Positions 1-64,000 of a stretch of DNA of 64,000 bases are shown here, piece after piece. The stretch is taken from contig MHTL01000014.1 in the NCBI GenBank assembly GCA_001823095.1, positions 1,881 through 65,880 of the forward strand, read 5' to 3'. The notes below the pieces were generated by a model. It was not told the origin of the DNA. It saw only the letters and a program-made list of their open reading frames with translations, and searched no databases. A program made the position numbers and the translations under genes. The stretch is from Candidatus Vogelbacteria bacterium RIFOXYD1_FULL_51_18 (GTDB lineage Bacteria; Patescibacteriota; Minisyncoccia; Phycocordibacterales; UBA9988). Within the stretch, counting starts at the first letter, position 1. Each line of letters starts with the position of its first letter.

Positions 1-1
1 G

Positions 2-958
2 TCAGTCTTCGGCGATGCCTTTCGCGATTTTATGGAGGAGAAGCCGGACGACGCGAGGATGATTATCGGCAAGGTTGCGCTTGCCATGAAAGCGCGCAAA
101 GCCGCTAAAGCCGCCAAAGACAGCGTCTTGCGCAAAGGCGCGCTTGAGGGAATGACGCTCCCAGGCAAGCTCGCCGACTGCCAGACCAAGAGTGCGGAGG
201 AGGCGGAGCTCTTTATTGTGGAGGGGGATTCTGCCGGCGGCTCGGGCAAGCAGGGCAGGGACCGTCGTACCCAGGCAGTGCTCCCCCTGAAGGGGAAAAT
301 TTTGAATGTTGAACGGGCGCGTTTGGATAAGATTCTTGCCTTTCAAGAAATTAAGCACCTCATCATTGCGCTCGGCGCCGCTATCGGCGATGCCTTTGAC
401 CTCTCTAAATTGCGCTATCATAAAATTATTATTGCAACCGATGCCGATGTGGATGGCGCGCACATCCGCACTCTGCTCCTTACACTCTTCTTCAGGCACT
501 TTGTGCGAATCATAGAAGGGGGCTACCTTTACATCGCCCAGCCGCCACTCTATAAAATTAAATATGGGAAAGAATCTTACTACGCGTTCAGCGATGACGA
601 AAAGGCAAAAGTCTTAAGCCGCCTTGGTGTGGATGCGAGCGCAGAGCCGGAGCCGGAACAAGAAGAAGAGAGCGAGGAAGAGCTTGCGGAAGAAGTCCGA
701 TCCGCCACGGCGGATCGGACTTCGGGGAGCAAGCGCACAAATAAAGTATCCATCCAGCGCTATAAGGGTCTTGGCGAGATGAATCCGGATGAGCTCTGGG
801 AGACCACCATGGACCCCGAGCGGCGCATTCTCAAACAGGTAACCGTGCACGATGCCGAGGAGGCCGACCGAACCTTTGACACCCTCATGGGCGCTGACGT
901 GAGCTCGCGCAGACACTTCATTCAAACTCACGCCAAACTGGCGAATTTAGATGTTTGA
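2..958 (+). CDS. gyrB: DNA gyrase subunit B, C-terminal (Toprim/GyrB tail) portion; 5' end lies upstream of the window
   Basis: Translation contains the EGDSAGGS Toprim motif, [10 protein letters not shown], and a [22 protein letters not shown]-terminal signature. The frame is open from the window edge. Confidence 0.9.
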
Positions 959-989
959 TAACGTTATTTTTTTGTGTTATGATACAAGC

Positions 990-1232
990 ATGAAAACTAC
1001 ACGGCAAAAAATATATCAGTATACGGCAGTATTTGAGAGAAATGAGCTCGGCGGCTATACAGTTACAGTTCCCAGTTTGCCCGGTCTGGTGACTGAAGGC
1101 AAAAATCTTGAGCATGCTCGCACTATGGCGGAGGATGCCATCTCCTGTTATGTGGAAGGTCTGCAAAAGGAGCGTGAAGCAGTCAACTCTATTCTCGCAC
1201 AAGCAGAAATTCAGATTGACGATTTACTTTAA
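990..1232 (+). CDS. HicB-family (UPF0150) antitoxin-like protein; no HicA partner seen
   Basis: MKTTRQKIYQYTAVFERNELGGYTVTVPSLPGLVTEGKNLEHARTMAEDAISCYVEGL matches the HicB/UPF0150 fold pattern (YxxxxE...GGYxVxxPdLPGcxTqGdTxEEA). Confidence 0.6.
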   Translation: MKTTRQKIYQYTAVFERNELGGYTVTVPSLPGLVTEGKNLEHARTMAEDAISCYVEGLQKEREAVNSILAQAEIQIDDLL

Positions 1233-2960
1233 TGTAGAAACAAACTCTTCCAATGTGAGAGCCCCGAGAGTGCCTTCGCGGCTTTCGGCGGTGATGGTAT
1301 GGGAAGCAAGCTCTTTGTCGCCCACGACGAGGAGGTAAGGGATTTTGTTGAGCTTACTGTCGCGGATGCGCTTGCCTAAGGACTCATCGCGCTCGTCCAG
1401 CTCGGCGCGGACGCCTCGCTGTTTCAACACATCCGTTACCTCTCGCGCGTACTCCTTGTGCGCGCCGCCGACGGGGAACGCTACTGCTTGCACGGGCGCA
1501 AGCCAGAGAGGGAAGGCGCCCCCAAAATGCTCAATCATAATGGCCATAAAGCGCTCCAGAGATCCTGCGATAGCGCGATGTATCATCACCGGCCTCTGTC
1601 GTGAGCCATCCTCGGCTGTATACTCCAGACCAAAACGCTCCGGCATCACAAAGTCTATTTGGACAGTGCCCAACTGCCATTCTCGGCCCAGCGAATCCTT
1701 AAATATAAAGTCCAGTTTGGGGCCGTAGAACGCCGCCTCGCCCTCTACCCGTTTGTAGTTCAGCGCTTCTCTCTTTGCGCATTTCTCCAGCGCCGCCTCC
1801 GCCTCCGCCCAATTTCTATCTTCCCCGAGATATTTCTCTTTATGAGCCATGTCGCGCACCGAGAGCGAGACACGGTACTTGTCCTCGGCAAACATGCCAA
1901 GCTCGGTGTAGAAAGCCTTGATAACGTGGATAATGTGCGTCACCTCTGCTCCTACTTGCTCCAGACGGCAGAAGACGTGCCCATCGTCTTGGGTAATAGC
2001 GCGCACCCGCGAGAGACCGAGAAGTTCGCCCTGCTGTTCGTCGCGGTAGACCGCAGTCGTCTCCATATAACGGATAGGGAGCTCTTTATAACTCCTCTGG
2101 GCGCTCGCATAGATTTGCGTGTGGTGCGGGCAGTTCATCGGCTTCATCACGAATTCTGTCTCACTGCGGCCTTTGACGTAAAAAAGGTCATCCTTGAATT
2201 TTTCCCAGTGGCCGCTCGTCTCGTAGAGTTCGCGCTTGGTGATGTGGGGGATAGTCACTCGCTCGTAGCCGTGCTCTTTTTGAAGGGTCTGTATCTTTTC
2301 TACAATCAGGTCGCGCACCAGCGTGCCCTTGGGAGTAAAGAGGGGCAGTCCCGAGCCGACGAGGTCAGAGAAGGCAAAGAGCCCGAGCTCTCTGCCAAGC
2401 TTCCTATGGTCGCGCAATGCCGCTTCCTCCTTTAGGCTTTCCCATTCGGCAAGCTCCTTGGGGGTGGCAAACGCCGCGCCGTAGATGCGGGTGAGCATGG
2501 CGTTTTTTTCATCCCCGCGCCAATAGGCGCCGGCAGTATGCGTAATGGCAAAGGCATCCGGATTTATTTCTGACGTGTTTGCGACATGTGGACCGACACA
2601 GAGGTCGTTAAAAGAGCCAGATGTGTAGGTCGTAAGCTTTTCCCCTCTCTCTACGAGTTCATTAATGAGCTCTAGTTTATATGGTTCATCTTTAAATTGC
2701 GCATGCGCCTCGTCGGGACTGACTTCAGCGAGAGTAAATGCGAGATGCTCTGCAATGAGCTCGCGCATGCGCGCTTCAAAGCGCTTCAGATCATCCGGAG
2801 AAGGGGAATAGCCCGAGGAGAAGGCAAAATCGTAGTAAAAGCCACTCTCAATCACTGGACCAATACCGAGCTTCACCCCCGTGTTCTTCTCCTTGACTGC
2901 TATGGCCAGCAGGTGCGCCAGTGAATGCCGCACGCGGGTGAGCTGATCTCCTGTATCCAT
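1224..2960 (-). CDS. thrS: threonyl-tRNA synthetase (short form lacking N-terminal TGS/editing region)
   Basis: Class II aaRS core and anticodon-binding domain are present. RVRHSLAHLLAIAV, the HGYERVTIPHITK region and the C-terminal KIPYLLVVGDKELA are ThrRS-like. Confidence 0.9.
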   Translation of the reverse strand: MDTGDQLTRVRHSLAHLLAIAVKEKNTGVKLGIGPVIESGFYYDFAFSSGYSPSPDDLKRFEARMRELIAEHLAFTLAEVSPDEAHAQFKDEPYKLELINELVERGEKLTTYTSGSFNDLCVGPHVANTSEINPDAFAITHTAGAYWRGDEKNAMLTRIYGAAFATPKELAEWESLKEEAALRDHRKLGRELGLFAFSDLVGSGLPLFTPKGTLVRDLIVEKIQTLQKEHGYERVTIPHITKRELYETSGHWEKFKDDLFYVKGRSETEFVMKPMNCPHHTQIYASAQRSYKELPIRYMETTAVYRDEQQGELLGLSRVRAITQDDGHVFCRLEQVGAEVTHIIHVIKAFYTELGMFAEDKYRVSLSVRDMAHKEKYLGEDRNWAEAEAALEKCAKREALNYKRVEGEAAFYGPKLDFIFKDSLGREWQLGTVQIDFVMPERFGLEYTAEDGSRQRPVMIHRAIAGSLERFMAIMIEHFGGAFPLWLAPVQAVAFPVGGAHKEYAREVTDVLKQRGVRAELDERDESLGKRIRDSKLNKIPYLLVVGDKELASHTITAESREGTLGALTLEEFVSTLK

Positions 2961-3022
2961 ATAGAAATACTAACAGAAAAGGCTTTTTTTGTCTTGCCGT
3001 ATATGCTACAGTTACCGTACCT

Positions 3023-3556
3023 ATGCATCTGCGCACGAAAAGGGTCGCAGGGTTCACGCTCATTGAACTCCTTGTTGTTATCGGCATTATCGGCATCCTC
3101 TCGAGCATTGTGCTTGCCTCTCTCCAAACCTCGCGCAAAAAAGCCCTTGATGCGGCGGTGCAGGAGCAATTAGTGGCTATGCGGTCGGCGGTGGAATTGT
3201 ATGCCTTAGACCACAATGGTCTATATACATCGCTTACAGTATTACCATTATTTACTGGAGTAATGGATGAAGACTGCGATGCTGTTAATGCAGAAACTAG
3301 CAATTGGTATGCAAATGATTCTGTGATAGAGCCAATGATAGCTAAAATCAATGAGGCGTCTGGACGAGTAATATGCGCGGCGAATAATACGTATACTAAA
3401 TGGGCAGTTTCTGCACGCTTACCCACAAGTCCGATGTCCCCATCCGCTAATTTGAAATGGTGGTGTGTAGATGGCTATGGGACTTCAAAACAATTCATAG
3501 GGGCGATTCCTATTAATGGAGGATTCCCGTCTTACTACGACGCAAAATGCGAATAG
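3023..3556 (+). CDS. type IV pilin / pseudopilin (prepilin N-terminal cleavage-methylation domain)
   Basis: Leader MHLRTKRVAG followed by FTLIELLVVIGIIGIL (class III signal), and a C-terminal Cys pair (WWCVDG...AKCE). Confidence 0.8.
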   Translation: MHLRTKRVAGFTLIELLVVIGIIGILSSIVLASLQTSRKKALDAAVQEQLVAMRSAVELYALDHNGLYTSLTVLPLFTGVMDEDCDAVNAETSNWYANDSVIEPMIAKINEASGRVICAANNTYTKWAVSARLPTSPMSPSANLKWWCVDGYGTSKQFIGAIPINGGFPSYYDAKCE

Positions 3557-3634
3557 ATATGCACAGGGAGCATTGTGCCTAGCAAAAGCCAGCGCTATGA
3601 TAAAAGCGTTATTTGCTCGCTTAATGTAGATACT

Positions 3635-4171
3635 ATGAAATTCTCTCGGCAAGGGTTTACCCTCATTGAACTCCTTGTTGTTATCGGCATTATCGGCATC
3701 CTCTCGAGCATTGTGTTAGTCTCACTTCAGACCTCGCGCAAAAAAGCCCTTGATGCGGCGGTGATACAGGAGATGAACAGTGTACGATCAGCGGTAGAGC
3801 TGTATGCTTCTATTCATAATGATAAGTATGCCGATGGGACGGCAAACCCTCCCCTAAATGGTTTTTCTAATGATGTAAGCTGTGATCTTGCTTCTCCACT
3901 TACCCCTACCAATGGTTGGTATGGGAATGATCCATCAGTAGCAAAGATATTGTCTAGTTTAAAGTCAAGGACGTCTTACATCTCCTGCGCTTTAAATTAT
4001 GGATATACACAATGGGCGGCAGTTTCCAAACTTCCTTCAGGCCCAACTTCAGGAGCTGGGCAGATTTGGCGATGTGTTGATTGGAAAGGAACGTCAAAAC
4101 AATATACTCAACCGACCCCACCAATGACATCTACTGGCATTTCGCGGATTACAACAGTCAACTGTCTCTAG
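3635..4171 (+). CDS. type IV pilin / pseudopilin, paralog of the upstream gene
   Basis: MKFSRQG|FTLIELLVVIGIIGILSSIVL. About 103 nt of the 5' coding sequence is near-identical to 3058-3160. The C-terminal domain is divergent with a Cys pair (RCVDW...VNCL). Confidence 0.8.
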   Translation: MKFSRQGFTLIELLVVIGIIGILSSIVLVSLQTSRKKALDAAVIQEMNSVRSAVELYASIHNDKYADGTANPPLNGFSNDVSCDLASPLTPTNGWYGNDPSVAKILSSLKSRTSYISCALNYGYTQWAAVSKLPSGPTSGAGQIWRCVDWKGTSKQYTQPTPPMTSTGISRITTVNCL

Positions 4172-4176
4172 GTTTG

Positions 4177-7100
4177 TCATATCCTCTTCACTCCCTCCGC
4201 CACAATTGAGAGTTCGCTATTGCGAGTAGAAACGCGGCCGCGAATGGCAATACAAGTGCCTGCGGTGAGAATTTCTCGGCGCTCGTTGTAGATGCGCGGG
4301 AAGGCAACCACCTCTATGCGGTCGCTCAAGTCAGAGAGTTTGATAAAGGCCATACGTTCGTTATTTTTTGTTGTCACCTCACGCAGTTCGTCAATAAGCC
4401 CGGCTACCACCACAAGCGACCCATCACTCATTTCTTTTGCGTTTGCGATAGTATTCTTGCCTCCATTTTCAGACAAGAGCTTCTCGCGGTACTTATCCAA
4501 GGGGTGGCCCGAAACGTAGAGACCGAGAAGTTCTTTTTCCCAGCCGAGTATGATCTCCGGAGGGATGGGTCCTGCTGGTTTTAACTTGAGGGCTGGCACA
4601 GTCCCGGAATCAGTCATGAGACCAAAGAGCGAATCCTGCGAATCCCCGTGCTTATGGAGCTCGCGCGCGTACTCAATGGATTCCTCAATGTTCGCTAAGA
4701 GCATTGCCCGGTTCTTCTCCACGCTGTCTAGCGCTCCCGCCTTGATGAGTGATTCCAACGACTTGCGGTTGAGGTTTTTATGGCGCACCCGTTCAAGAAA
4801 GTCTGCAAAGGAGCTAAAGGACCCATGCTCCTTGCGTTCACTCGCGATGGCCTCGGCAATCTCGGCGCCTAAATTTTTTATTGAGTAGAGTCCAAAGCGG
4901 ATCTTATTCATAGTAGACACCGGATGTTTATCCGCCGCGGCGGACCCAACATCCGGTGTTTTTGGTGTCTTCAACACGGTAAAGTCCCCGTAGCTCTCAT
5001 TCACATCGGGCGGGAGCACGAGGATATTCATACGCTTGCACTCCTCAATAATGCTCGCCACCTCGTCCACATCGCCCGATTCGGCGGAGAGCACCGCTGT
5101 CATATACTCGCTCGGGTAGTGCGCCTTCATGTACGCAGTCTGGTAGGCCACGTGCCCGTAGCTTGCCGCGTGCGCTTTGTTGAATCCATAGGCGGCAAAG
5201 GGTTCAATAAGGAGCCACAGCGCACGCGCCTTCTCCTTGGAAAGTTTTCCGTGTGAGATAAATCCTTCCAGGAGCTTCTCTTTTTGGGTTGCCATCTCCG
5301 CAGGAATCTTCTTGCCCATTGCCTTACGCAGTTTGTCCGCCTCGGTCCAGCTGTAGCCCGCGAGCAGAATGGCAATCATCATAACATCGTCTTGATAGGT
5401 GATCACGCCGTAGCTCTGATACAGAATCTTTTCCATGCGCGGGTCAAGGTAGCTTACCAGCCGCGGATTGTGCTTGCGGCGAATGTACTCGGGGATAGAC
5501 TCCATCGGTCCCGGGCGATAGAGCGCGACCATGGCGTTGATGTCGTGGATGCTGGAGGGTTTGAGCTCCTTGAGCCATCGCGTCATGCCCGAGCCGCCCA
5601 GCTGGAAGAGCGCGTACGTTTCGCCGCGCGCGAGCATGGCAAAGGTTTTTGCGTCGTCAAGAGGGAGTGCGCTCAAGTCAATCGTCTTTTTCACTGTTTC
5701 TTGCACCAAACGCGCCGCGCCTTCAAGAATGGAGAGGTTCCTGATGCCGAGAAAGTCAAACTTAAGGAGCCCAGCATCCTCAACGCTGTGCATATCATAC
5801 TGGGTGATAATCTTCCCGCCCTTGGGGTCAAGCTGGACGGGGACAAAGTCGGTAATCTCGGTAGGCGCAATCACTACTCCTGCGGCGTGGACGCTAATGT
5901 GCCGCGCGCAACCTTCCAACTTTTTAGCCAAGTCCATAATCTCGCGCACCTCTGCCTCATCCTCGTACATTTTTTTTAGTTCCGGCTCCAATTCCATAGC
6001 GCGGTCAATCGTCATGGGGAAGCCCTGACTGCCCATAGGGATAAGTTTGGACACGCGGTCGCCGAGGGCGTAAGGATGCCCCAGCGCGCGCGCGACGTCG
6101 CGGACGGCGCCTCGCGCCATCATGGAGCCAAAAGTGCCAATCTGTGCCACCTTCTCCTCGCCGTACTTCTCGCGCACATAGTCTAGGACTTTTTCCCTCC
6201 CGTTGTCGGCGAAGTCCATATCAATATCGGGTGGCGAGGGGCGGTCGGGGTTGAGAAAGCGCTCAAAAGGGAGCTTGTATTTGAGCGGATCAACTGCGCC
6301 GATGCCGATAAGGTAAGAAACGAGCGAGCCAGCCGCAGATCCTCTCGTATTAGTAAGCACGCCGAGGCGCTTTGCCGCGCTGTAGATATCGGCAACGGTG
6401 AGAAAGTAGGGCGCGTAGCCTTTGCGGCAAATAATGTCTAGTTCATATCGCATGCGTTCGAGAGCGCTCTCGCCAAAATCAGGATTGCGTGTGAGGTACT
6501 CTGCAAGTCCCGCTTCTGTCTTCTTGATGAGCTCATGCTCAAAACTGGATCCCTTAGGGATCTGGTAGTCAGGAAAGCGCCATGTGCCCAGCGGGAGTTC
6601 AATATCAACGAGTTCTGCAACGCGGAGCGTGTTATCTACTGCCTCTGGCGCGTCGGCAAAGAATGAACGGAATGTTTTCTCGTCAACAAAGGAGAAATCC
6701 TCGGTGCTGTTTGCCATGTCTCTGGTGTCCTGAATATCAGTATTAGTTTGCACGGCCACGAGAGTGTGGTGCGCGCGCTGGTCTTCAGCATTGAGGTAAT
6801 GCGCATCATGAGTCGCCACAAGGGGGACATTAAGCTCGCGAGCTATCTCAATGAGGAGCGCTTTGACGCGCGCCCCACCCTCAATGCCCGGGTGCTGCAT
6901 AATTTCCACAAAGTAGTGTTCTGCGCCAAAAATCTCCTGGTACTCGCGGACAAGCGCGCGCAGTTTGTCACGGTCTCCTACCGCGGCTGCCTGCGAAAGT
7001 TCGCTGCCCATACACCCCGAGAGGCAGACAAGCCCATCATGGTGCTCACGCAGAAGCTCCTTGTCCATGCGCGGCTTGTAGTAATAACCCTCCAAATTTG

Positions 7101-7422
7101 CTTTAGTGACAAGCTTGATGAGATCCCGGTAGCCGCTCTCGTTTTTGGCGAGAAGCGTGAGATGGTAGCGTCGAGCGTCAATGCGCGCCTCTTTGTCAAA
7201 GCGCGAGCGGACGGCCATGTAGGCTTCCACGCCGATGATGGGTTTGATGCCGGCCGCGGTGCATTTTTTGTAAAATTCCAGCGCGCCGTAGAGGTTGCCG
7301 TGGTCGGTGAGGCCGAGGGCGGGAGAGCCGTACTCCTTGGCCTTCTTTACCAAATCAGGAATTTTCATCAGACCATCCAAGAGCGAGTAGTGACTGTGGT
7401 TGTGGAGGTGTACGAAGGCCAT
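4177..7422 (-). CDS. dnaE: DNA polymerase III alpha subunit
   Basis: N-terminal PHP domain (FVHLHNHSHYSLLDG), polymerase core and OB-fold tail; 1081 aa. Confidence 0.95.
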   Translation of the reverse strand: MAFVHLHNHSHYSLLDGLMKIPDLVKKAKEYGSPALGLTDHGNLYGALEFYKKCTAAGIKPIIGVEAYMAVRSRFDKEARIDARRYHLTLLAKNESGYRDLIKLVTKANLEGYYYKPRMDKELLREHHDGLVCLSGCMGSELSQAAAVGDRDKLRALVREYQEIFGAEHYFVEIMQHPGIEGGARVKALLIEIARELNVPLVATHDAHYLNAEDQRAHHTLVAVQTNTDIQDTRDMANSTEDFSFVDEKTFRSFFADAPEAVDNTLRVAELVDIELPLGTWRFPDYQIPKGSSFEHELIKKTEAGLAEYLTRNPDFGESALERMRYELDIICRKGYAPYFLTVADIYSAAKRLGVLTNTRGSAAGSLVSYLIGIGAVDPLKYKLPFERFLNPDRPSPPDIDMDFADNGREKVLDYVREKYGEEKVAQIGTFGSMMARGAVRDVARALGHPYALGDRVSKLIPMGSQGFPMTIDRAMELEPELKKMYEDEAEVREIMDLAKKLEGCARHISVHAAGVVIAPTEITDFVPVQLDPKGGKIITQYDMHSVEDAGLLKFDFLGIRNLSILEGAARLVQETVKKTIDLSALPLDDAKTFAMLARGETYALFQLGGSGMTRWLKELKPSSIHDINAMVALYRPGPMESIPEYIRRKHNPRLVSYLDPRMEKILYQSYGVITYQDDVMMIAILLAGYSWTEADKLRKAMGKKIPAEMATQKEKLLEGFISHGKLSKEKARALWLLIEPFAAYGFNKAHAASYGHVAYQTAYMKAHYPSEYMTAVLSAESGDVDEVASIIEECKRMNILVLPPDVNESYGDFTVLKTPKTPDVGSAAADKHPVSTMNKIRFGLYSIKNLGAEIAEAIASERKEHGSFSSFADFLERVRHKNLNRKSLESLIKAGALDSVEKNRAMLLANIEESIEYARELHKHGDSQDSLFGLMTDSGTVPALKLKPAGPIPPEIILGWEKELLGLYVSGHPLDKYREKLLSENGGKNTIANAKEMSDGSLVVVAGLIDELREVTTKNNERMAFIKLSDLSDRIEVVAFPRIYNERREILTAGTCIAIRGRVSTRNSELSIVAEGVKRI

Positions 7423-7458
7423 GCCGCTAGTATAGCAGAGCCCACCATTCCCGCCGAT

Positions 7459-7494
7459 GTAATAATCCTCTCACGATCGTGGAAGGATTATTAC
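7459..7494. repeat. 36-nt near-perfect palindrome gtaataatcct-ctCACGATCGTGga-aggattattac (TCACGATCGTGA-core hairpin family), between the wHTH/Cas2-like gene and dnaE
   Basis: The reverse complement equals itself except for 2 central positions. It lies about 35 nt upstream of the dnaE ATG and 14 nt downstream of the 7508-8086 gene. Confidence 0.8.
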
Positions 7495-7507
7495 AATCCC
7501 ATTTTGT

Positions 7508-8086
7508 TTATTTTAAAGGTAGGTCAAATGCTTTGCGTAGCCATCGGTCATTCTCAATAAAATCGGCAGTGAGATAGAGCACGTCTTTACCTATGTGGAT
7601 ATGCGCTTTCAAGAGCGTCACTACTTCTTGGCATTCGTACGGGTAGACCCATACACTCCGCTGGAGCTGGATAAAACCAAGTTGTGTAAGCCAGATGCGC
7701 AACGTATCTCTAGCGCCGCGCCTGGTTTCTTTGATGTCAAAGATAATGATTCTATATTTCTTATCCCACCGACGCGGTGTGGCGAGTGTTATATGTTTAA
7801 GCCGATACTGCATAAGGAGATCCCTGCCCTTTTCTGTAAGTCTCAATACCTTTCCAACTACCGGGTCTTGCTCCTGTTTGATTAACCCTTGCCGGATACA
7901 ACGCGTGACGACTACGTTTACATAGTGACACTTCTGCCGCCTGAAGAGAGGGGTGTATTTTAAGAGGCGCATTGCATTCGGCGCAACAGCGGCAAGGGCG
8001 AGGATCCCTGTGACGGCGATAAGACCAAGCACAATGGCGCTCACATCCCCTAGCACCCCCGATTTCTCTTTTTGTTTTTTCTCCAT
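7508..8086 (-). CDS. membrane-anchored winged-helix plus Cas2-like domain protein (PaaX/Cas2-fold-like), function unknown
   Basis: N-terminal TM helix (VSAIVLGLIAVTGILALAAV) and a wHTH-like segment (RCIRQGLIKQ...LRLTEKGRDLL). The C-terminal block YRIIIFDIKETRRGARDTLRIWLTQLGFIQLQRSVWVY resembles the Cas2 core (xxVVxYDIxxxxRRxKvxKxLxxyGxRvQxSVFeC). Confidence 0.55.
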   Translation of the reverse strand: MEKKQKEKSGVLGDVSAIVLGLIAVTGILALAAVAPNAMRLLKYTPLFRRQKCHYVNVVVTRCIRQGLIKQEQDPVVGKVLRLTEKGRDLLMQYRLKHITLATPRRWDKKYRIIIFDIKETRRGARDTLRIWLTQLGFIQLQRSVWVYPYECQEVVTLLKAHIHIGKDVLYLTADFIENDRWLRKAFDLPLK

Positions 8087-8087
8087 T

Positions 8088-8123
8088 GTAATAATCTTAC
8101 CACGATCGTAAGAAGATTATTAC
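8088..8123. repeat. 36-nt near-perfect palindrome gtaataatctt-acCACGATCGTaag-aagattattac, 1 nt upstream of the 7508-8086 gene start codon
   Basis: Same arms as the 7459-7494 copy (c/t difference) and the same CACGATCGT core; the two copies bracket one gene. Confidence 0.8.
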
Positions 8124-8205
8124 ACTGTACAAAATTATATAAGAGTGATATTCTATAGAAAACCCTAGCGTAGCTGGGATGATCTTTGTAAAACGAGGTG
8201 TTGAT

Positions 8206-8403
8206 ATGACAGATATGACAGGAAAAGAAACACGTATAGTAAGTGCTATTAATGAGCCTAGTTTCTCTAAGGATATGGAGGAAGAAATTAAACTCCGCGC
8301 GTTTATCATTCTAAGAGCACTTGATGAAATGGACGAGGAACTTCAAAATCGCGCCGACTTACATGCAACACTTAATCCAAACACCTCAATGCCCCCATCG
8401 TAG
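8206..8403 (+). CDS. hypothetical small acidic protein
   Basis: ORF with a plausible GAGGTG RBS-like sequence upstream of MTDMTGKETR; no recognisable domain. Confidence 0.25.
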   Translation: MTDMTGKETRIVSAINEPSFSKDMEEEIKLRAFIILRALDEMDEELQNRADLHATLNPNTSMPPS

Positions 8404-8434
8404 GGGGCTTTTGTTTTTGGTGTATACTCTTGAT

Positions 8435-9046
8435 ATGGCACGGACACGTTGGGTGGTGGGGGTGGACGAGGCGGGACGGGGGCCGCTTGCCGGGCCGGTA
8501 TCGGTTGCGGCGCTTGCCTTCCCCGAGCCGCTCTATGCAAAACGTGCGGGTATTCTCCACGGCATCCGCGACTCAAAAAAACTCACCGAGCTCGGCCGCG
8601 AGCGCTGGTATACAAAGCTCTCTGCGCAGGCAAAAGCGGGGAACATCAAATTTGCCTCTAGTATGGTCTCTCACAGCGTCATTGACCGCCGAGGGATTAG
8701 CAAGGCAACCGCGCTCGGCGTTGCGCGGACGCTCATAAAGCTTGATTTACATCCTGCCACAACCCGCGTGCTCCTTGACGGCTCACTTGCCGCACCGGCT
8801 CTGTGGCGCAATCAGAAGACTATCGTGAGAGGCGATGATCGGGTGGCAATCATTGCGGCGGCATCAGTAATTGCCAAAGTGCGCCGCGACCGGCGCATGA
8901 AGCGTCTCTCACTGCGTTATCCAGATTACGGCTTTGCCGTCCACAAGGGCTACGGCACGGCGAGCCACTACCGTATGCTCAAAAAGCGCGGTCTCTCTCT
9001 TATCCACCGCAGGAGCTTTTGCAAAAAATTGTTCCCTATGGTATAA
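8435..9046 (+). CDS. rnhB: ribonuclease HII
   Basis: VVGVDEAGRGPLAGPV and the DSKKL motif typical of RNase HII; start chosen at MARTRW. Confidence 0.9.
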   Translation: MARTRWVVGVDEAGRGPLAGPVSVAALAFPEPLYAKRAGILHGIRDSKKLTELGRERWYTKLSAQAKAGNIKFASSMVSHSVIDRRGISKATALGVARTLIKLDLHPATTRVLLDGSLAAPALWRNQKTIVRGDDRVAIIAAASVIAKVRRDRRMKRLSLRYPDYGFAVHKGYGTASHYRMLKKRGLSLIHRRSFCKKLFPMV

Positions 9047-9079
9047 TATACATAGGTAATCTTTAAGAAAGGGGATTGG

Positions 9080-9370
9080 TTGATGGCAGAACAGTACCGC
9101 TACAACTGCATAGTTGGGGGCGTGCACAGACAGCTCCTTACACCTGAACTGGGAAGCGCCGTGTTTTTAAAAGCAGCACAAACGCGGGGAAGTCCCAAGA
9201 GGCGGGTATGCGCCGAGCCGGGCTGTATCACAGTACTCTCGGGCAGCAATGAGGGCGCCAAGTGCCGGAGGCATCAGGATACAGAGTTCATACGGGCAAC
9301 CGCGCAGAGTCCAGGGCGGACAGTGGTCCGCCGAAGGAATGCAGGGAGACGAAAAGGGAGAGGAACATGA
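9080..9370 (+). CDS. hypothetical basic protein with Cys motif
   Basis: ORF whose TGA overlaps the next ATG (ATGA); contains CAEPGC...C...H; no confident family. Confidence 0.35.
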   Translation: MMAEQYRYNCIVGGVHRQLLTPELGSAVFLKAAQTRGSPKRRVCAEPGCITVLSGSNEGAKCRRHQDTEFIRATAQSPGRTVVRRRNAGRRKGRGT

Positions 9371-9642
9371 AAACAGAAAGCTTCCAAAATGATCGGCCGA
9401 GTGAGCGGGCGTTGCGCGACTTGGACATCTACTTGGCGCATCATGGCACAGTGTCGCGCCATAGGCAGGCATGCATTGATTGCGGCGCTCTCTTGAATCA
9501 CTACAACTCTGGGCCGCGGTGCCTCCCTTGTGAGAGAGAAGAGGAGAAACGGCAATTAGAGCGCAGGCTCAAACGTTTCCACCCGCTGGATTTGGGGAGA
9601 GTTCGCAACCGGCACCGGCTCTTTAGCCACTTTGCCAAATAG
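9367..9642 (+). CDS. hypothetical zinc-ribbon protein (CxxC-x13-CxxC)
   Basis: CIDCGALLNHYNSGPRCLPC; 4-nt overlap with the upstream ORF; sits upstream of rpmF, where YceD/DUF177 often lies. Confidence 0.4.
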   Translation: MKTESFQNDRPSERALRDLDIYLAHHGTVSRHRQACIDCGALLNHYNSGPRCLPCEREEEKRQLERRLKRFHPLDLGRVRNRHRLFSHFAK

Positions 9643-9729
9643 TTCACCCATCCTCTGCTGTGGCTTTTGCCTCGACTTACCATCGGGGCTTTTTTTCTTT
9701 ACTTTTCCTCTCCTCCCGTGTATAGTAGG

Positions 9730-9963
9730 CGGATGTCAGTACGCATGCGCCATACTCGCGCCCATACGGCAAACCGCAGATCACATCATGCGATAGAGGG
9801 TGTCCGTCTGTCCACGTGTCTCAAATGCGGCGCTTTGCATGTGCGCCACCGCGTGTGCCTCAACTGCGGGAGCTACCGCGGACGCGAGGTGCTCAATGTG
9901 CTTGCCAAGGTGGAAAAGCGGCAGGAACGCATGCGCAAGCGCGAGGCAGCCGCATCGAAGTAA
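9730..9963 (+). CDS. rpmF: 50S ribosomal protein L32
   Basis: [20 protein letters not shown]... plus a CLKCG...CLNCG zinc ribbon, classic bL32. Confidence 0.85.
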
Positions 9964-10001
9964 GCTTTTTTTGTAAATTAGGCGGTAGGTTCTTTGTATC
10001 T

Positions 10002-10931
10002 ATGGCAAATCGGCACCTTTCACGCAGTATAGCGCTCCAATCACTCTTTGAGTGGGATTTCATGAGCGAAACCGCCACGATAACGGATAGTTACGGCGGG
10101 CTCGCCGCTTCTATTGAAGCAAATATTGCCGAATTTGCTCCCGGTTTGGAGGATGCCCGTTTTACAAAATCTCTTGCTGCTGGTGTGGTAGAGTATCGCG
10201 AGAAGCTGGATACTGTTATTGAAAAATTTGCTCCAGACTGGCCGATTGACCAGATTTCCATAGTAGACCGCAATGTCCTGCGTCTCGGACTCTTTGAGCT
10301 CCTCTTTGGCGACACAAAAGAGGTCCCCGCCAAAGTTGCTATCAACGAGGCCATTGAACTTGCCAAGATGTTCGGCGGCGAGTCTAGCGGCAAGTTCGTC
10401 AACGGCGTGCTCGGCTCGGTATATCGCGAGATGGGTGAGCCGGGCAAGGACGACGTCCCCGCCAAGAAGCGCCGCGTTAAGGAGAGGGATATAGATCCTA
10501 AGGATCTCCCCATAGAGAAGCTTGGCGGCGCTGTGGTATACTCGCGCGAGCGCGGCACCATCCGTCTTGCGCTCGTCCACGACGTGTTTGGCTACTGGAC
10601 GCTTTCAAAGGGGCATATTGAGGAGGGCGAGAATGCGGAGGAGGGGACGATACGCGAAATCCACGAGGAGCTCTCGCTCCCCATCACCATTGTTGGCGCA
10701 CTGGGCGGTAACGAATATATTGCCTCCCATCCGGAGAAGGGTAAGATACGCAAGCAGGTGGACTACTTTTTGGGAGAGACCAAGGACAGGGGTAAGCTCA
10801 AGCTCACCAAGGAAGGAGGGCTTGACCAAGCGGCGTGGTTTACGCTTGAAGAACTCGGCGATCTGCGCATCTATGACGACATCATCCCCATTATTACCAA
10901 AGGCATTCAAATAATACTTGCAAAACCATGA
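10002..10931 (+). CDS. nusB: NusB antitermination factor fused to a C-terminal NUDIX hydrolase domain
   Basis: N-terminal NusB (RSIALQSLFEWDF...VDRNVLRLGLFELLF...KFVNGVLG), a Lys/Arg/Asp-rich linker, then a Nudix box GHIEEGENAEEGTIREIHEELSL. Confidence 0.8.
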   Translation: MANRHLSRSIALQSLFEWDFMSETATITDSYGGLAASIEANIAEFAPGLEDARFTKSLAAGVVEYREKLDTVIEKFAPDWPIDQISIVDRNVLRLGLFELLFGDTKEVPAKVAINEAIELAKMFGGESSGKFVNGVLGSVYREMGEPGKDDVPAKKRRVKERDIDPKDLPIEKLGGAVVYSRERGTIRLALVHDVFGYWTLSKGHIEEGENAEEGTIREIHEELSLPITIVGALGGNEYIASHPEKGKIRKQVDYFLGETKDRGKLKLTKEGGLDQAAWFTLEELGDLRIYDDIIPIITKGIQIILAKP

Positions 10932-11629
10932 GCACGGACTTTTCTCCCTTTGAAGCGCGGATCGGCGTGCGATTTAGAGATCGGGCTCTGCTGGAGCAGG
11001 CCTTCATACATCGCTCATACCTTAATGAAAATCCTAACATAACTCTTGGCCATAACGAGCGGCTGGAGTTTCTCGGCGATGCGGTGCTGGAGCTGGCGGT
11101 AACCGACTATCTCTACCGTAGCTACCCAAAAGAGGACGAGGGGACATTGACTGCATACCGTTCCGCACTTGTTAATGCAGTGACTATCGGTACTGTGGCG
11201 CAGGAGCTCGGTATGAACGAGCATCTCTTGCTCTCGCGCGGGGAGGCAAAAGATGAGGGGCGCGCGCGGCAGGTCATCCTTGCCAACACCTACGAGGCGG
11301 TAGTTGGCGCACTTTATCTTGACCAGGGCTACGCGTGCGCGCGGGACTTTATTACGGCACATCTCATCCCGCGCATGGACGGCATCCTTGCCGAGAATCT
11401 CTGGCTGGATGCGAAGAGTTTTTTCCAGGAAAAAGCGCAGGAGAAGGAGGGCGTTACTCCCTCTTACAACGTTCTCGCGGAATCCGGGCCCGACCACAAC
11501 AAAAAATTTACCGTTGGCGTCTACATCGGGAGCGAGCAGGTGGCGCAGGGCAACGGCCATTCCAAGCAGGAGGCCGAACAAGATGCCGCGCGCAAGGCCC
11601 TTGCCGAGAAACGTTGGAATGTCCGCTAG
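10928..11629 (+). CDS. rnc: ribonuclease III
   Basis: HRSYLNE...NERLEFLGDAVLELAV RNase III signature plus a C-terminal dsRBD; ATGA overlap with nusB-nudix. Confidence 0.9.
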   Translation: MSTDFSPFEARIGVRFRDRALLEQAFIHRSYLNENPNITLGHNERLEFLGDAVLELAVTDYLYRSYPKEDEGTLTAYRSALVNAVTIGTVAQELGMNEHLLLSRGEAKDEGRARQVILANTYEAVVGALYLDQGYACARDFITAHLIPRMDGILAENLWLDAKSFFQEKAQEKEGVTPSYNVLAESGPDHNKKFTVGVYIGSEQVAQGNGHSKQEAEQDAARKALAEKRWNVR

Positions 11630-11644
11630 TGTTATAATAATTCC

Positions 11645-13837
11645 GTGCGGTTAAAAAATATTGAGCTTTCCGGTTTTAAGTCATTTGCAAAAAAGACGCT
11701 ACTTACTTTTGACGCGCCCATTACCGCTATCGTCGGCCCCAACGGTTCGGGGAAGAGCAATATTGCGGAGGCCTTCCGCTGGGTCTTGGGCGAACAGTCG
11801 CTTAAAATACTGCGCGGTAAACGCGGCGAGGACCTGATTTTCAACGGCTCCGGCTCTGCGCCGCGGATGAGCCGGGCGTCGGTGACACTCACCTTTGACA
11901 ACAGCGGCAGGAGCTTGCCGCTCTCATTTAACGAGGTTTCCATCTCGCGCGAGGTGCACACCGACGGCGCCAGTGAGTATCTCCTCAACCGCTCCAAGGT
12001 GCGCCTCAAGGACATTGTAGAGCTCCTTGCCTCGGTGGGGCTCGGAAGCACGGGCCACCACATCATCTCGCAGGGCGAGGCTGACCGAATATTGCGCGCA
12101 CGCCCGCGTGAGCGCGAGGCCATGATTGAAGAGGCGCTCTCGCTTACGGTCTATCATCTCAAAATTGCCGAGAGCGAGCGCAAGCTCCAAAAAACACAGG
12201 AGAACCTGCGCCAGGTTGAGGCATTGCGAAAGGAAATTGCGCCGCACCTCAAGTTTTTGGGCAAGCAAATGGAGAAGATGCGCCAGGCGGAAAGCCTGCG
12301 AGATGAGCTCACGGCTCTCTATCGCGACTACCTTGCCCGCGAGGAATCCTACCTGCGGAGAACCGCACAGGAGCTTGCGGCGGCACGTACAGTACCTGCG
12401 CAGGAGCTCCGCGACATTGAAGCGCGCCTGAAAAATGCCGAAACACTCCTCTCACGGGGAGGTCCGGCAGAGAGCGACGACGAATGGACTTTCACACGCT
12501 TGCGCAGAGAGCTTGGAGAGACGGGGAATGAGCGCGCAGAACTTACCCGCAAACTTGGGAGAGTTGAGGGCATGATAGAGGTGAGGAGCGAGAGCGAGGG
12601 AACAGAGGCAGACGCCGCATCTATACCGCTCGCGGACGTCCGTACGCTCGTAGAGGACATTGAGGCGCTCATCGCGGGCAGTGAACAGAAAAGCGATTTT
12701 ACATCCATCAAGGCGGCGCTTACCGCTATTAGGGAAGAGGTAAGAATTTTTATCGGGCAATTTGCAGGGAGCATAAAGAGCAGCAAGGCAAGCACACTCT
12801 CGGGACTTACGCGCGAGAAGGAGATCATGGAGCGCGCGCTCGGCGCCGTGCTCGCTCGAGAGGAAGGACTGCGCGCGGAAGCCGATACCGTGCGTGCGCG
12901 CATTGCGGAGGCGGAAAGTCTTTCGCGCGAAAAGGAGCGGGAGACCTATGAGCTGAAGGCCGCGCGCAGCGCGCGCACGCAGGAACTCGAGTCGCTTGAC
13001 CTTAAGCGTTCCACGTTTGAAATCAGCGAGCGTGACTTCAAGGAGATGCTCGCAGAGGCGCGGGTTTTGATTGGACGGGAGGCGCTCAACTATAGTTCTG
13101 AACATTTGAATCTTGATACCGAGACGCGTGCCGCACAGGAAGCGCGGCACAAGCAGATTGACCGGCTCAAGTTCAAGTTGGAAGACCTTGGCGCCGGAGG
13201 CGACGACATCGTGAAGGAGTACCGAGAGGTGAGCGAGCGTGACAGCTTTCTCTCGCGCGAGCTTGAGGACCTTTCTGCGAGCGAGCAATCCCTCCATCAG
13301 GTGCTCCGGGAGCTTGAGGAGATTCTGGAGCGCGAGTTCCATGAGGGGATTGAGAAGATTAATGCCGAATTCCAAAAGTTTTTTGAGTTGATGTTCGGCG
13401 GCGGCACGGCGTCTATTTTTGTCATTAAAGCAAAGCGGCGCGCTCGGGGAGAGGAGGAAATTTTGGAGGAAGGGCAGGAGGAGACGGGCATAGACATATC
13501 GGTCTCACTCCCTCGCAAAAAACTCCGCGGCATTCATATGCTCTCCGGAGGCGAGCGGGCGCTTACCTCCATCGCACTTTTGTTTGCTATCTCACAGGTT
13601 AACCCGCCGCCCTTCCTCATCCTTGACGAGACGGATGCCGCTTTGGATGAGGCAAACTCGCGCCGCTACGGCGACATGATAGAGAACCTTTCGCACTACT
13701 CCCAGCTCATTGTGATTACCCACAACCGTGAGACCATGAGCCGCGCGGGCATTCTCTACGGCGTTACCATGAACGCCGACTCAATCTCAAAACTCCTCTC
13801 CATCCGCTTTGATGAGGCAGTAGATATTACAAAATAG
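11645..13837 (+). CDS. smc: SMC-family chromosome segregation ATPase (short, about 730 aa, GTG start)
   Basis: N-terminal Walker A GPNGSGKSNI, long coiled coil, and C-terminal LSGGERALTSIALLFAI...ILDETDAALD signature/Walker B. Confidence 0.85.
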   Translation: MRLKNIELSGFKSFAKKTLLTFDAPITAIVGPNGSGKSNIAEAFRWVLGEQSLKILRGKRGEDLIFNGSGSAPRMSRASVTLTFDNSGRSLPLSFNEVSISREVHTDGASEYLLNRSKVRLKDIVELLASVGLGSTGHHIISQGEADRILRARPREREAMIEEALSLTVYHLKIAESERKLQKTQENLRQVEALRKEIAPHLKFLGKQMEKMRQAESLRDELTALYRDYLAREESYLRRTAQELAAARTVPAQELRDIEARLKNAETLLSRGGPAESDDEWTFTRLRRELGETGNERAELTRKLGRVEGMIEVRSESEGTEADAASIPLADVRTLVEDIEALIAGSEQKSDFTSIKAALTAIREEVRIFIGQFAGSIKSSKASTLSGLTREKEIMERALGAVLAREEGLRAEADTVRARIAEAESLSREKERETYELKAARSARTQELESLDLKRSTFEISERDFKEMLAEARVLIGREALNYSSEHLNLDTETRAAQEARHKQIDRLKFKLEDLGAGGDDIVKEYREVSERDSFLSRELEDLSASEQSLHQVLRELEEILEREFHEGIEKINAEFQKFFELMFGGGTASIFVIKAKRRARGEEEILEEGQEETGIDISVSLPRKKLRGIHMLSGGERALTSIALLFAISQVNPPPFLILDETDAALDEANSRRYGDMIENLSHYSQLIVITHNRETMSRAGILYGVTMNADSISKLLSIRFDEAVDITK

Positions 13838-13874
13838 GCCTTAATGACGGAAGTGAGACTTCCGTCATTAAGGC
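13838..13874. terminator. bidirectional hairpin (17-bp perfect stem, GAG loop) between convergent smc and rnr
   Basis: gccttaatgacggaagt-gag-acttccgtcattaaggc; the rnr stop lies within the stem. Confidence 0.6.
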
Positions 13875-15439
13875 ACCAATTCGTAGTCAATCTGATTTTT
13901 GCCGGTATCAACGCGGCAGACGCGGATGCTCACCGTATCGCCGAGGCGGTAAGCGCGCTTGCTGTGCTCGCCGACGAGGAGCATGCTCTGCTCGTTGAAT
14001 ACGTAATAGTCGTCAGGGAGCTTGGTAACGTGTATGAGCCCGTCAGCGCCGGTACTCTCCTCTCGCACAAAGACGCCAAAGTTAGTCACGCCGGTAATAA
14101 TCCCGTTACTCTCCATGCCGATGTGCTCCGCGAGATACTCAACCTGCTTGGCCTTGAGCGAGTCACGTTCGGCCTCCGCGGCAAAGACCTCACGCTCGGT
14201 AGCATGCAGAGCCGCCCTGTCGCAGTGCTGCAGGAGTTTGGCGGATACGCGGCGTCCCTTGAGGTACTCGGTGAGGAGGCGATGCACAAGTAGGTCCGGG
14301 TAGCGACGGATGGGAGAGGTAAAGTGCGTGTAGTGCTTGAAGGCGAGTCCAAAGTGCCCGATATTTTTCATCGAGTAAATTGCCTTTGCCATGGCGCGTA
14401 GCGTCGCAGAGTGCACAAAGTATTGCTGTGGCGTTCCCAGCACCTCGATGAGGAGTCGGTTGAGCTCGGCAGGATTTACCTGCTTGCCCCGTAAAATTGA
14501 ATAGCCCATGGGTCTTGCGTAAAGGTCCAGAAAGGCGATTTTCTCCGTGTCAGGAACATCATGGATGCGGTACACAAAAGCGCCGGGTTTGTTCTGCGCC
14601 GCGCGGGAGGCAAACTCCGCCACGCGGCGGTTGGCGAGGAGCATGAGGTCCTCAATAAGCTGGTGGCTCTCGCTGTGGGGTACGACATAAAATGAAAGGG
14701 GCTTGCCATCGGCATCCAATTCACAGCGCAGTTCGGTATCGTGGATGGCAATCGCTCCCGCGTCGAACTTTTTTTTCCGCAGGGCTCTCGTGATACGCGC
14801 GAGTGTGCCAAGCATCTCGCCCCATGGTCCACCATTTCCATCCATGATCTCCTGTGCTTCTTCATAGGTGAGCCGCGCGGCAGAGCGGATAATACTCCTG
14901 CCAAACCATTCCTTGGTGATACTGCCGTCCTTGCTGGTTTCAAACACCGCCGAGTAGCAGAGCCGTTCCTTGTGCGGCAGGAGCGAGCAGAGTGTATTAG
15001 AGAGCGCCTCGGGGAGCATGGGGATGACACGGTCAACGAGGTAGATAGAAGTTGCACGCTTGTGCGCCTCTTTATCCAAGGCGCTCTCGGGGCTGACAAA
15101 GAAGGATACGTCGGCGATGTGTATTCCCACTTCATGTGTGCCATCGGGAAGTGCGCGCAGTGATATGGCGTCGTCAAAATCTTTGGCGCTTTTAGGATCA
15201 ATCGTGATGGTCGGCACATTGCGAAAGTCGCGACGTCCGCCTGCGGCGGACTCGCGCTCCATAATTTCCGCCTCCCTTGCAAGGAGGGCTTGTGCCTCCC
15301 TCTCTGCCTCATGCGGAAAAGCCCCCGGGAGAGGGGGTCGCACGCGCACTTTTGTGCGCACCGAAGCGCCCTTTTTGACCATATACATTATCATAGCACA
15401 TCTGCCGGGCCTGCCTGCCGGTAGGCGGGCCGGATACAA
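13868..15439 (-). CDS. rnr: RNase R / RNase II family 3'-5' exoribonuclease (RNB + S1; lacks N-terminal cold-shock domains); true start may be a few codons downstream
   Basis: RNB motif IDPKSAKDFDDAISL near the N-terminus; C-terminal S1-like domain. Confidence 0.85.
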   Translation of the reverse strand: MYPARLPAGRPGRCAMIMYMVKKGASVRTKVRVRPPLPGAFPHEAEREAQALLAREAEIMERESAAGGRRDFRNVPTITIDPKSAKDFDDAISLRALPDGTHEVGIHIADVSFFVSPESALDKEAHKRATSIYLVDRVIPMLPEALSNTLCSLLPHKERLCYSAVFETSKDGSITKEWFGRSIIRSAARLTYEEAQEIMDGNGGPWGEMLGTLARITRALRKKKFDAGAIAIHDTELRCELDADGKPLSFYVVPHSESHQLIEDLMLLANRRVAEFASRAAQNKPGAFVYRIHDVPDTEKIAFLDLYARPMGYSILRGKQVNPAELNRLLIEVLGTPQQYFVHSATLRAMAKAIYSMKNIGHFGLAFKHYTHFTSPIRRYPDLLVHRLLTEYLKGRRVSAKLLQHCDRAALHATEREVFAAEAERDSLKAKQVEYLAEHIGMESNGIITGVTNFGVFVREESTGADGLIHVTKLPDDYYVFNEQSMLLVGEHSKRAYRLGDTVSIRVCRVDTGKNQIDYELVP

Positions 15440-15485
15440 GTATTTGACGTATGCGCCTTATCTGATATAGTTACCCCGTATATCT

Positions 15486-15848
15486 ATGCTAAAAATCAGA
15501 TTACAGCGGGTTGGACGCAAGAATGACCCCTCATTCCGCATTGTGGTTGCAGAACACACGACTGCCGCTAAGAAGCCGGGTTCATTTCTTGAAGTGCTGG
15601 GGAATTACGACCCGCGTCGGGATACGCGCACTATAAATGCCGCGCGCGTAAAGCACTGGATGGAGCGTGGTGCACAGGTCTCTGGCACAGTGCACAACCT
15701 CCTTATTACAGAAAAGATTATCAGCGGAGAGAAGCGCAATGTGCTCCCGCGCAAAACCGTGCCCACAAAACAGGAAGAGCCAAATGCAGGAGAGCCTAAA
15801 GAGGCTGAAGTAAGAGAAGAGACGCTTGTAGCAAAAGAGGCCGCGTAG
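15486..15848 (+). CDS. rpsP: 30S ribosomal protein S16 with C-terminal extension
   Basis: MLKIRLQRVGRKNDPSFRIVVAE bS16 signature. Confidence 0.9.
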   Translation: MLKIRLQRVGRKNDPSFRIVVAEHTTAAKKPGSFLEVLGNYDPRRDTRTINAARVKHWMERGAQVSGTVHNLLITEKIISGEKRNVLPRKTVPTKQEEPNAGEPKEAEVREETLVAKEAA

Positions 15849-15882
15849 TATACTAGGTGCATTAACAGTTTACCTTTAGCGT

Positions 15883-16203
15883 ATGTCAGAGCATTCTGAT
15901 CAGGACTTTCTTGAAAGTGTTATTAATGCCCTTGTAGACAATCCGAGTGATGTGAAGATTGGGAGGACGGTGGATGAGATGGGCGTACTGCTCACACTTG
16001 ACCTCAACCCGGCGGATATGGGGAAGGTAATCGGCCGTAGCGGCAACACCGCAAAGGCGATCCGCACACTCCTGCGCGTCGTGGGGATGAAGAACAACGC
16101 GCGCGTCAATTTAAAAATCAATGAGCCGGAAGGCGGCCGCCACTTTGCAGAGAGCGCCGCAAGCAAGTCGGTGGATGAAGCGATGGCGGACTTGAAGTTC
16201 TAA
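15883..16203 (+). CDS. KH-domain RNA-binding protein (YlqC/UPF0109-like)
   Basis: GKVIGRSGNTAKAIRTLL KH-type GxxG motif; conserved position between rpsP and trmD. Confidence 0.8.
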   Translation: MSEHSDQDFLESVINALVDNPSDVKIGRTVDEMGVLLTLDLNPADMGKVIGRSGNTAKAIRTLLRVVGMKNNARVNLKINEPEGGRHFAESAASKSVDEAMADLKF

Positions 16204-16206
16204 GGC

Positions 16207-16851
16207 GTGCTGAAGTTTTTGATCATCACCATTTTTCCCGAGAGCCTGGAATCCTACCTCGCATCTTCAATGATATTGCGTGCTGTGGCACGCAATATCA
16301 TTTCTGCACAAGCGATTAACCCGCGCGATTTTACTGACGACCCGCACCGGAAAGCAGACGACAAGCCCTACGGCGGCGGGCCGGGGATGGTGATGAAGGC
16401 GCTACCCATCATAAGGGCAGTGAGCGCGCTCAAATTGAAGAAGGGCGGAAAGAGAAAAATTCTCATTATGTCTCCACGGGGCAGACAGTTTACGCAGACG
16501 GAAGCAAAAAAATTTGCAAAAAAGTACGATGAGCTGGTGCTCATTGCCGGGCACTACGAGGGCATTGATGCGCGGGTGAAAAAAATATTAAAAGCAGAAG
16601 AAGTCTCGGTGGGACCTTACACACTCACCGGCGGGGAGCTACCCGCGCTCATCATTATTGATGCGGTCTCGCGGCATGTACCCGGCGTTTTAGGCAAGGT
16701 GGAGTCTCTGGAAGAGGGGAGGGCGACGAGCGGCGAGACCTACACTCGCCCCGAGCTCATCACCGTCAAAGGCAAAAAGTTCCGCGTCCCCGCAGTCCTC
16801 CTCTCCGGCCACCAAAAAAATATACACTCCTATCGCTCCACACAATCTTAA
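16207..16851 (+). CDS. trmD: tRNA (guanine37-N1)-methyltransferase (GTG start)
   Basis: IITIFPE...PYGGGPGMVM TrmD motifs. Confidence 0.9.
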   Translation: MLKFLIITIFPESLESYLASSMILRAVARNIISAQAINPRDFTDDPHRKADDKPYGGGPGMVMKALPIIRAVSALKLKKGGKRKILIMSPRGRQFTQTEAKKFAKKYDELVLIAGHYEGIDARVKKILKAEEVSVGPYTLTGGELPALIIIDAVSRHVPGVLGKVESLEEGRATSGETYTRPELITVKGKKFRVPAVLLSGHQKNIHSYRSTQS

Positions 16852-16880
16852 TTGTCCAACCTCCGATGTTGGACAATTAA
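16848..16880 (+). terminator. hairpin after trmD (13-bp stem ttaattgtccaac / gttggacaattaa)
   Basis: Perfect inverted repeat starting in the trmD stop codon; no strong T-tract. Confidence 0.45.
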
Positions 16881-17262
16881 CGCTCTGTAATAAAGAATTC
16901 ACAGCCGTGAATTAAAGGATAAAACGATAGGTATGGCACACAGTGCAAGAAGAGACGCCATCGGCATCGGTGCAGACGTGGTCAACAAACTGGCTGGTTT
17001 GCAAATTGACCTCTTGCAAAAAATTCGGCAGGGTCATATCACCAACGAACATCTTGAGTGGTTTAACGGTCTCACTTTATGGCTGACAGTTTTTCTTTTT
17101 GAGCCGCTTGACAGGATTGAGGGACCCGTATATACTCGGGAGTACGTTTAGCTGCGATTGAGTTACGATACCCGCTAACACAATTACTAGCTAGTCTCCA
17201 ATAGTAAACCTTTGAACGGGTAACTATTTCTTTGGGCATATTTTTGCACCCGCTCTTTTTCT

Positions 17263-20200
17263 ATGAAACTCACTAAAAAGTATTTTTCAAAGTACACCAA
17301 GCCCCTGGCCGAGGTCCCTGACCTCGTTGAGCTCCAGCTCAACTCGTTCCGCTGGCTCGTTAAGGAGGGCCTCGCGGAGGTCTTCAAGGAGTTCTCGCCC
17401 ATTAAGGACTACTCGGAAAAGAAGTTTGACCTCACCTTTAAGGATTTTGCCATTGAGGAACCCAAGTACGACGAGCAACACGCCAAGGAGAACAATCTCA
17501 CTTATGAAGCCCCGCTCGTGGCGAGCGTGGTTCTCAAGAGCAAAAATTTTGAGCATGAGCAGAAGATATTTCTCGCCGACTTCCCGCTCATGACTGCGCA
17601 CGGCACCTTCATCATCAACGGCATTGAGCGTGTGGTGGTGCCCCAACTCGCGCGGAGCTTTGGCGTCTTCTTCACCGCAAACGACCTGCGCGGCAAGAAG
17701 CACTTTGGAGCCAAGGTCATTCCCTCGCGCGGCGCGTGGATTGAATTTGAGACCGAACTGGATGGCTGCGTCTACGTGCGCATTGACCGCAAGCGCAAGA
17801 TTCCCGCAACAGCGCTCCTGCGCCTCTTTGGCGATACGGAAGGAAAGGGGAGCACGGAGGCAATCCAAAAGGCCTTTGCACACCTTGAGTCAGAGACGCC
17901 CTACATCAAAAATACCCTAGACAAGGAGGCATTCAACTCTATTGACCAAAGCTTTGTAGAAGTCTATAAACGCCTGCGTGACTCCGACCTCGTCACAATT
18001 CCCGGCGCGCGCGAGTTTATTAAGAACCTCTTTTCGGCGGAGCGCTACGACCTCTCACTTGTCGGCCGCTACCGCCTCAATCAGCGCTTCGGCCTCCCTA
18101 CCAGCGGAGAGGAGGCAGGACGTCGGACGCTCTCTTTTGACGACCTCGTTCGCATCGTGAGCCATATCATTACCTTAAATAGCGCTAAGGGAGCCAAGGA
18201 GGATGACATTGACCATCTGGGACTGCGCCGCGTGCGCCTTGTGGGCGAGATGCTCCAGCAGCGCGTGCGCGTGGGCATGACGCAAATGAAGCGCTACATC
18301 CAAGACAAGATGTCTACTGCCGACCAGGAGACCATGTTCCCCATCCAGCTCATTTCCCCGCGTCCACTGCAGGCACGCATCAAAGAATTTTTCACCACCA
18401 ATCAGCTCTCACAGTTCATGCGGCAGGACAACGTGCTTGCCGAGATTGAGCATCTGCGTACCCTCTCGGCCATGGGTCCCGGCGGACTCACTCGCGAACG
18501 CGCCGGCTTTGAGGTCCGCGACGTGCATACCAGCCACTATGGGCGCCTCTGTCCTATCCATACGCCGGAGGGTCCGAACATCGGGCTTATCCTGCGCCTT
18601 ACCACATATGCGCGCATTAACGACCTTGGTATCATAGAGACTCCCTACCGCCGAGTGCAGAAGGGCGTAGTGACCGACGAGGTCGTCTACCTCAACGCCT
18701 TGGACGAAGAACAGTACAACATTGCCCACGCCAGCGTCCCCTATGACGAGCACATGCGGCTCATTGACGATGAGGTTGAAGTGCGCGCCAAAACTAAGCC
18801 GGGCATGGTTGGGAAGGGAGAGGTCCACTTTATAGACGTTGCACCCAACCAGGCGTACTCGGTGGCTACCTCCATGATTCCCTTCCTTGAACATGATGAC
18901 GCCAACCGGGCGCTCATGGGTTCAAATATGCAAAAGCAGGCGGTACCCTGCGTCAAACCGGAGGCGCCCCACGTGGCCACCGGCATGGAGGAGCTTGCCG
19001 CACGCTTTACCGGGCGCCTCATCTTTTCCGACATTGACGGCGAGGTTGCAGAAGTTGACGGAGAACATATCCTCATTAAGGGGCATGATGGCGGAAAGCG
19101 CGATCACAAGCTGATAACCTTCGGCCGCACCAACGACTTTACCGCTTTCCACCAGCGCCCCGCGGTCTCGCTCCACGATACGGTGAAGAAGGGCGACCTC
19201 CTTGCCGATACCTCCTCATCCGCAGGAGGCCAGATGGCGCTGGGCCAGAACGTCTTTGTCGCTTTCATGACCTGGGAAGGGGCAAACTATGAAGATGCCA
19301 TCGTCATGTCCGAACGGCTCGTGCGCGAAAATATTTTCACCAACATTCATATTGAGGAGTTTGTCTGTAATGTCCGCGACACCAAACTGGGTCCAGAACT
19401 CACCACGCGCGATATTCCTAACGTCGGCGAAGCCAAGCTCAAAAATCTTGATGAGGAGGGCATTGTGCGCATCGGCGCCGAAGTCGGCCCGAACGATATC
19501 CTGGTTGGAAAGATTACCGCAAAGGGCGAGACCGAACTCACGCCCGAGGAACGCCTCCTCCGCTCTATCTTCGGCGAGAAGGTGCGCGATGTGAAGGACA
19601 CATCGTTGCGCATGTCGCACGGCAAGCGCGGCCGCATCATCGGCATTAAAGTCTTTTCCCGCGACAATGGCGACAAGTTGGAAAGCGGTATCATCAAGCA
19701 GGTACATATTGAAGTCGCGCAGGTGCGGAACGTTTCCGTGGGCGACAAGCTTGCCGGACGCCACGGCAACAAGGGTGTCATCGCCAAAATCCTTCCCGTT
19801 GAAGACATGCCCTATACGGAGGACGGCACACCCATTGACGTAGTGCTTACCCCCCTCGGCGTTCCCTCACGCATGAACCTCGGTCAGATATTAGAAATGC
19901 ACTTGGGGCTTGCCGCGCGCATGCTCGGCTACCAGGCAATGACCCCCGTCTTCCAGGGCGCAGACCCGGAGGAAATTAAGGATGAGCTTGAGAAGGCGGG
20001 TTACCCGCGCGACGGGAAGGTGACGCTCTATGATGGACGCACTGGTGTGCCCTTCGAGCAGAAAATTGCCGTGGGTTCCATGTATGTGCTCAAGCTCCAC
20101 CACATGGTTGAGGATAAAATTCACATGCGCTCCATTGGCCCCTACTCGCTCATTACCCAGCAGCCTCTCGGTGGCCGGGCGCAGGGTGGCGGACAGCGCT

Positions 20201-20421
20201 TTGGAGAAATGGAAGTCTGGGCGCTGGAGGGTTACGGCGCCGCCTACACATTGCGCGAGATGCTCACTATCAAGTCAGACGACATTAGCGGGCGCTCGCA
20301 GGCCTTTGACTCAATTGTGAAGGGAGAGCATATTAAAGCCCCTTCCATTCCCGCATCGTTCAACGTATTACTCAATGAGCTCCGCGGGCTCGCGCTTGAC
20401 GTCGAGCTGGAAAACCTATAA
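17263..20421 (+). CDS. rpoB: DNA-directed RNA polymerase subunit beta (compact, 1052 aa)
   Basis: Full set of RpoB conserved blocks, including the C-terminal [20 protein letters not shown]. Confidence 0.95.
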   Translation: [1052 protein letters not shown]

Positions 20422-20425
20422 TCAT

Positions 20426-23400
20426 ATGCCACAAAAAGAGATAAAAACGGACTTTAATGCCATCTCGCTCAAGCTCGCTTCGCCCGAGCGGATCCGCGAG
20501 TGGTCCTGCGGCGAGGTGACCAAGCCGGAAACGATTAACTATCGCACCCAACGCAGTGAGCGCGGCGGCCTCTTTGATGAAAAAATATTCGGCCCCGAGA
20601 AAGACTATGAGTGCTACTGCGGCAAGTATCGCCGCATCCGCTATAAGGATATCATTTGCGAAAAATGCGGAGTAGAAGTCACGCGCTCCATTGTGCGTCG
20701 TGAACGCATGGGACACATTGAACTGGCGAGTCCTGTGGCGCATATCTGGTTTCTGCGCGGCGTTCCCTCGCGTATTGGGATGGTGCTCAACCTCTCGGTA
20801 AGCGATTTGGAGAAAGTCATCTACTTTGCCGGCTACATCATCACCCGCGTGAATGAGGAGGAGAAAGCGGAGCTTCTCAAGCGTTTGGACTCTGAATTTA
20901 AAGCAAAGAGCAAGTCGCTCACGGGAAAAGAGGATACCGAGAAACTCCGCGATGCGCTTTTGGATGCCAAACGCGAAGTAGAGTCTCTCGTCAAATGGCG
21001 CGTCCTTGACGAGATGAGCTACCATCGCTACTCTATGAAGTACGCAACTGTCTTTGAAGCGGGCATCGGCGCCGAAGCGATACACAACATCTTCAAGGGC
21101 ATTGACCTCACTGCGTTGGCGCAGGAACTCTCGCAGAACCTGGTCAAGGCAAGCTCCCTGGACCGCGCAAAAATCCAAAAGCGCTACAACCTTTTCAAAT
21201 CCATGATCCAGTCCGGCGTGCGGCCCGAGTGGATGTTCATTACCGTCGTGCCAGTCATCCCGCCGGCGCTTCGGCCCATGGTTGCTCTCGACGGCGGCCG
21301 GCACGCGACCTCTGACGTCAACGACCTCTATCGCCGCGTGATTAATCGCAATAACCGCCTCAAGAAGCTCAAGGACTTGAGCGCGCCGGATGTAATTCTC
21401 CGCAACGAGAAGCGCATTCTGCAAGAGGCAGTTGACGATCTATTGGACAATTCCATTCATGCGCGCCAGAGCGCGACCAGCCAGGCCAGGGCGCGCACTC
21501 TCAAGTCGCTCTCCGACAGTATCAAGGGCAAGCAGGGCCGCTTTAGGCAGAATCTCCTAGGCAAGCGCGTTGACTACTCCGGCCGCAGCGTAATCGTCGT
21601 CGGCCCAGAACTCAAGCTTGACCAGTGTGGACTCCCCAAGCACATGGCGCTGGAGCTCTTCCGCCCCTTTGTGATAGGGAAGCTCCTTGAAGCCGAACTT
21701 GCCTACAACATCCGTGGCGCGGGCAAGCTTATTGAAGAGGAAATCCCGGAGGTATGGGCAATCCTTGAAGATGTCATTCGCGAAAAGTACGTGCTCCTCA
21801 ACCGCGCGCCGACCCTGCACCGCCTCGGTATTCAGGCTTTCCGTCCCGTGCTCATTGAAGGCAATGCCATCCAGGTGCACCCCATGGTCTGTGCCGCATT
21901 TAATGCCGACTTTGACGGCGACCAGATGGCCGTGCACGTGCCCTTGGGCAATGCCGCCCAGCGCGAAGCGCGCGAACTTATTGCCTCGCGCAAGAATCTC
22001 CTGCGTCCGGGCTCGGGGGACCCTGTGGTCAATCCCACTCTAGACATGGTGCTCGGCGTATATTGGATGACGAAAGAAATGCCCGGAGAGAATGGGGAAG
22101 GCGGGGTATACGCTGACTATGAGAGCGCACTCCTCGCGCATGACTTTGGTGTCCTGTCTCTCAGGGCAAAAATCAGTGTGCAGAAGCCGACTGCCAAAAA
22201 GTTTGAGAGCTTCCCTGAAGGCAGGATTGAAACCACGCTTGGCCGTCTCATGTGGAATGCCATCTTCCCGGACGACTTCCCCTTCATGAACGGCGAGGTG
22301 ACGAGAAAGGATGTTGCCGAAGTGGTCTCGCGCGTCTTTGACCTCTACGGAGCGGAGCAGACCCCAGATATTTTAGACAAGATTAAGTATTTTGGCTTTC
22401 ACTACGCGACAGTCTCCGGCATCACCTGGGGTATTGACGACGTGAGCGTCCCCAAAAACAAAGGAAAGATTATTGAAGAGTCCAAGAAGGAAGCCCTCGC
22501 CATTGAGGAGCAGTATGCCGATGGACTCCTCTCCGAGGAAGAGCGCTACCGCATGGTGATTGAAGTCTGGCAACGCGCCAAGATGCGCATTGACAAGGAT
22601 GTCCCACAGGCATTGCCGACAAACGGCCCCGTAAGCGATATGCTCCATTCCGGCGCACGCGGCTCCATCAATCAAGTAAGCCAAATGGCAGGCATGAAGG
22701 GTCTCATCATCAACCCCGCGGGGCGGCTCGTGGACTACCCGATCATCCCTTCGTACAAGGAGGGTCTCTCACCGATTGAATACTTCGTCACCACGCATGG
22801 CTCGCGCAAGACGCTCGCCGACACGGCGCTCAACACCGCCAAGGCGGGCTACCTGACGCGTAAGCTCGTTGACGTGTCGCAGGACGTCGTTGTCCGCGAG
22901 GGAGACTGCGGCACTAAGGAAGGGAAAAAGATTTCGCTTGAGAATATTCCCGTCTTTGATTCCGGCATCGGGAACACCGTCCGCGGCCGCATCCTTGCCG
23001 CAGACATGCTCTCTCCCGACGGCACAACGCTCTTTTCCCGCGGCCACTTGGTGAGCAAGGCGGACGCAAAAAAAATTGATGAGGCGAAGGTTTCCGAGGC
23101 GATCGTGCGCTCGTCGCTCACCTGCAAGTCGCTTGAAGGGATCTGCACGTCCTGTTACGGCATAGATCTGGGGCGCGGGAGGCTTGTGGCATCGGGCGAG
23201 ACCGTCGGTATCGTGGCGGCGCAGGCCATTGGCGAGCCGGGCACCCAGCTTACCATGCGCACCAAGCACTCGGGAGGCGTTGACACCAAGGGCGATATCG
23301 TCGGGGGCCTCCCGCGCGTTGAGGAGATTTTTGAGCGCCGCACGCCGAAAAACCCCGCCGTTCTTTCTGAAGTTGACGGGACCGTGACGGAAATCAAAAC

Positions 23401-24043
23401 TTCAGGTCGTGAACGCGTTATCACCTTGCTCCCCGACATCGAAAGCAAGAAGAAGAAGGACGCGAGCTTCCAGTACTCGGTGCTCTTCCCGCGTACGGTT
23501 ACCGTTGCGGAAGGCGACCGGGTGAAGAAGGGGGAACCCCTCACCGACGGACCCATCATCATCCCTGACCTCTTTAAGTTTGCCGGCAAAGCCGCAACGG
23601 AAGACTATATTTTGAAGGAAATTGAGAGTATCTACCACTTGCAAGGCGCATCTATCTCACGCAAGCATATTGAGGTGGTCATTCGGCAGATGTTTAGCCG
23701 CAGGAAGATTAAGACGGCAGGCGACACACACTTTGTGTCCGGAGAAATTGTTGAGCTACGCGAACTCTCCGAGGAGAACGACCGCATTGCGCAGGAGGGC
23801 GGCGAAGCCGCGACGGAGGATATTATTGTGCTCGGCATTACCGAGGTTGCGCTCAACACGGAGAGTTTCCTCTCGGCTGCATCCTTCCAGAACACCACGC
23901 GCATTCTTATTGATACTGCCGTCAAGGGTGGCATGGATCACTTGCGCGGACTCAAAGAGAACGTCATTGTCGGACGTCTCATACCGGCGGGCACGAGCCT
24001 GCAGTCAGATTTTGCGCTTGAAGACAAGCAAGAGGACTTTTGA
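20426..24043 (+). CDS. rpoC: DNA-directed RNA polymerase subunit beta'
   Basis: Zinc finger CYCGKY...CEKCGVEV and the [14 protein letters not shown] catalytic motif; start at MPQKEIK, 4 nt after the rpoB stop. Confidence 0.95.
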
Positions 24044-24049
24044 TGAAAA

Positions 24050-24085
24050 GACACCGAGTGTTTAGGTGCCCCAACACTCGGTGTC
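24050..24085 (+). terminator. hairpin terminator after rpoC (13-bp stem gacaccgagtgtt / aacactcggtgtc)
   Basis: Begins 7 nt after the rpoC stop; member of the ACACCGAGTGT stem family. Confidence 0.6.
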
Positions 24086-24098
24086 TCTCATTATACAT

Positions 24099-25830
24099 AT
24101 GCAGACTCCCGTTGAACAAATCAAGGAGCGGCTCTCCATCGTGGATGTGGTGGGGGAGTATGTAAAGCTCGAGCGCGCGGGCAAGGCCTTTCGTACGCGT
24201 TGCCCCTTCCATAACGAGAAGACCGCATCCTTTTACGTCTCGCCAGAGCGCGGGAGCTGGCACTGTTTTGGCTGTCACCGCGGGGGCGACATCTTTAGCT
24301 TTATGCAGGAGATAGAGGGCTATGATTTCCGCGCCGCGCTTGAAGCGCTCGCAACCCGCGCGGGAGTGACGCTTACAAACGTCAATCCCAAAGAGCAGTC
24401 GCTGAAGCACGAACTCTTGCGGCTCCTGGAAGAAGCGACGCTTTTTTATCAGCGTGCGCTCCTTACCACTGCGGAGCCGAAGGAATACCTTAAGAACCGT
24501 GGCATCGTCGCAGAGAGCGTGCGGCGTTTTCGCATCGGCTACGCGCCGCGCGAGTGGCGCGCTCTCTTTGACCATCTGAAGAGCAAGGGATTCAGCCCCG
24601 CGCGCATAGAGGATAGCGGCCTTGCCGTACGGCGGGGTGATAGCAGTGTATCACTCGGCGCCGGGCACTACGATCGATTCCGCGGGCGCATCATCTTCCC
24701 CATCGGCAATACCGAAGGGTCGGTTATCGGCTTCTCGGGCAGAATCCTGCCCGGAGCGGATACTGATACAGAGAAGGAAGCTAAGTACATTAACACGCCG
24801 CAGACGGCGCTCTATGACAAGTCGCGGGCGCTCTTTGGCTACCGCGAAGCGAAGGAGTCAATCCGCCATGAGGACCTTGCCATATTGGTAGAAGGTCAGA
24901 TGGATGTGGTGCTCTCGCACCAAGCAGGAGTGCGCAATGTAGTTGCGGTCTCCGGCACTGCACTTACCACGGGGCACCTCGGGATTCTGTGGCGGCTTAC
25001 CGAGAAGCTCCTCATGGCCTTTGACGCAGACGCCGCAGGAATTGCCGCCGCAGAGCGTAGTATCTACACGGCGCTGGAAGCCGGATTTGACGTCTCGGTT
25101 GCAACGCTCCCGGAAGGCAGGGACCCTGCTGACCTCGTGCGGGAGCTTCCCTCGCGCTGGCATGATGCTTTGCAAGGCGCCCTCCATGTGATAGATTTTT
25201 ACCTAACAGTTCTTTCACGCACGGTGCCGGATGTGCGGCAGCGAGGAAGGGCGGTGCGAGAACGCGTACTCCCCTTGGTTAGCCGTCTAAGAAGCGAAAT
25301 AGACAAGGCGCATTTTATAGGCAAGATTGCCGCGTCACTTTCCATCCCCGAAGAGCCGCTCTGGCGGGAACTCTCGCGGGTAAACGCTCCGAAGGGCACG
25401 GGGGAAATCCCACTTGCCGGCAAGATATCTGCGCTTGTTCCGGATCAGCCCGTGAAGACGGCGCAGTCCATTGCCCACGACCGACTCCGCGGCATCTGCT
25501 ACTGGCAAGAGCGTAGCAAGCGCCCCCTGATTGAGGTTGCGGCGCTTACGGAGACGCTTGCCGAATTTGAAGAGGGAGCCTCTGTAGTTTCTGACGCGCG
25601 GAAAGAAGAGCTCATTTTTGAAGCGGAGCAGATGTACGGTTCTGTGGAGAAACTGGACGTTGAAATCAAGTCGCTTCTCCAATCACTCTCGGAGTACCGA
25701 CTCCGAGAGTCCTTCTCCCGCGCGATGGAGGATCTCAAGCGCGCGGAGGTAGCAGGCGATACTGTCGCCGTGCAGACGGCACTCAAGGAATGCCAACGCA
25801 TTACGCAGCAATTAAATAATTTACAACGCC

Positions 25831-25838
<8 letters not shown>
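24099..25838 (+). CDS. dnaG: DNA primase
   Basis: Zinc-binding [14 protein letters not shown]...[11 protein letters not shown], a TOPRIM domain, and a C-terminal helicase-interaction region. Confidence 0.9.
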
Positions 25839-27069
<1,231 letters not shown>

Positions 27070-27131
27070 GCAAAAAGAAAGACCACGCTGGCGAGCCATG
27101 GTGGTCAGTTGCTTTAAAGGGAGATAGAACG

Positions 27132-27341
27132 CTACCAATCAAAATGGTAACCTATTATCCCAAAAAGTATCCCAAAAAAGGCAGTAGGTATACTAACCCA
27201 CAAAGTAGCTCCGAGCCAATCCACCGTCCCTCCAACTTCGAGGATTTGTACCAAAGGAAAGGCACATGCGATCATTACAGTGATCGCTACCGGAATGCCA
27301 AAAGCAAACCCCTTCCCAATCCTACCCCATCTGTTTAGCAT
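27132..27341 (-). CDS. hypothetical small two-TM membrane protein
   Basis: Two hydrophobic helices; no recognised family. Confidence 0.35.
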   Translation of the reverse strand: MLNRWGRIGKGFAFGIPVAITVMIACAFPLVQILEVGGTVDWLGATLWVSIPTAFFGILFGIIGYHFDW

Positions 27342-27441
27342 CGCATCCTCCTCTCAAAGTCCTTTTCACTAGGCGGCGCCTAGGTTTCTGTCTAATAGAC
27401 AGTATAGCATACTGACTATTAAAAGTCAAGTTTTTTTGCAT

Positions 27442-27475
27442 GTACTAATTTATTCACGATCGTGAATAAATTAGT
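27442..27475. repeat. 34-nt perfect palindrome tactaatttatTCACGATCGTGAataaattagta (TCACGATCGTGA-core hairpin family)
   Basis: Exact self-complementarity; lies about 100 nt upstream of the start of the minus-strand gene at 27341. Confidence 0.8.
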
Positions 27476-27836
27476 ATGTTTGTGGGTGATAAAGAACCCC
27501 GTCTAATCTGCTAAAGCAGACGGACGGGGCGAGATGTTAGGTTACTCGAAGTGACTGGAGTCCGACTTCAGTCAATCAGAGCGGTACTTTTTGGCCGGTG
27601 GCCGATGAGCATCTTGCTCTTGGTAATATATGCGCTTGCAGAGGGCGCATGAGTTGATTTCGTTCATGAGCGCTCTCCGTTTGTCAAAATCCACTTCTCC
27701 TGCGGCAAGTTGCTTGATGACTTCTCTTTTTATACATCGATGCACCGTGCTCTGTGTGTTAGATATAGCCGGCACGCTGTCCACCTCCCTTCTTTTTTTA
27801 ATGTAGCACAGAGAAGCTCTGTGGTAAAATAAAAAC

Positions 27837-29102
27837 ATGCGTATACGGAACTTTTATGAACTAGGGAAGACACAGGCGCGACGCGACGCGCTCTCCATCC
27901 TTGAAGCGGGCTACAATGCCATAGACACGCGCACCGTGCTTAAAAAAAAGATTACGAATGATGGCTCTACACTCTGCCTTGATGGTGAAAATTATATCTG
28001 TGCCGAATATGACCGCATCTTTGTCATCGCCATTGGCAAATGCGCCCTTGAGGGCGCAGAGGCGCTAGAAGATATTTTAGGCGATACCATCACCGACGGC
28101 ATTGTCCTGGACTTGCGCGTGGGGCCCTTAAAAAAACTGCGCTCCTACGCAGGCACACACCCCTATCCCAGCGAAATAAATGTGAGCGTCTCGCGCGAAG
28201 TGGTCAAGCTCCTGCGCGGCGTCACCGAGCGCGACCTGGTGCTGGTGCTCATCTCCGGCGGCGGCTCCTCACTCCTTTGTTTGCCTTTTGACATTTCTTG
28301 CGAGGCCTTAGCCGAGCTGACCAAAGAGCTTACGCATAAAGGCGTCGATATCTATGAGCTTAACACGGTGCGCAAACATCTCTCCGAGATCCAGGGCGGC
28401 CACCTCGCGCGCCTTGCATACCCCGCGCATGTCGTCTCGCTCATTTTCTCCGACGTGCCGGGCAACGATATCTCCGTCATTGCATCCGGCCCCACTGTGC
28501 TGGACAAGAGCAGTGCGGACGACGCGCGCGCCGTGCTCACGAAGTACGCTATCAAGGGCGTGGAGCGCCTTTCCGAGACCCCCAAGGACCCTAAGTACTT
28601 TGAGCGCGTGCACAATACGCTCATCCTCACCAATCACGATGCGCTCCTTGCTATGAAGGCCTGCGCCGAGTCCCGGGGCTATAACAGCAAGGTGCTTACG
28701 GAAGATTTGCGTGGCGAGGCGCGCGAGGTGGGCAAGAAGCTCGCAGAGCTCGCGCTCCCATACCGCGCGTGCGCGATTGCCGGCGGCGAGACTACCGTGC
28801 ACATAGCAAACGATGCGGGCTATGGCGGCAGGAACATGGAGGTGGTGCTCGCGGCGTTGCCGCACCTAGACGAGCACAGCGTCATTATTGCGGCGGCGAG
28901 CGACGGCTGGGACAACACCGATATTGCCGGCGCCATCGGCGATAAAAATTTTTTTACGCTCGCAGTGGATAAAAACCTTGATGTGCGGACGCATCTGCGA
29001 GACAATACATCATACAACTTCTTCAGCGCGCTTGGCGCGGGGATCATGACGGGGAGGCTCGGGAGCAATGTATCTGATTTATTCATCGTTCTTAGGGTGT
29101 AA
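27837..29102 (+). CDS. glycerate 2-kinase (MOFRL family)
   Basis: DUF4147 N-domain with LISGGGSSLL and a C-terminal MOFRL domain (GGETTV...). Confidence 0.85.
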   Translation: MRIRNFYELGKTQARRDALSILEAGYNAIDTRTVLKKKITNDGSTLCLDGENYICAEYDRIFVIAIGKCALEGAEALEDILGDTITDGIVLDLRVGPLKKLRSYAGTHPYPSEINVSVSREVVKLLRGVTERDLVLVLISGGGSSLLCLPFDISCEALAELTKELTHKGVDIYELNTVRKHLSEIQGGHLARLAYPAHVVSLIFSDVPGNDISVIASGPTVLDKSSADDARAVLTKYAIKGVERLSETPKDPKYFERVHNTLILTNHDALLAMKACAESRGYNSKVLTEDLRGEAREVGKKLAELALPYRACAIAGGETTVHIANDAGYGGRNMEVVLAALPHLDEHSVIIAAASDGWDNTDIAGAIGDKNFFTLAVDKNLDVRTHLRDNTSYNFFSALGAGIMTGRLGSNVSDLFIVLRV

Positions 29103-29113
29103 AAAAATTTTTT

Positions 29114-31543
29114 ATGAATGACAAAGAGACGCGCAACATCCTCTGGTTTGACCAGGTTGGCAATGATGATGTTGCGCTCGTTGGCGGGAAGAACGCCTCG
29201 CTCGGCGAGATGTACCAGCATCTCGTCCCAAAGGGAATCCGCATTCCCAACGGCTTTGTTATTACCGCGCGCGCCTACCGCGAGTTTGTAAACGAGACGA
29301 GCCTGGCGGCGATGATTCGCGAGACATTAGACGGGCTCAACACTAAAGACATCAGAGACCTGCAGTTGCGCGGCAAAAAAATCCGCGCAGCCTTTAGAGA
29401 AATTGAATTCCCCGCCGATATGGTCGCCGAGATACGCTCTGCCTATCGCGACCTCTCCAACGCCTACCACATGGATGAGGCAGACACGGCAGTGCGCTCC
29501 TCTGCAACCGCGGAGGACCTCCCGGGCGCAAGTTTTGCTGGAGAGCACGAGACGTACCTTAATGTGGTGGGCGAGGAGAAGGTGCTCTACGCCATCCGTG
29601 ACGCGATGGGCTCTCTTTTTACCGATCGCGCCATTTCCTACCGCGTGGACAAGGGCTTTGACCACTGTGCTATCGCGCTCTCCGTGGGCGTGCAGAAAAT
29701 GGTTCGCTCCGACAAAGGGGTGTCGGGCGTCATGTTCACCTTGGATACCGAGAGCGGCTTCAGGAATGTTGTGGAAATCAACGCTTCCTGGGGGCTCGGC
29801 GAGATGGTGGTGCAAGGCAAAGTAACGCCGGACGAGTACCTTGTCTTCAAACCCACTTTTAACCAGGGCTTCCGTCCTATCATCAGGAAAACCTTAGGCT
29901 CGAAAACAGTCAAGATGATTTACTCTACCCATAGTAAACGGCCTGTTCACTCCGCCTCTGGCGGAGTAAGGGAAGTAAAAGTTTCGCCAAAAGAGCGCAA
30001 CCGTTTTGTGCTCACTGATGACGAGATACTCACGCTCTCTCGCTGGGGCATGCAGATTGAGGAGCATTACAGCGGCCGCGCAGGGCACTCCGTACCGATG
30101 GATATGGAATGGGCCAAGGATGGCGAGAGTGGGGAGCTCTACATTGTGCAGGCGCGTCCCGAGACCGTGCAGGCGGAAAAAAAGAATCTCACCCGCACCG
30201 ACTACACGTTGCATACCAACGAGACGCCGATGGTGGAGGGCATCTCGGTAGGCACCAAAATTGTTTCTGGCAAGGCGCGTATCATTACCAAGACCGCAAA
30301 GCTCTACAAGTTCCAGCCCGGCGAAATTCTCATTACCGAGATTACCGACCCCGACTGGGAGCCGATCATGAAAATTGCCACCGCCATCGTCACCGAGAAA
30401 GGCGGGCGCACCTCGCACGCGGCAATCGTCAGCCGCGAGCTTGGCATCCCCGCAGTCATCGGAACGGGGAACGCCACAAAGAAAATCAAGACGGGAGAGC
30501 TTATCACTGTTGACACAAGCAGCGGGAGCGTGGGCCGCGTGTACGAAGGCAAGTTGGAATGGGAGGAGAGCACTTACAACGTCACTGACATCCCCGAGGT
30601 CAAGACTAAACTCTGCCTCAACGTGGGGAGTCCCGAGAGCGCATTTGTGCACTCCTTCCTCCCCAACAAGGGAGTAGGGCTTGCGCGCGAGGAATTCATT
30701 ATCGCCTCGCACATCCGGATTCATCCTCTCGCGCTCATCAATTTCAGTTCGCTCAAGTCTCGCTCCCTCAAAAAAAAGATTAACGAGCTTACTGCCGGCT
30801 ACGACGACAAAGTCGCCTTCTTTGTGGGCAAACTCGCTCAGGGCATTGGCGAGATTGGGGCCGCCTTCTGGCCCAACGATGTGATAGTGCGCTTTTCCGA
30901 CTTTAAGACCAACGAGTACGCGGCGCTTATCGGCGGCGCGGAATATGAGCCCGAGGAAGAAAATCCCATGCTCGGCTGGCGCGGCGCCTCGCGCTACGCC
31001 AATCCGCAATTTGCGCCTGCCTTTGGGCTGGAATGTCAGGCCATCAAAAAGGTGCGCGGCGACTACGGACTCAAGAATGTGCACGTGATGGTGCCCTTTT
31101 GCCGCACGCCGGAAGAAGGCGCGCGCGTGGTGGAGATTATGCGCGAGATGAAATTGCCTAAGGGCGAGGACGGGCTTAAGGTGCACGTGATGTGCGAGAT
31201 ACCCACTAACGTCCTGCGCGCCGATGAATTTTTGGACATCTTTGACGGATTTTCCATTGGCTCCAATGACCTTGCCCAACTCACCCTGGGGCTTGACCGC
31301 GACTCGTCCATTGTTGCGGGCATCTCCAACGAGAACGACCCTGCGGTGCGTACGCTCATTGCGGATGCCATTGCTGCCTGTCAGCGTCGTGGCAAGTATA
31401 TCGGCTTCTGCGGGCAGGCTCCTTCCGACTATCCCGACTTCCTCCGTTTCCTTGTTTCTAAAAAAATTGAGGCGGTATCACTCAATCCTGATTCGCTTGT
31501 CTCCATGACCTTTGAGGTTGCAAAAGAGGAGGAGAGGACGTAG
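29114..31543 (+). CDS. ppsA: phosphoenolpyruvate synthase (pyruvate, water dikinase)
   Basis: N-terminal ATP-grasp/PPDK N domain, phospho-His mobile domain GGRTSHAAIVSRELGIPAVIG, and C-terminal PEP-utilising TIM barrel. Confidence 0.9.
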   Translation: MNDKETRNILWFDQVGNDDVALVGGKNASLGEMYQHLVPKGIRIPNGFVITARAYREFVNETSLAAMIRETLDGLNTKDIRDLQLRGKKIRAAFREIEFPADMVAEIRSAYRDLSNAYHMDEADTAVRSSATAEDLPGASFAGEHETYLNVVGEEKVLYAIRDAMGSLFTDRAISYRVDKGFDHCAIALSVGVQKMVRSDKGVSGVMFTLDTESGFRNVVEINASWGLGEMVVQGKVTPDEYLVFKPTFNQGFRPIIRKTLGSKTVKMIYSTHSKRPVHSASGGVREVKVSPKERNRFVLTDDEILTLSRWGMQIEEHYSGRAGHSVPMDMEWAKDGESGELYIVQARPETVQAEKKNLTRTDYTLHTNETPMVEGISVGTKIVSGKARIITKTAKLYKFQPGEILITEITDPDWEPIMKIATAIVTEKGGRTSHAAIVSRELGIPAVIGTGNATKKIKTGELITVDTSSGSVGRVYEGKLEWEESTYNVTDIPEVKTKLCLNVGSPESAFVHSFLPNKGVGLAREEFIIASHIRIHPLALINFSSLKSRSLKKKINELTAGYDDKVAFFVGKLAQGIGEIGAAFWPNDVIVRFSDFKTNEYAALIGGAEYEPEEENPMLGWRGASRYANPQFAPAFGLECQAIKKVRGDYGLKNVHVMVPFCRTPEEGARVVEIMREMKLPKGEDGLKVHVMCEIPTNVLRADEFLDIFDGFSIGSNDLAQLTLGLDRDSSIVAGISNENDPAVRTLIADAIAACQRRGKYIGFCGQAPSDYPDFLRFLVSKKIEAVSLNPDSLVSMTFEVAKEEERT

Positions 31544-31552
31544 TATGGCGCC

Positions 31553-32554
31553 ATGAAGATACTTTACTGTTACAACGAGGACTGGGAGCGTGACTTTGTC
31601 ACCGAGCGGCTCACCGGCCATGAGCTTGTTTTTGTAAAAGGCACCTTGCAGGAGCAACACGAGCTCCCCGCGGATGCCGAGGCGCTCTCGCTGTTTGTAA
31701 ACTCCTCTGCCAGCGCGGAGCTTCTGGGGAAGCTCCCTGCGCTCAAGCTCATTGCGACGCGCTCGACTGGCTATGACCACATTGATACGAATTATGCGAA
31801 GGAGAAAGGGATAGCCGTTGCCTACGTGCCCACCTACGGCGAAAACACGGTTGCCGAGTTTGCCTTTGCTCTCCTTCTTTCACTCTCGCGCAAAATCTGC
31901 GATGCCTACGACCAGGTGCGCACAACAGGTTCCTTCTCACAGTTGGAGTTGCGCGGCTTTGACCTTAAGGGCAAGACCATCGGCATCGTGGGGACAGGGC
32001 ACATTGGCATGCACGCTATAGCGATGGCGCGCGGCTTTGACATGCGCATCCTTGCCTACGATGTGAAGGAAAATGCCGAAGCGGCAGGCAGACTTGGTTT
32101 CAGCTACCTTCCTTTTGAGGAGCTCCTCGCGCAGTCGGATATCCTCTCCCTGCACGCTCCCTACAACGAGCGCACGCATCACATGATTAATCGCGAAAGC
32201 ATTAAAAAAATGAAGCGTGGGAGCATCCTCATCAACACAGCCCGCGGCGGGCTTGTGGAGAGTGAGGCGCTTGTTGCGGCGCTCGAAGACGGCACGGTGG
32301 CAGGAGCGGGACTGGATGTGCTGGAGGGAGAGGGATTTATGGATAACGAAGTCGCCTTGCTTGCGAGCGAGGCGCCGCAGGTAGAGGACCTCAAACGCGC
32401 GCTAGCCAACCAGTACTTTATTGACCACCCGCGGGTCATCGTCACGCCGCACAATGCCTATAACACTCGCGAGGCCATTGAGCGCATCCTCGGTACCACC
32501 TGCGAGAATATCGTTTCCTTCGCACAAAGCAGACCCATACATCTCATACCCTAG
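31553..32554 (+). CDS. D-isomer-specific 2-hydroxyacid dehydrogenase (glycerate/hydroxypyruvate or D-lactate type)
   Basis: NAD-binding GIVGTGHIGMHAI...D and catalytic R/E/H arrangement of the D-2-HDH family. Confidence 0.85.
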   Translation: MKILYCYNEDWERDFVTERLTGHELVFVKGTLQEQHELPADAEALSLFVNSSASAELLGKLPALKLIATRSTGYDHIDTNYAKEKGIAVAYVPTYGENTVAEFAFALLLSLSRKICDAYDQVRTTGSFSQLELRGFDLKGKTIGIVGTGHIGMHAIAMARGFDMRILAYDVKENAEAAGRLGFSYLPFEELLAQSDILSLHAPYNERTHHMINRESIKKMKRGSILINTARGGLVESEALVAALEDGTVAGAGLDVLEGEGFMDNEVALLASEAPQVEDLKRALANQYFIDHPRVIVTPHNAYNTREAIERILGTTCENIVSFAQSRPIHLIP

Positions 32555-32584
32555 ACAATGAGACCGCGGAGAATATACGGGGTT

Positions 32585-33814
32585 TTATTTTGGCGCAAGT
32601 TCGCTTGCGGGAGAAATAGTCACGCGGACGCTCCGGGGAGCAATACTGGTGAGGGAAAAGTAAGGGGGCAAAGTCACGTTCTCGCTCCCGAGCGTATAAC
32701 GCTTAGTGCCTTCCTTGGACTCGGCAAGGTTAACAGATACCTTGATACTTGAGGGAGTGAGTCCCTGAAAATCGCGGTAATTGCCCGAGACAGTCACCGT
32801 TGCCTCGTGCACGTCGCTCTCTTTAATGGCAAACCCGCTAGGAATGGAGCGGAATTCAATCGGCGCCAGCACCTGCTTGGTAGTAACGCCTGTCTGGTAG
32901 ACGAGGCCGAACCACAAAAGCGTCGAAAGGAGCAGCGCCGAAAGTTTGAGCAAAAAATTGCGCACCACGAGGTCGCGCCAAGGACTTATGCCAACCTCAA
33001 TGTTCTCCTTCAAAAAATCTTCAATTATTTTTTCAAGCCGCTCGGGTTCCGTCACCGTGTTCAGCATGCCATCAGAGGCGTAGGAGATGCTTCCTTTTTC
33101 CTCCGAGACAACAATGGCAAGCGCGTCAGTTTTCTCGGTAATGCCGACGGCGGCGCGGTGCCGCGTGCCAAATCCGTCTAGCCGGTCAAAGCGCTCTGCA
33201 AGCGGGAGGTGCACGCCAAAACGGCGGATGCGGTGGTCGTTAATGATAATAGCGCCATCGTGCCCGGGCGAAGTGGGATCAAAAATGGAGAGGAGGAGGG
33301 GGACAGAAATTCTCCCGTCTAAGGGCACGCCACCCTCGGTCACATCTTCAAGCGGATAGTCGCCCTGAAAAACGATGATCGCTCCAAAGCGCCGCTGCGT
33401 CATCTCAAGTAGCGCGCGTGTGATGGCTACCGATGCGCTCTCCGAGACGTTTGCTTTGCGCTCGTAGGCGAGCCGACGCGAGGCAAAGGAGAACCACTCA
33501 AAAAAGCGGCGTATCTCCCGCTGGAAGACGATAACGATGATGACAACAATGAAGGTGAGTATGGGCTGGATAATTTGCCTCGTCAGTCCAAGGTTGAAGG
33601 TGCTGCCGAGGATGTTGACTCCCATGAGGAGCGCCATGGCGCTTACAATAAAGTAGGAGCGACTCTGCTTGATGAAGATGAGAATCAGATAGATGAGGAA
33701 GGCGGCGACGGCAACGTCAATAAAATCCTTCGTCTGGAGCGAATCAAAAAGGGCGGGGAGCCCTGCAATGAAGGTCATGAGTGTGCTGGTTGGCATAGCT
33801 TCTCTAGTATACAA
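32585..33814 (-). CDS. cdaA: diadenylate cyclase CdaA fused to a YbbR-repeat (CdaR-like) domain
   Basis: N-terminal TM helices, DAC domain (GAIIVF...DGAIIIN...HRAAVGITEKTDALAIVVSEE), a further TM helix, then YbbR-like repeats. Confidence 0.8.
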   Translation of the reverse strand: MYTREAMPTSTLMTFIAGLPALFDSLQTKDFIDVAVAAFLIYLILIFIKQSRSYFIVSAMALLMGVNILGSTFNLGLTRQIIQPILTFIVVIIVIVFQREIRRFFEWFSFASRRLAYERKANVSESASVAITRALLEMTQRRFGAIIVFQGDYPLEDVTEGGVPLDGRISVPLLLSIFDPTSPGHDGAIIINDHRIRRFGVHLPLAERFDRLDGFGTRHRAAVGITEKTDALAIVVSEEKGSISYASDGMLNTVTEPERLEKIIEDFLKENIEVGISPWRDLVVRNFLLKLSALLLSTLLWFGLVYQTGVTTKQVLAPIEFRSIPSGFAIKESDVHEATVTVSGNYRDFQGLTPSSIKVSVNLAESKEGTKRYTLGSENVTLPPYFSLTSIAPRSVRVTISPASELAPK

Positions 33815-33834
33815 AAAAGTGTTACAATAGCCCT

Positions 33835-35112
33835 GTGTTTAAGATAAGCGTTCTCTTTGCGCGCGAAATTCTTGATTCGCGCGGCAATCCAACGGTAGAA
33901 GTTGACTGCGTGCTGGAAGACGGCTCTGCCGGGCGCGCTGCGGCGCCTTCTGGCGTCTCTATAGGAAGTCATGAGGCTGTGGAACTGCGCGATAAGGATG
34001 GCCGCTACCTCGCTAAAGGTGTAACACATGCAGTTGATAATGTCAAATATCGCATTGCGCCGGCGCTTGGCGGGAAGGAATTAAGCCAGCGCGTTTTGGA
34101 TGAAGCGCTCATCGCGCTTGACGGCACGGCGGACAAAAGCGCGCTCGGCGCCAATGCCATCCTTGGCGTCTCGCTTGCATTTGCTAAGGCCACTGCCCTT
34201 GCGGAAAAGAAGCGCCTCGCAGACTACTTCCGCGCGCAGAGTACGTTTACACATCCGCTACGCATGCCCGTGCCCTTGATGAATGTTATCAACGGCGGCG
34301 CGCATGCGACGGGTTCCACTGACGTCCAGGAATGGATGGTAGCGCCCTACGGCGCGTCCTCGTTTAAGGAGGCCCTGCGCTCTGGGTCAGAAATTTTTCA
34401 TGCGCTCCAGATGATATTGGCGGAGCGAGGACTCTCTACGCTTGTGGGTGACGAGGGCGGCTTTGCGCCGGCGTTGAGAACAAGCGAAGAAGCTTTTGAA
34501 CTCCTGCTTGCCGCTTGCGCCAAGGCAGGATATAAACCCGGTGTTGACGTCGGCTTTGCGCTGGATGTTGCGGCAAGCGAACTCCTGCGAGATGGGAGTT
34601 ACCACTTTGAACGAGAGGGAAAAGTTTTCAGCGCTGACGAGCTCATTGCGCGTTACAAGGGTTGGTGCGACACGTATCCGCTCCTCTCTATTGAAGACGG
34701 CCTTGCCGAAGATGATTGGGGAGGGCACGCGCGCCTCACCGAGGCGCTCGGCACGCGCATCCAGCTGGTGGGCGATGATCTCTTCTGCACCAATGCCGCG
34801 CGCATTAGAGAGGGTGTGCAGAAAAAAGCGGCGAACGCCGTTTTAATTAAACTCAATCAGGTAGGCACAGTGAGCGAGACGCTAGATGCGGTGACTGCAG
34901 CCGAGGCGGCAGGCTACCGTAGCATTATCTCGCACCGATCGGGCGAGACGGAAGATACCTCCATTGCCGACCTTGCCGTGGCAACGGGCTGCGGAGAGAT
35001 TAAGGCGGGCGCACCCTCACGCGGCGAGCGAGTGGCAAAGTATAATCAACTCTTGCGGCTTGAAGAACTTTACGGAGATATCCCCTATGCGGGGAAGGGG
35101 GCATTTACTTAA
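33835..35112 (+). CDS. eno: enolase
   Basis: ILDSRGNPTVEVD N-terminus and the C-terminal SHRSGETEDT motif. Confidence 0.95.
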   Translation: MFKISVLFAREILDSRGNPTVEVDCVLEDGSAGRAAAPSGVSIGSHEAVELRDKDGRYLAKGVTHAVDNVKYRIAPALGGKELSQRVLDEALIALDGTADKSALGANAILGVSLAFAKATALAEKKRLADYFRAQSTFTHPLRMPVPLMNVINGGAHATGSTDVQEWMVAPYGASSFKEALRSGSEIFHALQMILAERGLSTLVGDEGGFAPALRTSEEAFELLLAACAKAGYKPGVDVGFALDVAASELLRDGSYHFEREGKVFSADELIARYKGWCDTYPLLSIEDGLAEDDWGGHARLTEALGTRIQLVGDDLFCTNAARIREGVQKKAANAVLIKLNQVGTVSETLDAVTAAEAAGYRSIISHRSGETEDTSIADLAVATGCGEIKAGAPSRGERVAKYNQLLRLEELYGDIPYAGKGAFT

Positions 35113-35115
35113 AAC

Positions 35116-35143
35116 AAAAAATCCCCTGAGTGGGGGATTTTTT
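35116..35143. terminator. bidirectional rho-independent terminator between convergent eno and the RRM gene
   Basis: aaaaaatcccc-tgagt-ggggatttttt: GC stem flanked by A-run and T-run. Confidence 0.8.
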
Positions 35144-35153
35144 GTTCGGTGAA

Positions 35154-35444
35154 CTAGAACGAGCGGGAGAATCCTTCCCGGCGGGGAGGACGCTCGGCCA
35201 TGGGGCGAGCCTCGTTTACCACGAGGGCGCGTCCATCCAGCTCTTTGCCGTTCCATACCTCTACTGCCTTCGTTGCTTCATCATCGTTGGGCATTTCGAC
35301 GAACCCGAATCCGCGTGAGCGGCCGGTCATCTTGTCCATGATGACGGAAGCAGAAGAAACGGCCCCGACCTGCTCGAAAGCGGCCTTGAGGCTGTCGTTG
35401 GTTGTGGTGTAGCTCAAGCTACCGATGTACAACTTCTTTGCCAT
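35154..35444 (-). CDS. RRM-domain RNA-binding protein
   Basis: RNP-2 LYIGSL and RNP-1 RGFGFVEM motifs. Confidence 0.85.
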   Translation of the reverse strand: MAKKLYIGSLSYTTTNDSLKAAFEQVGAVSSASVIMDKMTGRSRGFGFVEMPNDDEATKAVEVWNGKELDGRALVVNEARPMAERPPRREGFSRSF

Positions 35445-35639
35445 GTGAACTATATTTCTTAACTAACGCCGAGTAGACCGACACTTCTCGAGACCTAAGA
35501 AACTAGTTCACTCGAGAGCCTACTGACAAGGGGTAGTATACACCTATTGAAAAAAAAGTCAACCTGTTCGCCGAGGCGGGATAAAACAGCCCCCCGCACC
35601 TAGGTGTAGGGGGCCTTGAAAAGAAGAGGAGTGGACTAC

Positions 35640-36296
35640 TTAAGCCGAGTAGCTTAATTCAGTAACATGATGCCCCATAAGGGCCCACATCTCCGCAAAG
35701 ACCGAGATGGGTTTTTGCTTCCTCTCCTCGGGGGGCTCCGGATTGACCTCTACAAAGCGCGTCCTTTTGCGCAGATAGGGGATCATGGTCTCGCAGGCGA
35801 CGCGATATTCATCCCAGCGGCTCATCACCTCGTCAAAAACGGCGACTGCATTTTTCTTGCTTGAGAGATGCTTTTGGAGCCGCTTGGTAAGCAGGTCGTA
35901 GGTCCCTGCCATGTGGACGCACACGGGATACAGTATCTTATGCTCCTGTAGCATGGCAATCAGATTCTCTGCCTGCTCCAGCGTCCGTGGGTAGCCATTG
36001 ATGGCAGTGAGATATACGCCGCTCCCGATGCTCATGTTGATTTCTCCTGCCATTATGGCAGTCACTACTTCTTGGGGGACAGGGAGATGTTCTCCCAAAC
36101 ACTTCTCCACTAACGGGTCTGGACTCCAACGGAGCACGCTCTCCAGAGAGACGTGGCGGACGGTCCCCTTCACATCATCTCTGGTCATAACATCCGAAAG
36201 GTGCTTGACCATCTCGTCCTTCCCCACCAGGGGAGGTCCCACAAACAGCACGACAGAGGATTTTTTCGGCTTAAGTCGCTGTGTTCCCATTTCCAT
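35640..36296 (-). CDS. adenylate kinase-family NMP kinase (divergent P-loop GPPLVGKDE)
   Basis: P-loop at the N-terminus and an NMP-binding-like LTAINGYPRTLEQAENL (compare DGFPRT in Adk). Confidence 0.55.
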   Translation of the reverse strand: MEMGTQRLKPKKSSVVLFVGPPLVGKDEMVKHLSDVMTRDDVKGTVRHVSLESVLRWSPDPLVEKCLGEHLPVPQEVVTAIMAGEINMSIGSGVYLTAINGYPRTLEQAENLIAMLQEHKILYPVCVHMAGTYDLLTKRLQKHLSSKKNAVAVFDEVMSRWDEYRVACETMIPYLRKRTRFVEVNPEPPEERKQKPISVFAEMWALMGHHVTELSYSA

Positions 36297-36371
36297 TACA
36301 CTTCCTCCACATTAAAGATCATGGCTGTATTCAGCCTCCACTGTGCAGTATGGCACAAAAGAGAATGACAG

Positions 36372-36423
36372 TCAAAAAAAAGCTCGTCCGCATCCCGACA
36401 CAAATGTGTCGGGATGCGGACGA
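36372..36423 (-). terminator. rho-independent terminator for the minus-strand beta-helix gene (21-bp perfect stem followed by T8 on the minus strand)
   Basis: gctcgtccgcatcccgacaca-aa-tgtgtcgggatgcggacgagc, preceded on the plus strand by aaaaaaaa. Confidence 0.7.
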
Positions 36424-36447
36424 GCCCACTACTATCTACTCCCTAAG

Positions 36448-37386
36448 TTACTCTGGCTTGAACGCACCAGGATGCAGTCCGTGTCCGCGATTCTCGCCAA
36501 GGTTGCGCGAGATATCATTTTCATCATCTAAACTTGCAGGTGTAAGCACAATCTGAAGCGTGGTTCCGCGCAAGTCGTTAAAGCCGATACCGTTGTCGTG
36601 GATAACAGCAGGATGCGGGTCGCTGTCGTCCCGCGCTTCGGTCAGCTCAACGGCTACTATATCAACCGTATCCGGATCGTCGCTTATAAGCGCGATCTTA
36701 TTTTTGAGCACACGGTTGAACTCAATAGAAACAGCGCCAGCCGCGTCCCAGCGGAAGTCTGCGTAGAGCACGATGCCAGTGCCGTTGTAACCGCCGCAGT
36801 CACTGTCAGAGACGTCCAAAACACCGCTGATTTTGTTATGCGAGACCACGTTGTCGCTCACTGTGCCGCCCAAGTAGTCGCCTACGAGGATGCCGATGCC
36901 GCCGCCGCAGCGCGTGCGCAGGCCGGTGATCACGTTATGCGAGATCTCCCAGTCGTCGCCGCGCCAATTGGAGATGGCCTGTACCGTGTTTAAAAACACG
37001 CATTGGGTCACGGTCACCTCATGTGCCGCCTGGCCATTCATAATGGCGAGGTCAACGCCATCAAACGTCAAGTGACTGAAGGTACAGCCGTCACTGCCGG
37101 CGAGAAGCCGAAAGCCTTGAATGAGCCCGGAGCCGTGCACAGGACCGCTGTTAATCACAGCTTGCCCCTCGCCCCTGATCTCAACTCGCTTGTCAACAAG
37201 CGCGCCCGCGTGATTGCCTGAGCCGACCACAATGGTGTCGCCGTCCAGGACCGCCGCATCATCATTAATAGTATCTTGGATAGTGGCATAATCGCCTGGC
37301 ACTTCCCACATGGCCGCAGGGGCCGTGTAGGGGAGCACAAACACATTTGACATAAGCACTGCTAGCAACGTGAGAAAACTGCGCAT
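36448..37386 (-). CDS. secreted right-handed parallel beta-helix repeat protein
   Basis: Signal peptide MRSFLTLLAVLMSNVFVLP, then repetitive G/N/D/V-rich beta-helix-like repeats (NVITG..., NKISGV...). Confidence 0.6.
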   Translation of the reverse strand: MRSFLTLLAVLMSNVFVLPYTAPAAMWEVPGDYATIQDTINDDAAVLDGDTIVVGSGNHAGALVDKRVEIRGEGQAVINSGPVHGSGLIQGFRLLAGSDGCTFSHLTFDGVDLAIMNGQAAHEVTVTQCVFLNTVQAISNWRGDDWEISHNVITGLRTRCGGGIGILVGDYLGGTVSDNVVSHNKISGVLDVSDSDCGGYNGTGIVLYADFRWDAAGAVSIEFNRVLKNKIALISDDPDTVDIVAVELTEARDDSDPHPAVIHDNGIGFNDLRGTTLQIVLTPASLDDENDISRNLGENRGHGLHPGAFKPE

Positions 37387-37503
37387 CTTTTTATTACCTG
37401 CCTTTCTTTTTTTGGTACAGAGTAGAGAGTAGTCAAAGTGCAAAAACTGTCCTCGGATACTCTACCACGAGGAGGACATAAAGGTCAAGAAAAGTTTGCT
37501 TAA

Positions 37504-37980
37504 TTATTTGCGTGTGTAAGTGCCCATGAGCTCGCCGTAGGCGCGGATGTGCCCGCTCATGGCGGTAATGAGCTCATCTTTGCCTGCTCCTGCAGGGAGG
37601 GCAAGCTCGCTATCCAGCGCGTAGGCTTTGAAAAAGTAGCGATGCGTGCCGAAGGGTGGGCAGGGGCCATGGTACATCCGCGTGCCGTCTGAGCTCTCGC
37701 CCGAGACTCCCATGGGCTCCTCGCCCTCCCGAATGACGACGGTAGTCTCTGTGTGTGCGGGAATGTTCCACTTGAGCCAATGCACCCAGCCACCGGCCGC
37801 CGCCGCATCAGGGTCATTCACAATGAGCGCAAGTGTTATGGCTCCTGCGGGGATGTCGCTAATCTCAAGCGGTGGATGTTTGTCCGCCCCATCGCAGGTG
37901 AACTGCACGGGGATTGTCCCGCCTGCCCTGAAGGCGGAGCTCATGATCGTGAGCGCGGGATAGTTTATGTTTTCCGTCAT
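37504..37980 (-). CDS. YbhB/YbcL-family phosphatidylethanolamine-binding protein (PEBP)
   Basis: PPLEISDIPAGAITLALIVNDPDAAAAGGWVHW...HRYFFKAYALD is the bacterial PEBP signature. Confidence 0.8.
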   Translation of the reverse strand: MTENINYPALTIMSSAFRAGGTIPVQFTCDGADKHPPLEISDIPAGAITLALIVNDPDAAAAGGWVHWLKWNIPAHTETTVVIREGEEPMGVSGESSDGTRMYHGPCPPFGTHRYFFKAYALDSELALPAGAGKDELITAMSGHIRAYGELMGTYTRK

Positions 37981-37986
37981 AGCGGT

Positions 37987-38661
37987 CTAACTCAAATCTT
38001 TCTTCCTTTCCTCAAATTCTTTTTTATCAATCTCACCTTTAGCATACCGTTTCTGCAAAATTTCAAGCGCGGATTTTTCGTGATTGTGCGTGCCGCGCGA
38101 TTGATTCGTAAGCCATTTGATAAGCGCGACAATACCCGCGATTATCAATACCCACCAGAGGATCATAAAAATCCAGCCGAACGAGCCAAAAGGCCCAGAT
38201 CCAAAATTCATCATACTCCCTCCCCACATCATATTCATCATCGGCATCCAGCCGCCGCTTATGGCCGGAAATGATGCTGATGTATCGCAACCAGAAAGAC
38301 GTTTACCCATGACGATGTGAATCTGCTCTTCGCCGTCTTCGCCATGCGCCTGAATCATCATGGCGTTCATGGCGGCATGGGACTCTCCAGCCATTTGTCC
38401 CATAAAATACTCGCCGAGAACTCCAAACTGCTCATCGCTTAAATTCTCGCAAGCGATTTCTTTTGCTTGCAGTGTATCCCAAAGCCCTTTGCCTTCCTGT
38501 TCTTCACGGGCGGTATGTTCAACGACCTCGTTCCAATCAACTGTCGTATTGGAGAGATTACCCATCCCTTCAACACCGTTCAGGACAGGCATTTGAGCAT
38601 CTACCGAACCGTCAACAAGTATTGACCCAAAAATGAAAGCCGTGATTAAAAGTTTTTTCAT
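37987..38661 (-). CDS. secreted/membrane Met-rich protein with C-terminal SHOCT domain
   Basis: Signal peptide MKKLLITAFIFGSILV, a Met-rich segment GGWMPMMNMMWGGSMMNFG, a TM helix, and a C-terminal LEILQKRYAKGEIDKKEFEERKKDL SHOCT-like motif. Confidence 0.6.
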   Translation of the reverse strand: MKKLLITAFIFGSILVDGSVDAQMPVLNGVEGMGNLSNTTVDWNEVVEHTAREEQEGKGLWDTLQAKEIACENLSDEQFGVLGEYFMGQMAGESHAAMNAMMIQAHGEDGEEQIHIVMGKRLSGCDTSASFPAISGGWMPMMNMMWGGSMMNFGSGPFGSFGWIFMILWWVLIIAGIVALIKWLTNQSRGTHNHEKSALEILQKRYAKGEIDKKEFEERKKDLS

Positions 38662-38683
38662 ACAGTCGTATTTTAGCTTATTC

Positions 38684-39067
38684 TTATTGTTTAGAAAAGA
38701 CGAAATACGAAAGATACCCAAGGAGTCCGAGTTGAATCGTAGGCGTTAAGCCGACGGAGAGAATTGGGATTATGGGCATATACTCATTATACGCCCATCT
38801 TCCCGTGTTGAGAGCGTACAATTCAATACATATCGAAATCAAGACGCCAATCGGAATAATGAGCCAGCTTCTTTTTCTGAGACTGGCGACCAGTACAAAG
38901 GGTAGAGTCAATAGGATAATAATAATCGCATCAGCGATAGAAGCTCGCAACAGAATAGTCTCGGTTATCTCTCCGCCCATATAAACGATATAAAAATAGG
39001 AATGTAAATTTTCCCAAATTAGATTAAGAAAAAATGACAAAATAAAAATTAAAGATACTTTTTTCAT
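38684..39067 (-). CDS. hypothetical multi-TM membrane protein (very AT-rich gene)
   Basis: Four predicted hydrophobic helices; composition is markedly AT-richer than the backbone. Confidence 0.5.
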   Translation of the reverse strand: MKKVSLIFILSFFLNLIWENLHSYFYIVYMGGEITETILLRASIADAIIIILLTLPFVLVASLRKRSWLIIPIGVLISICIELYALNTGRWAYNEYMPIIPILSVGLTPTIQLGLLGYLSYFVFSKQ

Positions 39068-39201
39068 ACTGTTTATTTTTCCGCATGAGCGGTATGCTCC
39101 TTAAAACGTTTCCTAAGATCGGTGGTTGATCCAAAATAAAGTTGCGAATCTTTTTTACTTTTCAAAATACATGTGTAGTTCATAGAATTTGGTGTGGGGG
39201 T

Positions 39202-40104
39202 TTATTTTTGTTCCCAGGGACTATTCAAAGACTCTTCTCCAATCTTCCACACGCCCTTTTCCAAGAAAGCCTCGATGGTCTGGCGGGTGGCCTTGTTGAT
39301 AAGATTTGAGTGAGAAAATTTGTTGCTCTTTGCATAGTCGGAAAGCAGAACAATCTTTTTGCTCTCTAAATATGCCAAACGCTTGTGATAACTATTGGTA
39401 AGAGCCTTACCAATAATCTCTTCCATAATTTCGGTTGCCCCCTTTTCATCAAACTCCCTGAAAGCGTCGTAGTATTTCTTCTGGTCGATAAACTTGATGT
39501 TTATCGGCACAAAGCCTTCCCGTATGAGGAGATAGTTGTTGATGACGCGCCCAATGCGGCCATTCCCGTCCATGAATGGGTGGAGATATTCAAACGCCAG
39601 ATGAAGCCGCGCGATGCGCTTGATGATATTTTCATGACTTGTCGCATTGTATTCCGCAAACATCTTCTCAAGACTCCCGTTGATTTCTTTTGGAGCAGGA
39701 GCAATATAACTGCCGACACGAACATACTCGTCATCCTTGCGAAATCGTCCGGCAACTTCATCACGAATATTTGACAGGAGCATCTTGTGGAGTGACAAGA
39801 TAACCTCAAAGCCGAGCTCCTGCTCTTTAGCCCGCTTGTTTATGTACGACACGACTCGGGCAAGATTTTTTGCTTCGAATATTTCTCGTTCAGAAATATA
39901 CCGGTCCAGATCAATCTGGAGAAGTATCTTTTCCGTTTCCTCAAGAGAGAGAGTACTGTTCTCGATAGCGTTTGAGTTGTATACCTGATCTGCGATTTCC
40001 GCTTCGCTTATAAGCTTAATAAGCGCATCTTTTCCGATGGCCGCTTTGTAATACCTTTCCCTAAACAGATTGATTTTATTAAGTGCTCTAGCTGTTTTCG
40101 CCAT
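39202..40104 (-). CDS. Fic/DOC-family protein (putative AMPylase)
   Basis: Canonical Fic motif HPFMDGNGRIGR. Confidence 0.9.
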   Translation of the reverse strand: MAKTARALNKINLFRERYYKAAIGKDALIKLISEAEIADQVYNSNAIENSTLSLEETEKILLQIDLDRYISEREIFEAKNLARVVSYINKRAKEQELGFEVILSLHKMLLSNIRDEVAGRFRKDDEYVRVGSYIAPAPKEINGSLEKMFAEYNATSHENIIKRIARLHLAFEYLHPFMDGNGRIGRVINNYLLIREGFVPINIKFIDQKKYYDAFREFDEKGATEIMEEIIGKALTNSYHKRLAYLESKKIVLLSDYAKSNKFSHSNLINKATRQTIEAFLEKGVWKIGEESLNSPWEQK

Positions 40105-40121
40105 ACGGATTAAGTATAGTC

Positions 40122-40157
40122 TTTTTCACGACTTTGTCAACTCTAATCGTGAAAAAC
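40122..40157. repeat. split variant of the TCACGA/TCGTGA hairpin: tttttcacga-[16 nt]-tcgtgaaaaa, 18 nt upstream of the Fic start
   Basis: 10-nt perfect inverted arms containing the TCACGA half-sites, separated by ctttgtcaactctaa; a further TTTCACGATTTTG half-site lies at about 40177. Confidence 0.5.
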
Positions 40158-40582
40158 TCTCTTTTTTCTTATACTTTCACGATTTTGGACATATAGCCCC
40201 TCTGCCTTTCAGCAGTATAACAAAAAGTGTCTCATATTGGCTCCGGAGTTAAAACCTTCACAAACCCCGAAGGAAAAACAAGTTCCCTACGAGGCATGCT
40301 TTTGAAATTATTCTGCCAAATCTGATACACAAATCCAAAAAGCAAAATCTGAAGTGATGCGCCCCGCCACTATTTTTCTGGGACAAAGGAGGCGGGGCTG
40401 GGCGACCTGTCCGCCGTAGCTTTAGCAAAGGCGGAGCGAACCCTCTCGTCTTCAAAATCCGAGTTCGTATCTAGTTTATTGGCTCCCACTACTGAACGAG
40501 TTTAGAACAATAGATTGGAAGGGTATAAAGCAAGAACTTGAGCTTAGCGGTATTATGACGCTACTGGGCCAGAGAGGTTTTG

Positions 40583-41026
40583 TTAGCGTCTAACCTTATC
40601 GGTTTCAAGATGGTTTTCTGTTATGGCCACAACATAGAAAGTTCGTTCTGGCTCAATATCAAAATAGAATATCCGTGCTCTTTGTTGTAGTTTTATTTCC
40701 TTGAGTTCAATGCCTTCAGCAATGCCCCTGTATAGCTTTTTGTATTCGCTATCGTATCTCATAGGTATTCGGTCCACATAGTTTCTTTGAAAATCGGCCT
40801 CGGGGCGGATTTTTGTTCCTATGGTTTTGAGAGTTTCTATGGCCCTTTTTGCTTTGTTGCCGCCGAGCTCTGAAATCTCGCACATTCTTTCGTTGTATTT
40901 TGCAAAAGAGATTACATAAGGAATTGCCTCAGGTGCTTCTGTGTCCTGAGGCAATTCTTGAGCGATTTGAGAAAGTTTGTCTATTTCATCACTTGGCTCT
41001 GTGGCTTGTTTTGGAATGTCGGTCAT
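40583..41026 (-). CDS. uncharacterised 147-aa protein, candidate toxin partner of the Panacea-domain antitoxin (weak RelE/HigB-like C-terminus)
   Basis: ATGA overlap with the upstream Panacea gene. C-terminal YRGIAEGIELKEIKLQQRARIFYFDIEPERTFYVVAITENH resembles the RelE/ParE/HigB (Gp49-like) beta-strand core; acidic N-terminal 50 aa. Confidence 0.5.
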   Translation of the reverse strand: MTDIPKQATEPSDEIDKLSQIAQELPQDTEAPEAIPYVISFAKYNERMCEISELGGNKAKRAIETLKTIGTKIRPEADFQRNYVDRIPMRYDSEYKKLYRGIAEGIELKEIKLQQRARIFYFDIEPERTFYVVAITENHLETDKVRR

Positions 41027-41526
41027 TTGTGCTTCTTGGCCTCTTCCAATTTTTCAGAGTAGTAATTTTTCATTGATTCAAGGGATATTTCGTTTTCTGA
41101 GTTTTCATAATGCTGAAGGCCCTTTCGTGCTTCTCGCCACGGCTCTTCTGAGTGCGTGAGCATTTCCAAATAACCAGCATCAAGTTTTCCGTATGCGTTC
41201 CATACGGTATCAATAAGTTCTTTTGACTTGCCCGAAATGTTAAGCGTGTCTGATTTTATCTCTTCCTGTATCGGTTCAAATCCGAACTTTTTATATAGCA
41301 CATACAAACTGCGAACTGCTGGCCCGTGCACCCACGCTTCAATCGGCTCACTGAAGAGTTTTTTGTTATTCAATACCAAAGACCAGGCCTGTGCGTAATA
41401 GACCAGTTTTTGGAGTTTTTTATTCGTTATCGGCTCTTTTTCTTGGCTGGCGAGATATAAGAAATATCGGCCTACATCCCGTGCCTTTAAGGTTTTTTGA
41501 GAGTGTAAGGCCATAGGTATTTTCAT
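41023..41526 (-). CDS. Panacea-domain (DUF4065, SocA/PanA-like) antitoxin
   Basis: NKKLQKLVYYAQAWSLVLNNKKLFSEPIEAWVHGPAVRSLYVLY matches the Panacea core, and the N-terminal DVGRYFLYL matches the family leader. Confidence 0.75.
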   Translation of the reverse strand: MKIPMALHSQKTLKARDVGRYFLYLASQEKEPITNKKLQKLVYYAQAWSLVLNNKKLFSEPIEAWVHGPAVRSLYVLYKKFGFEPIQEEIKSDTLNISGKSKELIDTVWNAYGKLDAGYLEMLTHSEEPWREARKGLQHYENSENEISLESMKNYYSEKLEEAKKHK

Positions 41527-41537
41527 AGTAGCAATTC

Positions 41538-41555
41538 TGTAAACAGTTGTAAACA
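41538..41555 (-). promoter_or_regulatory. direct-repeat operator-like element TGTTTACA-ac-TGTTTACA (minus-strand sense) upstream of the Panacea gene
   Basis: Two 8-mers at 10-bp spacing, 12 nt upstream of the proposed ATG, in an AT-rich 110-bp gap after abiEii. Confidence 0.4.
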
Positions 41556-41638
41556 GACAGGAAGATGTTGATATTTCTGGCCGAGCGTGTAAACTAAAGT
41601 AAAGTATGAAAGAAGTAATGATGGATAGACTCATAATT

Positions 41639-42931
41639 TTATTTTAACAAGTCATCAAAGTCGTGTCTGATTAGATCTTCTTTCCGAAGAACGATCTGTT
41701 CCTTCTGATTCAGGTTGTCAGCGGATACACGGATAAGTTTTGTCATCAGGGTGTCACCAACAAGTTCATAGTTAATTTTCTTCAAATAGGCCTCGATTTT
41801 TTCGTAAAATAGAGAGGCGTATTCTTTCTGCTTTTTCTCTGATGTCGGTCTACTGCTAGAACCATTTGCTGAAAACTCGATGCTGTCACTCACTACGTTG
41901 TTGATTGGAAACGAAACCTCGATGTCTTTGAAAAGAAACCAGTACTCGCTCAAGTTATATATAATGCGCACGTGGTCGCCCTCTTTCGTGCTGTACTCAA
42001 AAATGAAAGAGAACACATCAGTCCGGAAGTCCTCGAACACTCGCACTCTTTCGTATTTTGATACGGTTCTGATTTTATATTTATCGCGTAGCTGAAAGAA
42101 AGTGTCGCGCCAGTTCGCAAGCCAGTTAGTGACGAAACGAGGGTCAAGAAAGAGCGGTGAGAGGTCATTTTTGAGATTTTCTTCGCTTACGTTGTTCATT
42201 TTTACCGCAAGTTTTGTGAACAGTGTCCGATAATCTTTTGCTTCTTCCACATTCTTTGCTTTGAGATAGTCAAGGTCGGGTACGATTTTCTTACTCATGT
42301 ACCAAAGTAAATCGTAGATGTCGCGCCCTTTTTCTTCATACACCGCCTCGCCGACGCCACGCGTTCCGCGAAGGAAAATTGCAGCGATTTTGCTCGCCAT
42401 AAGAGAAGAGAGGTTGTATGTCCGGATTACGAATGACAACTGTCCATGATTCTGCGGTATTCTTTCCGTAACAACGCCGCCGGGCGGTGCAAACTGATTA
42501 CAATCAACTTTCACATGAATCCATTCGGAAGCGTAGCCCTCAATCAAACTGCCAGCTCGGAATTTAAGCGTTATGCCTCGATTGTTCGTGATAGAGATTT
42601 TCAAAAATTCCGCGTCAACTCCATAGACTTTTGCGAAATGCTTTTCTGCCTCTTCTTTGAATTCGTTGAGAAAGTCGCTGTCAACCTTGTGGCTTACCTC
42701 AAAATCCAAATCAACGGACATTCGGTCGAGGTCATAGCAGATGCGAAGCGCTGAGCCGCCATACATTATCCATTTGTTATATTCCGGATGATGATAAGTG
42801 AAATCGAGGACATAGAACTGCAACTCCTCTTTAAGAACGTTGAGGCGCGTCTCGGGATCGGAAATGCTAACGCCATAGGTCGAAAGGCCATCAAGTTTGC
42901 TTTTCAGGACTGTTAGTATCTGATCACTCAT
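41639..42931 (-). CDS. abiEii: AbiEii/AbiGii-family nucleotidyltransferase toxin (DUF1814)
   Basis: IMYGGSALRICYDLDRMSVDLDFEVS matches the AbiEii NTase motif (GGTAL...R.SEDLDF); 430 aa. Confidence 0.85.
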   Translation of the reverse strand: MSDQILTVLKSKLDGLSTYGVSISDPETRLNVLKEELQFYVLDFTYHHPEYNKWIMYGGSALRICYDLDRMSVDLDFEVSHKVDSDFLNEFKEEAEKHFAKVYGVDAEFLKISITNNRGITLKFRAGSLIEGYASEWIHVKVDCNQFAPPGGVVTERIPQNHGQLSFVIRTYNLSSLMASKIAAIFLRGTRGVGEAVYEEKGRDIYDLLWYMSKKIVPDLDYLKAKNVEEAKDYRTLFTKLAVKMNNVSEENLKNDLSPLFLDPRFVTNWLANWRDTFFQLRDKYKIRTVSKYERVRVFEDFRTDVFSFIFEYSTKEGDHVRIIYNLSEYWFLFKDIEVSFPINNVVSDSIEFSANGSSSRPTSEKKQKEYASLFYEKIEAYLKKINYELVGDTLMTKLIRVSADNLNQKEQIVLRKEDLIRHDFDDLLK

Positions 42932-43541
42932 GGAGATATGTTTTTACTTTTTCATAAAATTTCTTCCGCTCCTCCTCGTCCATCTCATCAATATCTATCC
43001 GCAATTCTTTTACCATCTTTGTAATATCTTCAAACCGGACGCTTCGAAACTGATGCGTTCTGAAGTACAGCAAGTCGAATAGTGCTTTTGATGGAGAAGC
43101 AATAAAAAAATCAAATTTTCCTTTCACAAGAGAGTAATCCGAAAAGAGATTCTTATTGATTGACTGGTATGAAAAAGTCCCCGCCTTCGTTTCATAATCC
43201 CGTGTGATTTTCGGTGTAACCGACGTGATAGAGCGTATCGCTTCAGTGGCGAGATTATAATACTGGAGCGCAGTCCACGAGCTTACGTAGGAAGGCGTAC
43301 GGAGAATGTTTGCAAGGTAGAAAGAATACGAGATATCGCTTTTATTATCTGCAAAAAAATCGGCGGTAATATACAAGCCATTTTTCAGCGGCAAAATCTC
43401 TTTGCGCTTCAAAAAACGGCTGATGTATGTATTTACCGTACTATTTTTCAGCCCCAACTGACTACCAAGCTGGTATACTGTACTTTTGGTGAAATGGGGC
43501 AAACTATTAAGCTGTTCCAACAGATTTTTCTTGCTTTTCAT
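42924..43541 (-). CDS. abiEi: AbiEi-family antitoxin/transcriptional regulator (wHTH N-domain)
   Basis: N-terminal wHTH (TVYQLGSQLGLKNSTVNTYISRFLKRKEILPLKNGLYI); 8-nt overlap with abiEii. Confidence 0.8.
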   Translation of the reverse strand: MKSKKNLLEQLNSLPHFTKSTVYQLGSQLGLKNSTVNTYISRFLKRKEILPLKNGLYITADFFADNKSDISYSFYLANILRTPSYVSSWTALQYYNLATEAIRSITSVTPKITRDYETKAGTFSYQSINKNLFSDYSLVKGKFDFFIASPSKALFDLLYFRTHQFRSVRFEDITKMVKELRIDIDEMDEEERKKFYEKVKTYLHE

Positions 43542-44061
43542 AACTATGACAATAGTGTATCATATATGAAATGAGCAGTCAAAAGCTCATATAGCCCGCC
43601 CCGCCTTTTTGCCACCCCATTCCAATTCAAATCCCCCCCGCGAAAAAAATAAGAATGGAGAAGGGGCAAAAGGCGAGGGCGGAACGCCGAGGCTCTGCGA
43701 GGCGTTGGGCGGAATGGTTAGAGTCACCACAGAGTCCGAGCGTACGATTCAATCAGAAGCCACCACGCACGCGGAGCGTGCGATTAGTCATCAGTCGGAT
43801 TATTGCGAAAATATGTTCGAACTTTTTCTAACAAACACAGCAAACTTAGATACCCTTCGGAATTTTTGGAACCGAGGGGCGCGCTTCGCGCGCTGTATGG
43901 AAAATCGGCGAGGAGGGCAAAGGATTTTTTCGGAGTGGCAAAAAGCGCGCTTCGCGCGCAGGTGGGGGTTCCATGATGAGTACATCATTCAAAACAAAGT
44001 TTTGCGAGCCGACGGGCGGCAATTTCAAAGCGATTGAGAGCATAGCTTTCCCTTTTTCTAT

Positions 44062-45435
44062 ATGAATAAATTCTTTCTCTACGCGCGAAAATCTACCGAC
44101 GAGCCGGACAGGCAGATTTTGTCTATCGAAGCGCAGATACACGAGTTGAAAGAATTTGCAGAGCGAGAGCATTTGGAGATCGTGGACACTTTTATCGAGT
44201 CGCAAACGGCGAAGGAGCCGGGGCGACCTATTTTTAATCAAATGCTCTCGCTTATTGAAAAAGGGAAAGCCAATGGAGTTGTGGCGTGGCACCCAGATCG
44301 TCTCGCGCGCAACAGCGTTGATGGTGGGCGTATTATCTACCTTATTGACATCGCTAAGGTGGTTGCGCTCAAATTTCCGACTTTTTGGTTTGAACCCACG
44401 CCACAAGGCAAATTTATGCTCTCAATCGCTTTCGGGCAGAGCAAATACTATGTTGATAATCTTTCAGAGAATGTGAAGCGCGGTTTGCGACAGAAAGTGC
44501 GCCGTGGCGAGCAAAGCGGACAAGCGCCGACCGGATATTTGAATGATAAAGCGAATCGTGTGATCGTACCCGATCCGGCGCGCTTTAAGTTTGTCCGCGA
44601 ATTGTTCGAAGCATACGCCACGGGTTCACATTCTCTGAAAGAAACTGGGAATTTGCTCTCTGCCCGAGGCTTGGTTAGTCGGAACGGCAATGTGCTTACC
44701 ATTTCGAATATTCAAATGATTTTGCGTAATCCGTTTTACTACGGGGCGTTTAAGTTCAATGGCGAGGAGTATCAAGGTAAGCACAAGCCAGCGATAACAA
44801 AGAAACTTTTTGATCAGTGCCAAGCGGTGATGGCGCGAAAAGCGCACCCCACTAAGCGAGGCGAGCAAAAGCATATTCTTCGCGGAGTTTTTTCGTGCGC
44901 AGAGTGCGGTTGCGGTATCACAAGCGAAGTGCAGAAAGGTCATGTGTATTATCGGTGCACGAAAAAGAAAGGTATCTGCGCACAACCCTATGTCCGCGAA
45001 GAGTTGCTCGCCTCGCAAATCACCGAGTATCTGCAAAAAGTTTCTTTGTCTTCGGCGTGGGCAAATGAGATGCTTGCTCTCTTGGAGAAGGAGCAAGCAG
45101 AAACTACCCACGCCGATGCCGATTTCGTTCAAAATCTAAAGCTCAAAATTAAGGAGTGCGAGGAGAAGCTTGACCGGCTTCTTGACGCGCATCTTGAGCA
45201 AACGCTATCGAGCGAAGAATATGTCGCCAAGAAGCGCGTTCTCCTCGACTCTAAAATTGATTTTGAGCAGAAGTTGAAGGATTTTGAGCGAAACGGCAAT
45301 CATTGGCTCGAACCGGCCCGACAATTCGTTTTAGCGGCTCAACAAGCCAAAATTATCGCTTTGCAAGAAAATCCCGTCGCGGGACGGGATTTTCTCAAAA
45401 GAATTGGCTCGAACCACGTCGACAATTCGTTTTAG
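44062..45435 (+). CDS. large serine recombinase (resolvase catalytic domain + recombinase domain + zinc ribbon); C-terminus apparently frameshifted by a 101-bp tandem duplication
   Basis: Catalytic YARKSTDEPDRQILSIEAQ (Ser nucleophile) and a zinc ribbon CAECGCG...YYRC. The alternate frame 45303-45644 re-encodes the same peptide and continues to the tRNA. Confidence 0.9.
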   Translation: MNKFFLYARKSTDEPDRQILSIEAQIHELKEFAEREHLEIVDTFIESQTAKEPGRPIFNQMLSLIEKGKANGVVAWHPDRLARNSVDGGRIIYLIDIAKVVALKFPTFWFEPTPQGKFMLSIAFGQSKYYVDNLSENVKRGLRQKVRRGEQSGQAPTGYLNDKANRVIVPDPARFKFVRELFEAYATGSHSLKETGNLLSARGLVSRNGNVLTISNIQMILRNPFYYGAFKFNGEEYQGKHKPAITKKLFDQCQAVMARKAHPTKRGEQKHILRGVFSCAECGCGITSEVQKGHVYYRCTKKKGICAQPYVREELLASQITEYLQKVSLSSAWANEMLALLEKEQAETTHADADFVQNLKLKIKECEEKLDRLLDAHLEQTLSSEEYVAKKRVLLDSKIDFEQKLKDFERNGNHWLEPARQFVLAAQQAKIIALQENPVAGRDFLKRIGSNHVDNSF

Positions 45436-45520
45436 CGGCTCAACAAGCCAAAATTATCGCTTTGCAAGAAAATCCCGTCGCGGGACGGGATTTTCTCAAA
45501 AGAATTGGCTCGAACCACGT
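45302..45520. repeat. 101-bp tandem direct repeat, 2 full copies plus a 17-nt third copy, each starting ATTGGCTCGAACC
   Basis: Units at 45302-45402 and 45403-45503 are identical apart from a 6-nt patch (ggcccg vs acgtcg); partial unit at 45504-45520. Confidence 0.9.
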
Positions 45521-45629
45521 TTTGCGCTCGCAAGCGATTTGCTTTGAACCTAAAAAGTCGTGGAAAATTCTTGCCGATTTGCCCGCCGAGGGGCGAAGCC
45601 CCGAGGCGGAGAACTCGTATCATCCTATT

Positions 45630-45705
45630 TGGCTCCGCGGCTAGGGCTCGAACCTAGGACATCCTCGTTAACAGCGAGGCGCTCTACCAACTGAGCTACC
45701 GCGGA
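45630..45705 (-). tRNA. tRNA-Asn (anticodon GTT), CCA encoded
   Basis: Reverse complement reads TCCGCGG-TA-GCTC-AGTTGGT-AGAGC-G-CCTCG-CTGTTAA-CGAGG-ATGTC-CTAGG-TTCGAGC-CCTAG-CCGCGGA-G-CCA, a clean cloverleaf. Confidence 0.85.
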
Positions 45706-45756
45706 ATATATTTTTCCGCGGTAGCTCAGTACTGAGCCCTGCCTGTCGGCAGGCAG
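45690..45756. repeat. inverted copy of the first 16 nt of tRNA-Asn (TCCGCGGTAGCTCAGT) 9 nt beyond the tRNA 5' end, followed by a ctgcctg/caggcag hairpin
   Basis: 45690-45705 (tRNA 5' end, minus) and 45715-45730 (plus) are exact reverse complements. Confidence 0.7.
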
Positions 45757-45838
45757 ATACCGCAGAATATCGTTCTTAAAGAACCGAACTAAATGGTATC
45801 AAATTTCTCTAATTCGCGCGAATAAGCGAATAGTATAT

Positions 45839-46513
45839 ATGGAGCGGCAACGGTGCTACAATGAGGAAATGTTTGAACCTAGCCAATGGACTACCTTTGC
45901 CAATCTTGTGCTCCAGCATCGGAATCCACGCGCCGAAGCAATCTTTGTCCACGCCTGGGGCGATCTGCATGATGAGCTCATCACCCTCACCGGCAAGTGC
46001 TATCATAGCTCTCGGCCACGGATGCTTATCCTCAACGCCCATGAGCACTATGAAATCGGCGGCCTCGGCATTGGGTACTGGCGCTCGGCGCTTATGGAGC
46101 GCTCCGGAATCCCTGCGGGAGCGATCCGCACCATCCCGCCAGCCGACCACACCGGCGCTGAAGCCGAAGCGCTGATGGAATATGCCAAGCAGGGAAAGCT
46201 CGCGTCTATTATTGTTATCTCGCACCCCGTGCATCTGGTCCGTGCCATGCTTACCCAGATTGGCGCCATGCACAAGCACGGATTGGACCTCACGCTCTAC
46301 CCGCAAACTCTCTCTCTTGTTGCATGGGATGAGGTGGTGGAGATTAGATCTTTGGCCAGCGAGGGGACCGAAACCACGCGGCGCATCGCCCGTGTATACG
46401 GGGAATGCGCACGCATTATGCAGTACAACCAGAAGCGGGGAAGCGGCGACGAGAGCTTTCCCATTGCCTCCATCAGCGAGGGCATTGAGTATTTTAAGAG
46501 CAAAGGCATATGA
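45839..46513 (+). CDS. DUF218 (YdcF/SanA/ElyC-like) domain protein
   Basis: [10 protein letters not shown]...[16 protein letters not shown]...[23 protein letters not shown]...[13 protein letters not shown] fits the DUF218 Rossmann-like pattern; the antisense ORF 45809-46546 is treated as a shadow. Confidence 0.6.
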
Positions 46514-47085
46514 AGATATTCTCGCAATCAGTAAAAGCGCATGCACTGGCCGCGGCGCTCGTATTTGCCATCGCTGCAGGGGCGGAGCTCTGGCTTGGGC
46601 GCATCCTTATCTGCGAGTGTGGGTACATCAGCCCCTGGTACGGCAACACCAACGGCCCCGGCAACTCGCAGCATCTTGCCGACTGGTACAGTTTCTCACA
46701 CATCATCCACGGCTTTCTCTTTTACGGCTTCCTTCATCTTGTAGCACGAAAACTTCCCGTGCAAACGCGGCTGGTGCTCGCGCTCATCATTGAGGCCGTC
46801 TGGGAGGTGCTGGAGAACTCGCCGATTATCATCAACCGCTACCGCGCGGCGACCATCGCGCTGGATTATGTGGGCGACAGCGTGATTAACTCTATGATGG
46901 ACATCGCCTTTACCGCGCTCGGCTTCTGGGTCGCGCGCAAAATTAAGCTCTGGCACAGCGTGGCGCTGATTATTCTCATGGAGGGTTTTGTGGGCTATGT
47001 GGTGCGCGACAACCTCACCTTAAACATCATCATGCTGATTTACCCGAGTGAGGCAATTAAAACATGGCAGATGGGCGCGCCCTGA
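46510..47085 (+). CDS. hypothetical polytopic membrane protein (DUF2585/UPF0314-like)
   Basis: ATGA overlap with the upstream gene; 4-5 TM helices. Confidence 0.5.
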
Positions 47086-47142
47086 TTTGCTATACTACGA
47101 CCAAGGTCGAATTACTGGCAAATTTGCAGAATATTTCACCCT

Positions 47143-47682
47143 GTGAGACGGAATCTCCCGCTCTCATTCTATCGCCGTGATGCAGTCATCATAGCCGAGG
47201 AGTTGCTTGGCAAGTTTCTCGTGGGGAATCGAGGCGCGGAGAGCGCCGCGCGGCGCATTATTGATGTGGAAGTCTACGACGGGCCGGAGGACCTCGCCTC
47301 GCATGCCTCGCGCGGACGGACACCACGCACCGAGGTTATGTTCAGAAAGGGTGGCGTTTGGTACGTCTACCTGGTGTACGGGATGCACCAGCTCCTTAAT
47401 GTTGTAACTGGGCCGGAAGGTTACCCTGCCGCTATTCTCATTCGTGGCGTGGAGGGCGCAGAGGGCCCGGGGAGGGTGGGGAAGCTCTTTGGGGTGGAAA
47501 AAGCTCTCTATGGAGCTCCTGCGGCTCGCAAGAGCGGCCTCTGGGTTGAGGACCGAGGAATTGCCGTCCCCAAGGATTCCGTCACGCGCCTGCCCCGCGT
47601 GGGTGTGGCCTACGCAGGCGCATGGGCGCAGAAACCACTGCGTTTTGTCTGCTGTCGGCTGCACAAAAAAATACTACATTAA
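47143..47682 (+). CDS. mpg: DNA-3-methyladenine glycosylase (AAG/Mpg family)
   Basis: FYRRDAVIIAEELLGKFLV...RIIDVEVYDGPEDLASHASRGRTPRTEVMF...YVYLVYGMHQLLNVV is the Mpg signature. Confidence 0.85.
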   Translation: MRRNLPLSFYRRDAVIIAEELLGKFLVGNRGAESAARRIIDVEVYDGPEDLASHASRGRTPRTEVMFRKGGVWYVYLVYGMHQLLNVVTGPEGYPAAILIRGVEGAEGPGRVGKLFGVEKALYGAPAARKSGLWVEDRGIAVPKDSVTRLPRVGVAYAGAWAQKPLRFVCCRLHKKILH

Positions 47683-47736
47683 CATATTTGACAGAGAAGA
47701 GCTCTGGGACTCACTTAATTTTTTGTACAGAACAAA

Positions 47737-47778
47737 AATCATCACATCCTATCACGATCGTGATAGGATGTGATGATT
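47737..47778. repeat. 42-nt perfect palindrome aatcatcacatcctaTCACGATCGTGAtaggatgtgatgatt (TCACGATCGTGA-core hairpin family), 8 nt upstream of the pyrD-like ORF start
   Basis: Exact self-complement. Confidence 0.85.
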
Positions 47779-47785
47779 TGTAACA

Positions 47786-48862
47786 ATGCCTTTTTTATTT
47801 CCGATATGCTACACTTTTCTCGTGTTCTACCGTCATCTATTACGACCCATATTTTTTTTATTTCCTGCCGACTACATGCATACGCGCTTCCTTGTGCTGG
47901 GGAATCTGCTCGGACGTTCTCGTCTAGGAAGAACCGCGGTCTCGCTTGCCTACGGCTACCCGCACGGGGATGCGCGCGTTATTGTGGACGGACTTGCGTA
48001 TCACTCACCCGTGATGCTTTCCGCCGGCTTTGACTACAACGCGCGGATTATCTCCATCCTCCCCTCGCTCGGCTTTGGCGGGGTTGAGGTGGGCTCGGTC
48101 ACGGCCCGCGCGAGCGCGGGGAACAAAAGTCCCCAGCTTGTGCGGCTCCCGCGCTCGAAGAGCATCCTCGTCAACAAGGGACTCAAGAATGACGGCGTGG
48201 ATGCCATCATCCCGCGCATTCTTGCGGCGCGCATCCCCGATGATTTTGTCATTGGCGTAAGCGTAGCGCGCACCAATGACTCCGCCGCCGCAGACGAGAA
48301 TGAGGGGATTGCCGACTACTGCTATTCGCTTAAGGCGCTGTCAAAAGCAGGCGCGGGACGCTATTACACGCTCAATATCTCCTGCCCCAACTCGTTTACC
48401 GGTGAGCTCTTTAGCACGCCCCCAGCGCTTGACCGCCTACTCACTGTGGTGGATGTGCTCGCGCTTGCCCGGCCTCTCTACGTTAAACTCCCTATCTCAC
48501 TGCCGTGGGAGGACTTGCGCTTACTGGTTGACGTAATTCGCGCCCACAGGGTGGCAGGCGTGATTGTGGGCAACCTTCACAAAGATCATGCACTCCTCGC
48601 AGAAGGGGAACGTTCGCACGGCAGGCAGGGCGGAATCTCGGGAGCGCCGTGCCGTGAGACTTCCACTGAACTCATTAAAAAAATTCGGGCTACTGTTGCC
48701 TTCACCATTATCGGCTGCGGCGGCGTCTTTAGCCCCGAGCATGCGCGGGAAAAGCTGCGCGCCGGCGCCGACCTCATCCAGCTTATTACCGGCATGATTT
48801 ACGAGGGCCCTGGACTGATTGCAGACATTGCGCGAGATTATGCGAACAGCCCTCTTGTATAA
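47786..48862 (+). CDS. pyrD: dihydroorotate dehydrogenase-family protein (class-2-like layout, Cys at catalytic base position); start may be at 47876
   Basis: SAGFDYNA...GFGGVEVGSVT...LVNKGLKNDGVD...NISCPNS...GCGGV FMN-barrel motifs. Confidence 0.75.
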   Translation: MPFLFPICYTFLVFYRHLLRPIFFLFPADYMHTRFLVLGNLLGRSRLGRTAVSLAYGYPHGDARVIVDGLAYHSPVMLSAGFDYNARIISILPSLGFGGVEVGSVTARASAGNKSPQLVRLPRSKSILVNKGLKNDGVDAIIPRILAARIPDDFVIGVSVARTNDSAAADENEGIADYCYSLKALSKAGAGRYYTLNISCPNSFTGELFSTPPALDRLLTVVDVLALARPLYVKLPISLPWEDLRLLVDVIRAHRVAGVIVGNLHKDHALLAEGERSHGRQGGISGAPCRETSTELIKKIRATVAFTIIGCGGVFSPEHAREKLRAGADLIQLITGMIYEGPGLIADIARDYANSPLV

Positions 48863-48948
48863 AAAAGAGAGTGGGGTTCGATAGAGCATCTATCGGGACT
48901 ATATCCTTTGTGCTATAATGAGGCAAACGATCTTTAAGGAGGGATCAG

Positions 48949-49332
48949 ATGAGGCAAATCTTTGCGGCAACGCTCATAGCGCTCATTGTCGCGGCAATCT
49001 TTTTAACGCTCTGGTATGGCAACTATGCTTCACGGGCAGAGGCAAATGATGCAGAGGAGTCGGCAGCTATCGCGGCAGCCGAGTTTTTATCCGGAATGCA
49101 CTATGCATCCGGAGATGAGTTTCCGGTAAAGACCGAGGAGCTCTCTCAAGCCACGGTGCTGCGTTCCATTCCCGGACCGGGGAATCTGTATCGCTTTCTT
49201 GTTCGAGTCGGAAGCAATGAGGAAAAAGAAAACTTTGCCTGTGCGCTTGAGGATTTTTTCCCAGGCACCCGCGTTACTCTTTTCCGAGTGAGTTTGGAGG
49301 GGAGAAACTGTCAGTTCTACTATATACGGTAG
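48949..49332 (+). CDS. hypothetical membrane-anchored protein
   Basis: Single N-terminal TM helix; no domain recognised. Confidence 0.4.
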   Translation: MRQIFAATLIALIVAAIFLTLWYGNYASRAEANDAEESAAIAAAEFLSGMHYASGDEFPVKTEELSQATVLRSIPGPGNLYRFLVRVGSNEEKENFACALEDFFPGTRVTLFRVSLEGRNCQFYYIR

Positions 49333-49384
49333 TAGAATACGACTTCCCCGTCCGCTATGGCAGGCGGGGAATTTTTATACACAT

Positions 49385-50182
49385 ATGAATACAAAAGAGT
49401 TACTGATGCGGGATAAGTATCACGGGCATGCCGATGCCGGCTCTTTGGAGAATGATTTAATGCGCATCGCAGCGGGGGAGCCAATTGACTACGTCATTGG
49501 CTGGAAGCCATTTTGCGGCATAGAGGCAGACCTCTCGTTGCAGCCGCTCATCCCGCGCGAGGAGACGGAATACTGGGTGAGTGAGTGCATTCGGTTTTTG
49601 GGAAGTGAGACCCGCCGCGGCGGGTCTCACTTCCAGAATTTGCGATGCTTGGATATGTGCACCGGCTCTGGATGTATCGCTGCCGCGCTCCTTAAGGCAT
49701 TCTCATTTGCATCTTGCGATTGTGTGGATAATGACCCACAGATGCTCAAAGCTGTGTGGCTCACGATGGAGCGCAATAGCATCTCACCCGAGCGCTACCG
49801 ACTCATAGAGAGTGATATGTGGGAGCATGTTGAGGGAGTCTATGACCTTATCTGCGCAAACCCGCCCTATGTGGGAGAGCAGGAAGAAGTGGGGGAAGGT
49901 GTGCGTGAGCACGAGCCGACGCAGGCAGTATTTGCGGGGGATGCAGGACGCGCGGCGCTCTCAAAATTTTTTGAAGGATTAGAGGAGCACTTGGCAGAGG
50001 GAGGCCCGCCCGTGCCGAACGGCACGTTCGAGCGTGGACTTGCTTACTGCGAATTCAGCCCCATGCAAGAAGCATGGGTGCAAGAGCATCTCACAACTCT
50101 CGCGTGCCAGGGAAAAATCTGCAGAGACCAGTATGGGCGCGCTCGATTCCTGCGTATGGGCAAGCGCGTTTTGTACGCATAG
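49385..50182 (+). CDS. prmC: release-factor glutamine N5-methyltransferase
   Basis: SAM-binding LDMCTGSGCIA and the NPPY motif. Confidence 0.8.
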   Translation: MNTKELLMRDKYHGHADAGSLENDLMRIAAGEPIDYVIGWKPFCGIEADLSLQPLIPREETEYWVSECIRFLGSETRRGGSHFQNLRCLDMCTGSGCIAAALLKAFSFASCDCVDNDPQMLKAVWLTMERNSISPERYRLIESDMWEHVEGVYDLICANPPYVGEQEEVGEGVREHEPTQAVFAGDAGRAALSKFFEGLEEHLAEGGPPVPNGTFERGLAYCEFSPMQEAWVQEHLTTLACQGKICRDQYGRARFLRMGKRVLYA

Positions 50183-50242
50183 AGAAACATGCTAGGATAG
50201 AGGGAGGAGTTTGAACCTTTGAGTAAGAAGGAGGGTTAGCAT

Positions 50243-50476
50243 ATGGCGGTAAGGGTAAGGGCTTCTAAGAGTTTTTTTGGGATTGGGCAGCATTCCTGCG
50301 GGGAAAAACTCATCGTTGTGCGGCGTAACGGTCGCTGCGAGCACTATCCGCTCACTGCGCAGTCAAAAAATGGCTTGCAGGGGGAGGCGCTAACCCGGTG
50401 CCCTCGTTGCGGTAAGAATTTTTGCACTCGCCACAAAAAACAGTGCCGCAGTTTTGTAACGCTTGATTCTTTTTGA
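50243..50476 (+). CDS. hypothetical small Cys-rich (zinc-ribbon-like) protein
   Basis: CGEK...C...CPRCGKNFC...C; no family assignment. Confidence 0.3.
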   Translation: MAVRVRASKSFFGIGQHSCGEKLIVVRRNGRCEHYPLTAQSKNGLQGEALTRCPRCGKNFCTRHKKQCRSFVTLDSF

Positions 50477-50596
50477 TAGTTCAATTTGACAGTTCAAGAA
50501 GATTCCACTTACGCCGCCACGGACCTCCGTCTACACATGGAATCCGCGGTGGCATTTTTTCTTGCAGAGTTTTATAAAATTTCATATACTTTAATT

Positions 50597-50929
50597 ATGG
50601 AATTTTCTCTGCCCCTTGCTTCACCACTCCTCATTGCCGGTCTTGCGGGCGGGATGTTGCGCGCAGTTGTGGGCTACATCAAGGCAAAGAACGCGCTCAA
50701 AAAATCACCGAACTTCTCTCCGCTCTACCTTCTCTCCACCGTCTTCGCTTCCGGCGCCATCGGCTACCTCACGGTGTGGTTCTTTTACGACTTACGCGAG
50801 ATAGTCCTTGGCCCCTTGCCATTTACTCCCGCCATTTCGGCGGTGCTGGGCTATGCAGGCGGGGACATCATGGAGAATGTGTATAAAATCTTCACTAAGC
50901 GCCTGACCTTGTTTGAAAAAGCAAAGTGA
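50597..50929 (+). CDS. hypothetical small membrane protein
   Basis: Three hydrophobic helices; start at MEFSLPLASP is uncertain. Confidence 0.4.
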   Translation: MEFSLPLASPLLIAGLAGGMLRAVVGYIKAKNALKKSPNFSPLYLLSTVFASGAIGYLTVWFFYDLREIVLGPLPFTPAISAVLGYAGGDIMENVYKIFTKRLTLFEKAK

Positions 50930-51022
50930 AATACAATACCCGCATCCGCGATTGACAATAAAGCACCTCTTGTGCTATAATGGCATCAAAGAGGTTTTTG
51001 ATTTTGAAAGGAGGAATAAAAA

Positions 51023-51454
51023 ATGAAGGTGATTGTACTGCAGAAGGAGCGGATGATTTTTGATCTTGTCGCTCGTTTTCTGAATGAGAAATACTTGGGT
51101 GCCATTGTGGGAACTATTGACCCTGAAGAGGCGCTCAAGAGTCTGCGACAAGAACAAAAGCAGGAGCGGGATGCGGTGCTCATCACGTGCCATTACCCGA
51201 AGACCATGCGCGATGCGCTTGCAATCGCGCGCTTAGTAAAAAGGACTCTGCCCGGAGTTCCCGTCTATACTTACTCGGCAATACAGGTTTGTGGCGCCGA
51301 GGACTTGGCGTTAATTGATGGACAGATTAAAAAGCCATGCGGAGCAAGGAACTCGGCTGGACATTTTGCAACGGTTGCCCAGGTTTTCTCTCGCCTTGCC
51401 GATGGTGCGAGTGCGGATGAAATTAAAAACGAGTTTCCTGGTATGGTCATCTAG
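51023..51454 (+). CDS. pseudo-receiver (CheY-like fold) domain protein lacking canonical acidic pocket
   Basis: Strong RBS GGAGGAATAAAAAATG; MKVIVLQKE...AVLITCHYP has the receiver topology, but QK replaces DD and C replaces the phospho-Asp. Confidence 0.45.
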   Translation: MKVIVLQKERMIFDLVARFLNEKYLGAIVGTIDPEEALKSLRQEQKQERDAVLITCHYPKTMRDALAIARLVKRTLPGVPVYTYSAIQVCGAEDLALIDGQIKKPCGARNSAGHFATVAQVFSRLADGASADEIKNEFPGMVI

Positions 51455-51459
51455 CTGTC

Positions 51460-51476
51460 AAACACCGAGTGTCGGG
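51460..51476. repeat. half-copy of the ACACCGAGTGT hairpin family (aaacaccgagtgtcggg)
   Basis: Reverse complement matches the right arm plus loop edge of the copies at 24050 and 54927. Confidence 0.5.
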
Positions 51477-51493
51477 TAGTCTTGCCCTGTTCG

Positions 51494-51535
51494 CTCCGCC
51501 AGCTGGCGGAGGCGAATGGGGCTTTTTCTTTTTCG
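51494..51535 (+). terminator. hairpin ctccgcc-agct-ggcggag followed by T-rich tract
   Basis: GC stem, then gcgaatggggctttttctttttc. Confidence 0.5.
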
Positions 51536-51598
51536 TATGAATAGTGTATAGTCCCACCAGAAAAGGACGTTAACAATGATTGAGAAAGGGGACATACA

Positions 51599-52588
51599 AT
51601 GCCTGCAGATACCTTGGAACTCCGCGGAGTTCCTTTTTTGAGAGTCTTTCAGATGTCCGGGGCAACTAATTTCTTTGGGGAGGGTTACGCCTTCCACCGC
51701 CTCTGGAAACATCTTGGAATGGACTGGAGCAGAACGACCTTTGCGGCAAAAACAACAACCCTTTTAGCGCGCGCAGGGAATATGCCGCTGCAGAGAGACA
51801 GTATTACTCCGCAAGAGTGGTGCCCTAAGTGTATTATCGCGAAGCCTAGACAGGGGGTCACATTGAATGCTGTCGGACTTTCTGGCCCAGGCACACACAC
51901 GCTCCTTACCAGAGGGAGCTGGCAGCTCCGTAATGAACCGTTCTGGATTTCCTTCATGCCTGTGACGGAAACGCCGCAGAAGCGGCACCGGGAGCTTGTT
52001 GCCTTCAGAAACTTGCTCTCTGCGCGCATGGCGGAATTCAGGAGCCCCTTCGGACTCCAGCTCAATCTCTCCTGCCCTAATGTGGGGCTCAATGGGAGCA
52101 AACTTGCGGAAGAAGCGGGGGACATGCTCTCTGTTGCAGGGACGCTCCGCATACCGCTTGCGCTCAAGCTTAATCTCTTGGTACCGCCGCGTCTTGCGGC
52201 GGCTATTGCCGAGCATCCTGCCTGCGATGCCCTCCATGTGACCAACGCACTGCCGTGGGGGTCATTCCCTGACGAGATTGATTGGGAAGAGCTCTTTGGG
52301 GGGCGCATATCGCCGCTCGCACATCTGGGGGGCGGCGCCCTTTCGGGCAAGCCGCTCTTGCCGCTTGTGCTACGCTGGCTTGCGGAAGCAAGAAAGCATG
52401 TGAGGAAGCCCATCATTGCAGGCGGAGGGATACTCTCGCCTGCGGACGCCGAAGCCATGATTAACCTTGGCGCCGCCGCGATAGCGCTTGGCGTTATCGG
52501 GATACTGCGCCCATGGCGTATGCGCTCCACAATAAAGGCCGCATATCAGCGCTTCGCCTTGCACGAGAGACTATACGGAGGAGACTAG
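51599..52588 (+). CDS. dihydroorotate dehydrogenase-like (class-1-like catalytic subunit) protein
   Basis: NLSCPNVGLNG, ...GKPLLPL..., IIAGGGILSPADA FMN/TIM-barrel motifs. Confidence 0.7.
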   Translation: MPADTLELRGVPFLRVFQMSGATNFFGEGYAFHRLWKHLGMDWSRTTFAAKTTTLLARAGNMPLQRDSITPQEWCPKCIIAKPRQGVTLNAVGLSGPGTHTLLTRGSWQLRNEPFWISFMPVTETPQKRHRELVAFRNLLSARMAEFRSPFGLQLNLSCPNVGLNGSKLAEEAGDMLSVAGTLRIPLALKLNLLVPPRLAAAIAEHPACDALHVTNALPWGSFPDEIDWEELFGGRISPLAHLGGGALSGKPLLPLVLRWLAEARKHVRKPIIAGGGILSPADAEAMINLGAAAIALGVIGILRPWRMRSTIKAAYQRFALHERLYGGD

Positions 52589-52589
52589 C

Positions 52590-53636
52590 ATGTCAGAATT
52601 CAGAGAGATTACTATGGCGCGGCCGGATGACTTTCACGTCCATCTGCGTAGCGGAACAATGATGCAGGAAGTGGTACGGCTCACACGGCCGTGGAGACGA
52701 GCGCTGGTTATGCCAAATCTGGAGAAGCCGATTCTCACCGCAGAAGATGCTCTCCGTTATCACGATGAGATTGAGCGAGCCAAGCGCACGCACGGAGTGG
52801 ACTTTGAACCGCTTATGACTATCCAGATTACCAAGGATACTAGCTCCGACATCATCCATCGCGCAAGAATTGACGGAAAGGTGCTTGCCGGAAAAGTATA
52901 CCCGCGCGGGCTTACGACTAACTCCGAATTCGGAGTTGTGGATTATCCAAAGGAACTCTATAGCACGCTCCTTACTATGGAGGAAACGGGGATGGTGCTC
53001 TCACTCCATGGCGAAAAGCCGGGAACATTCTCTCTTGACCGCGAGAGAGCATTTCTTGAGACTCTCTCGTGGATTATTGAACACTTCCCAAGACTTAAAA
53101 TTGTGCTTGAGCATATCACCACAGCCGCAAGCGTCGGCTTTGTGATGCATGGCCCGCCTACGCTTGCGGCAACGATTACGCCACACCATCTCTATCTTAC
53201 TCTTGATGACGTTATTGGCACGACTTTGCGGCCGCATAATTTTTGCAAGCCGATTGCCAAGTATCCGCACGATCTGCGCGCTCTCCGCAGCGCTCTCACA
53301 TCAGGCAATCCCCGGTTCTTTGCCGGCACTGATTCTGCGCCGCATAGCCGCGAACGCAAGGAGTGCGACCACGGTTGTGCGGGCATCTTCAGCGCTCCCA
53401 CAGCGCTTTCGCTCTACCTTGATGCGTTTGAAGAAGAGGACGCTTTCTTAATTGCCAGCCCTTTCCTGAATGAATATGGCGCACGGTTCTATGGTCTCCC
53501 TCCCATTCCAGACCAGCGTTGGATACAGCTCCAGAAGAAAACCTGGAATGTGCGCGAAATGGAGACTCGCTGCGGTGTTAAAATTTTCACCGCAAACGAG
53601 ATGGGCGACGTCCACTGGAATGTCCTCGCGTCCTAA
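52590..53636 (+). CDS. pyrC: dihydroorotase (homodimeric E. coli type)
   Basis: RPDDFHVHLR, the MPNL segment, KVYPRGLTTNSEFGV, FFAGTDSAPHSRERKE...CAGIF align along the whole length to E. coli-type PyrC. Confidence 0.9.
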   Translation: MSEFREITMARPDDFHVHLRSGTMMQEVVRLTRPWRRALVMPNLEKPILTAEDALRYHDEIERAKRTHGVDFEPLMTIQITKDTSSDIIHRARIDGKVLAGKVYPRGLTTNSEFGVVDYPKELYSTLLTMEETGMVLSLHGEKPGTFSLDRERAFLETLSWIIEHFPRLKIVLEHITTAASVGFVMHGPPTLAATITPHHLYLTLDDVIGTTLRPHNFCKPIAKYPHDLRALRSALTSGNPRFFAGTDSAPHSRERKECDHGCAGIFSAPTALSLYLDAFEEEDAFLIASPFLNEYGARFYGLPPIPDQRWIQLQKKTWNVREMETRCGVKIFTANEMGDVHWNVLAS

Positions 53637-53705
53637 ACTTGTTCTTGATAGATAACCCCGCTTTGCCTCTGGCAATTTGCGGGGTTATTCTTATATACTA
53701 CGGTT

Positions 53706-53933
53706 ATGTATATCCGCGTTTTTGTCACCCCCAAGGCCAAGCGCGACGTTATCATCAGAGAGGGGTCGGAGAACTTTAGCATTTCGGTGCGGGTGCCCGC
53801 AGAGCGCACTATGGCCAATGAGCGCGTCCGCGAGCTGGTAGCGGGGGAGTTTAAAGTAGCCAAGGAGAAGGTGCGCATTATAAGCGGGCACCATAGACCC
53901 GGGAAAATTCTTTCGGTAGAATTGGATTATTAG
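53706..53933 (+). CDS. DUF167 (YggU/UPF0235) family protein
   Basis: VFVTPKAKRDVI...SVRVPAERTMANERVRELVAGEFKVAKEKVRIISGHHRPGKIL matches the YggU pattern. Confidence 0.7.
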   Translation: MYIRVFVTPKAKRDVIIREGSENFSISVRVPAERTMANERVRELVAGEFKVAKEKVRIISGHHRPGKILSVELDY

Positions 53934-53948
53934 CGCAGTAATGAAGTC

Positions 53949-54314
53949 ATGCGTATTGATATTTCTGCGAAGGGGATAGAGATTACGGGAGCGATACGCG
54001 ATTACGCTAAGAAAAAGATTTCTGCCCTCTCGCGCTTTCTCAAAGGAGCGAGGGAGCTTCGCGCCTCTCTGATGCTTGGCAAAGAGACGGCGCACCATCG
54101 TGAAGGCGAGGTGTTTGTGGTGGAAGCAGAGCTCTCTGTTGACGGGAGGAGTTTTCATAGCGATGAGAAGGGGGATGACCTCTACGCGACGATAGACGCT
54201 GTGCAGGAGGAATTGGAGCGCATGATTACAAGCGAAAAGGAAAAACGGGGGAGCATGCTGCGCCGCGGCGGCAGAAAAGTGAAGGAGATATTCAGGAGAT
54301 TTTACCGCGCATAA
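53949..54314 (+). CDS. hpf: ribosome hibernation promoting factor (HPF/RaiA family)
   Basis: MRIDISAKGIEITGAIRDYAKKKISAL...DLYATIDAVQEELERMI is typical HPF. Confidence 0.85.
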   Translation: MRIDISAKGIEITGAIRDYAKKKISALSRFLKGARELRASLMLGKETAHHREGEVFVVEAELSVDGRSFHSDEKGDDLYATIDAVQEELERMITSEKEKRGSMLRRGGRKVKEIFRRFYRA

Positions 54315-55167
54315 TTGACAGGTCGCCGTAACCACGGAGAAAATCTTGGTAGCTCATTTCGCGCCCGCCCTCGGGGATGACGCGGTCAATGGAGAGCCCT
54401 CTGCCCTCCCTGTGCGCGGCAATGATGACTACACGCGATTTTTTGCCTTTGTGCGTGATGGTAAAGAAGGTTCGCGGCCAGGGCTCGTAGGCGCGGATTT
54501 TTCTGAAATTTAATTCACTGTCATCCGCAAGATTAACAAAGCCGTCTTCTTTTTTTATCATTTTTGTATAGGTTGCTTTGATCTCGTCTTGCGGGGTCTC
54601 TTGTGCCGTGCCGTCTGCCACAGCAGGGAGCACGGAAGCAAGAAGTTTGCCTCCCTCATGGGCCAATTTTTCTGCCAGTTCCGGATACCACTCATCTCCG
54701 CGCAGGGGAACTTCCTTTTGCGCAATGATTGCTCCATGATCCATTTTTGCGTCTATGCGCATTACCGTCACTCCGGTGAGTGGCGCGCCGCCTAAGATGG
54801 CTCCCTCAATGGGAGTTGCGCCGCGGTAACGCGGCAGGAGCGACGGGTGAATGTTCACTGCGCCGCGCTCGGGAATGTTGAACACAGCTTCGGGAATGAT
54901 TTTCCCGTACGAGGCGACAATAAAAAGGCAGACACCGAGTGTTTGAAATTCCCGACACTCGGTGTCTGCCAAGTTCTCGGGCTGAATGAAAGGAACACCG
55001 TGCGCAAGAGCCCACTCTTTTAAAGGCGGCGGGGTGAGCTTGTGTGCTCTCCCTGCGGGCCTGTCGGGCATGGTGACAATCAGCGAGGACGGATATCCCG
55101 CCTGCACGAGCTCCTCAAGCACGAGTATGGAGAAATCATCACTACCCCAGAATGCGTAATTAATCAT
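54292..55167 (-). CDS. fmt: methionyl-tRNA formyltransferase
   Basis: VASYGKIIPEAVFNIPERGAVNIHPSLLPRYRGATPIE formyltransferase core; contains an in-frame 44-nt palindrome. Confidence 0.9.
   Translation of the reverse strand: MINYAFWGSDDFSILVLEELVQAGYPSSLIVTMPDRPAGRAHKLTPPPLKEWALAHGVPFIQPENLADTECREFQTLGVCLFIVASYGKIIPEAVFNIPERGAVNIHPSLLPRYRGATPIEGAILGGAPLTGVTVMRIDAKMDHGAIIAQKEVPLRGDEWYPELAEKLAHEGGKLLASVLPAVADGTAQETPQDEIKATYTKMIKKEDGFVNLADDSELNFRKIRAYEPWPRTFFTITHKGKKSRVVIIAAHREGRGLSIDRVIPEGGREMSYQDFLRGYGDLSIMRGKIS
54927..54970. repeat. 44-nt perfect inverted repeat ggcagacaccgagtgt-[12]-acactcggtgtctgcc inside the fmt coding sequence
   Basis: 16-bp perfect arms; encodes ADTECREFQTLGVC in frame; shares ACACCGAGTGT with the rpoC terminator stem. 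Confidence 0.85.
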
Positions 55168-55660
55168 CTTTGTGCGGAGGAATTTCTCTGATATTTTTTG
55201 CTTTGTCAATAAAGAGAACGCCGTCAAGATGGTCAAGCTCGTGCTGGAAAATTTGAGCAAGGAGGCCTCCCGCGCCGCGCGCAAACTTTTTTCCGTGCTC
55301 ATCATAGGCCTCCACCGTCGCCTGCGCCGCCCGCGTCACTTCCCCGTAGAGCCAGCGCACGGAGAGACATCCCTCTTCCATTTTTTTGGTGCGCTTGGAA
55401 ACACGCAGGAGCCGCGGATTGATAAAAACCGTGCGTATGTCGCGCTCGCTTTCAAGGTAGGCGTTGGGAGAAACCACAAAAATCCGCAGAGGGAGTCCGA
55501 TCTGCGGCGCCGCGAGCGCCACCCCGTCGTCCTCTCGCGCGAGCGCCCTTTTCATATTCTTGAGTATCGTACGCAATTTAGCACTGCCAAAAAGCTTTTC
55601 CGGAACAGATCCTGCCCCTTTCCGGAGCGCCGCGTGGTCTCGGTTAACGATGCGAACCAT
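55160..55660 (-). CDS. def: peptide deformylase
   Basis: GVALAAPQIG, EGCLSV and HELDHLDG motifs; overlaps fmt by 8 nt (def-fmt operon). Confidence 0.9.
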   Translation of the reverse strand: MVRIVNRDHAALRKGAGSVPEKLFGSAKLRTILKNMKRALAREDDGVALAAPQIGLPLRIFVVSPNAYLESERDIRTVFINPRLLRVSKRTKKMEEGCLSVRWLYGEVTRAAQATVEAYDEHGKKFARGAGGLLAQIFQHELDHLDGVLFIDKAKNIREIPPHKDD

Positions 55661-55667
55661 CATTAGA

Positions 55668-57557
55668 TTATAGAATACTTGAAGGGTCAATATCAACTGC
55701 ATAGCGGGGAGACAACTCTTTCACAATACCCGCGAGTCGCTTATCCGGCCAGTGGGGAAAAGCTATTTTAAGGAGGATGTGCATAGCTCCCGTAGGACCG
55801 GCGTATAGTAATGGATTCCATTCGCGCAATTCCTCGGTAAGTTTTTCCATGTCTGTACGGATGGTATCGCGTTTTCCTTGCCGGCTGATTTTAATCAGTG
55901 TTGCGTAGGGCGGATAGTTGAGCGCGCGCCGAGCCTCAAGCTCGGCGCGCTGGAACTCCACAAGCTGTCCGCGCGCCGCATACGCGATAGTTGGCGCATC
56001 GGGGTTCCTTGTCTGAATGGCAAAATGCTCCACAGCCCGCTCTCGCAAGCGCGTAAGCATGACGAAGAGTCGCTCGCTGATTTTAAAGTCCGGTATGACG
56101 AGGAGCGTGTCCACCGAAATAATACCCACCAACTCAATGGGCGCTTGCAGGTAGGGGATAAGCATCTCTGTCCCGAGGAGAATACTCCCGCGTGTTGCAT
56201 AAAATTGCCGTACGCGCTCTTCTGCCACGGCGCGGCTCTTAACCGAGTCGCTGTCAAGGGAGAAGACCGGCACCCGGGGAAAACGCTCCTTGAGCTCCTC
56301 GCGCGCCTTCTGTGTCCCAATGCCGAGCATAACAAGCTTCCAACTGCCGCAGTTCTGACAACCTTCCGGCGGTTCCTGCAGAGCTCCGCACTGGTGGCAG
56401 GCGTAGATGTACTCACTTTCCCCGTTCTGCCGGCCAGCGGATTCATGGAGTACGACGGGGCTTCCACAGCGCAAGCAACGCACCGTCTCGCCGCAGTCAC
56501 CGCAGACGGTGGAAGGGGCAACGCCGCGCCGCGCGCCCAAAAGCGCTACGTGCCCTGCCTTTTTCACTGTTTCGGTAATCAGCTTTCCCAGCGCCTCGCC
56601 GATGGCGCGACCTTTCTCTTTTTTCTTTACCGCGCCGCGCTCCTCATTGCGCATGTTGATAAGATGCACTTCGCCGTGGGTATGCGCGCGCGTTTTGACG
56701 GGGACGAGAGGGGTAAGAGCGCCTGATTCTATGCGTAGCATCGATTCTGCGGAAAGCACGCTGTCTCCTGTAATAAAGCGCACCGAGCTTGCGTCGCAGA
56801 GAAATTCCGCAAAGCGGCGCATGTCAATAAATGGCCGCGCAAGCGCCTTGTACGCGCTGGTATTTTCCTGGTCAACAATAAGCGTCTCAACGGAGCCGCC
56901 GGTGAGCGCGAGCGCTGTCGGGGTGCCCACAATGAGGAGCGCGGTCCCATTGGCGAATTCTTTGATTATTTTTCCGAGCTCCTCCGTGCTCGTCTCGCCA
57001 TGCACGATACGCACAGAATTATTAATGCCTCGTCCCAGCACGAGAGCTGCGGCGGAGACGTCTTTGACTGTCGGTAGAATCACGAGCACGGAACGGCGTT
57101 TGACAAAGGTCTCGCGGATAAGTTTTTTATAGAGCGATAGCCGCTCCTCGTCACTGTCGGAGACCACATAGCGCTCCTCGCGAAGGCCACATTGATGTTG
57201 AGTAAGGGCGGGGAGAGATTCTCCGCAATCAAGAACAGTAGATGAGAGCACAACGGAGAGAACAAGAGAGAGCGGCGCGGCATAAAAATCCGCGCAGGCG
57301 CGCGCGGCGTCCAAGAATGCGGGGGAGAGATAGGCGCTGGTAAGCAGTTTGCCTATTTTTTTAAGGGAAAAACGCGAAGCCTTGAGCTCGGCCTTGTGCG
57401 TCACGGCGCTCTCGCAACCCGCTACCAGGGCGCGTACGCGCTTGCCCCGCAGGGGTATCTCCACCAGGTCCCCGGGGGAGAGTAGGGAGGCGGAGTAGTA
57501 CGTGAGCTCCTCCACAAAAGCCCCGCGGGCTATGGGGATTACCGTAACAACATTCAT
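55668..57557 (-). CDS. priA: primosomal protein N' (PriA helicase)
   Basis: N-terminal 3'-end-binding domain, helicase core, and Cys-rich zinc ribbons (CGDCGETVRCLRCGSP...CHQCGALQ...CQNCGS). Confidence 0.85.
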   Translation of the reverse strand: MNVVTVIPIARGAFVEELTYYSASLLSPGDLVEIPLRGKRVRALVAGCESAVTHKAELKASRFSLKKIGKLLTSAYLSPAFLDAARACADFYAAPLSLVLSVVLSSTVLDCGESLPALTQHQCGLREERYVVSDSDEERLSLYKKLIRETFVKRRSVLVILPTVKDVSAAALVLGRGINNSVRIVHGETSTEELGKIIKEFANGTALLIVGTPTALALTGGSVETLIVDQENTSAYKALARPFIDMRRFAEFLCDASSVRFITGDSVLSAESMLRIESGALTPLVPVKTRAHTHGEVHLINMRNEERGAVKKKEKGRAIGEALGKLITETVKKAGHVALLGARRGVAPSTVCGDCGETVRCLRCGSPVVLHESAGRQNGESEYIYACHQCGALQEPPEGCQNCGSWKLVMLGIGTQKAREELKERFPRVPVFSLDSDSVKSRAVAEERVRQFYATRGSILLGTEMLIPYLQAPIELVGIISVDTLLVIPDFKISERLFVMLTRLRERAVEHFAIQTRNPDAPTIAYAARGQLVEFQRAELEARRALNYPPYATLIKISRQGKRDTIRTDMEKLTEELREWNPLLYAGPTGAMHILLKIAFPHWPDKRLAGIVKELSPRYAVDIDPSSIL

Positions 57558-57621
57558 GGGCTAAGTATCAAGGAACAAGAGCCAAGTAGCAAGGGGGTAA
57601 TTTTTGCATTACAATGGCTCT

Positions 57622-58911
57622 ATGAAGAAGGAATTTTTTGAGATTAATGGCTTGGGAGGGGAGGCGGGATTGGAAGGGGAGATTAGAGTTTCCGGGGCAA
57701 AAAATGCCGCATTGCCGGCGCTCGCGAGCGCCGTGCTCTTTACGAATACGCTGACCTTGACTGAAATCCCGTCTATTGAAGACATCTTTCGCACGCAGGA
57801 AATGATTAGCGCCATTGGTGGAACGGTGCAGTTTGCGGACGGCACGATGGAGGTGGGCATTCCCGATTCGTGTACCCCTGACCTCACTGGCGATATTGCT
57901 AAACGCATGCGCGCTTCGGTCATTTTTACGGGGCCGCTACTCGCGCGCTTCCGCCGCGTGCGCTTCCCGCACCCGGGTGGTTGTGTTATCGGACCGCGGC
58001 CCATTGATATGTTTCTTGAAGCCTACGAGCGCATGGGAGCGACCGTGCGCATTGAAGACGGTTTGTATGAGGTGAGTGCTCCGCGAGGCCTGCGCGGCGC
58101 ATCTATTTTCTTCCGCCAGCAAAGTGTTACCGCCACCGAGGCAGTGATGCTCGCGGCGGCGCTTGCGGAAGGGACAACAATCATAGAGAATGCCGCATGT
58201 GAGCCGGAGATCGCGAGTGTCGCGGATTTCCTCATTGCAAATGGCGCGCAAATCAGCGGAGCCGGTTCTTCGACGATTACCATACGGGGTACGACGCTTC
58301 TTACTGCGCGAGAGCATTATCGCTGTATCCCCGACAGGATTGAAGCGGGCAGCTTTCTCATCCTTGCGGCGCTGGCGGGGAAAGATGTCCGCATACATAA
58401 TGTCAACTGTGCGCATATCCGTTCGCTCACTAATGAGCTTGAACGCGCAGGAGTGGAGCTACGCTACGGAGAGAATAGCGTACGCGTTGCAAAAAGCGCG
58501 CAATCCTACTGCCCGCTCACATTCAAAACGCACGAGTACCCTGGATTCCCTACTGACCTGCAGGCGCCCATGCTCGTTTTTCTCACGCAGGCGGGAGGGG
58601 AGAGCTTGGTATTTGAAACAGTGTTTGAAAACCGCCTTAATTACAGCGAGGAGCTCATGCGCATGGGAGCCGACATCACGGTCATGAATCCGCACCAAGC
58701 GCTCGTGCGCGGCCCGCGGAACTTGCATGGACGGGAGCTCCCGAGTCCCGACATCCGCGCCGGACTCGCATTTGTTATTGCCGCCGCTATTGCAGAAGGG
58801 AAGTCGCTGGTTCATAATGTATATTATATTGACCGCGGGTACGAGCGCATTGACGAGAGATTCGCCGCGCTCGGGCTCTCCATCATTCGTCATGAATTCG
58901 AAACTCATTGA
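57622..58911 (+). CDS. murA: UDP-N-acetylglucosamine 1-carboxyvinyltransferase
   Basis: RVSGAKNAALPALAS N-terminus and EPT-fold repeats throughout. Confidence 0.9.
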   Translation: MKKEFFEINGLGGEAGLEGEIRVSGAKNAALPALASAVLFTNTLTLTEIPSIEDIFRTQEMISAIGGTVQFADGTMEVGIPDSCTPDLTGDIAKRMRASVIFTGPLLARFRRVRFPHPGGCVIGPRPIDMFLEAYERMGATVRIEDGLYEVSAPRGLRGASIFFRQQSVTATEAVMLAAALAEGTTIIENAACEPEIASVADFLIANGAQISGAGSSTITIRGTTLLTAREHYRCIPDRIEAGSFLILAALAGKDVRIHNVNCAHIRSLTNELERAGVELRYGENSVRVAKSAQSYCPLTFKTHEYPGFPTDLQAPMLVFLTQAGGESLVFETVFENRLNYSEELMRMGADITVMNPHQALVRGPRNLHGRELPSPDIRAGLAFVIAAAIAEGKSLVHNVYYIDRGYERIDERFAALGLSIIRHEFETH

Positions 58912-60487
58912 TTACATCCGCACACAGACGGTGCTCGGGAAAACTCCAGAGGATATTTCGCAGGCTCTCATCACGCAGGGCGGATGGACCAAGGAGGAAG
59001 TTGCCGCCGCATTCACTGCATTCCGCGCTGAACGCAAGGCGCCCGAGATTGCCGTGGTGCGGGAAGAATATCATCCCTTGGCCGCATCAACGGTAAAAAA
59101 TCCCTCAACCATTCCCGAGGTCAAACCAGCCGCGAGGGCGAGACGTTTCTCCCTGCGCACCACCCTCATTCTTATCGCAGTGTTCCTTCTCCTTGCCGCC
59201 ACGGCCGCCTACGGCTACTTTGTATATCTGCCGACAATGAATCAGCCCTCGCTCGCGGAAGCGCTCCCGGAAATTGCGCGGGGCACTGCGGCCCTTCCCA
59301 GCGCGAGCTATGTCGGCTCATACCACGCAACGGGCACTTTCAGCTATATGAAGAGCGGCCCCTCTGCCGCTGCAGACCCTTCTACGCGTATAAGAGGCTC
59401 TTTTGATGCGCAGGCGCCTTTTTCTTTTTCTTACATCAAAGCTGACCCTGCGAATGAGGGCGACATAAAACTCCATGGCAGAATTGAGCCATACGTCGCT
59501 TTTTCCATGCCGCCGCTCTCTTTTATTGCCTCGGCAACCAGCTCATTTATTGTTGTGGATAAAACCTTCTACGCGCGTCTGGATGACATATCAGAGATAA
59601 TGCTCATCCCCTTTGATTTTTCCCAGCTGACCGACGTGTGGGTGAAAATGCCAGCCGATGAAAGTCAGACTTTGGAGACGGCGGAAGTCGGACTTCCAGC
59701 TGACGCGATTGCTTCCTCAACCGCACTTGCGAAGAAAGCTCTTGAAAGAGCGCTCAAAGAAGAAGTGATAAAAGTTGTTGATACTCTGCCCGGCGGGAGC
59801 ATTGGGGGAATGCGCACCTACCGCTACCGCTTCCAGATTGATGTGGGGAAGCTCTCAATCATTATTGCGGAGGAAACTCGCAATTCCGGTGGAGCTGATA
59901 TTACCGCAGAGCTTGACCGCGAATTTGCGGCGCTGCCGCCCTTATGGGGAGATCTCTGGATTGACCGCGATACGCTGGCACTGCGCCGCCTTACGGTTGC
60001 GTACCGTGTAAGCACAACGACCCCGTTGGACTCTGATACCGTTACCGAGTTTGACATCTCGTCGCTCTTCACCATTGAACGGCAAGGGAGCGTCCCTTCT
60101 GCCATTGCGGCCCCTGCGGATTCCGTAACGCTGGAGGAGCTCATGGACACAATCCGCTTCAGTAGTTTGCTCAAGGACCTTGACGATAGTTCCACAACGA
60201 CCGAGGCCGTTGCGCGCGAGCTGTGGAGCGGCAGAAATAAGCTTATGGAAAGCTACCCCGATGCCGCCACCAGTTCCCGCTCCTACCGTCGCTATCCTCC
60301 AAGCGCATGCAAAGACCTCGGGCTCTCTCCCACATGCCGCATCGGACCTGCCTCTTCCTGGGGCAACACCTTCGTTCTCTGGAGAAATTTGAGCGGGAAG
60401 CGTATACTCTGCGTTGACGAGGAGGATATGGAGATACTTGCCAAGCCGCTTAACAATACGGAGTATCGCTGCCCTTCCGTCTTCTAA
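58892..60487 (+). CDS. hypothetical single-pass membrane protein with large C-terminal extracytoplasmic domain
   Basis: About 100-aa cytoplasmic N-domain, TM LILIAVFLLLAATAAYGYFVYL, then 400 aa with no recognised domain; 20-nt overlap with murA. Confidence 0.5.
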   Translation: MNSKLIDYIRTQTVLGKTPEDISQALITQGGWTKEEVAAAFTAFRAERKAPEIAVVREEYHPLAASTVKNPSTIPEVKPAARARRFSLRTTLILIAVFLLLAATAAYGYFVYLPTMNQPSLAEALPEIARGTAALPSASYVGSYHATGTFSYMKSGPSAAADPSTRIRGSFDAQAPFSFSYIKADPANEGDIKLHGRIEPYVAFSMPPLSFIASATSSFIVVDKTFYARLDDISEIMLIPFDFSQLTDVWVKMPADESQTLETAEVGLPADAIASSTALAKKALERALKEEVIKVVDTLPGGSIGGMRTYRYRFQIDVGKLSIIIAEETRNSGGADITAELDREFAALPPLWGDLWIDRDTLALRRLTVAYRVSTTTPLDSDTVTEFDISSLFTIERQGSVPSAIAAPADSVTLEELMDTIRFSSLLKDLDDSSTTTEAVARELWSGRNKLMESYPDAATSSRSYRRYPPSACKDLGLSPTCRIGPASSWGNTFVLWRNLSGKRILCVDEEDMEILAKPLNNTEYRCPSVF

Positions 60488-60492
60488 CAACA

Positions 60493-61509
60493 ATGTTCAT
60501 CCGACGTCTCGGTATTGATCTGGGTACCGCGAATACTCTCGTGTATGTCCCCGGCAGGGGGATTGTGCTTAATGAACCTTCTGTGGTGGCAATTTCCGAA
60601 TATGACAAAAAAGTCCTTGCGGTGGGAGCCGAGGCAAAAAGGATGATAGGGAAGACTCCTGACTCCATAATTGCTTATCGCCCCATGAAAGACGGTGTCA
60701 TTGCCGACTACCGCGTCACCGAGGCAATGTTGCGCTACTTTATCGGGAAATCTCTCGGGCCTTGGAGTTTTCTCAAACCGGACGTGCTCGTCTCCGTCCC
60801 CGCGGGCATCACCTCCACGGAGCGTCGCGCCGTGATTGAAGCGGCGCTCAAAGCTGGAGCCAAGAACGCCTATGTGGTAAAGGAGCCCATCCTTGCGGCA
60901 ATCGGCGCGGGCATCCCCATCCAGGAAGCAACGGGGCACATGATTGTGGACATCGGCGGCGGCACCACCGATGTTGCCGTCATCTCGCTCGGTGGCATCG
61001 TTGCCTCCACCTCTGTGAAGTGCGCCGGGGACAAACTGGACCATGCAATCGGCGACTATATTAAAAAAAGCTTTAATCTCGCCATTGGCGACAAGAGCGC
61101 GGAGGAGCTGAAAATTCATATCGGCTCGGCTCTCCCCGTTGATGAGGAGCTCACTTATAACTTGAAGGGGCGCGACTTTATCACTGGACTCCCGCGTTCC
61201 ATTGAAATTAAGACCAACGAGATCGTGCGCGCCATACAACCTCAATTGCGGTTTATGATCAAGGCAATCAAAGACGTGTTCCAAGACACGCCGCCGGAGC
61301 TCGCGGCCGATATTATTGACCAGGGAATTACCATGACCGGTGGCTCTTCGCAGCTCCGCAACTTCCCCGAGCTCGTCTTTAAGCGCACGGGAGTAAAGGC
61401 CGCCATTGCGGAAAATGCGCTCTTTTGCGTCGCCAACGGCACTGGCGCGGCGCTCTCGCACCTTGCAATTTACAAGACGAGCATCCTCTCAAAAATTTCA
61501 AAACGGTGA
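60493..61509 (+). CDS. mreB: rod-shape determining protein MreB
   Basis: GIDLGTANTLVYV...DIGGGTTDVAVIS actin-fold ATPase motifs. Confidence 0.95.
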   Translation: MFIRRLGIDLGTANTLVYVPGRGIVLNEPSVVAISEYDKKVLAVGAEAKRMIGKTPDSIIAYRPMKDGVIADYRVTEAMLRYFIGKSLGPWSFLKPDVLVSVPAGITSTERRAVIEAALKAGAKNAYVVKEPILAAIGAGIPIQEATGHMIVDIGGGTTDVAVISLGGIVASTSVKCAGDKLDHAIGDYIKKSFNLAIGDKSAEELKIHIGSALPVDEELTYNLKGRDFITGLPRSIEIKTNEIVRAIQPQLRFMIKAIKDVFQDTPPELAADIIDQGITMTGGSSQLRNFPELVFKRTGVKAAIAENALFCVANGTGAALSHLAIYKTSILSKISKR

Positions 61510-62090
61510 AGCACGACGCACTCCTCTCATATATTGCTACGCATCCTCACCACGCATACATCGTGCGCGGCGCTTTTCCCGAGGCGACGTTGGCTCTTCG
61601 GGATTGCTATCTTGTCGAGCGCGACGTTCTGCGCATAGAAGACGTGCGGTTCTTGCGCGCCTCGGCAAGCCGCATCAATGAGAGCTCCTCAATCATCCTC
61701 CTGCGCGCGCAGGCAATCCTTGTGGAAGCGCAACACGCGCTCCTTAAAGCGCTTGAGGAGCCGGTGGAAGGGCTCATCTACCTGATACATGTGCGCACGG
61801 CGCACTCCTTGCTCTCGACGCTTATCTCGCGCTGTTGTGTTATAGACATGTCTGACCCGTGTGTAAATCCCGAAATAGAGAACTTTCTTTCCTTTTCACT
61901 CCGCAGGCGCATGGACTATATTGCGCAGGCTGTGGAGAGTGAAGGGCACGGGGACGCGTATGCGCTGTTGGAAAATCTTTTGCGAGAGCGGAAAACACAA
62001 ACGCTCCTTACTGCCTATCGTGCAGTAAGCAGGCATCCGCTGGGCCTGCGTCAGATACTAGAGCATTTTGCGCTCACTCTAAAAAACTAA
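61506..62090 (+). CDS. holB: DNA polymerase III delta'-like clamp-loader subunit (degenerate P-loop, GTG start)
   Basis: HHAYIVRG and the sensor motif EAQHALLKALEEP (compare QNALLKTLEEPP); GTGA overlap with the mreB stop. Confidence 0.6.
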   Translation: MKHDALLSYIATHPHHAYIVRGAFPEATLALRDCYLVERDVLRIEDVRFLRASASRINESSSIILLRAQAILVEAQHALLKALEEPVEGLIYLIHVRTAHSLLSTLISRCCVIDMSDPCVNPEIENFLSFSLRRRMDYIAQAVESEGHGDAYALLENLLRERKTQTLLTAYRAVSRHPLGLRQILEHFALTLKN

Positions 62091-62111
62091 ACACTGAGTG
62101 TTTAGTTTTTT
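62081..62111. terminator. hairpin aaaaaactaaacact-gag-tgtttagtttttt (bidirectional terminator-like) at the holB stop
   Basis: 15-bp perfect stem flanked by A and T runs. Confidence 0.7.
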
Positions 62112-62146
62112 ATTGATAACACAGATTATGATACACTCTTACATAC

Positions 62147-62701
62147 ATGAATTATAATTTTCACACATTCAAGGAACGCGCACAGGCGGTAGAGAATTGG
62201 TTCTCCGAGGAACTTTCACTCCTGCGTACAGGCAAGGCTATTCCCCAGGTGCTAGACAAAGTGCTCGTGGAGGCCTACGGTCAAAAGAGCGAGCTCACGC
62301 ATGTGGGCAGTATTGCGGTGCACGATGCCCGGACGCTCTATATTACGCCATGGGACAGCTCGCTCATAGGGGCGATACAGAAGGGGATAGACGGTGCAAA
62401 CATCGGCGTCTCTGTGGTAGTGGAGGGGGGAGGCGTGCGGGTTATTTTTCCCGAGCTCACCGGCGAGCGGCGTGCCCAGTTGGTAAAACTCGTGGGGCAG
62501 AAACTTGAGGACGCGCGCATTTCACTGCGCGCTGAACGGGAAAAAGTCCTCGGTGACATGAGTATGAAGGAAGAGGATAAGGAGCTCTCTGAAGATGAGC
62601 GCTTCCGCGCCAAGGAGGAACTCCAGCGTCTCATTAACGAGGGTAATGCCCGGTTGGAGACGCTTGCAGAGAAAAAACGCGCGGAAATGAAAACGCTATG
62701 A
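62147..62701 (+). CDS. frr: ribosome recycling factor
   Basis: Conserved RRF blocks (LSLLRTGKA..., VSVVVEGGGVRVIFPELTGERR...). Confidence 0.9.
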   Translation: MNYNFHTFKERAQAVENWFSEELSLLRTGKAIPQVLDKVLVEAYGQKSELTHVGSIAVHDARTLYITPWDSSLIGAIQKGIDGANIGVSVVVEGGGVRVIFPELTGERRAQLVKLVGQKLEDARISLRAEREKVLGDMSMKEEDKELSEDERFRAKEELQRLINEGNARLETLAEKKRAEMKTL

Positions 62702-63756
62702 ATATCATTATCTTTCTCGCTATTTTAGTGCTGTTGATTATAGTCCATGAGCTGGGGCACTTTATTGTTGCGAAGCGCGCTCGGGTGGGTGTGGACGAAT
62801 TTGCCGTTGGATTCCCTCCGCGCATCTGGGGAGTCCGTAAGGGAGAGACGCTCTACGCGCTGGGCGCACTTCCCATCGGCGGCTACGTTAAAATCAGAGG
62901 TGAGGACGGGGGGTCCCATGATGACCCTCGGTCGCTTGCGAGCAAACCGCGTCTCGTGCAGGCGGCGGTGCTTCTGGGAGGAGTGACGATGAATGCGCTC
63001 CTCGGCTGGGCGCTCATCTCGGGCGGGCTCATGCTGGGGCTCCCCATTTCCGATTCCGCGCTCCCTGAAGGCTACCAGCTCAATAACCCGGCGACTATCA
63101 TCACGAGCGTAAGCGCAGATTCTCCGGCAGCGCGCGCCGGTGTCAATTCCGGTGATACCGTTCTTGCAATCAATACATTGGAGAACCCGACGATAGAGAA
63201 TGTAAAATCAATTGTGGAACGCTCGCCCGGGGGAGTGGAATTTACACTCCTCTCTGACGGAATTTCTCGCACGGTTGTTGTCACGCCGGAAAAAAGCGGA
63301 GGAGAGCAACGCGTCGGCGTCAGTCTTGACCGCATCGGGACCTTACAGCTTTCAATTCCGAATGCCGTCATTTCTGGTTTGTCCATGACTGTCTCGCTGG
63401 TGTGGGCAACACTCTCGGCGCTTGTTGAAATTATCCGCTCGCTCTTTGCAGGCGCACCAGCTTTGGAAGCGCTCACCGGGCCGGTCGGACTGGTGGGTCT
63501 CGTGGGGACCGCGCGTGGGTTGGGATTCATCTACCTTATTTCGCTTACCGCAATCATCTCGGTGAACCTTGCCGTGGTGAACCTGCTCCCATTCCCCGCG
63601 CTTGACGGAGGACGCCTGCTCGTCCTTGCCATTGAGAGTATGCTCCGGCGCCCCCTGCCCGCGCCCCTTACCGGCGCACTGCACCTTGCCGGCTTTATTG
63701 TGCTGATTGCGCTCATGCTCCTGATTACCGTGCGCGATATTCATAATCTCTATTGA
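62698..63756 (+). CDS. rseP: RIP metalloprotease RseP (site-2 protease, M50 family) with PDZ domain
   Basis: HELGHFIVAKR zinc motif, PDZ segment, and the C-terminal LPFPALDGG motif. Confidence 0.9.
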   Translation: MNIIIFLAILVLLIIVHELGHFIVAKRARVGVDEFAVGFPPRIWGVRKGETLYALGALPIGGYVKIRGEDGGSHDDPRSLASKPRLVQAAVLLGGVTMNALLGWALISGGLMLGLPISDSALPEGYQLNNPATIITSVSADSPAARAGVNSGDTVLAINTLENPTIENVKSIVERSPGGVEFTLLSDGISRTVVVTPEKSGGEQRVGVSLDRIGTLQLSIPNAVISGLSMTVSLVWATLSALVEIIRSLFAGAPALEALTGPVGLVGLVGTARGLGFIYLISLTAIISVNLAVVNLLPFPALDGGRLLVLAIESMLRRPLPAPLTGALHLAGFIVLIALMLLITVRDIHNLY

Positions 63757-63776
63757 TGTGCGTTATACTGTAGGGG

Positions 63777-64000
63777 ATGGCTCGCGCATATTCATCCAAA
63801 ACGCTCCCCATCGCCGCATCGCTCGCTTTTGCGTTTGTTATTGTGCTCATTGCTCTCTCATGGGAATGGCCGCCGATAGCTACGGAGCAAGGAGCGGATG
63901 TGTTCAGTGACGGAGAAGTACGCATGCCGCCGACTTCTGCATACTGCACAGCGCCCGGAGGTGAGACGCTTGCAGATCGTTTTACCGCCTTTAAAAAGCT
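63777..64000 (+). CDS. hypothetical membrane-anchored protein, 5' portion (continues beyond the window)
   Basis: ATG at 63777 followed by an open frame to the window end, with a TM helix IAASLAFAFVIVLIAL. Confidence 0.3.
   Translation, partial: MARAYSSKTLPIAASLAFAFVIVLIALSWEWPPIATEQGADVFSDGEVRMPPTSAYCTAPGGETLADRFTAFKK

What the first reader, a model, noticed from the sequence alone, without database searches (positions are those of the whole stretch)
37987..45705. AT-rich accessory island next to tRNA-Asn carrying stacked defence/toxin modules and a large serine recombinase
From about 38.0 kb to the tRNA at 45.63 kb the base composition is visibly AT-richer than the flanking housekeeping DNA. 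All genes there are accessory. They are a Met-rich SHOCT protein, an AT-rich membrane protein, Fic (HPFMDGNGRIGR), a Panacea antitoxin plus partner, an AbiEi/AbiEii pair, and a large serine recombinase that reads toward the 3' end of tRNA-Asn(GTT). This is the architecture of an integrated defence island. The left boundary is not marked by a direct repeat, as expected for serine-recombinase att sites, and may lie anywhere between 37.98 and 39.2 kb.
Basis: partly seen in the sequence, partly recalled or inferred. Interest (0 to 1): 0.65.

Follow-up and report, generated by a model that had tools for sequence, protein, structure and literature searches.

The report
Mosaic serine-recombinase defence island at tRNA-Asn
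Next to a tRNA-Asn gene in a Candidatus Vogelbacteria genome lies a real, AT-rich foreign island; its right 5.15 kb is an integrative element driven by a large serine recombinase, with all four attachment-site junctions recoverable, and it belongs to a very large, apparently undescribed family of defence-gene carriers in CPR bacteria.

Summary
GC is 0.44 in the island and 0.55 in both flanks, with sharp edges. Every gene call was confirmed: SHOCT, a membrane protein, Fic, Panacea with a RelE-fold partner, AbiEi/AbiEii, a large serine recombinase (LSR) and tRNA-Asn.

The interpretation needs three corrections.

1. The LSR element covers only 40,479-45,636. It does have a left attachment site: attL reads P'|GGAGCCA|B at 40.48 kb, and attR reads tRNA|GGAGCCA|rcX. 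The matching attB-type junction (tRNA|B) occurs in a co-occurring strain. The predicted attP junction (P'|rcX) occurs in a metagenome contig.

2. The left 2.5 kb is separate accretion. It holds a Fic gene-plus-promoter module that also occurs alone in Nomurabacteria, and a SHOCT/membrane gene pair.

3. The element is a mosaic. The recombinase body belongs to a tRNA-Gln clade, while its last ~85 codons and both att sites are tRNA-Asn type. In this assembly alone, a 101-bp tandem duplication frameshifts the gene to 457 aa instead of 493.

The LSR belongs to a Patescibacteria-wide family. Its ORF runs through the P arm into the antisense tRNA 3' end. Most members also carry an intact inverted attP copy upstream of the gene, and their cargo is mostly restriction-modification and other defence genes.

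The parts
45630..45705 (-). tRNA-Asn (GTT), the integration target. Its 3' end ...GGAGCCA faces the island.
   Evidence: ARAGORN; Rfam RF00005, 69.7 bits.
45629..45636 (+). attR core TTGGCTCC, i.e. the tRNA 3' end GGAGCCAA. It is identical to the attL core.
   Evidence: (D17).
45505..45636 (+). P arm, called 'X' here: the last ~125 nt of the ancestral LSR ORF, from the GSN codons (TTGGCTC|GAACC) to the tRNA end. In relatives it is repeated as an inverted copy upstream of the gene.
   Evidence: It is 97-98% identical to the tails of L108 and L020.
45303..45504 (+). Two tandem 101-bp copies, each starting TTGGCTCGAACC. The second shifts the frame, so the LSR ends at 45,435 (457 aa).
   Evidence: TRF score 410; sequence; single copy in all other assemblies.
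45366..45395 (.). 30-nt perfect palindrome (13-bp stem) inside the coding sequence. A duplicate lies at 45,467-45,496. The hairpin is conserved across the family through compensatory changes.
   Evidence: I1; 71 loci.
44062..45435 (+). Large serine recombinase: 457 aa here, 493 aa in single-copy relatives, where it ends at window-equivalent position 45,644 inside the tRNA. The body (aa 1-400) belongs to the tRNA-Gln clade. From about 45,262 onward the tail is tRNA-Asn type.
   Evidence: Pfam; alignment; sliding identity; neighbour-joining tree.
43634..43971 (+). Degenerate internal attP-like region of tRNA-Gln type. The Y/Q/P'-like part spans 43,634-43,877 and IR-L spans 43,878-43,971. The inner end ...GGGGGTTC at 43,971 is also the breakpoint of variant L006.
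   Evidence: Homology to L022/L023 upstream regions and, on the reverse complement, to the L107 LSR tail (80% over 94 nt); L006 junction.
42924..43541 (-). AbiEi antitoxin/regulator (205 aa). It overlaps AbiEii by 8 nt.
   Evidence: PADLOC AbiEi, 1e-37.
41639..42931 (-). AbiEii nucleotidyltransferase toxin (430 aa).
   Evidence: Pfam PF08843, 1.5e-23; PADLOC 2e-29.
41631..41632 (.). Recurrent mosaic junction between the AbiE/LSR block and the left-end module. L002 and L013 both diverge here.
41023..41514 (-). Panacea (SocA-like) antitoxin, 163 aa (203 aa from an upstream ATG).
   Evidence: Pfam PF13274, 1e-20; NCBIfam SocA_antitoxin 1e-17, below the cut-off.
40583..41026 (-). 147-aa partner with a predicted RelE/HigB/YoeB-like toxin fold. 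It overlaps the Panacea gene by 4 nt.
   Evidence: No Pfam, PADLOC or NCBIfam hit. AF2 pLDDT 86. Foldseek top hits are RelE, RelE2, HigB2, HigB and YoeB, with probability 0.9-1.0 and E-values 6e-3 to 0.1.
40487..40595 (+). P' arm plus the adjoining conserved end ('Y') of the element.
   Evidence: 96.6% identical over 117 nt to the attP-bearing contig L109. The motif GTTC..TCGTTCAG..GGAGCC is shared with the family's P' arms.
40479..40486 (+). attL core TTGGCTCC, an 8-bp direct repeat of the tRNA 3' end.
40237..40478 (+). B arm with a GC hairpin, i.e. the former tRNA-Asn downstream region. It also holds a second degenerate core remnant, CCGGAGCCAA (on the - strand), at 40,237-40,246.
   Evidence: 88.7% identical to the sequence directly after the tRNA in L002. 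80% identical to the distal site of L108.
39202..40186 (-). Fic gene plus its own promoter. It is a self-contained 985-bp module outside the LSR element. It carries the motifs HPFMDGNGRIGR and SNAIEN (inhibitory-helix type).
   Evidence: Pfam; PADLOC PDC-S04/SoFic 4e-33. 84% nt identity to a solo copy between yceG and mnmA in Nomurabacteria.
37987..39067 (-). SHOCT-domain Met/His-rich membrane protein (37,987-38,661/38,721) and a 127-aa polytopic membrane protein (38,684-39,067). Both are AT-rich, of unknown origin, and show no defence signature.
   Evidence: Pfam SHOCT 9e-8; no PADLOC or NCBIfam hits; GC 0.46 and 0.37.

Best explanation
The AT-rich block is a composite island built up at the 3' end of tRNA-Asn in a Candidatus Vogelbacteria chromosome.

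Its right-hand 5.15 kb (40,479-45,636) is an integrative element of the large-serine-recombinase type. A circular form carrying attP (P'-GGAGCCA-rcX) recombined with attB (tRNA-GGAGCCA-B) at the tRNA's terminal CCA region. The last 8 nt of the tRNA are restored. The recombinase gene ends up reading through the P arm into the antisense tRNA. The displaced tRNA-downstream sequence now lies 5.15 kb away as attL.

The cargo is two toxin-antitoxin/abortive-infection pairs: a Panacea antitoxin with a RelE-fold toxin, and AbiEi/AbiEii. These presumably protect against phage and stabilise the element. That role is inferred, not shown.

The element is a recombinational mosaic with three parts:
- an Asn-type left-end module (40,479-41,631);
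- a block from a tRNA-Gln-type element (41,632 to about 45,262), comprising AbiE, a fossil internal attP and the LSR body;
- an Asn-type tail.

Because the recombinase body and the flanking att sites are of different types, and because the ORF is truncated in this assembly, the copy in the window is probably no longer mobile with its own enzyme. This too is inferred.

The left 2.5 kb (Fic module, SHOCT/membrane pair) is older or independent accretion next to the same hot spot.
For: - GC and GC3 discontinuity.
- Domain identities.
- All four junction types are found, with shared arms: attR and attL in the window; tRNA|B in strain L002, which has the same backbone on both sides at 96-99.95%; and the predicted attP string, found exactly once in JGI metagenomes (L109).
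- The P' arm is homologous across the family.
- The same three-site layout occurs in 22 of 31 relatives with enough flank.
- 56 of 67 relatives have a tRNA or tmRNA overlapping the LSR stop. The C-termini ...WLRGQDSN are antisense tRNA.
- The population carries alternative occupants at the same tRNA end: a type III-like MTase, an R-M-like/RmuC module, and a second LSR lineage.
- Mosaic origin: the body groups with the Gln clade, at 81.5% to L107 against 61-64% to the Asn clade. IR-L is 80% identical to the reverse complement of the L107 tail. The tail is 97-98% identical to a Giovannonibacteria LSR whose body is only ~65-70% identical.
- The Fic module occurs solo in Nomurabacteria.
- The att-delimited cargo of relatives is mostly R-M, GmrSD, SNF2 and similar defence genes.
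Against: - No excised circle or truly empty site (tRNA|B directly followed by Fic) was recovered for this species.
- L109 ends 10 nt before the point that would tell a free attP from the internal attP copy found in canonical integrated elements.
- L002 is not empty. It carries another, LSR-less insert between tRNA|B1 and P'|B2.
- The B arm is 43/45 identical between Vogelbacteria and a Giovannonibacteria locus. That is odd for plain chromosomal DNA; it may itself be an old element remnant.
- Recombinase activity, site specificity, and the defence or toxin functions are all untested.
- The 101-bp duplication may be an assembly artefact.
Confidence: 0.75

Rival explanations
1. The whole 7.6 kb (37,987-45,629) is one LSR-mobilised element whose left att site is simply too degenerate to see.
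For: The low-GC block is continuous from 37,987 to the tRNA. All population contigs that reach the left side carry SHOCT, the membrane protein and Fic.
Against: - A well-formed attL with family-type P' and B arms lies at 40,479-40,595.
- No core or arm-like sequence occurs at 37.9-39.2 kb.
- The Fic module is independently mobile.
- L002 keeps the left part while lacking the LSR and AbiE.
Confidence: 0.08
2. The LSR cassette is a resident, self-inverting or 'docking' module rather than the integrase of the neighbouring cargo. On this view the cargo differences among strains arise only by homologous recombination at a hot spot.
For: - Most relatives have 75-160-bp near-perfect inverted repeats bracketing the LSR gene (58 of 80).
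- Solo cassettes with no cargo exist (L107).
- Both orientations relative to the tRNA occur: L027, L044, L046 and L093 against the majority.
- The mosaic junctions at 41,631 and about 45,270 are not att sites.
Against: - Distal attL-type sites with the correct core delimit the cargo in 22 of 31 relatives.
- The four-junction set in and around this species is the signature of attP x attB recombination.
- The two views are not mutually exclusive.
Confidence: 0.14
3. It is a decayed prophage or phage satellite.
For: LSRs are common phage integrases. The L109 relative encodes a weak match to a rolling-circle Rep protein (Phage_CRI, 1.4e-5).
Against: - There are no structural, packaging or lysis genes in the island.
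- The LSR is below 30% identity to phage LSRs.
- Only 2 relatives were found in 2.9 million IMG/VR contigs, against at least 588 in species-representative genomes.
Confidence: 0.02
4. It is an assembly or binning artefact, i.e. a chimeric contig.
For: The 101-bp duplication is unique to this assembly. Many population contigs break inside the island.
Against: More than 20 independent assemblies from ENA, JGI and NCBI carry the same joints on both sides at 99.8-100% identity.
Confidence: 0.01

Closest known systems
Integrative elements driven by large serine recombinases: SCCmec (CcrAB), phage integrases such as SPbeta SprA, Bxb1 and A118, Anabaena XisF
   Same: It has the Resolvase, Recombinase and Zn-ribbon architecture with an N-terminal Ser nucleophile. 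The best NCBIfam matches are CcrB (2e-32) and XisF (2e-25). The best PDB match is SPbeta SprA/YokA (3e-9). It shows attP x attB logic with hybrid attL and attR and no long direct repeats. Like SCCmec, it inserts at the extreme 3' end of a housekeeping gene without inactivating it.
   Different: - All matches fall far below the family cut-offs, and identity to phage LSRs is below 30%.
- The target is a tRNA or tmRNA 3' end, which from my own knowledge is the usual territory of tyrosine integrases.
- The recombinase ORF itself runs across the P arm and crossover into the tRNA.
- Canonical family members keep a second, intact, inverted attP copy upstream of the gene.
tRNA-anchored genomic or defence islands with tyrosine integrases (P4-like and similar)
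   Same: It lies adjacent to a tRNA 3' end and restores the tRNA end. It is compositionally foreign, accretes in tandem or mosaic fashion, carries defence/TA cargo, and varies between strains.
   Different: The recombinase is a serine enzyme, not a tyrosine enzyme. The repeat is only 8 bp. The host is a CPR bacterium with a small genome.
AbiE (AbiEi/AbiEii) type IV toxin-antitoxin / abortive infection system
   Same: It is a two-gene overlapping operon with an AbiEi regulator/antitoxin and an AbiEii nucleotidyltransferase.
   Different: AbiEii here is 430 aa, with a ~160-aa C-terminal extension beyond the Pfam domain. Function is untested.
Panacea-domain (PanA/SocA) antitoxin systems
   Same: A Panacea-domain protein sits directly upstream of, and translationally coupled to, a small toxin-like protein.
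   Different: The partner matches no sequence family. Only its predicted fold points to RelE/HigB/YoeB. The SocA equivalog score is far below the cut-off (64 against 190).
Fic/SoFic and the PADLOC candidate PDC-S04
   Same: It has the Fic domain with HPFx[D/E]GNGR and an N-terminal [S/T]xxxE[G/N] inhibitory motif (SNAIEN). PADLOC gives PDC-S04 at 4e-33 and SoFic at 4e-29.
   Different: It is below the NCBIfam equivalog cut-offs, stands alone, and lies outside the LSR element.

Membership tests
Large serine recombinase (serine integrase) | N-terminal resolvase catalytic domain with the Ser nucleophile | tested here: met
   PF00239, 1.7e-23, residues 5-150. The R9-K10-S11-T12-D13 motif is invariant in a 16-sequence alignment.
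Large serine recombinase (serine integrase) | Recombinase domain plus a zinc-ribbon domain with four Cys | tested here: met
   PF07508 at 3.4e-15 and PF13408 at 4.5e-8. C279, C282, C299 and C306 are invariant.
Large serine recombinase (serine integrase) | attP/attB sites of about 40-50 bp with imperfect dyad symmetry around a short crossover core, giving hybrid attL and attR after integration | tested here: met
   All four junction types are found with exchanged arms. By my reading of the sequences, the reconstructed attP has the dyad AACTCGT-N27-ACGAGTT and attB has GTTCG-N31-CGAAC, both centred on GAGCC. The exact crossover dinucleotide within TTGGCTCC is not resolved.
Large serine recombinase (serine integrase) | Catalytic activity, and directionality controlled by a recombination directionality factor | not testable with these tools
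   No RDF candidate was identified. Activity needs an assay.
tRNA-associated genomic island | Adjacent to a tRNA 3' end, compositionally distinct, encodes a recombinase, flanked by a repeat of the tRNA end, and variably present among strains | tested here: met
   Strain variants appear.
AbiE system | Adjacent AbiEi (wHTH antitoxin/regulator) and AbiEii (DUF1814 nucleotidyltransferase) genes | tested here: met
   PADLOC AbiEi 1e-37 and AbiEii 2e-29. The genes overlap by 8 nt.
AbiE system | Toxicity, its neutralisation, and phage abortive infection | not testable with these tools
Panacea (PanA) toxin-antitoxin | Panacea-domain antitoxin | tested here: met
   PF13274, 1e-20, above the gathering score.
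Panacea (PanA) toxin-antitoxin | Adjacent cognate toxin | tested here: inconclusive
   The 147-aa partner has no sequence-family hit. AF2 pLDDT is 86. Foldseek gives RelE/HigB/YoeB-type toxins at probability 0.9-1.0, but with E-values of only 5e-3 to 0.1 and target-normalised TM of 0.45-0.67.
Fic (AMPylase) family | Active-site motif HxFx(D/E)GNGRxxR | tested here: met
   HPFMDGNGRIGR in the translation. PF02661, 3.6e-22.
Fic (AMPylase) family | Inhibitory helix motif [S/T]xxxE[G/N] | tested here: met
   SNAIEN near residue 44 of the translation (read directly). The class assignment rests on my own knowledge.

The most novel reading that the evidence does not exclude
The recombinase belongs to a CPR-wide, apparently undescribed class of serine-integrase elements with three unusual properties.

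(a) The attP P arm is the coding sequence for the enzyme's own C-terminal tail, and the ORF reads across the crossover into a tRNA or tmRNA.

(b) A second, intact, inverted attP copy (about 130-260 bp of near-perfect repeat) brackets the recombinase gene. The element can therefore integrate, or flip, in either orientation relative to the tRNA.

(c) Swapping the ~250-bp tail/att module moves a recombinase lineage to a different tRNA locus. The window's LSR is a Gln-clade body sitting at tRNA-Asn; L034 is the reverse case.

If these features are functional, this would be a natural, modular platform for capturing and exchanging defence genes in bacteria that largely lack CRISPR.
Probability: 0.3. 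Interest if true: 0.8.

Novelty: new variant of a known kind. Interest (0 to 1): 0.55.

Why it matters
CPR/Patescibacteria have tiny genomes and are reported to be largely devoid of CRISPR-Cas (title of PMC4742961, listed). How they acquire and exchange defence genes is poorly described.

This locus gives a fully specified integration system: enzyme, attB, attP, attL and attR. The system sits at one tRNA and has relatives at 588 or more loci among one-genome-per-species representative genomes, mostly Patescibacteria. The cargo of those relatives is mostly R-M, GmrSD, SNF2, Abi and TA systems.

For recombinase engineering, the family offers many orthologous serine integrases with readily predictable att sites, because the tRNA end and the enzyme's own 3' coding sequence define them. 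It also offers natural examples of body/tail-site reshuffling.

The particular copy in the window is ordinary in function, and probably decaying.

Tried and rejected
There are none. The four exact hits in the window lie in the LSR tail and the tRNA T-arm.
- Tried to find an empty site in sister species. The best non-self PEBP hit is 58% identical and many hits are archaeal. The right-flank DUF218 homologues (64-69%) sit in unrelated contexts. Synteny is not conserved, so this route failed.
- Tested whether the window's upstream region is an inverted copy of its own LSR tail, as in relatives. The score was no better than shuffled sequence. It matches a Gln-type tail instead.
- Considered the 12-nt R1/R2 repeat (TTGGCTCGAACC) as the crossover site and the duplication as LSR-mediated unequal exchange. 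The hybrid junction has no shared dinucleotide, so this is not supported.
- Considered the coding-region palindrome as an intrinsic terminator. Neither strand has a T-run after it.
- A sequence search of the 147-aa family against the PDB found nothing meaningful.
- Looked for both orientation isomers within one population (P0039). Only one arrangement was recovered.
- Literature searches for serine recombinases in CPR/Patescibacteria found nothing relevant. One search failed on syntax.
- The prophage idea was rejected.

Full report
**1. Observation**

The base-composition break is real and sharp. GC is 0.440 over 37,987-45,629, against 0.546 for the left flank and 0.547 for the right. Island 1-kb windows range 0.40-0.49, while 109 background windows average 0.546 (sd 0.029). 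GC3 of island genes is 0.37-0.53, against 0.59-0.73 for the neighbours.

ARAGORN and Rfam place tRNA-Asn(GTT) at 45,630-45,705 on the minus strand, with its 3' end facing the island.

- SHOCT (9e-8), Fic (4e-22), Panacea (1e-20) and AbiEii (1.5e-23), all from Pfam.
- A large serine recombinase (LSR) with Resolvase, Recombinase and Zn-ribbon domains.
- The 205-aa protein is AbiEi (PADLOC 1e-37).
- The 147-aa Panacea partner matches no sequence family. A confident AF2 model (pLDDT 86) resembles RelE/HigB/YoeB toxins; the support is weak but consistent.

SHOCT and the 127-aa membrane protein show no defence signature.

**2. Organism and population**

Exact-protein look-ups identify the source as Candidatus Vogelbacteria (Parcubacteria/Patescibacteria) from Rifle groundwater. 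The 457-aa recombinase is OHA60391.1, on a 66.8-kb contig.

More than 20 independent assemblies of the same population share both flanks at 99.8-100% identity, so the island is not an assembly artefact.

The same contigs show that the DNA next to the tRNA varies between strains:
- L002 replaces the LSR and AbiE with HTH, a 305-aa protein, an N6/N4 MTase, RmuC and a DprA-like protein. It diverges at window position 41,631.
- L013 has the AbiE-LSR block at only 97% identity, with an MTase on its left. It also diverges at 41,631.
- L018 has a type III-like MTase directly after the tRNA.
- L020 carries a different LSR lineage, about 70% identical at the nucleotide level.
- L006 diverges at 43,971.
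- L001 joins the same island to a different tRNA-Asn(GTT) sequence and a different right flank.

These variants are documented. Every variant diverges immediately after ...GGAGCCA, the tRNA's CCA end.

**3. Attachment sites**

An imperfect 22-nt direct repeat of the tRNA end plus its downstream sequence lies at 40,465-40,486. On the plus strand, 7 of the window's 9 TTGGCTC motifs fall between 40,237 and 45,635.

Read in tRNA orientation, the sites are:
- attR: tRNA | GGAGCCA | AATAGGATGATACGAGTTC... (rcX).
- attL: ...CTAAACTCGTTCAGTAGTG | GGAGCCA | ATAAACTAGATACGAACTC... (P' | B).

Strain L002 has tRNA | GGAGCCA | AGAAACTAGATACGAACTC..., which is the attB-type combination.

I predicted the attP string from attR-left plus attL-right and searched JGI metagenomes for it. 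It occurs exactly once, in Ga0155676_103 (L109). There, 117 nt of the window's P' side (96.6% identity) are joined through GGAGCCA to rcX.

Finding all four arm combinations is the signature of attP x attB site-specific recombination. It defines a 5.15-kb element spanning 40,479-45,636.

There are two caveats. L109 ends 10 nt before the point that would distinguish a free attP from an internal attP copy (section 4). No truly empty site was recovered.

**4. The recombinase family**

The single-copy 493-aa LSR has thousands of homologues at 50-93% identity, nearly all in CPR bacteria. Among one-genome-per-species representative genomes there are at least 588 loci. By contrast, only 2 relatives occur in IMG/VR, and identity to phage LSRs is below 30%.

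In 56 of 67 loci with enough downstream DNA, a tRNA or tmRNA on the opposite strand overlaps the LSR stop codon. The targets are Gln, Asn, Ser, Trp, Leu, Ala, His and tmRNA. The C-termini ...WLRGQDSNLR are antisense translations of tRNA 3' halves.

In 58 of 80 loci, the last 75-160 nt of the gene recur as a near-perfect inverted copy 100-250 nt upstream of the start codon. This stretch runs from the invariant GSN codons (GGCTC|GAACC) to the first ~8 nt of the tRNA.

The sequence just outside that upstream copy is the conserved P' arm. The upstream copy is therefore an intact attP in inverted orientation.

In 22 of 31 loci with enough upstream DNA, a distal site lies 1.2-9 kb further out. It has the form B - core - P'.

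The canonical layout is therefore: B-O-[P']-cargo-[inverted attP]-LSR-[X]-O-tRNA.

A minority isomer has the tRNA on the LSR's strand, 200-270 nt upstream of the LSR start (L027, L044, L046, L093). This is what integration through the second attP, or inversion of the LSR segment, would produce. That reading is an inference.

The 69 ORFs in the att-delimited cargo of relatives are dominated by type I, II and III R-M, GmrSD, SNF2/ResIII and Schlafen-AlbA2 genes. Solo cassettes without cargo also exist (L107).

A perfect 11-14-bp hairpin lies in the coding region just upstream of the GSN codons. It is conserved through compensatory changes and its function is unexplained.

**5. The window's copy is a mosaic**

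- A neighbour-joining tree of residues 1-400 puts the window's LSR inside the tRNA-Gln clade: 81.5% identity to L107, which abuts tRNA-Gln, against 61-64% to Asn-associated LSRs.
- The window's fossil upstream repeat (43,878-43,971) matches the reverse complement of the L107 tail at 80% identity. It does not match the window's own tail.
- From about 45,262 onward, the gene is 97-98% identical to the tails of L020 and of a Giovannonibacteria LSR (L108) whose bodies are only ~65-70% identical.
- attL and attR are Asn type.

From these points, a Gln-type block (AbiEii, AbiEi, internal attP, LSR body; 41,632 to about 45,262) has replaced the interior of an Asn-type element. The element's left-end module (P', the TA slot and its promoter; 40,479-41,631) and its tail were kept. 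L034 shows the reverse combination.

I infer that this enzyme probably no longer matches its flanking sites.

**6. The 101-bp duplication**

Only this assembly has two copies (45,303-45,403 and 45,404-45,504). Because 101 is not a multiple of 3, the ORF ends at 45,435 (457 aa).

The hybrid junction ttggctcgaaccACGT|Cgacaa is in register. It lies 4 nt past the 12-nt identity between the two boundary repeats, which fits neither simple slippage nor LSR crossover.

Other assemblies carry 35-bp and 62-bp deletions that share the same left end in the tail (L016, L019). The 90% protein cluster contains LSR variants of 433-537 aa. The tail is therefore an indel hot spot.

Whether the duplication is real or an artefact remains undecided.

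**7. The left 2.5 kb**

The Fic gene with its promoter (39,202-40,186) is 84% identical at the nucleotide level to a solo copy between yceG and mnmA in Nomurabacteria. It is an independently transferred module.

Between Fic and attL lie the B arm, a GC hairpin and a second degenerate core (40,237-40,246). These may be traces of the former tRNA-downstream region or of older integrations.

The SHOCT/membrane gene pair is AT-rich, but no mobility signal was found for it. The left compositional edge at 37,987 carries no att-like sequence.

**8. Verdict**

The island is real. The defence/TA reading is supported for the AbiE, Panacea/RelE-like and Fic modules. The integrative-element reading is strongly supported, but only for the right 5.15 kb.

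The specific copy is a mosaic and probably immobilised. As an object it is a new member of a familiar kind.

What raises the interest is the family it reveals. It consists of CPR-wide serine-integrase elements that target tRNA ends. They have an ORF-through-att design, a duplicated inverted attP, modular tails and defence cargo. I found no description of this family in the searchable literature.

Noticed in passing
window 45,708-45,766: A 59-bp insertion lies immediately 5' of the tRNA and is absent in strain L002. It contains an inverted copy of the first 17 nt of tRNA-Asn (perfect 17-nt inverted repeat, 45,690-45,706 / 45,714-45,730) and a CCTGCC...GGCAGG hairpin. It is flanked by the near-repeat ACCGC(G/A)GAATAT.
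   Followed up: partly
L001 1,936-2,239 (window-equivalent 45,403-45,707): One assembly joins the identical island and 18 kb of left flank to a different tRNA-Asn(GTT) sequence and a different right flank (GIY-YIG, a 411-aa secreted protein). The breakpoint lies exactly at the tRNA 3' end. This could be LSR-mediated rearrangement, or a second element that carries its own tRNA.
   Followed up: partly
window 45,366-45,395 and 45,467-45,496; 71 family loci: A perfect 11-14-bp hairpin sits inside the LSR coding region about 14 nt upstream of the invariant GSN codons. It is kept by compensatory changes across lineages and is not a terminator on either strand.
   Followed up: partly
L016 and L019 (window-equivalent 45,529-45,563 and 45,529-45,590): Two NCBI assemblies carry 35-bp and 62-bp deletions in the LSR tail. 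Both begin right after ...GAACCACGTTTTGCGCT.
   Followed up: no
L002 313-445 and 4,615-4,735: A 4.3-kb module (HTH, 305-aa protein, N6/N4 MTase, RmuC, DprA-like protein) is flanked by ~125-bp inverted repeats. It is inserted into the GC hairpin of the tRNA-downstream (B) region.
   Followed up: partly
window 40,434-40,478 vs L108 3,936-3,975: The B arm next to attL is 43/45 identical between the Vogelbacteria strain L002 and a Giovannonibacteria genome, although the adjoining tRNA bodies differ. The 'chromosomal' arm may itself be a relic of a mobile element.
   Followed up: partly
window 37,504-37,980 (PEBP gene): The PEBP gene flanking the island has backbone-like GC (0.60). Its closest relatives outside the species are only 58% identical, and the few named hits at 52-55% identity are from Woesearchaeota, Nanoarchaeota, Methanolobus and Planctomycetota. 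It may itself be an old acquisition.
   Followed up: partly
window 38,147-38,217 (SHOCT gene) vs L011: One strain has a ~66-71-bp deletion in the Met-rich region of the SHOCT protein, giving 202 aa instead of 224.
   Followed up: no
window 3,001-4,000 and 27,001-28,000: Two further 1-kb low-GC patches (0.449 and 0.460) lie in otherwise 0.55-GC DNA. They may be small insertions.
   Followed up: no
L034 (tRNA-Gln locus): An LSR whose body clusters in the tRNA-Asn clade sits at a tRNA-Gln. This is the reverse of the window's body/target mismatch and suggests recurrent tail/att module swapping.
   Followed up: partly
L109 5,674-6,819: The attP-bearing metagenome contig encodes a protein with a weak match to the filamentous-phage rolling-circle Rep (Phage_CRI, 1.4e-5). 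It also encodes an N6 MTase and a PD-(D/E)XK nuclease. Some family members may replicate as episomes.
   Followed up: no

Follow-up and report, generated by a model that had tools for sequence, protein, structure and literature searches.

A solitary class II fic gene (39202..40104, minus strand; 300 amino acids) is preceded by three short sites in fixed register with its promoter, and we consider these sites, with a probability of roughly 0.7, to be an operator for negative autoregulation by the Fic protein itself. This reading comes from sequence comparison and structure prediction, applied to the window (the whole 64,000-nucleotide stretch of DNA analyzed here) and to related loci. It would account for a puzzling repeat as the DNA that controls an accessory gene ranking among the most conserved in CPR/Patescibacteria.

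Two perfect 10-nt inverted arms, TTTTTCACGA at 40122-40131 and TCGTGAAAAA at 40147-40156 (plus strand), were present upstream of fic as described in a first-pass annotation of this DNA; the gap between them measured 15 nt, not the 16 nt given there. The further half-site reported beyond the arms was located at 40175-40184 (TTTCACGATT, plus strand), 27 bp upstream, and the middle and third half-sites form a second 10-nt inverted repeat (AATCGTGAAA, 20 nt, TTTCACGATT). Its placement also held: the nearest arm begins at 40122, 18 nt from the fic ATG (open reading frame, 39202..40104, minus strand), and the element lies inside an AT-rich island (~38.0-45.7 kb; GC content, 0.40-0.45, versus ~0.55 for the rest of the window). 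This low-GC island, fic included, is horizontally acquired.

On the fic (minus) strand, the distal site, D (40174..40188), reads CCAAAATCGTGAAAG; its core GTGAA (40180..40176) was invariant in 31 aligned promoters, and its center falls at about -72, given a putative transcription start near 40106. An A-tract spacer (40157..40173, minus strand; TATAAGAAAAAAGAGAG), kept across loci in length and not in sequence, separates D from site U (40141..40156, minus strand; TTTTTCACGATTAGAG; core TTCAC). Site U lies directly upstream of the -35 box, carries a TTCACG that was invariant in the alignment, is inverted relative to the other two sites, and corresponds to the 3' arm of the inverted repeat annotated first. 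Site S (40122..40136, minus strand; CAAAGTCGTGAAAAA; invariant core GTGAA, 40129..40125) corresponds to the 5' arm, lies in the -35/-10 spacer, and is centered near -21 from the same putative start. The full order on the fic strand is CCAAAATCGTGAAAG (D), TATAAGAAAAAAGAGAG, TTTTTCACGATTAGAG (U), TTGACA, AAG, TCGTGAAAAA (S), GAC, TATACT, TAATCCGT, and ATG. The conserved core of the sites is TTTTCACG/CGTGAAAA (TTTCACG/GTGAA), not TCACGA, and the alternating orientations of D, U, and S do not fit simply onto a single symmetric dimer.

What had been taken as a plain gap between half-sites contains the fic -35 box, TTGACA (40135..40140, minus strand), of which T-GACA was invariant in 31 orthologous promoters; the supposed hairpin arms therefore bracket the -35 hexamer. 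The -10 hexamer, TATACT (40113..40118, minus strand), is separated from the -35 box by 16 nt and from the ATG by 8 nt. Together, TTGACA-16-TATACT matched 11 of 12 sigma-70 consensus positions and was the top promoter-like match in 12.5 kb. Sites U and S thus flank the -35 hexamer on either side, with S filling the 16-nt -35/-10 spacer, a classic operator position. No Shine-Dalgarno sequence was found before the fic ATG, which, together with the closeness of the -10 box to the start codon, suggests that the fic mRNA is probably leaderless or has a leader of 1 to 2 nt. Such a near-consensus sigma-70 promoter makes testing in Escherichia coli possible, although most CPR bacteria are uncultured.

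A scan of species-representative genomes for Fic orthologs yielded 44 loci, and the same three-site layout and spacing was found upstream of the gene in 41 of the 44 genomes. In 31 aligned promoters, the blocks GTGAA, TTCACG, T-GACA, GTGAA, TA---T, and ATG were invariant, the sequence between blocks was variable with constant length, and the flanks were unconserved. A strict full-layout pattern (D, U, -35, S, -10, ATG) was matched by 94 of 123 related Fic loci, from CPR and non-CPR bacteria, for which 130 nt or more of upstream DNA was available. The center-to-center distance was 27 to 28 bp between D and U and 23 to 24 bp between U and S in all 94 layout loci; the -35/-10 spacer was 16 to 17 nt in 79, the -10-to-start distance was 6 to 9 nt in 63, and a tract of at least four A or T residues lay between D and U in 69. 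The strict layout failed in 3 of the 44 genome loci and in about one-quarter of all loci, some of which had variants or extra sites. The recurrence of the same three sites at the same spacing in 94 of 123 loci bears out the first-pass view that the half-sites are constrained as sequence. Its proposal of a dimeric protein with flexible spacing survived in part: a multimeric binder, and not the GATC center, explains the half-sites best, but the spacing is fixed (27 to 28 and 23 to 24 bp in 94/94).

A fourth half-site was present between the -10 box and the start codon in 17 of the 94 layout loci; it pairs inversely with S around the -10 box, and the leader is longer (upstream of fic in L066, L089, L101, L114, L115, L125, and L128). 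In two large-genome relatives (L045, 1350-1500; L050, 1350-1500), the whole operator unit D-U-(-35)-S was tandemly duplicated upstream of fic.

When the window from 36 to 47 kb was compared with the 44 genomes (blastn), homology was confined to the stretch between the fic stop codon (39201) and 40155-40188, extending to 40240 in two loci. With homology restricted to the open reading frame and its upstream DNA, the conserved unit is the fic open reading frame plus ~85 nt carrying the three sites and the promoter. Among open reading frames within 3 kb on either side, no conserved neighbor gene was found (the largest non-Fic family occurred in 4 of 45 loci), nor was an adjacent cotranscribed antitoxin gene, the mark of type II systems, found in the 45 loci. 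The fic module occurred in distant phyla and varied gene contexts. In L045 and L046 it adjoins type I restriction-modification genes, with hsdR upstream in both, and in L045 an N6_Mtase/Methylase_S gene lies downstream of it.

The Fic protein carries the inhibitory motif SNAIEN (residues 44 to 49), which fits the class II pattern (S/T)xxxE(G/N) located N-terminal to the core, and the catalytic motif HPFMDGNGRIGR (residues 175 to 186), which agrees with HPFx[D/E]GN[G/K]R. Residues N43 to S50 were invariant in 64 homologs, and the inhibitory segment had low pLDDT in the model. Relatives numbered more than 8,000 in databases, the best being 80 to 94% identical and coming from many CPR/Patescibacteria lineages, and the closest solved relative was FICD. 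Close relatives were absent from plasmid and phage collections, where the best matches were Fic cores of at most 37% identity, none spanning the whole C-terminal domain.

For the C-terminal domain, AlphaFold2 run on 38 sequences of at least 81% identity gave an unusable model (pLDDT, 56), and the model used here was built from 64 more diverse sequences (pLDDT, 76 overall and 86 to 94 for residues 220 to 290). Its elements are a long helix (225 to 246), a strand (250 to 253), two helices (254 to 261 and 265 to 273), and two strands (279 to 282 and 285 to 290). This strand-helix-helix-strand-strand order is the predicted topology of a winged helix-turn-helix of the excisionase/MerR type, spanning residues ~250 to 290 (39235..39357, minus strand). 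Within it, S264-Q275 (39280-39315) is predicted to form the recognition helix, with H265 and S266 as its specificity positions. Sequence matches to the domain were weak: HTH_17 was the commonest Pfam match, below threshold (6 of 31 diverse C-terminal segments; best E value, 0.014), and excisionase PHROG families were among the other weak matches. Searches of Pfam, NCBIfam, and PDB sequences with the C-terminal 62 to 73 residues and with 10 distant full-length relatives gave no significant domain. Fold searches with the whole Fic model returned Fic-core matches only, and HMMER with the C-terminal 72 residues returned 163 clusters, essentially this Fic family and fragments of it, with no free-standing relatives bearing an annotated domain.

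The link between protein and sites was drawn from relatives of ~50% identity, taken from metagenomes and large genomes, which keep the D-U-(-35)-S-(-10)-ATG layout. Two half-site types occur among them: 32 loci carry GTGAA/TTCAC and 37 carry GTTAA/TTAAC, and within this subfamily all three sites of a locus switch type together. Across ~300 alignment columns, residues 265 and 266 (window numbering), in the first turn of the predicted recognition helix, were the best predictors of site type (mutual information, 0.81 and 0.59 bits; maximum in 200 label shuffles, 0.53). The combination [IVFM][NHQ] at 265/266 was found in 29 of 34 nonidentical proteins with GTTAA sites versus 0 of 30 with GTGAA sites (Fisher P = 2e-13, ignoring kinship); the 5 remaining GTTAA loci are exceptions. 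On a neighbor-joining tree built from residues 1 to 235 only, site type switched at least nine times, so the association is not the signature of one clade. This covariation is what direct readout by Fic's own helix-turn-helix predicts, and the GTGAA/GTTAA and 265/266 variation offers a readily testable specificity code. A possible third operator type, GGTTAAT/ATTAACC, accompanies a recognition helix that begins with V-L-S-G (L101 and L115), which suggests more than two specificity classes.

We propose that the predicted excisionase/MerR-like winged helix-turn-helix at the Fic C terminus reads D, U, and S, with one such domain per 15-bp unit (CAWAA-N-CGTGAAAAA) and with Fic probably acting as a dimer or higher oligomer, like the class II proteins FICD, CbFic2, and CccR. 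Occupation of U and S would occlude the -35 box and the spacer and so exclude RNA polymerase, and the expected outcome is repression. Site D and the A-tract may add cooperativity through DNA bending. Autorepression and the intramolecular inhibitory helix would together hold down the level of a potentially toxic AMPylase that has no antitoxin partner. A more extended version is speculative, and we hold it with considerable doubt: fic, its leaderless promoter, and its operator would be a self-contained single-gene toxin/defense module of ~1 kb, not described before and spread over CPR and other phyla, in which the shared middle site serves a two-state switch (occupation of D and U permissive, that of U and S repressive), operator DNA gates the AMPylase/deAMPylase balance, loss or titration of binding (as in phage infection or DNA damage) both derepresses the gene and activates the enzyme, and the GTGAA/GTTAA variation paired with residues 265 and 266 forms a recognition code for this helix-turn-helix class.

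The nearest known system is CccR, whose structure is presumably PDB 7xux. CccR of Yersinia pseudotuberculosis is a class II Fic toxin and transcription factor with a C-terminal helix-turn-helix, and it represses its own promoter; its footprint there, AGATAATCAT-N26-ATGATAATCT, is an inverted repeat with well-separated halves close to the -35 and -10 boxes (PMC9755527). The Fic protein described here is likewise class II, and its repeat operator also overlaps its own -35/-10 region. The two proteins differ in size (380 versus 300 amino acids) and share 16 to 18% identity over the Fic core only; their DNA-binding domains have no detectable similarity, that of Fic looking HTH_17/excisionase-like, with no detectable sequence similarity to solved structures. 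CccR has a two-site operator, whereas here there are three sites (27 + 24 bp apart), an inverted pair that brackets the -35 box only, and a probably leaderless mRNA. The best reading of the comparison is that the Fic operator would work like that of CccR, with membership of the same family not implied. If so, CccR, the single characterized self-repressing Fic toxin, would be joined by a large family with another DNA-binding domain and three sites. Fic proteins of the CbFic2 and SoFic type (PDB 8cil and 3eqx/3zcn) have a C-terminal winged helix-turn-helix that is of the DeoR/winged-helix type and follows a long helix in a protein of ~370 amino acids, and no operator or autoregulation is described for CbFic2. 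In type II toxin-antitoxin systems such as phd-doc, Doc is a Fic-fold toxin and a separate antitoxin binds the operator. Type II operators resemble the present one in that inverted repeats overlap the toxin promoter, in negative autoregulation (proposed here), and in their location in mobile or defense islands; they differ in having an antitoxin partner, whereas here no partner gene is present and the toxin carries a predicted DNA-binding domain and an inhibitory helix. A literature search on Fic in CPR/Patescibacteria turned up no publication about the present family or about its operator.

DNA binding might instead serve mainly to control the enzyme, with the sites dimerizing Fic and shifting it between AMPylase and deAMPylase, a mode of action proposed for CbFic2, and with any effect on transcription being secondary. 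Precedents exist in CbFic2 of Coxiella burnetii, which targets histone H3 and whose activity is altered by DNA-induced dimerization through its helix-turn-helix, and in FICD, the closest structural relative, which is regulated by a monomer/dimer switch (PMC10628234). However, the CbFic2 helix-turn-helix was reported to bind DNA largely nonspecifically (PMC10628234), whereas the sites here are sequence specific, and their placement around the -35 box and in the -35/-10 spacer at fixed distances in 94 loci is what selection on transcription predicts. We regard enzyme control as an unlikely primary role; it is compatible with autorepression, and control of the CbFic2 kind could be either a rival or an added function, the two not being mutually exclusive.

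A second alternative is that a separate regulator encoded elsewhere in the genome, either a transcription factor of the host or an antitoxin-like protein from an unlinked gene, binds the sites. The DNA-binding fold of the Fic tail is a prediction whose family matches are subthreshold, and most toxin genes are controlled by a partner antitoxin, as is established for type II toxin-antitoxin systems. Against this, the motif counts do not point to a host regulon. The heptamer TTTCACG occurred six times in the 64 kb (three at the fic promoter and three singletons; median for permuted 7-mers, 5); outside Fic promoters, 295 kb contained 28 copies, none of them clustered, against an expected ~29. The bare half-site TTCACGA was not enriched in the window (9 observed versus 7.7 expected), so the generic half-site of the first-pass annotation did not stand up to the enrichment check proposed with it. 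Taken by themselves, the window statistics are modest for the paired arrangements too: TTCACG-N0-30-CGTGAA was observed twice in the window versus 0.18 expected, the second match being a palindrome at 27453, and the everted pair was observed once versus 0.11 expected. As the half-site is unenriched elsewhere (~360 kb), there is no sign of a host regulon, and that reading was rejected, TTTCACG being neither enriched nor clustered outside Fic promoters. The lack of any neighbor gene conserved in the 45 loci, the presence of the module in distant phyla and varied contexts, and above all the covariation of site type with Fic residues 265/266 also argue against a separate regulator, which we judge quite improbable.

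The sites could also be recombination or mobility sites bounding a mobile fic cassette of ~1 kb. Site D and the stop codon mark the limits of homology between loci, and the module turns up in very different contexts. A 299-amino-acid protein, P0315, joins a serine-resolvase N terminus (19 to 156) to the C-terminal part of this Fic family, comprising the Fic motif region and the helix-turn-helix tail; it could be a true recombination product or an assembly chimera. Yet no repeat or site was found at the 3' boundary and no recombinase is conserved beside the module, the sites keep a fixed register with the -35 and -10 boxes, and their covariation with the Fic helix-turn-helix favors binding by Fic. 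This alternative appears very unlikely.

The first-pass annotation had viewed the inverted arms as a split variant of a TCACGA/TCGTGA hairpin. In the orthologous promoters, the bases that complete the two hexamers (A in TCACGA, T in TCGTGA) vary freely, and U and S were complementary at this innermost pair in 11 of 31, a level equaled by 358 of 500 shuffles. Over the 10-bp "stem," 83.9% of cells were paired versus 84.3% in shuffles, the covariation score was below the shuffle mean, and RNAalifold reported zero compensatory pairs. The region folded as single-stranded DNA with a z-score of -3.1. A terminator scan reported no intrinsic terminator at the sites, whose arms are AT-rich with a 15-nt loop, and no T-run follows them on the fic strand. 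Scans of the window with Rfam (gathering thresholds) and for tRNAs detected only tRNA-Asn (45630-45705) and nothing at the fic locus. A hairpin or RNA structure was rejected on the basis of RNAalifold and the explicit pair counts, which gave no covariation.

The TCACGA and TCGTGA hexamers also occur in host palindromes centered on CACGATCGTG, four of which (7458-7495, 8087-8124, 27443-27476, and 47736-47779) are contiguous, 34 to 44 nt long, perfect or near perfect, and intergenic, with differing outer arms and the common center (C)CACGATCG(TG). Two near-identical copies (TGTAATAATCYT...ARGATTATTACA) flank a gene for a PaaX-like regulator (7508-8086). The palindromes may be terminators whose apex is conserved, sites for protein binding, or cruciforms. 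Their flanks (ATTCACGA, TATCACGA, and TCTCACGA) differ from those of the fic sites, and CACGATCGTG itself has three copies in the window and none in 300 kb drawn from the 44 genomes carrying the Fic promoter; the motif is specific to this genome. In contrast to these contiguous, genome-specific palindromes, the fic sites have 8-nt conserved cores at fixed spacings of 23 to 28 bp; they arrived with the horizontally acquired gene and are kept in genomes without the palindromes. The shared hexamer is coincidental, and the fic locus is thereby separated from the host's GATC-centered palindromes, a distinct feature. Nothing links the PaaX-like protein, put forward earlier as a candidate regulator, to the sites, and the covariation points to Fic. 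That the fic sites are a split or composite version of the TCACGATCGTGA hairpins, working either as a stem-loop of DNA or RNA or through the same factor (e.g., the PaaX-like protein), is thus scarcely credible. In its favor are the common hexamers, the perfect 10-nt arms, and the single-stranded fold; against it, covariation is lacking, CACGATCGTG is missing from 300 kb of other genomes with the Fic sites, the predicted transcription start comes after the sites, no T-run follows them, and fic sits in an acquired low-GC island.

The island itself (38000-45700) is built like a defense island and includes, besides fic, a gene for a SHOCT membrane protein and one for a serine recombinase. A GC-rich self-complementary patch (40360-40450; gcgccccgcc...ggcggggctgggcgacctgtccgccg...) lies within the AT-rich island upstream of the Fic operator and had no Rfam match at gathering thresholds. 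Further along are a Panacea-domain antitoxin (41023-41634) with a 147-amino-acid partner (40583-41026), an AbiEii nucleotidyltransferase toxin (41639-42931) with a probable AbiEi-like partner (42924-43541), and the large serine recombinase (44062-45435). A 101-nt tandem duplication (45302-45503; 96% identity) covers the 3' end of the recombinase gene and the DNA just beyond, copying C-terminal coding sequence together with a GACGGGAT hairpin (45366-45395 and 45467-45496). The right edge of the island is marked by tRNA-Asn (minus strand), whose first 17 nt have a perfect inverted copy 7 nt away (ACTGAGCTACCGCGGAA/TTCCGCGGTAGCTCAGT; window positions 45690-45730); this copy may be an attachment-site scar.

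Follow-up and report, generated by a model that had tools for sequence, protein, structure and literature searches.

PanAT systems were defined by Kurata et al. 2022 (PNAS, PMC8832971), where ParE is among the listed partner domains. The PanAT pairs form complexes, and ClpXP or Lon is not needed. The part of Dataset S1 of that work considered here lists PanA-associated clusters with HHpred matches to HigB-2, RelE, YoeB and ParE. These include pT15/T14 (99.7%) and pT31/T28 (89%), assigned by HHpred and each in the gene order A|T. According to Ernits et al. 2023 (PMC10440598), stand-alone Panacea neutralises its toxin directly, and in one case contacts the unstructured N-terminus of the toxin, and transcriptional autoregulation is probably not a function of Panacea itself. 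A Panacea-domain antitoxin is also found in the type VI pair SocA-SocB of Caulobacter. No Parcubacteria or Patescibacteria entries occur in the same part of Dataset S1, and a literature search for DUF4065 or Panacea in Patescibacteria/CPR found no paper linking the two.

Here, we describe a stand-alone Panacea gene and its partner, a gene for a 147-aa protein, in a 64-kb stretch of a Patescibacteria (Parcubacteria-group) genome, the whole of which is referred to below as the window. With pT15/T14 and pT31/T28, as given in that part of Dataset S1, the pair shares a Panacea antitoxin without an N-terminal domain, encoded first and followed by a small protein of (here predicted) RelE/ParE fold, as well as the order A|T with overlapping genes or a short gap. 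The two described clusters were drawn from RefSeq genomes (Methanobrevibacter, Taylorella and others), and HHpred recognises them at 89-99.7%, whereas the window family is almost confined to Patescibacteria MAGs and is undetectable by sequence profiles.

Locus layout and the Panacea antitoxin

The features of the locus are listed in Table 1. The TGA of panA and the ATG of the 147-aa ORF overlap in the sequence context cacaaATGAcc, just where the original prediction had placed an ATGA overlap, and the downstream gene is translationally coupled to panA. The pair had also been described, correctly, as nested between AbiE and Fic. The GC content is 0.39-0.49 across ~38.5-45.5 kb, as compared to 0.53-0.58 in the flanks, and this low-GC stretch of ~7 kb is consistent with an integrated island that carries stacked defence and toxin-antitoxin modules. 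The toxin gene is present in a single copy in the window, and a tblastn search of the toxin against phage and plasmid collections gave no match. A structured RNA in the 320-nt gap 3' of the toxin gene was considered and then dropped, because an Rfam scan of 38-46.5 kb returned tRNA-Asn and chance miRNA matches and nothing else.

Table 1. Features of the Panacea locus and its surroundings (window coordinates)
Feature	Coordinates	Strand	Remarks
panA, stand-alone Panacea/DUF4065 antitoxin, 163 aa (MALHSQKTLKA...)	41023..41514	-	Pfam PF13274; start most likely, from homologue comparison
panT-like gene, 147 aa	40583..41026	-	start overlaps panA stop (ATGA)
AbiEi	42924-43541		upstream of the pair
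AbiEii	41639-42931		upstream of the pair
Fic/SoFic-like protein	39202-40104		downstream of the pair
Large serine recombinase	44062-45435		within the low-GC stretch
tRNA-Asn	45630-45705		adjoins the end of the low-GC stretch
Direct repeat CTGTTTACA, two copies, period 10	41538-41546 and 41548-41556	-	
Promoter-like TTTACA-17 nt-TACTAT	41525..41553	-	promoter scan; TG before the -10
Second TTTAC-N5-TTTAC pair	41589..41603	-	same intergenic region
Divergent promoter-like site TTGATA-16-TAAACT	41568-41595	+	-10 overlaps the second TTTAC pair
Remnant of a divergent gene, 13 codons, MKEVMMDRLIILF*	41606..41647	+	cut off at the AbiEii end

The ORF at 41023-41526 contains KLQKLVYYAQAWSLV...EAWVHGPAVRSLY, which had been read as a Panacea/DUF4065 core. 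This was confirmed on the minus strand by a match to Pfam SocA_Panacea (PF13274) with an E-value of 6.3e-21 and 75.8 bits (curated cut-off, 25.7 bits), covering profile positions 1-112 of 113; PHROG 1281 was matched at 1.9e-48. The NCBIfam SocA model (NF047745) aligns to residues 15-157 with 64 bits and an E-value of 1.4e-17, below its cut-off of 190 bits. SocAB systems are recognised by the SocA equivalog together with a SocB-type toxin; here the equivalog fails (64 vs 190), and the window toxin is unrelated to SocB and RelE-like in its predicted fold. A DNA-binding domain (HTH, RHH, AbrB or Phd), as expected in the antitoxin of a classical autoregulated type II operon, was not found in PanA at E≤1 in Pfam or NCBIfam. 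Moreover, the Panacea/SocA alignment spans residues 15-157 of 167, so there is no room for one.

The length of 167 aa corresponds to an in-frame upstream ATG at 41526. Since the Met encoded by the second ATG corresponds to the first residue of the closest homologues (MALHS in L008, MTSHP in L022 and MAIYS in L011), we place the start of panA at 41514, which sequence comparison makes the most likely position. In L008 there is no ATG upstream of this conserved Met, and the PanA homologues are 159-162 aa long, to be compared with 163 aa from 41514. The first ATG is overlapped by a -10-like TACTAT, which, together with the homologue starts, makes it unlikely as the real start.

Family, fold and candidate active site of the 147-aa protein

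The 147-aa protein has no match at E≤1 in Pfam, NCBIfam, PADLOC or PHROGs. Searches of PDB sequences by phmmer and hmmsearch, with the protein and both family profiles, gave nothing meaningful, returning only a designed TPR protein, BRCT and uL22 at E>0.04. Homologues are nevertheless numerous. A word-indexed search found at least 220 clusters at 90% identity; among the best 120 of these 220, nearly all members are 146-148 aa long and 62-100% identical, and those named in a source are entered as "hypothetical protein" of Vogelbacteria, Portnoybacteria, Paceibacterota or Parcubacteria MAGs. An exhaustive profile search (E≤1e-3) gave 318 representatives at 50% identity, mostly of 135-190 aa, and almost all family members come from Patescibacteria MAGs. 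This is thus a conserved and earlier unannotated family with no Pfam or NCBIfam model. In pairwise comparisons with seven loci, the toxin gene has dN/dS values of 0.10-0.20 wherever dS is unsaturated; with a length of 146-148 aa kept in >100 clusters, these values indicate that the gene is functional. An alignment of 138 diverse members shows the same residue throughout at Y95 and a conservation of 90% or more at Y44, C49, E110, R118, F120 and H139.

The original prediction, of a Panacea-antitoxin gene followed by its partner gene, would have been undermined if no homologues lay beside Panacea genes. This is clearly not the case: a Panacea gene was found directly upstream in 24 of the 24 other family members examined, including some that are only ~30% identical. 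These comprise 16 further GTDB species loci, four members designated P0068, P0020, P0054 and P0103, the distant members P0270, P0178 and P0164 (28-37% identity), and P0169. For the species loci, each GTDB species was represented by a single genome, and the scan gave 18 loci in Parcubacteria-group lineages, Kazan, Moraniibacteriota, Doudnabacteria, MAGs labelled Saccharibacteria and two Ignavibacteria/Melioribacteraceae MAGs. In all 18, a homologue of the window PanA (E-values of 1e-54 to 1e-105) lies on the same strand and ends a few nt from the toxin start. In P0068, P0020, P0054 and P0103 the Panacea gene is also immediately upstream on the same strand, with differing flanks, and the same position and strand were found for the three distant members. 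In P0169 the two proteins are joined in frame into a single 306-aa PanA-toxin fusion, which occurs in two assemblies, on one contig each. Finally, in two MAGs (L022 and L024) the toxin gene is frameshifted and panA is intact. PanAT pairs are recognised by a Panacea domain above the PF13274 threshold in the antitoxin and by a two-gene neighbourhood conserved across differing flanks, and both are found here.

For structure prediction, a first AF2 model (52 close homologues, pLDDT 56) was discarded in favour of a run on the 138-sequence alignment. The latter reached a pLDDT of 88.2 and a pTM of 0.75, with most of residues 31-147 above 90 and residues 1-30 at ~62. In the model, a strand (38-40) comes first, followed by two helices (56-71 and 77-81), a short strand (86-88), a further helix (93-99) and three strands (109-112, 118-124 and 129-136). 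The model thus has the N-terminal strand, helical hairpin and three-stranded antiparallel sheet of the RelE/ParE fold. Relative to pT15/T14 and pT31/T28, as represented in the part of Dataset S1 considered, the family has its own conserved tail of ~35 residues, strand 86-88 and helix 93-99.

In a fold comparison, the AF2 model scored 10.0 with Txp40, 8.7 with P. horikoshii RelE, 8.5 with E. coli HigB, 8.3 with S. aureus YoeB, 8.1 with M. jannaschii RelE3, 7.4 with T. thermophilus RelE, and 7.2 with both YafQ and E. coli RelE; ParE proteins scored 4.9-6.2. The top 24 Foldseek matches were all RelE/HigB/YoeB/YafQ proteins or Txp40, with a best E-value of 4e-3 and target-normalised TM values of up to 0.67. 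The modelling therefore shows the globular core of the family, as predicted, to have the RelE/ParE toxin fold, and we regard a conserved pair of PanA with a RelE-fold protein as very probable. The original description of the protein as weakly RelE/HigB-like is borne out at the level of the fold. It had restricted this likeness to the C-terminal third, which was right as far as it went, but in the model the likeness extends over the whole core (residues 36-140). Similarly, of the 50 N-terminal residues said to match nothing recognisable, only ~35 lie outside the fold, residues 36-50 forming its first strand and a loop.

The ribosome-dependent mRNA interferases RelE, HigB, YoeB and YafQ (PDB 1wmi, 6kml, 7v6w, 2a6q and 4q2u) have an aligned identity to the window protein of 4-17%, with no significant profile match. 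They are 84-104 aa long, compared to 147 aa here, and their partners are RelB, YefM, HigA and DinJ, which bind DNA and autoregulate, whereas the window partner is a Panacea protein without a DNA-binding domain. Txp40 of Xenorhabdus nematophila (PDB 7xbj) is a secreted insecticidal toxin of ~40 kDa that acts on insect cells; its solved chains have 275-296 residues, with an identity to the window protein of 11-13%.

At the sequence level, the window protein has no match at E≤1 to the Pfam and NCBIfam models by which the RelE/ParE superfamily is recognised. Gp49/HigB-like PF05973 (phage N15 gp49) is the only Pfam family matched repeatedly by the toxin family, and these matches, in 5 of the 138 members, are sub-threshold (best E-value, 0.0066) and do not include the window protein. 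By hhalign, the family profile gave probabilities <1% against single E. coli RelE, YoeB and HigB sequences and N15 gp49, and 3.3% (E-value 0.013) against a 44-sequence Gp49 family profile. These alignments were used for their register alone and not as evidence of homology. In these non-significant alignments, R118 falls on RelE R61, YoeB R65 and Gp49 R63, E110/K112 fall on RelE K52/K54, with E110 on Gp49 E53, and H139 follows the last strand directly, at the place of H83/Y84 in YoeB. The register with Gp49 sets LKEIKL...RIFYF on LFELR...R..Y, and the registers agree with each other. The catalytic roles of these residues in the known toxins are established. On this basis, we infer that the near-invariant E110, R118 and H139, together with Y95, are candidate active-site residues, an assignment that follows the registers of non-significant alignments (probabilities of <1% and 3.3%).

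The core (residues 36-147) is basic, with a pI of 9.2, and is preceded by residues 1-35, which are predicted by AF2 to be disordered. The tail of the window protein is acidic, with a pI of 4.05 and more acidic (9) than basic (2) residues. Acidity was rejected as a feature of the whole family, the net charge being negative in 75 of the 138 members and positive in 47. The tail itself is family-wide, with a median length of 35 residues (range, 26-66) in the 138 members, and it has conserved short motifs: an N-terminal IP, the pattern [ILVM][PS]xx[VAIL][ATVS]x[LIVM] located 17-18 residues before the core (48/138 tails vs 2.2 in shuffles), and LPQxxEAPEAxPY in the close subfamily. In the 147-aa protein one tail motif spans Leu18 to Leu25 (LSQIAQEL). 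By analogy with the described contact to an unstructured toxin N-terminus, the tail may be the segment that binds PanA.

Promoter region and direct repeats upstream of panA

Two TGTTTACA copies at a spacing of 10 nt, located 12 nt upstream of the antitoxin ATG, had been proposed as an autoregulatory operator. Both copies and their spacing were confirmed, but they are actually 9-mers (CTGTTTACA), and the distance is ~24 nt rather than 12 nt because the panA start is most likely the second ATG. Just two copies of CTGTTTACA are present within the 64-kb window. The arrangement TTTAC-N5-TTTAC occurs twice in the 64 kb, both times in the same 110-nt intergenic region, against 0.07 expected, and the CTGTTTACA repeat is therefore not due to chance.

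The distal copy contains the -35 hexamer of the promoter-like site upstream of panA, and the proximal copy sits in the promoter spacer. Since the -10 of this site is only ~10 nt from the conserved panA start, the panA mRNA would be leaderless or carry just a short leader. In L008, L014, L022 and L011 the -10 region, TG(n)TA(C/T)TAT, is conserved. A TTTAC pair is found at -39/-29 from the panA start in the window, L014, L022, L008 and L009, with one mismatch each in the last two; it is thus kept in 5 of 20 related loci and missing at this position in the other 15. The second TTTAC pair is conserved in L009, L020 and L022. The -35 of the divergent promoter-like site is the conserved ATATCAA motif read from the opposite strand. 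In related elements, a divergent gene of 300-390 aa flanks the pair and shares the same intergenic region; in L001/L009 a 391-aa divergent gene begins at the same conserved sequence as the remnant in the window. The CTGTTTACA repeat is part of the conserved promoter region of one sub-lineage and is, possibly, a candidate repressor site.

We consider it rather unlikely that PanA, or the PanA-toxin complex, binds the repeat as an operator for autoregulation. The arrangement of the repeat is non-random (two pairs vs 0.07 expected) and kept at -39/-29 in five loci, it overlaps the -35 and the spacer, where a repressor would act, and the second TTTAC pair overlaps the divergent promoter-like site. 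However, the first copy coincides with the -35 hexamer and is simply explained by it, the repeat is missing from 15 of the 20 related loci, PanA has neither an HTH, RHH or other DNA-binding domain at E≤1 nor room for one, and Ernits et al. (PMC10440598) argue against Panacea as an autoregulator. For these reasons, the operator is not established. The intergenic region, moreover, also serves the divergent gene in related elements, so the gene for a repeat-binding protein could lie in another part of the mobile element.

Proposed mode of action and significance

Taken as a whole, the pair is, with reasonable probability, a bicistronic type II PanA-PanT module whose RelE-fold toxin, an mRNA endonuclease of the RelE/HigB/YoeB type, is neutralised by PanA. 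Transcription of the pair would start from the promoter overlapping the CTGTTTACA repeats. The 147-aa protein would act as a ribosome-dependent mRNA endonuclease, and PanA would neutralise it by direct binding, as other stand-alone Panacea antitoxins do, perhaps through the conserved motifs of the toxin's N-terminal tail. Release or activation of the toxin, for example upon phage infection or loss of the island, would then lead to translation arrest.

The RelE/ParE fold also includes gyrase poisons. The same module architecture, with neutralisation through PanA binding, could accordingly hold a ParE-like poison of DNA gyrase instead of an RNase, but we judge this distinctly unlikely. Slightly more credit, still leaving it quite improbable, is due to the 147-aa protein being a catalytically inert RelE-fold partner, such as a co-regulator or sensor subunit, in a pair that is not a toxin-antitoxin system. 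Eight PanTs of Kurata et al. (PMC8832971) were non-toxic in E. coli, members of the close subfamily are unusually similar to each other (62-100% identity), and a covalent fusion to PanA is odd for a module that needs to release its toxin. Against these points stand the classic toxin-antitoxin layout of overlapping small genes on a mobile island with AbiE and Fic, the basic core with its conserved Glu, Arg and His, and the frameshifted toxin genes next to an intact panA in L022/L024, a pattern typical of toxin inactivation.

Very unlikely, in our view, is a type VI-like arrangement in which PanA would be a proteolytic adaptor of the SocA type, passing the toxin to ClpXP, with the disordered tail as tether or degron. 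SocA does carry a Panacea domain, and its NCBIfam model aligns to residues 15-157 of the window PanA; the disordered tail, with its short conserved motifs, is common to the whole toxin family, and two modes of neutralisation need not exclude each other (Kurata et al., PMC8832971). On the other hand, the SocA match is far under its cut-off, the toxin fold is RelE-like rather than SocB-like, the PanAT pairs of that study form stable complexes and neutralise without ClpXP or Lon, and the natural PanA-toxin fusion fits direct binding better. A more general role of the tail is also conceivable, if unlikely: its conserved motifs could be a portable docking handle, so that Panacea neutralises the toxin, or senses and releases it, via the tail and not via the enzyme fold.

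The original prediction of a candidate new PanA-toxin pair thus largely holds for the pair and its fold, but overstates the novelty. Because PanA-RelE-like clusters are already listed in the part of Dataset S1 of PMC8832971 considered here, all that is new about the locus is its sequence family and its range of hosts, in a kind of system that was known before, and the concept of PanA with RelE-like toxins is unchanged. The finding adds a sizeable family, 318 clusters at 50% identity, to the RelE/ParE fold. It also brings the Patescibacteria into the PanA-PanT network; the MAGs of these ultra-small symbionts are absent from the RefSeq-based surveys by which Panacea systems were defined. The strict linkage to Panacea, the disordered tail and the natural fusion make this family a convenient case for the recognition of toxins by stand-alone Panacea. 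If the tail is a docking handle, the PanA-toxin fusion would be a single-chain, trigger-activated toxin, and if similar tails occur on unrelated PanT families, there would be a simple structural explanation of the hyperpromiscuity of Panacea.

Low-GC island around the PanA-toxin pair

The PanA-toxin pair lies in a low-GC island (38500-45700; GC 0.39-0.49 against 0.53-0.58 in the flanks) that adjoins a tRNA-Asn gene and also carries a large serine recombinase, AbiEi/AbiEii, a Fic protein and a small membrane protein. The two copies of an imperfect direct repeat are positioned at the approximate GC boundaries of the island and could mark its attachment sites. The C-terminal coding sequence of the recombinase is present twice, because a tandem duplication covers the 3′ end of the gene.

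Downstream of the pair, a gap of about 320 nt (40258-40582) separates the toxin stop from the next terminator-like hairpin and includes a GC-rich stretch unlike the surrounding island. The gap has neither an Rfam match nor a convincing ORF.

Coordinates of features in the window and in toxin-family loci of other genomes (L-numbers)
Feature	Position	Strand	Remark
Small membrane protein	38684-39067
Terminator-like hairpin	40273-40255
Divergent-gene remnant	41606-41647	plus	adjoins AbiEii
Large serine recombinase	44062-45435
Tandem duplication	45302-45503		101 nt, 96% identical
Direct repeat	38446-38465, 45527-45546		20 nt, 90% identical
tRNA-Asn	45630-45705	minus
Divergent gene	L001 3238-4413; L006 3510-4403
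P0169 fusion	L035 3001-3921; L036 2102-3022
Split toxin	L022 3995-4440; L024 678-1123

Fused and split toxin homologues

P0169, a natural fusion of 306 aa, joins PanA in frame to the RelE-fold toxin; it occurs in two assemblies, on one contig of each. The toxin homologue is broken across two reading frames, with the upstream panA intact, in one Ignavibacteria and one Doudnabacteria MAG; these split frames could reflect either toxin pseudogenisation or an assembly error.

Divergent gene and mobile-element backbone

In related elements, a gene of unknown function is transcribed divergently from the PanA-toxin pair; behind it come a small ORF, a SpoVG-like gene, a gene of about 375 aa, an HTH_17 gene and a restriction-modification methylase. 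In the window the divergent gene, which is 300-390 aa long in the related elements, is reduced to 13 codons. The divergent gene and this set are a recurring mobile-element backbone.

What the first reader, a model, noticed from the sequence alone, without database searches (positions are those of the whole stretch)
45302..45644. 101-bp tandem duplication frameshifts the serine recombinase; the original reading frame runs into the tRNA
Units at 45302-45402 and 45403-45503 are near-identical, and a 17-nt third copy follows. Because 101 is not divisible by 3, the recombinase frame hits a stop at 45435, inside copy 2. The +1 frame (ORF 45303-45644) re-encodes the identical peptide (WLEP.RQFVLAAQQAKIIALQENPVAGRDFLKRIGSNHV) and continues for 45 more codons, ending 15 nt inside the 3' end of tRNA-Asn. 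The ancestral recombinase was therefore about 70 aa longer and overlapped its tRNA target. Either the duplication inactivated or trimmed it, or it is an assembly artefact of a repeat. Each unit starts with ATTGGCTCGAACC, and GGCTCGAACC is also the T-arm segment of the adjacent tRNA (gggctcgaacctagg). That is suggestive of att-core-like sequence being reiterated.
Basis: seen in the sequence. Interest (0 to 1): 0.65.

Follow-up and report, generated by a model that had tools for sequence, protein, structure and literature searches.

The report
Extra 101-bp copy in recombinase gene
One metagenome scaffold carries a perfect extra copy of a 101-bp module that frameshifts a serine recombinase gene. 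All other assemblies that span the site have one copy, so the repeat is probably an assembly error, but it sits inside a very regular and apparently undescribed tRNA-targeting recombinase architecture.

Summary
The repeat is real in the given sequence. Positions 45319-45419 and 45420-45520 are 100% identical, and the copy frameshifts a large serine recombinase (457 aa). Removing one copy restores a 493-aa ORF that ends 15 nt inside tRNA-Asn and aligns end to end with homologues.

The duplication is private to this scaffold (Ca. Vogelbacteria RIFOXYD1_FULL_51_18, IDBA-UD). The exact 493-aa protein is on 14 contigs and the 457-aa form on one. Two assemblies with no real mismatch to the window on either side have one copy. 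The junction 31-mer has no hit in metagenome contigs. I favour a local assembly or repair error (0.6) over a recent private mutation (0.3).

The context is the interesting part. In 70 of 80 related loci the 101-bp unit lies between two copies of an invariant 9-nt motif, GGYTCGAAC. The motif resembles the tRNA T-loop and is fixed even at synonymous positions. Sequence modules switch at both copies.

Of 61 assessable loci, 53 converge on a tRNA 3' end (a further locus, L076, abuts a tmRNA). Long inverted arms, mostly near-identical, bracket the gene. The motif sits exactly 5 bp further from the arm end on the element flank than on the tRNA flank. That is the attP/attB rule of serine integrases.

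The parts
44062..45435 (+). Truncated recombinase ORF as it stands in the window (457 aa = OHA60391.1). It has Resolvase, Recombinase and Zn_ribbon_recom domains.
45319..45419 (+). First perfect copy of the 101-bp unit
   Evidence: 101 of 101 identity at lag 101
45420..45520 (+). Second perfect copy. Deleting it restores the 493-aa ORF found in all other assemblies.
45405..45644 (+). Displaced native C-terminal coding region (+1 frame): WLEPRRQF...IGSNHV followed by the 40-aa tail. The stop TAG lies 15 nt inside the tRNA.
45305..45313 (+). S1: first copy of the family-invariant motif GGCTCGAAC (encodes W-L-E). A module switch point.
45406..45414 (+). S2: second motif copy (encodes G-S-N), 101 nt from S1. 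In relatives the inverted arm starts inside it, at TC|GA.
45507..45515 (+). Third motif copy, created by the duplication
45366..45395 (.). 30-nt palindrome inside the unit (AGAAAATCCCGTCGCGGGACGGGATTTTCT), repeated at 45467-45496. It covaries across the family and is terminator-like on the minus strand.
45521..45637 (+). Right arm (Asn type): the 40-aa tail coding region running to the boundary O, a few nt inside the tRNA 3' end (TGGCTCCG)
45630..45705 (-). tRNA-Asn(GTT). Its T-loop motif GGCTCGAAC is at 45645-45653.
43838..43971 (-). Left inverted arm. It is of the tRNA-Gln type: 91% identical to the reverse complement of the 3' arm of L091/P0002, but only about half of aligned positions match the window's own right arm.
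43972..44005 (.). 34-nt double-hairpin insert that splits the inverted motif (GGGGGTTC | insert | GAGCCGAC)
43815..43822 (.). T-loop-like motif GTTCGAAC in the element flank, 16 nt from the arm end (attP-type spacing)

Best explanation
The native gene is a single-copy, 493-aa large serine recombinase. Its last codons read antisense into the 3' end of tRNA-Asn.

The 101-bp unit is the interval between two copies (S1, S2) of the family's 9-bp T-loop-like recognition motif, GGYTCGAAC. Those copies delimit a cassette that is exchanged between related elements.

The extra copy in this window is most likely not biological. I read it as a local join or repair error in one IDBA-UD scaffold, at a point where co-occurring elements share the cassette but differ on both sides and where other assemblies break.

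Shown: the native state, the privacy of the duplication, the motif pair and the module switches. Inferred: the artefact origin.
For: **Privacy of the duplication**
- The 457-aa product is on exactly 1 contig (RIFOXYD1_FULL_51_18, 66,760 bp). The exact 493-aa product is on 14 contigs.
- Sixteen contigs show one copy continuously through S1 and S2. They are L081 and L083, seven of the 15 contigs carrying the shared 34-mer, and L122-125, L127, L128 and L130. Each of the 15 carries the 34-mer once. The other eight start 44-101 nt upstream of the junction position or are diverged upstream, so they cannot by themselves exclude a second copy.
- L123 and L124 have no real mismatch to the window on either side yet carry one copy. 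Their only four mismatches are the GGCC/ACGT positions where copy 2 aligns to site 1.
- The junction-specific 31-mer has 0 hits in the metagenome contigs.

**Form of the repeat**
- The copies are 100% identical.
- The junction has no microhomology and lies 4 nt outside the 13-nt repeat. Slippage or exchange within the repeat would leave GGCC in the middle copy, not ACGT.

**The site is an assembly break point**
- L084, which is 100% identical over 8.4 kb, ends at 45410 inside S2.
- Six of the 15 contigs start inside the unit, one of them exactly at its first base.

**The pipeline is known to make such errors**
- The source study used IDBA-UD (maxk 100) followed by automated Velvet repair of scaffold errors.
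- The same laboratory reports that IDBA-UD is prone to local errors, to duplicated sequence at scaffold joins and to wrong repeat numbers.
- Two other MAGs (metagenome-assembled genomes) from the same laboratory (the GW2011 set) show 35-nt and 62-nt deletions that start at one shared point about 110 nt downstream.
Against: - The period equals the biological S1-S2 spacing of 101 nt. That is exactly what an in-register biological misalignment would give.
- The window contains no N run and no other such duplication.
- De Bruijn assemblers need read support for each k-mer, so an artefact requires a later joining or repair step that I cannot document for this scaffold.
- Four raw IDBA-UD scaffolds from other samples that span the site are normal (L083, L122, L125, L130).
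- Reads were not available.
Confidence: 0.6

Rival explanations
1. The duplication is genuine, very recent and private to one strain. An in-register misalignment of the two motif-bearing sites during replication or unequal exchange added one cassette. This truncated the recombinase after its coiled coil and left a decaying, immobilised unit.
For: - The period is exactly the S1-S2 spacing.
- The unit is already a hybrid with mismatched arms: a Gln-type left arm and an Asn-type right arm, joined at S1. So it is plausibly degenerating.
- Other frameshifted and deleted variants of the same gene exist in the population.
- L084, of identical haplotype, stops inside S2.
Against: - The middle copy carries ACGT, not GGCC. 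The junction is therefore outside the 13-nt homology and has no microhomology.
- Assemblies with no real mismatch to the window (L123, L124) have one copy.
- The junction has 0 hits elsewhere.
- The two copies show no divergence at all.
Confidence: 0.3
2. The recombinase itself uses S1 and S2 as crossover sites. It adds or removes the 101-bp cassette as a programmed on/off frame switch of its own C-terminus.
For: - Modules switch exactly at S1 and S2.
- The inverted arms and the double-hairpin insert begin at the centre of the motif, TC|GA.
- The motif is conserved at synonymous sites.
Against: - The duplication junction lies 8-9 nt from the TC|GA point. The two sites share no dinucleotide there, so it is not the product expected of a serine recombinase.
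- None of the 80 genome loci and none of the other contigs examined has three copies, or one copy with a frameshift.
- Sites 101 bp apart are very close for synapsis (established knowledge).
- The +5 bp geometry suggests that the motif is a binding motif, not a crossover core.
Confidence: 0.05
3. One reading: repeated integration at the tRNA reiterated a tRNA-derived att core (GGCTCGAACC) inside the gene.
For: - The motif resembles the tRNA T-loop, and in this window it is identical to the adjacent T-arm over 10 nt.
Against: - Both ancestral copies code for residues conserved throughout the family: the WLE motif (W and L invariant, E nearly so) and the invariant GSN.
- In most loci the neighbouring T-arm shares only TCGAAC.
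- By inspection the flanks of the motif copies lack the complementary bases a T-arm stem would need.
- The window holds no displaced tRNA fragment.
Confidence: 0.03

Closest known systems
Large serine integrases (Listeria A118/LI, Bxb1, phiC31, SPbeta SprA)
   Same: - The domain order is the same: Resolvase, Recombinase, Zn-ribbon, then a long coiled coil.
- SprA is the best solved relative (E = 2.8e-10).
- A motif of about 9 bp sits 5 bp further from the site centre on the element flank than on the host flank. LI integrase shows the same pattern: positions 16-24 in attP and 11-19 in attB.
   Different: - The target is the 3' end of tRNA or tmRNA genes.
- The gene's 3' end overlaps the tRNA.
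- Two extra motif copies lie inside the ORF.
- Inverted arms of 75-219 nt bracket the gene.
- The family is almost absent from viral contigs (2 close relatives in IMG/VR).
- It scores below the cut-offs of all named NCBIfam subfamilies.
- The C-terminal 85 aa cannot be aligned to SprA.
Genomic islands in tRNA/tmRNA genes made by tyrosine integrases (Islander/TIGER class)
   Same: - Integration is at the 3' part of a tRNA gene, and the element restores the gene's end.
- The integrase gene lies at the tRNA-proximal end.
- The same tRNA carries alternative islands in this population.
   Different: - The enzyme is a serine recombinase. Mageeney et al. 2020 state that t(m)RNA use by serine integrases had not been reported and found it in only 14 of 297 cases.
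- Only about 6 nt of tRNA identity is carried by the element.
- No displaced tRNA fragment was found in the window.
SSV1-type archaeal integrases (attP inside the int ORF)
   Same: Recombination-site sequence related to a tRNA is embedded in the recombinase's own coding region (recalled from memory, not tested here).
   Different: - SSV1-type enzymes are tyrosine recombinases, and integration splits their gene.
- Here the ORF stays intact and merely ends inside the tRNA.
Hin/Gin-type DNA invertase switches
   Same: - Inverted repeats bracket a segment that is found in both orientations relative to its flanks.
   Different: - The repeats are 75-219 nt, not 26 bp.
- The recombinase gene itself is the bracketed segment.
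- The enzyme is a large, not a small, serine recombinase.
- Flipping was not observed within one population.
Local assembly errors in IDBA-UD scaffolds (Chen et al. 2020)
   Same: - The repeat is a perfect duplicated stretch at a join, in a region of strain heterogeneity.
- It is absent from other assemblies.
   Different: - No Ns flank it.
- Its length equals a biological spacing.

Membership tests
Large serine recombinase (serine integrase) | N-terminal resolvase catalytic domain with a conserved serine | tested here: met
   PF00239 matches with E = 2e-23 over residues 5-150. R9, K10, S11 and T12 are invariant in the alignment.
Large serine recombinase (serine integrase) | Recombinase domain plus zinc-ribbon domain | tested here: met
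   PF07508 matches with E = 4e-15 and PF13408 with E = 5e-8. The cysteines are invariant.
Large serine recombinase (serine integrase) | Coiled-coil motif after the zinc ribbon | tested here: met
   The AlphaFold2 model has helices at 333-380 and 386-436.
Large serine recombinase (serine integrase) | attP and attB half-sites carrying one motif, shifted 5 bp toward the centre in attB | tested here: met
   YYCGAAC starts at +9/10/11 on the tRNA flank and at +14/15/16 on the element flank. The difference is exactly 5 bp in 38 of 40 loci. The rule comes from PMC3783163. Only the right half-sites show the motif.
Large serine recombinase (serine integrase) | Catalyses attP x attB recombination; a recombination directionality factor (RDF) is needed for excision | not testable with these tools
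   This needs biochemistry or genetics.
Temperate-phage integrase | Lies in a prophage with phage structural and replication genes | tested here: not met
   The neighbours are AbiEii, SocA/Panacea, Fic and SHOCT proteins. Only 2 close relatives occur among 2.9 million viral contigs.
tRNA-gene genomic island (Islander definition) | A displaced tRNA fragment as a direct repeat at the far end of the island | tested here: not met
   The window has no 11-mer match, and no match with up to 3 mismatches, to the tRNA 3' part.
tRNA-gene genomic island (Islander definition) | A tyrosine integrase | tested here: not met
   The enzyme has serine recombinase domains.
Slipped-strand or microhomology-mediated tandem duplication | The junction falls within the short direct repeat | tested here: not met
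   The junction is 4 nt beyond the 13-nt repeat, and the middle copy has ACGT, not GGCC.
Assembly artefact (unmerged or misrepaired join) | Absent from independent assemblies of the same haplotype | tested here: met
   L123 and L124 have no real mismatch to the window on either side and carry one copy. The junction has 0 hits.
Assembly artefact (unmerged or misrepaired join) | No read spans the junction | not testable with these tools
   Reads were not available.
DNA invertase switch | Both orientations of the bracketed segment occur in one population | tested here: inconclusive
   Both orientations occur across different genomes (L007, L024, L026, L017 rec1), but not within one population. 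The window's two arms are of different types.

The most novel reading that the evidence does not exclude
S1 and S2 are active sites of this recombinase. The enzyme swaps, adds or removes the cassette that encodes its own C-terminus and the adjoining att arm. This would retarget the unit between tRNA genes, and the window would have captured one such in-register event. The broader architecture would then define a new class of self-rearranging integration modules in Patescibacteria. That architecture comprises the T-loop read as the zinc-ribbon motif, the ORF ending inside the tRNA, and a gene that can flip between long inverted arms.
Probability: 0.12. Interest if true: 0.85.

Novelty: new variant of a known kind. 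Interest (0 to 1): 0.6.

Why it matters
The duplication by itself matters little. It should be flagged as a probable error in OHA60391.1, and the 493-aa form should be used.

The context matters more. Serine integrases were reported not to be known for using tRNA genes (PMC7192596). Here a family with thousands of members across Patescibacteria does so systematically.

The geometry explains how. The near-universal T-loop sequence serves as the zinc-ribbon recognition motif, 5 bp closer to the crossover than on the element side. That gives directly testable attP and attB predictions for many enzymes and a route to integrases with predictable, conserved targets.

It also explains two practical nuisances. 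Assemblies of these genomes tend to break at these loci. Database proteins of this family have erratic C-termini, because those tails are translated antisense tRNA.

Tried and rejected
- **Displaced tRNA fragment or second att copy in the window.** None was found with 11-mers, with up to 3 mismatches, or with a short-word BLAST of the x-H flank.
- **tRNA-like folds at S1 or S2.** ARAGORN and Rfam find only the real tRNA. By inspection the flanks lack T-stem complementarity.
- **C/T covariation of the two motif copies as independent evidence.** The two copies always agree (43 C/C, 27 T/T, 0 mixed). But the state changes only once on a neighbour-joining tree, so this is one event.
- **Motif identity with the neighbouring T-arm as a family rule.** Rejected, because most loci share only TCGAAC.
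- **Slippage, unequal exchange within the 13-nt repeat, or a circle re-insertion as the origin.** All predict GGCC in the middle copy, whereas ACGT is observed.
- **A crossover at the motif centre as the origin of the junction.** Rejected for the same reason.
- **Prophage origin.** Rejected.
- **Named recombinase subfamilies (CcrB, XisF, CcrA/C).** All score far below their cut-offs.
- **Exact-protein look-ups of the 457-aa product and of P0001.** Neither is in the contig index.
- **Fold search of the model.** Not run, because the C-terminal tail has pLDDT below 50.
- **Terminator scan.** It flags the unit palindrome, but the number of hits in the region is not above chance.
Full report
**1. 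The observation**

Tandem Repeats Finder reports a 101-nt period with 2.2 copies at 45302-45520. No comparable repeat occurs elsewhere in the window.

Base by base, 45319-45419 equals 45420-45520 exactly. A 13-nt match, ATTGGCTCGAACC, precedes each copy. The only differences are four adjacent bases: GGCC at 45315-18 and ACGT at 45416-19. The structure is therefore R-GGCC-body | R-ACGT-body | R-ACGT-downstream. It has a blunt junction at 45419|45420.

ARAGORN and Rfam place tRNA-Asn(GTT) at 45630-45705 on the minus strand. The recombinase ORF 44062-45435 stops inside copy 2 (457 aa). The +1 frame 45303-45644 carries the rest and stops 15 nt inside the tRNA.

Removing one copy gives a 493-aa ORF. 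The truncated product shares 453 residues with it, adds DNSF and lacks a 40-aa tail.

**2. What the gene is**

Pfam finds Resolvase, Recombinase and Zn_ribbon_recom domains. The best solved relative is SPbeta SprA, with E = 2.8e-10 over residues 7-408. NCBIfam hits to CcrB, XisF and CcrA/C are far below their cut-offs.

An AlphaFold2 model shows the usual domains and a two-helix coiled coil at 333-380 and 386-436. WLEP lies in the second helix. Everything after about residue 451 has pLDDT below 50.

The reconstructed 493-aa protein aligns end to end with homologues. Of the 8000 candidates scored, 7986 had E <= 1e-20, and typical lengths are 493-515 aa.

**3. Where the window comes from, and who else has the repeat**

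The 457-aa product is OHA60391.1 of Candidatus Vogelbacteria bacterium RIFOXYD1_FULL_51_18. It is found on one contig of 66,760 bp. The exact 493-aa product (KKW22695.1 and others) is on 14 contigs.

Sixteen independent contigs show one copy continuously through S1 and S2:
- L081 and L083
- seven of the 15 metagenome contigs that hold the shared 34-mer
- seven further contigs spanning recombinase, tRNA and the next gene: L122-125, L127, L128 and L130

Each of the 15 contigs carries the 34-mer only once, and all continue into the downstream TTTGC... sequence. The other eight start 44-101 nt upstream of where the junction would be, or are diverged upstream. They therefore cannot by themselves exclude a second copy.

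L123 and L124 have no real mismatch to the window on either side of the site, yet they are single copy. Their four mismatches are the GGCC/ACGT positions where copy 2 aligns to site 1. The junction-specific 31-mer has no hit in the metagenome contigs.

**4. Artefact or mutation?**

Several points favour an artefact.
- The site is an assembly break point. L084, which is 100% identical over 8.4 kb, ends at 45410 inside the second motif. Six of the 15 contigs start inside the unit, one of them exactly at its first base.
- The source study used IDBA-UD (maxk 100) and an automated Velvet repair of scaffold errors. The same laboratory describes duplicated sequence at IDBA-UD scaffold joins and wrong repeat numbers.
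- Two other MAGs (metagenome-assembled genomes) of the same laboratory's GW2011 set carry 35-nt and 62-nt deletions that start at the same base, window 45529.
- Slippage or exchange inside the 13-nt repeat would leave GGCC in the middle copy. ACGT is observed.
- Merging an end ...R-ACGT onto R-GGCC (13 of 17 matches) while keeping the left version reproduces the junction exactly. This last point is inference.

Several points count against an artefact.
- The period equals a biological spacing (see section 5).
- There are no Ns.
- I have no reads.

I put the artefact at 0.6 and a genuine private duplication at 0.3.

**5. The unit is a bounded cassette**

In 70 of 80 related loci from reference genomes, GG[C/T]TCGAAC occurs twice, exactly 101 nt apart. 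The first copy encodes W-L-E (R-F-E in one clade). The second encodes G-S-N, in a different frame.

Synonymous positions are fixed in 36 of 36 or 35 of 36 of the loci where the protein motif was located (the exception, L071, has T at the same position in both copies). Background usage in the same genes is much lower:

| Codon in motif | Frequency in motif | Background in the same genes |
|---|---|---|
| Ser TCG | 36/36 | 17% |
| Leu CTC | 35/36 | 17% |
| Gly GGC | 35/36 | 37% |
| Asn AAC | 36/36 | 35% |

Third-codon positions inside the motif carry 2.0 bits, against a mean of 0.72 bits elsewhere. In a 67-sequence alignment, the eight invariant bases of each motif copy are the only invariant columns. 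The C/T variant always agrees between the two copies, but it changed only once on the tree.

Modules switch at both copies.
- P0002 is 98-100% identical to the window protein over residues 1-414 and 40-51% after that.
- P0017 is 61% identical over residues 131-414 and 95% over 415-453.
- P0026, P0039 and P0089 are 85-92% identical in 415-453 but 40-56% after S2.
- At the DNA level, relatives whose gene bodies are 50-78% identical are 92-100% identical between S1 and S2.

The unit also contains a 30-nt palindrome supported by covariation. It shows 79% pairing and 120 double-change cells, against 52.7 +/- 7.3 in shuffles (0 of 500). It is terminator-like on the minus strand, that is, for read-through from the tRNA.

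**6. Family architecture**

Of 61 loci with enough sequence after S2, 53 have a convergent tRNA: Ser 28, Gln 15, Asn 5, Trp 2, and Leu, Ala and His one each. One further locus, L076, lies next to a tmRNA. The ORF overlaps the tRNA by 9-273 nt. The conserved tryptophan near the C-terminus is TGG, the antisense of CCA.

In 58 of 62 testable loci, an inverted repeat of 25-219 nt (75-219 nt where neither arm is cut by a contig end) brackets the gene. It is at least 97% identical in 43 loci and 100% identical in 28.
- The right arm most often runs from inside S2 (start at +4 or +5 in 36 of 58, that is, at TC|GA) to 6-8 nt inside the tRNA (40 of the 47 loci where that end could be measured).
- The left arm is its mirror image upstream of the gene.
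- In the 45 loci where the left copy of the motif could be examined, it is usually split by a 32-34-nt insert made of two small hairpins with GAA or AAA loops. Their stems differ between loci but keep pairing.

Contigs often end at these arms, which explains the break pattern. The unit occurs in both orientations relative to its flanks (L007, L024, L026, L017 rec1).

**7. The att geometry**

Beyond the end of arm identity, a T-loop-like YYCGAAC starts at +11, +10 or +9 on the tRNA flank. It starts at +16, +15 or +14 on the opposite, conserved element flank. The difference is exactly 5 bp in 38 of 40 loci. The other two loci (L040, L067) have the element-type flank on both sides and no tRNA.

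For Listeria LI integrase, a 9-bp zinc-ribbon motif lies at positions 16-24 in attP and 11-19 in attB (PMC3783163). My inferences follow.
- arm|element flank is attP.
- arm|tRNA is attR.
- The crossover lies about 6 nt inside the tRNA 3' end.
- The enzyme reads the T-loop as its zinc-ribbon motif, which would explain the many tRNA targets.
- S1 and S2 are two further copies of that motif inside the ORF. Their role is unexplained.

In the window, the element-side motif is at 43815-22, 16 nt from the arm end at 43838. The T-loop copy is at 45645-53.

**8. The window's unit is a hybrid**

Its left arm (43838-43971) matches the reverse complement of the tRNA-Gln-type arm of L091 at 91%. The gene body up to S1 is 97.7% identical to L091. 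From S1 onwards the sequence is of the Asn type. In a pairwise alignment the two arms match at only about half of the aligned positions.

Other contigs share the same breakpoints.
- L086 diverges from the window exactly at 43971 and carries an uninterrupted motif there.
- L127 carries the same unit with a different flank left of 43838.
- The same tRNA-Asn 3' end carries other islands in L082 and L129.

**9. Novelty**

Full-text searches found no description of this family or architecture. Mageeney et al. 2020 state that t(m)RNA use by a serine integrase had not been reported, and they call for experimental proof.

Only 2 close relatives occur in IMG/VR, against at least 588 matching stretches in reference genomes, nearly all Patescibacteria.

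**10. Verdict**

The duplication itself is probably not biological. The sequence it duplicates is a real, conserved and unexplained part of an apparently undescribed variant of serine-integrase systems.

Noticed in passing
window 45710-45770: A 61-nt insertion lies next to the tRNA 5' end. It is absent in L082 and present in L083 and L129. It is flanked by GGAATAT / AGAATAT and creates a perfect 17-bp inverted repeat with the tRNA 5' end (45690-45706 versus 45714-45730). A second hairpin, CTGCCTGTCGGCAG, follows.
   Followed up: partly
window about 38000-45630: A low-GC island (0.41-0.49 against about 0.55) carries AbiEi-like/AbiEii, SocA-Panacea, Fic and SHOCT-membrane genes. In L082 the segment 41632-45628 is replaced by an HTH / N6_N4 methyltransferase / RmuC / DprA-like cassette. 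In L129 a DPPF-motif methyltransferase abuts the same tRNA end.
   Followed up: partly
window 43594-43682; also L012, L017, L049, L073: A conserved GC-rich hairpin with a C-rich loop (GGGCGGGCAAAAA...TTTTTGCCCGCCC type) lies outside the left arm. In L017 it forms part of a 289-nt inverted repeat between two recombinase units that flank 1.65 kb of cargo.
   Followed up: partly
L126 and L131 (window 45529-45563 and 45529-45590): Two GW2011 MAGs (GWF2_52_12 and GWB1_53_43) have 35-nt and 62-nt deletions in the right arm. Both start at the same base, and both frameshift the recombinase. They may be real or pipeline errors.
   Followed up: partly
window 45584-45612 and arms of L012, L049: The arms contain a GC-rich element with a GAA-loop hairpin and a direct repeat, GCCGAGGC(N7)GCCGAGGC. 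It is conserved between Asn-type and Ser-type arms.
   Followed up: no
L046, L070: The recombinase unit is flanked by complete tRNA-Ser genes on both sides in inverted orientation. They are identical GGA copies in L046, and GCT and GGA in L070.
   Followed up: no
L073:3990-4340: A 27-nt direct repeat of the S2 site (AAAAAATATCGGCTCGAACTTTATTTT) lies 237 nt downstream and brackets the tail and the GC hairpin. There is no downstream tRNA, and a tRNA-Trp lies upstream.
   Followed up: no
protein database entries of the family: Annotated C-termini such as ...DSNLRPTPYTYP or ...DSNQGDDFQRVASYH are translations of the antisense tRNA T-arm. Protein lengths of 493-554 aa vary mainly with where a stop happens to fall inside the tRNA.
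   Followed up: partly
window 40299-40398 versus L082:4696-4795: A 100-nt segment, 95% identical, is present in inverted orientation in the alternative cassette of L082.
   Followed up: no
S1/S2 versus arm end (window 45302-45314, 45630-45637): In Asn-type and Gln-type units the S sites (ATTGGCTCGAAC) also share TTGGCT with the arm end / tRNA 3' end (ATTTGGCTCC). This does not hold in the Ser clade (TGGTTC versus TGGCGG).
   Followed up: no
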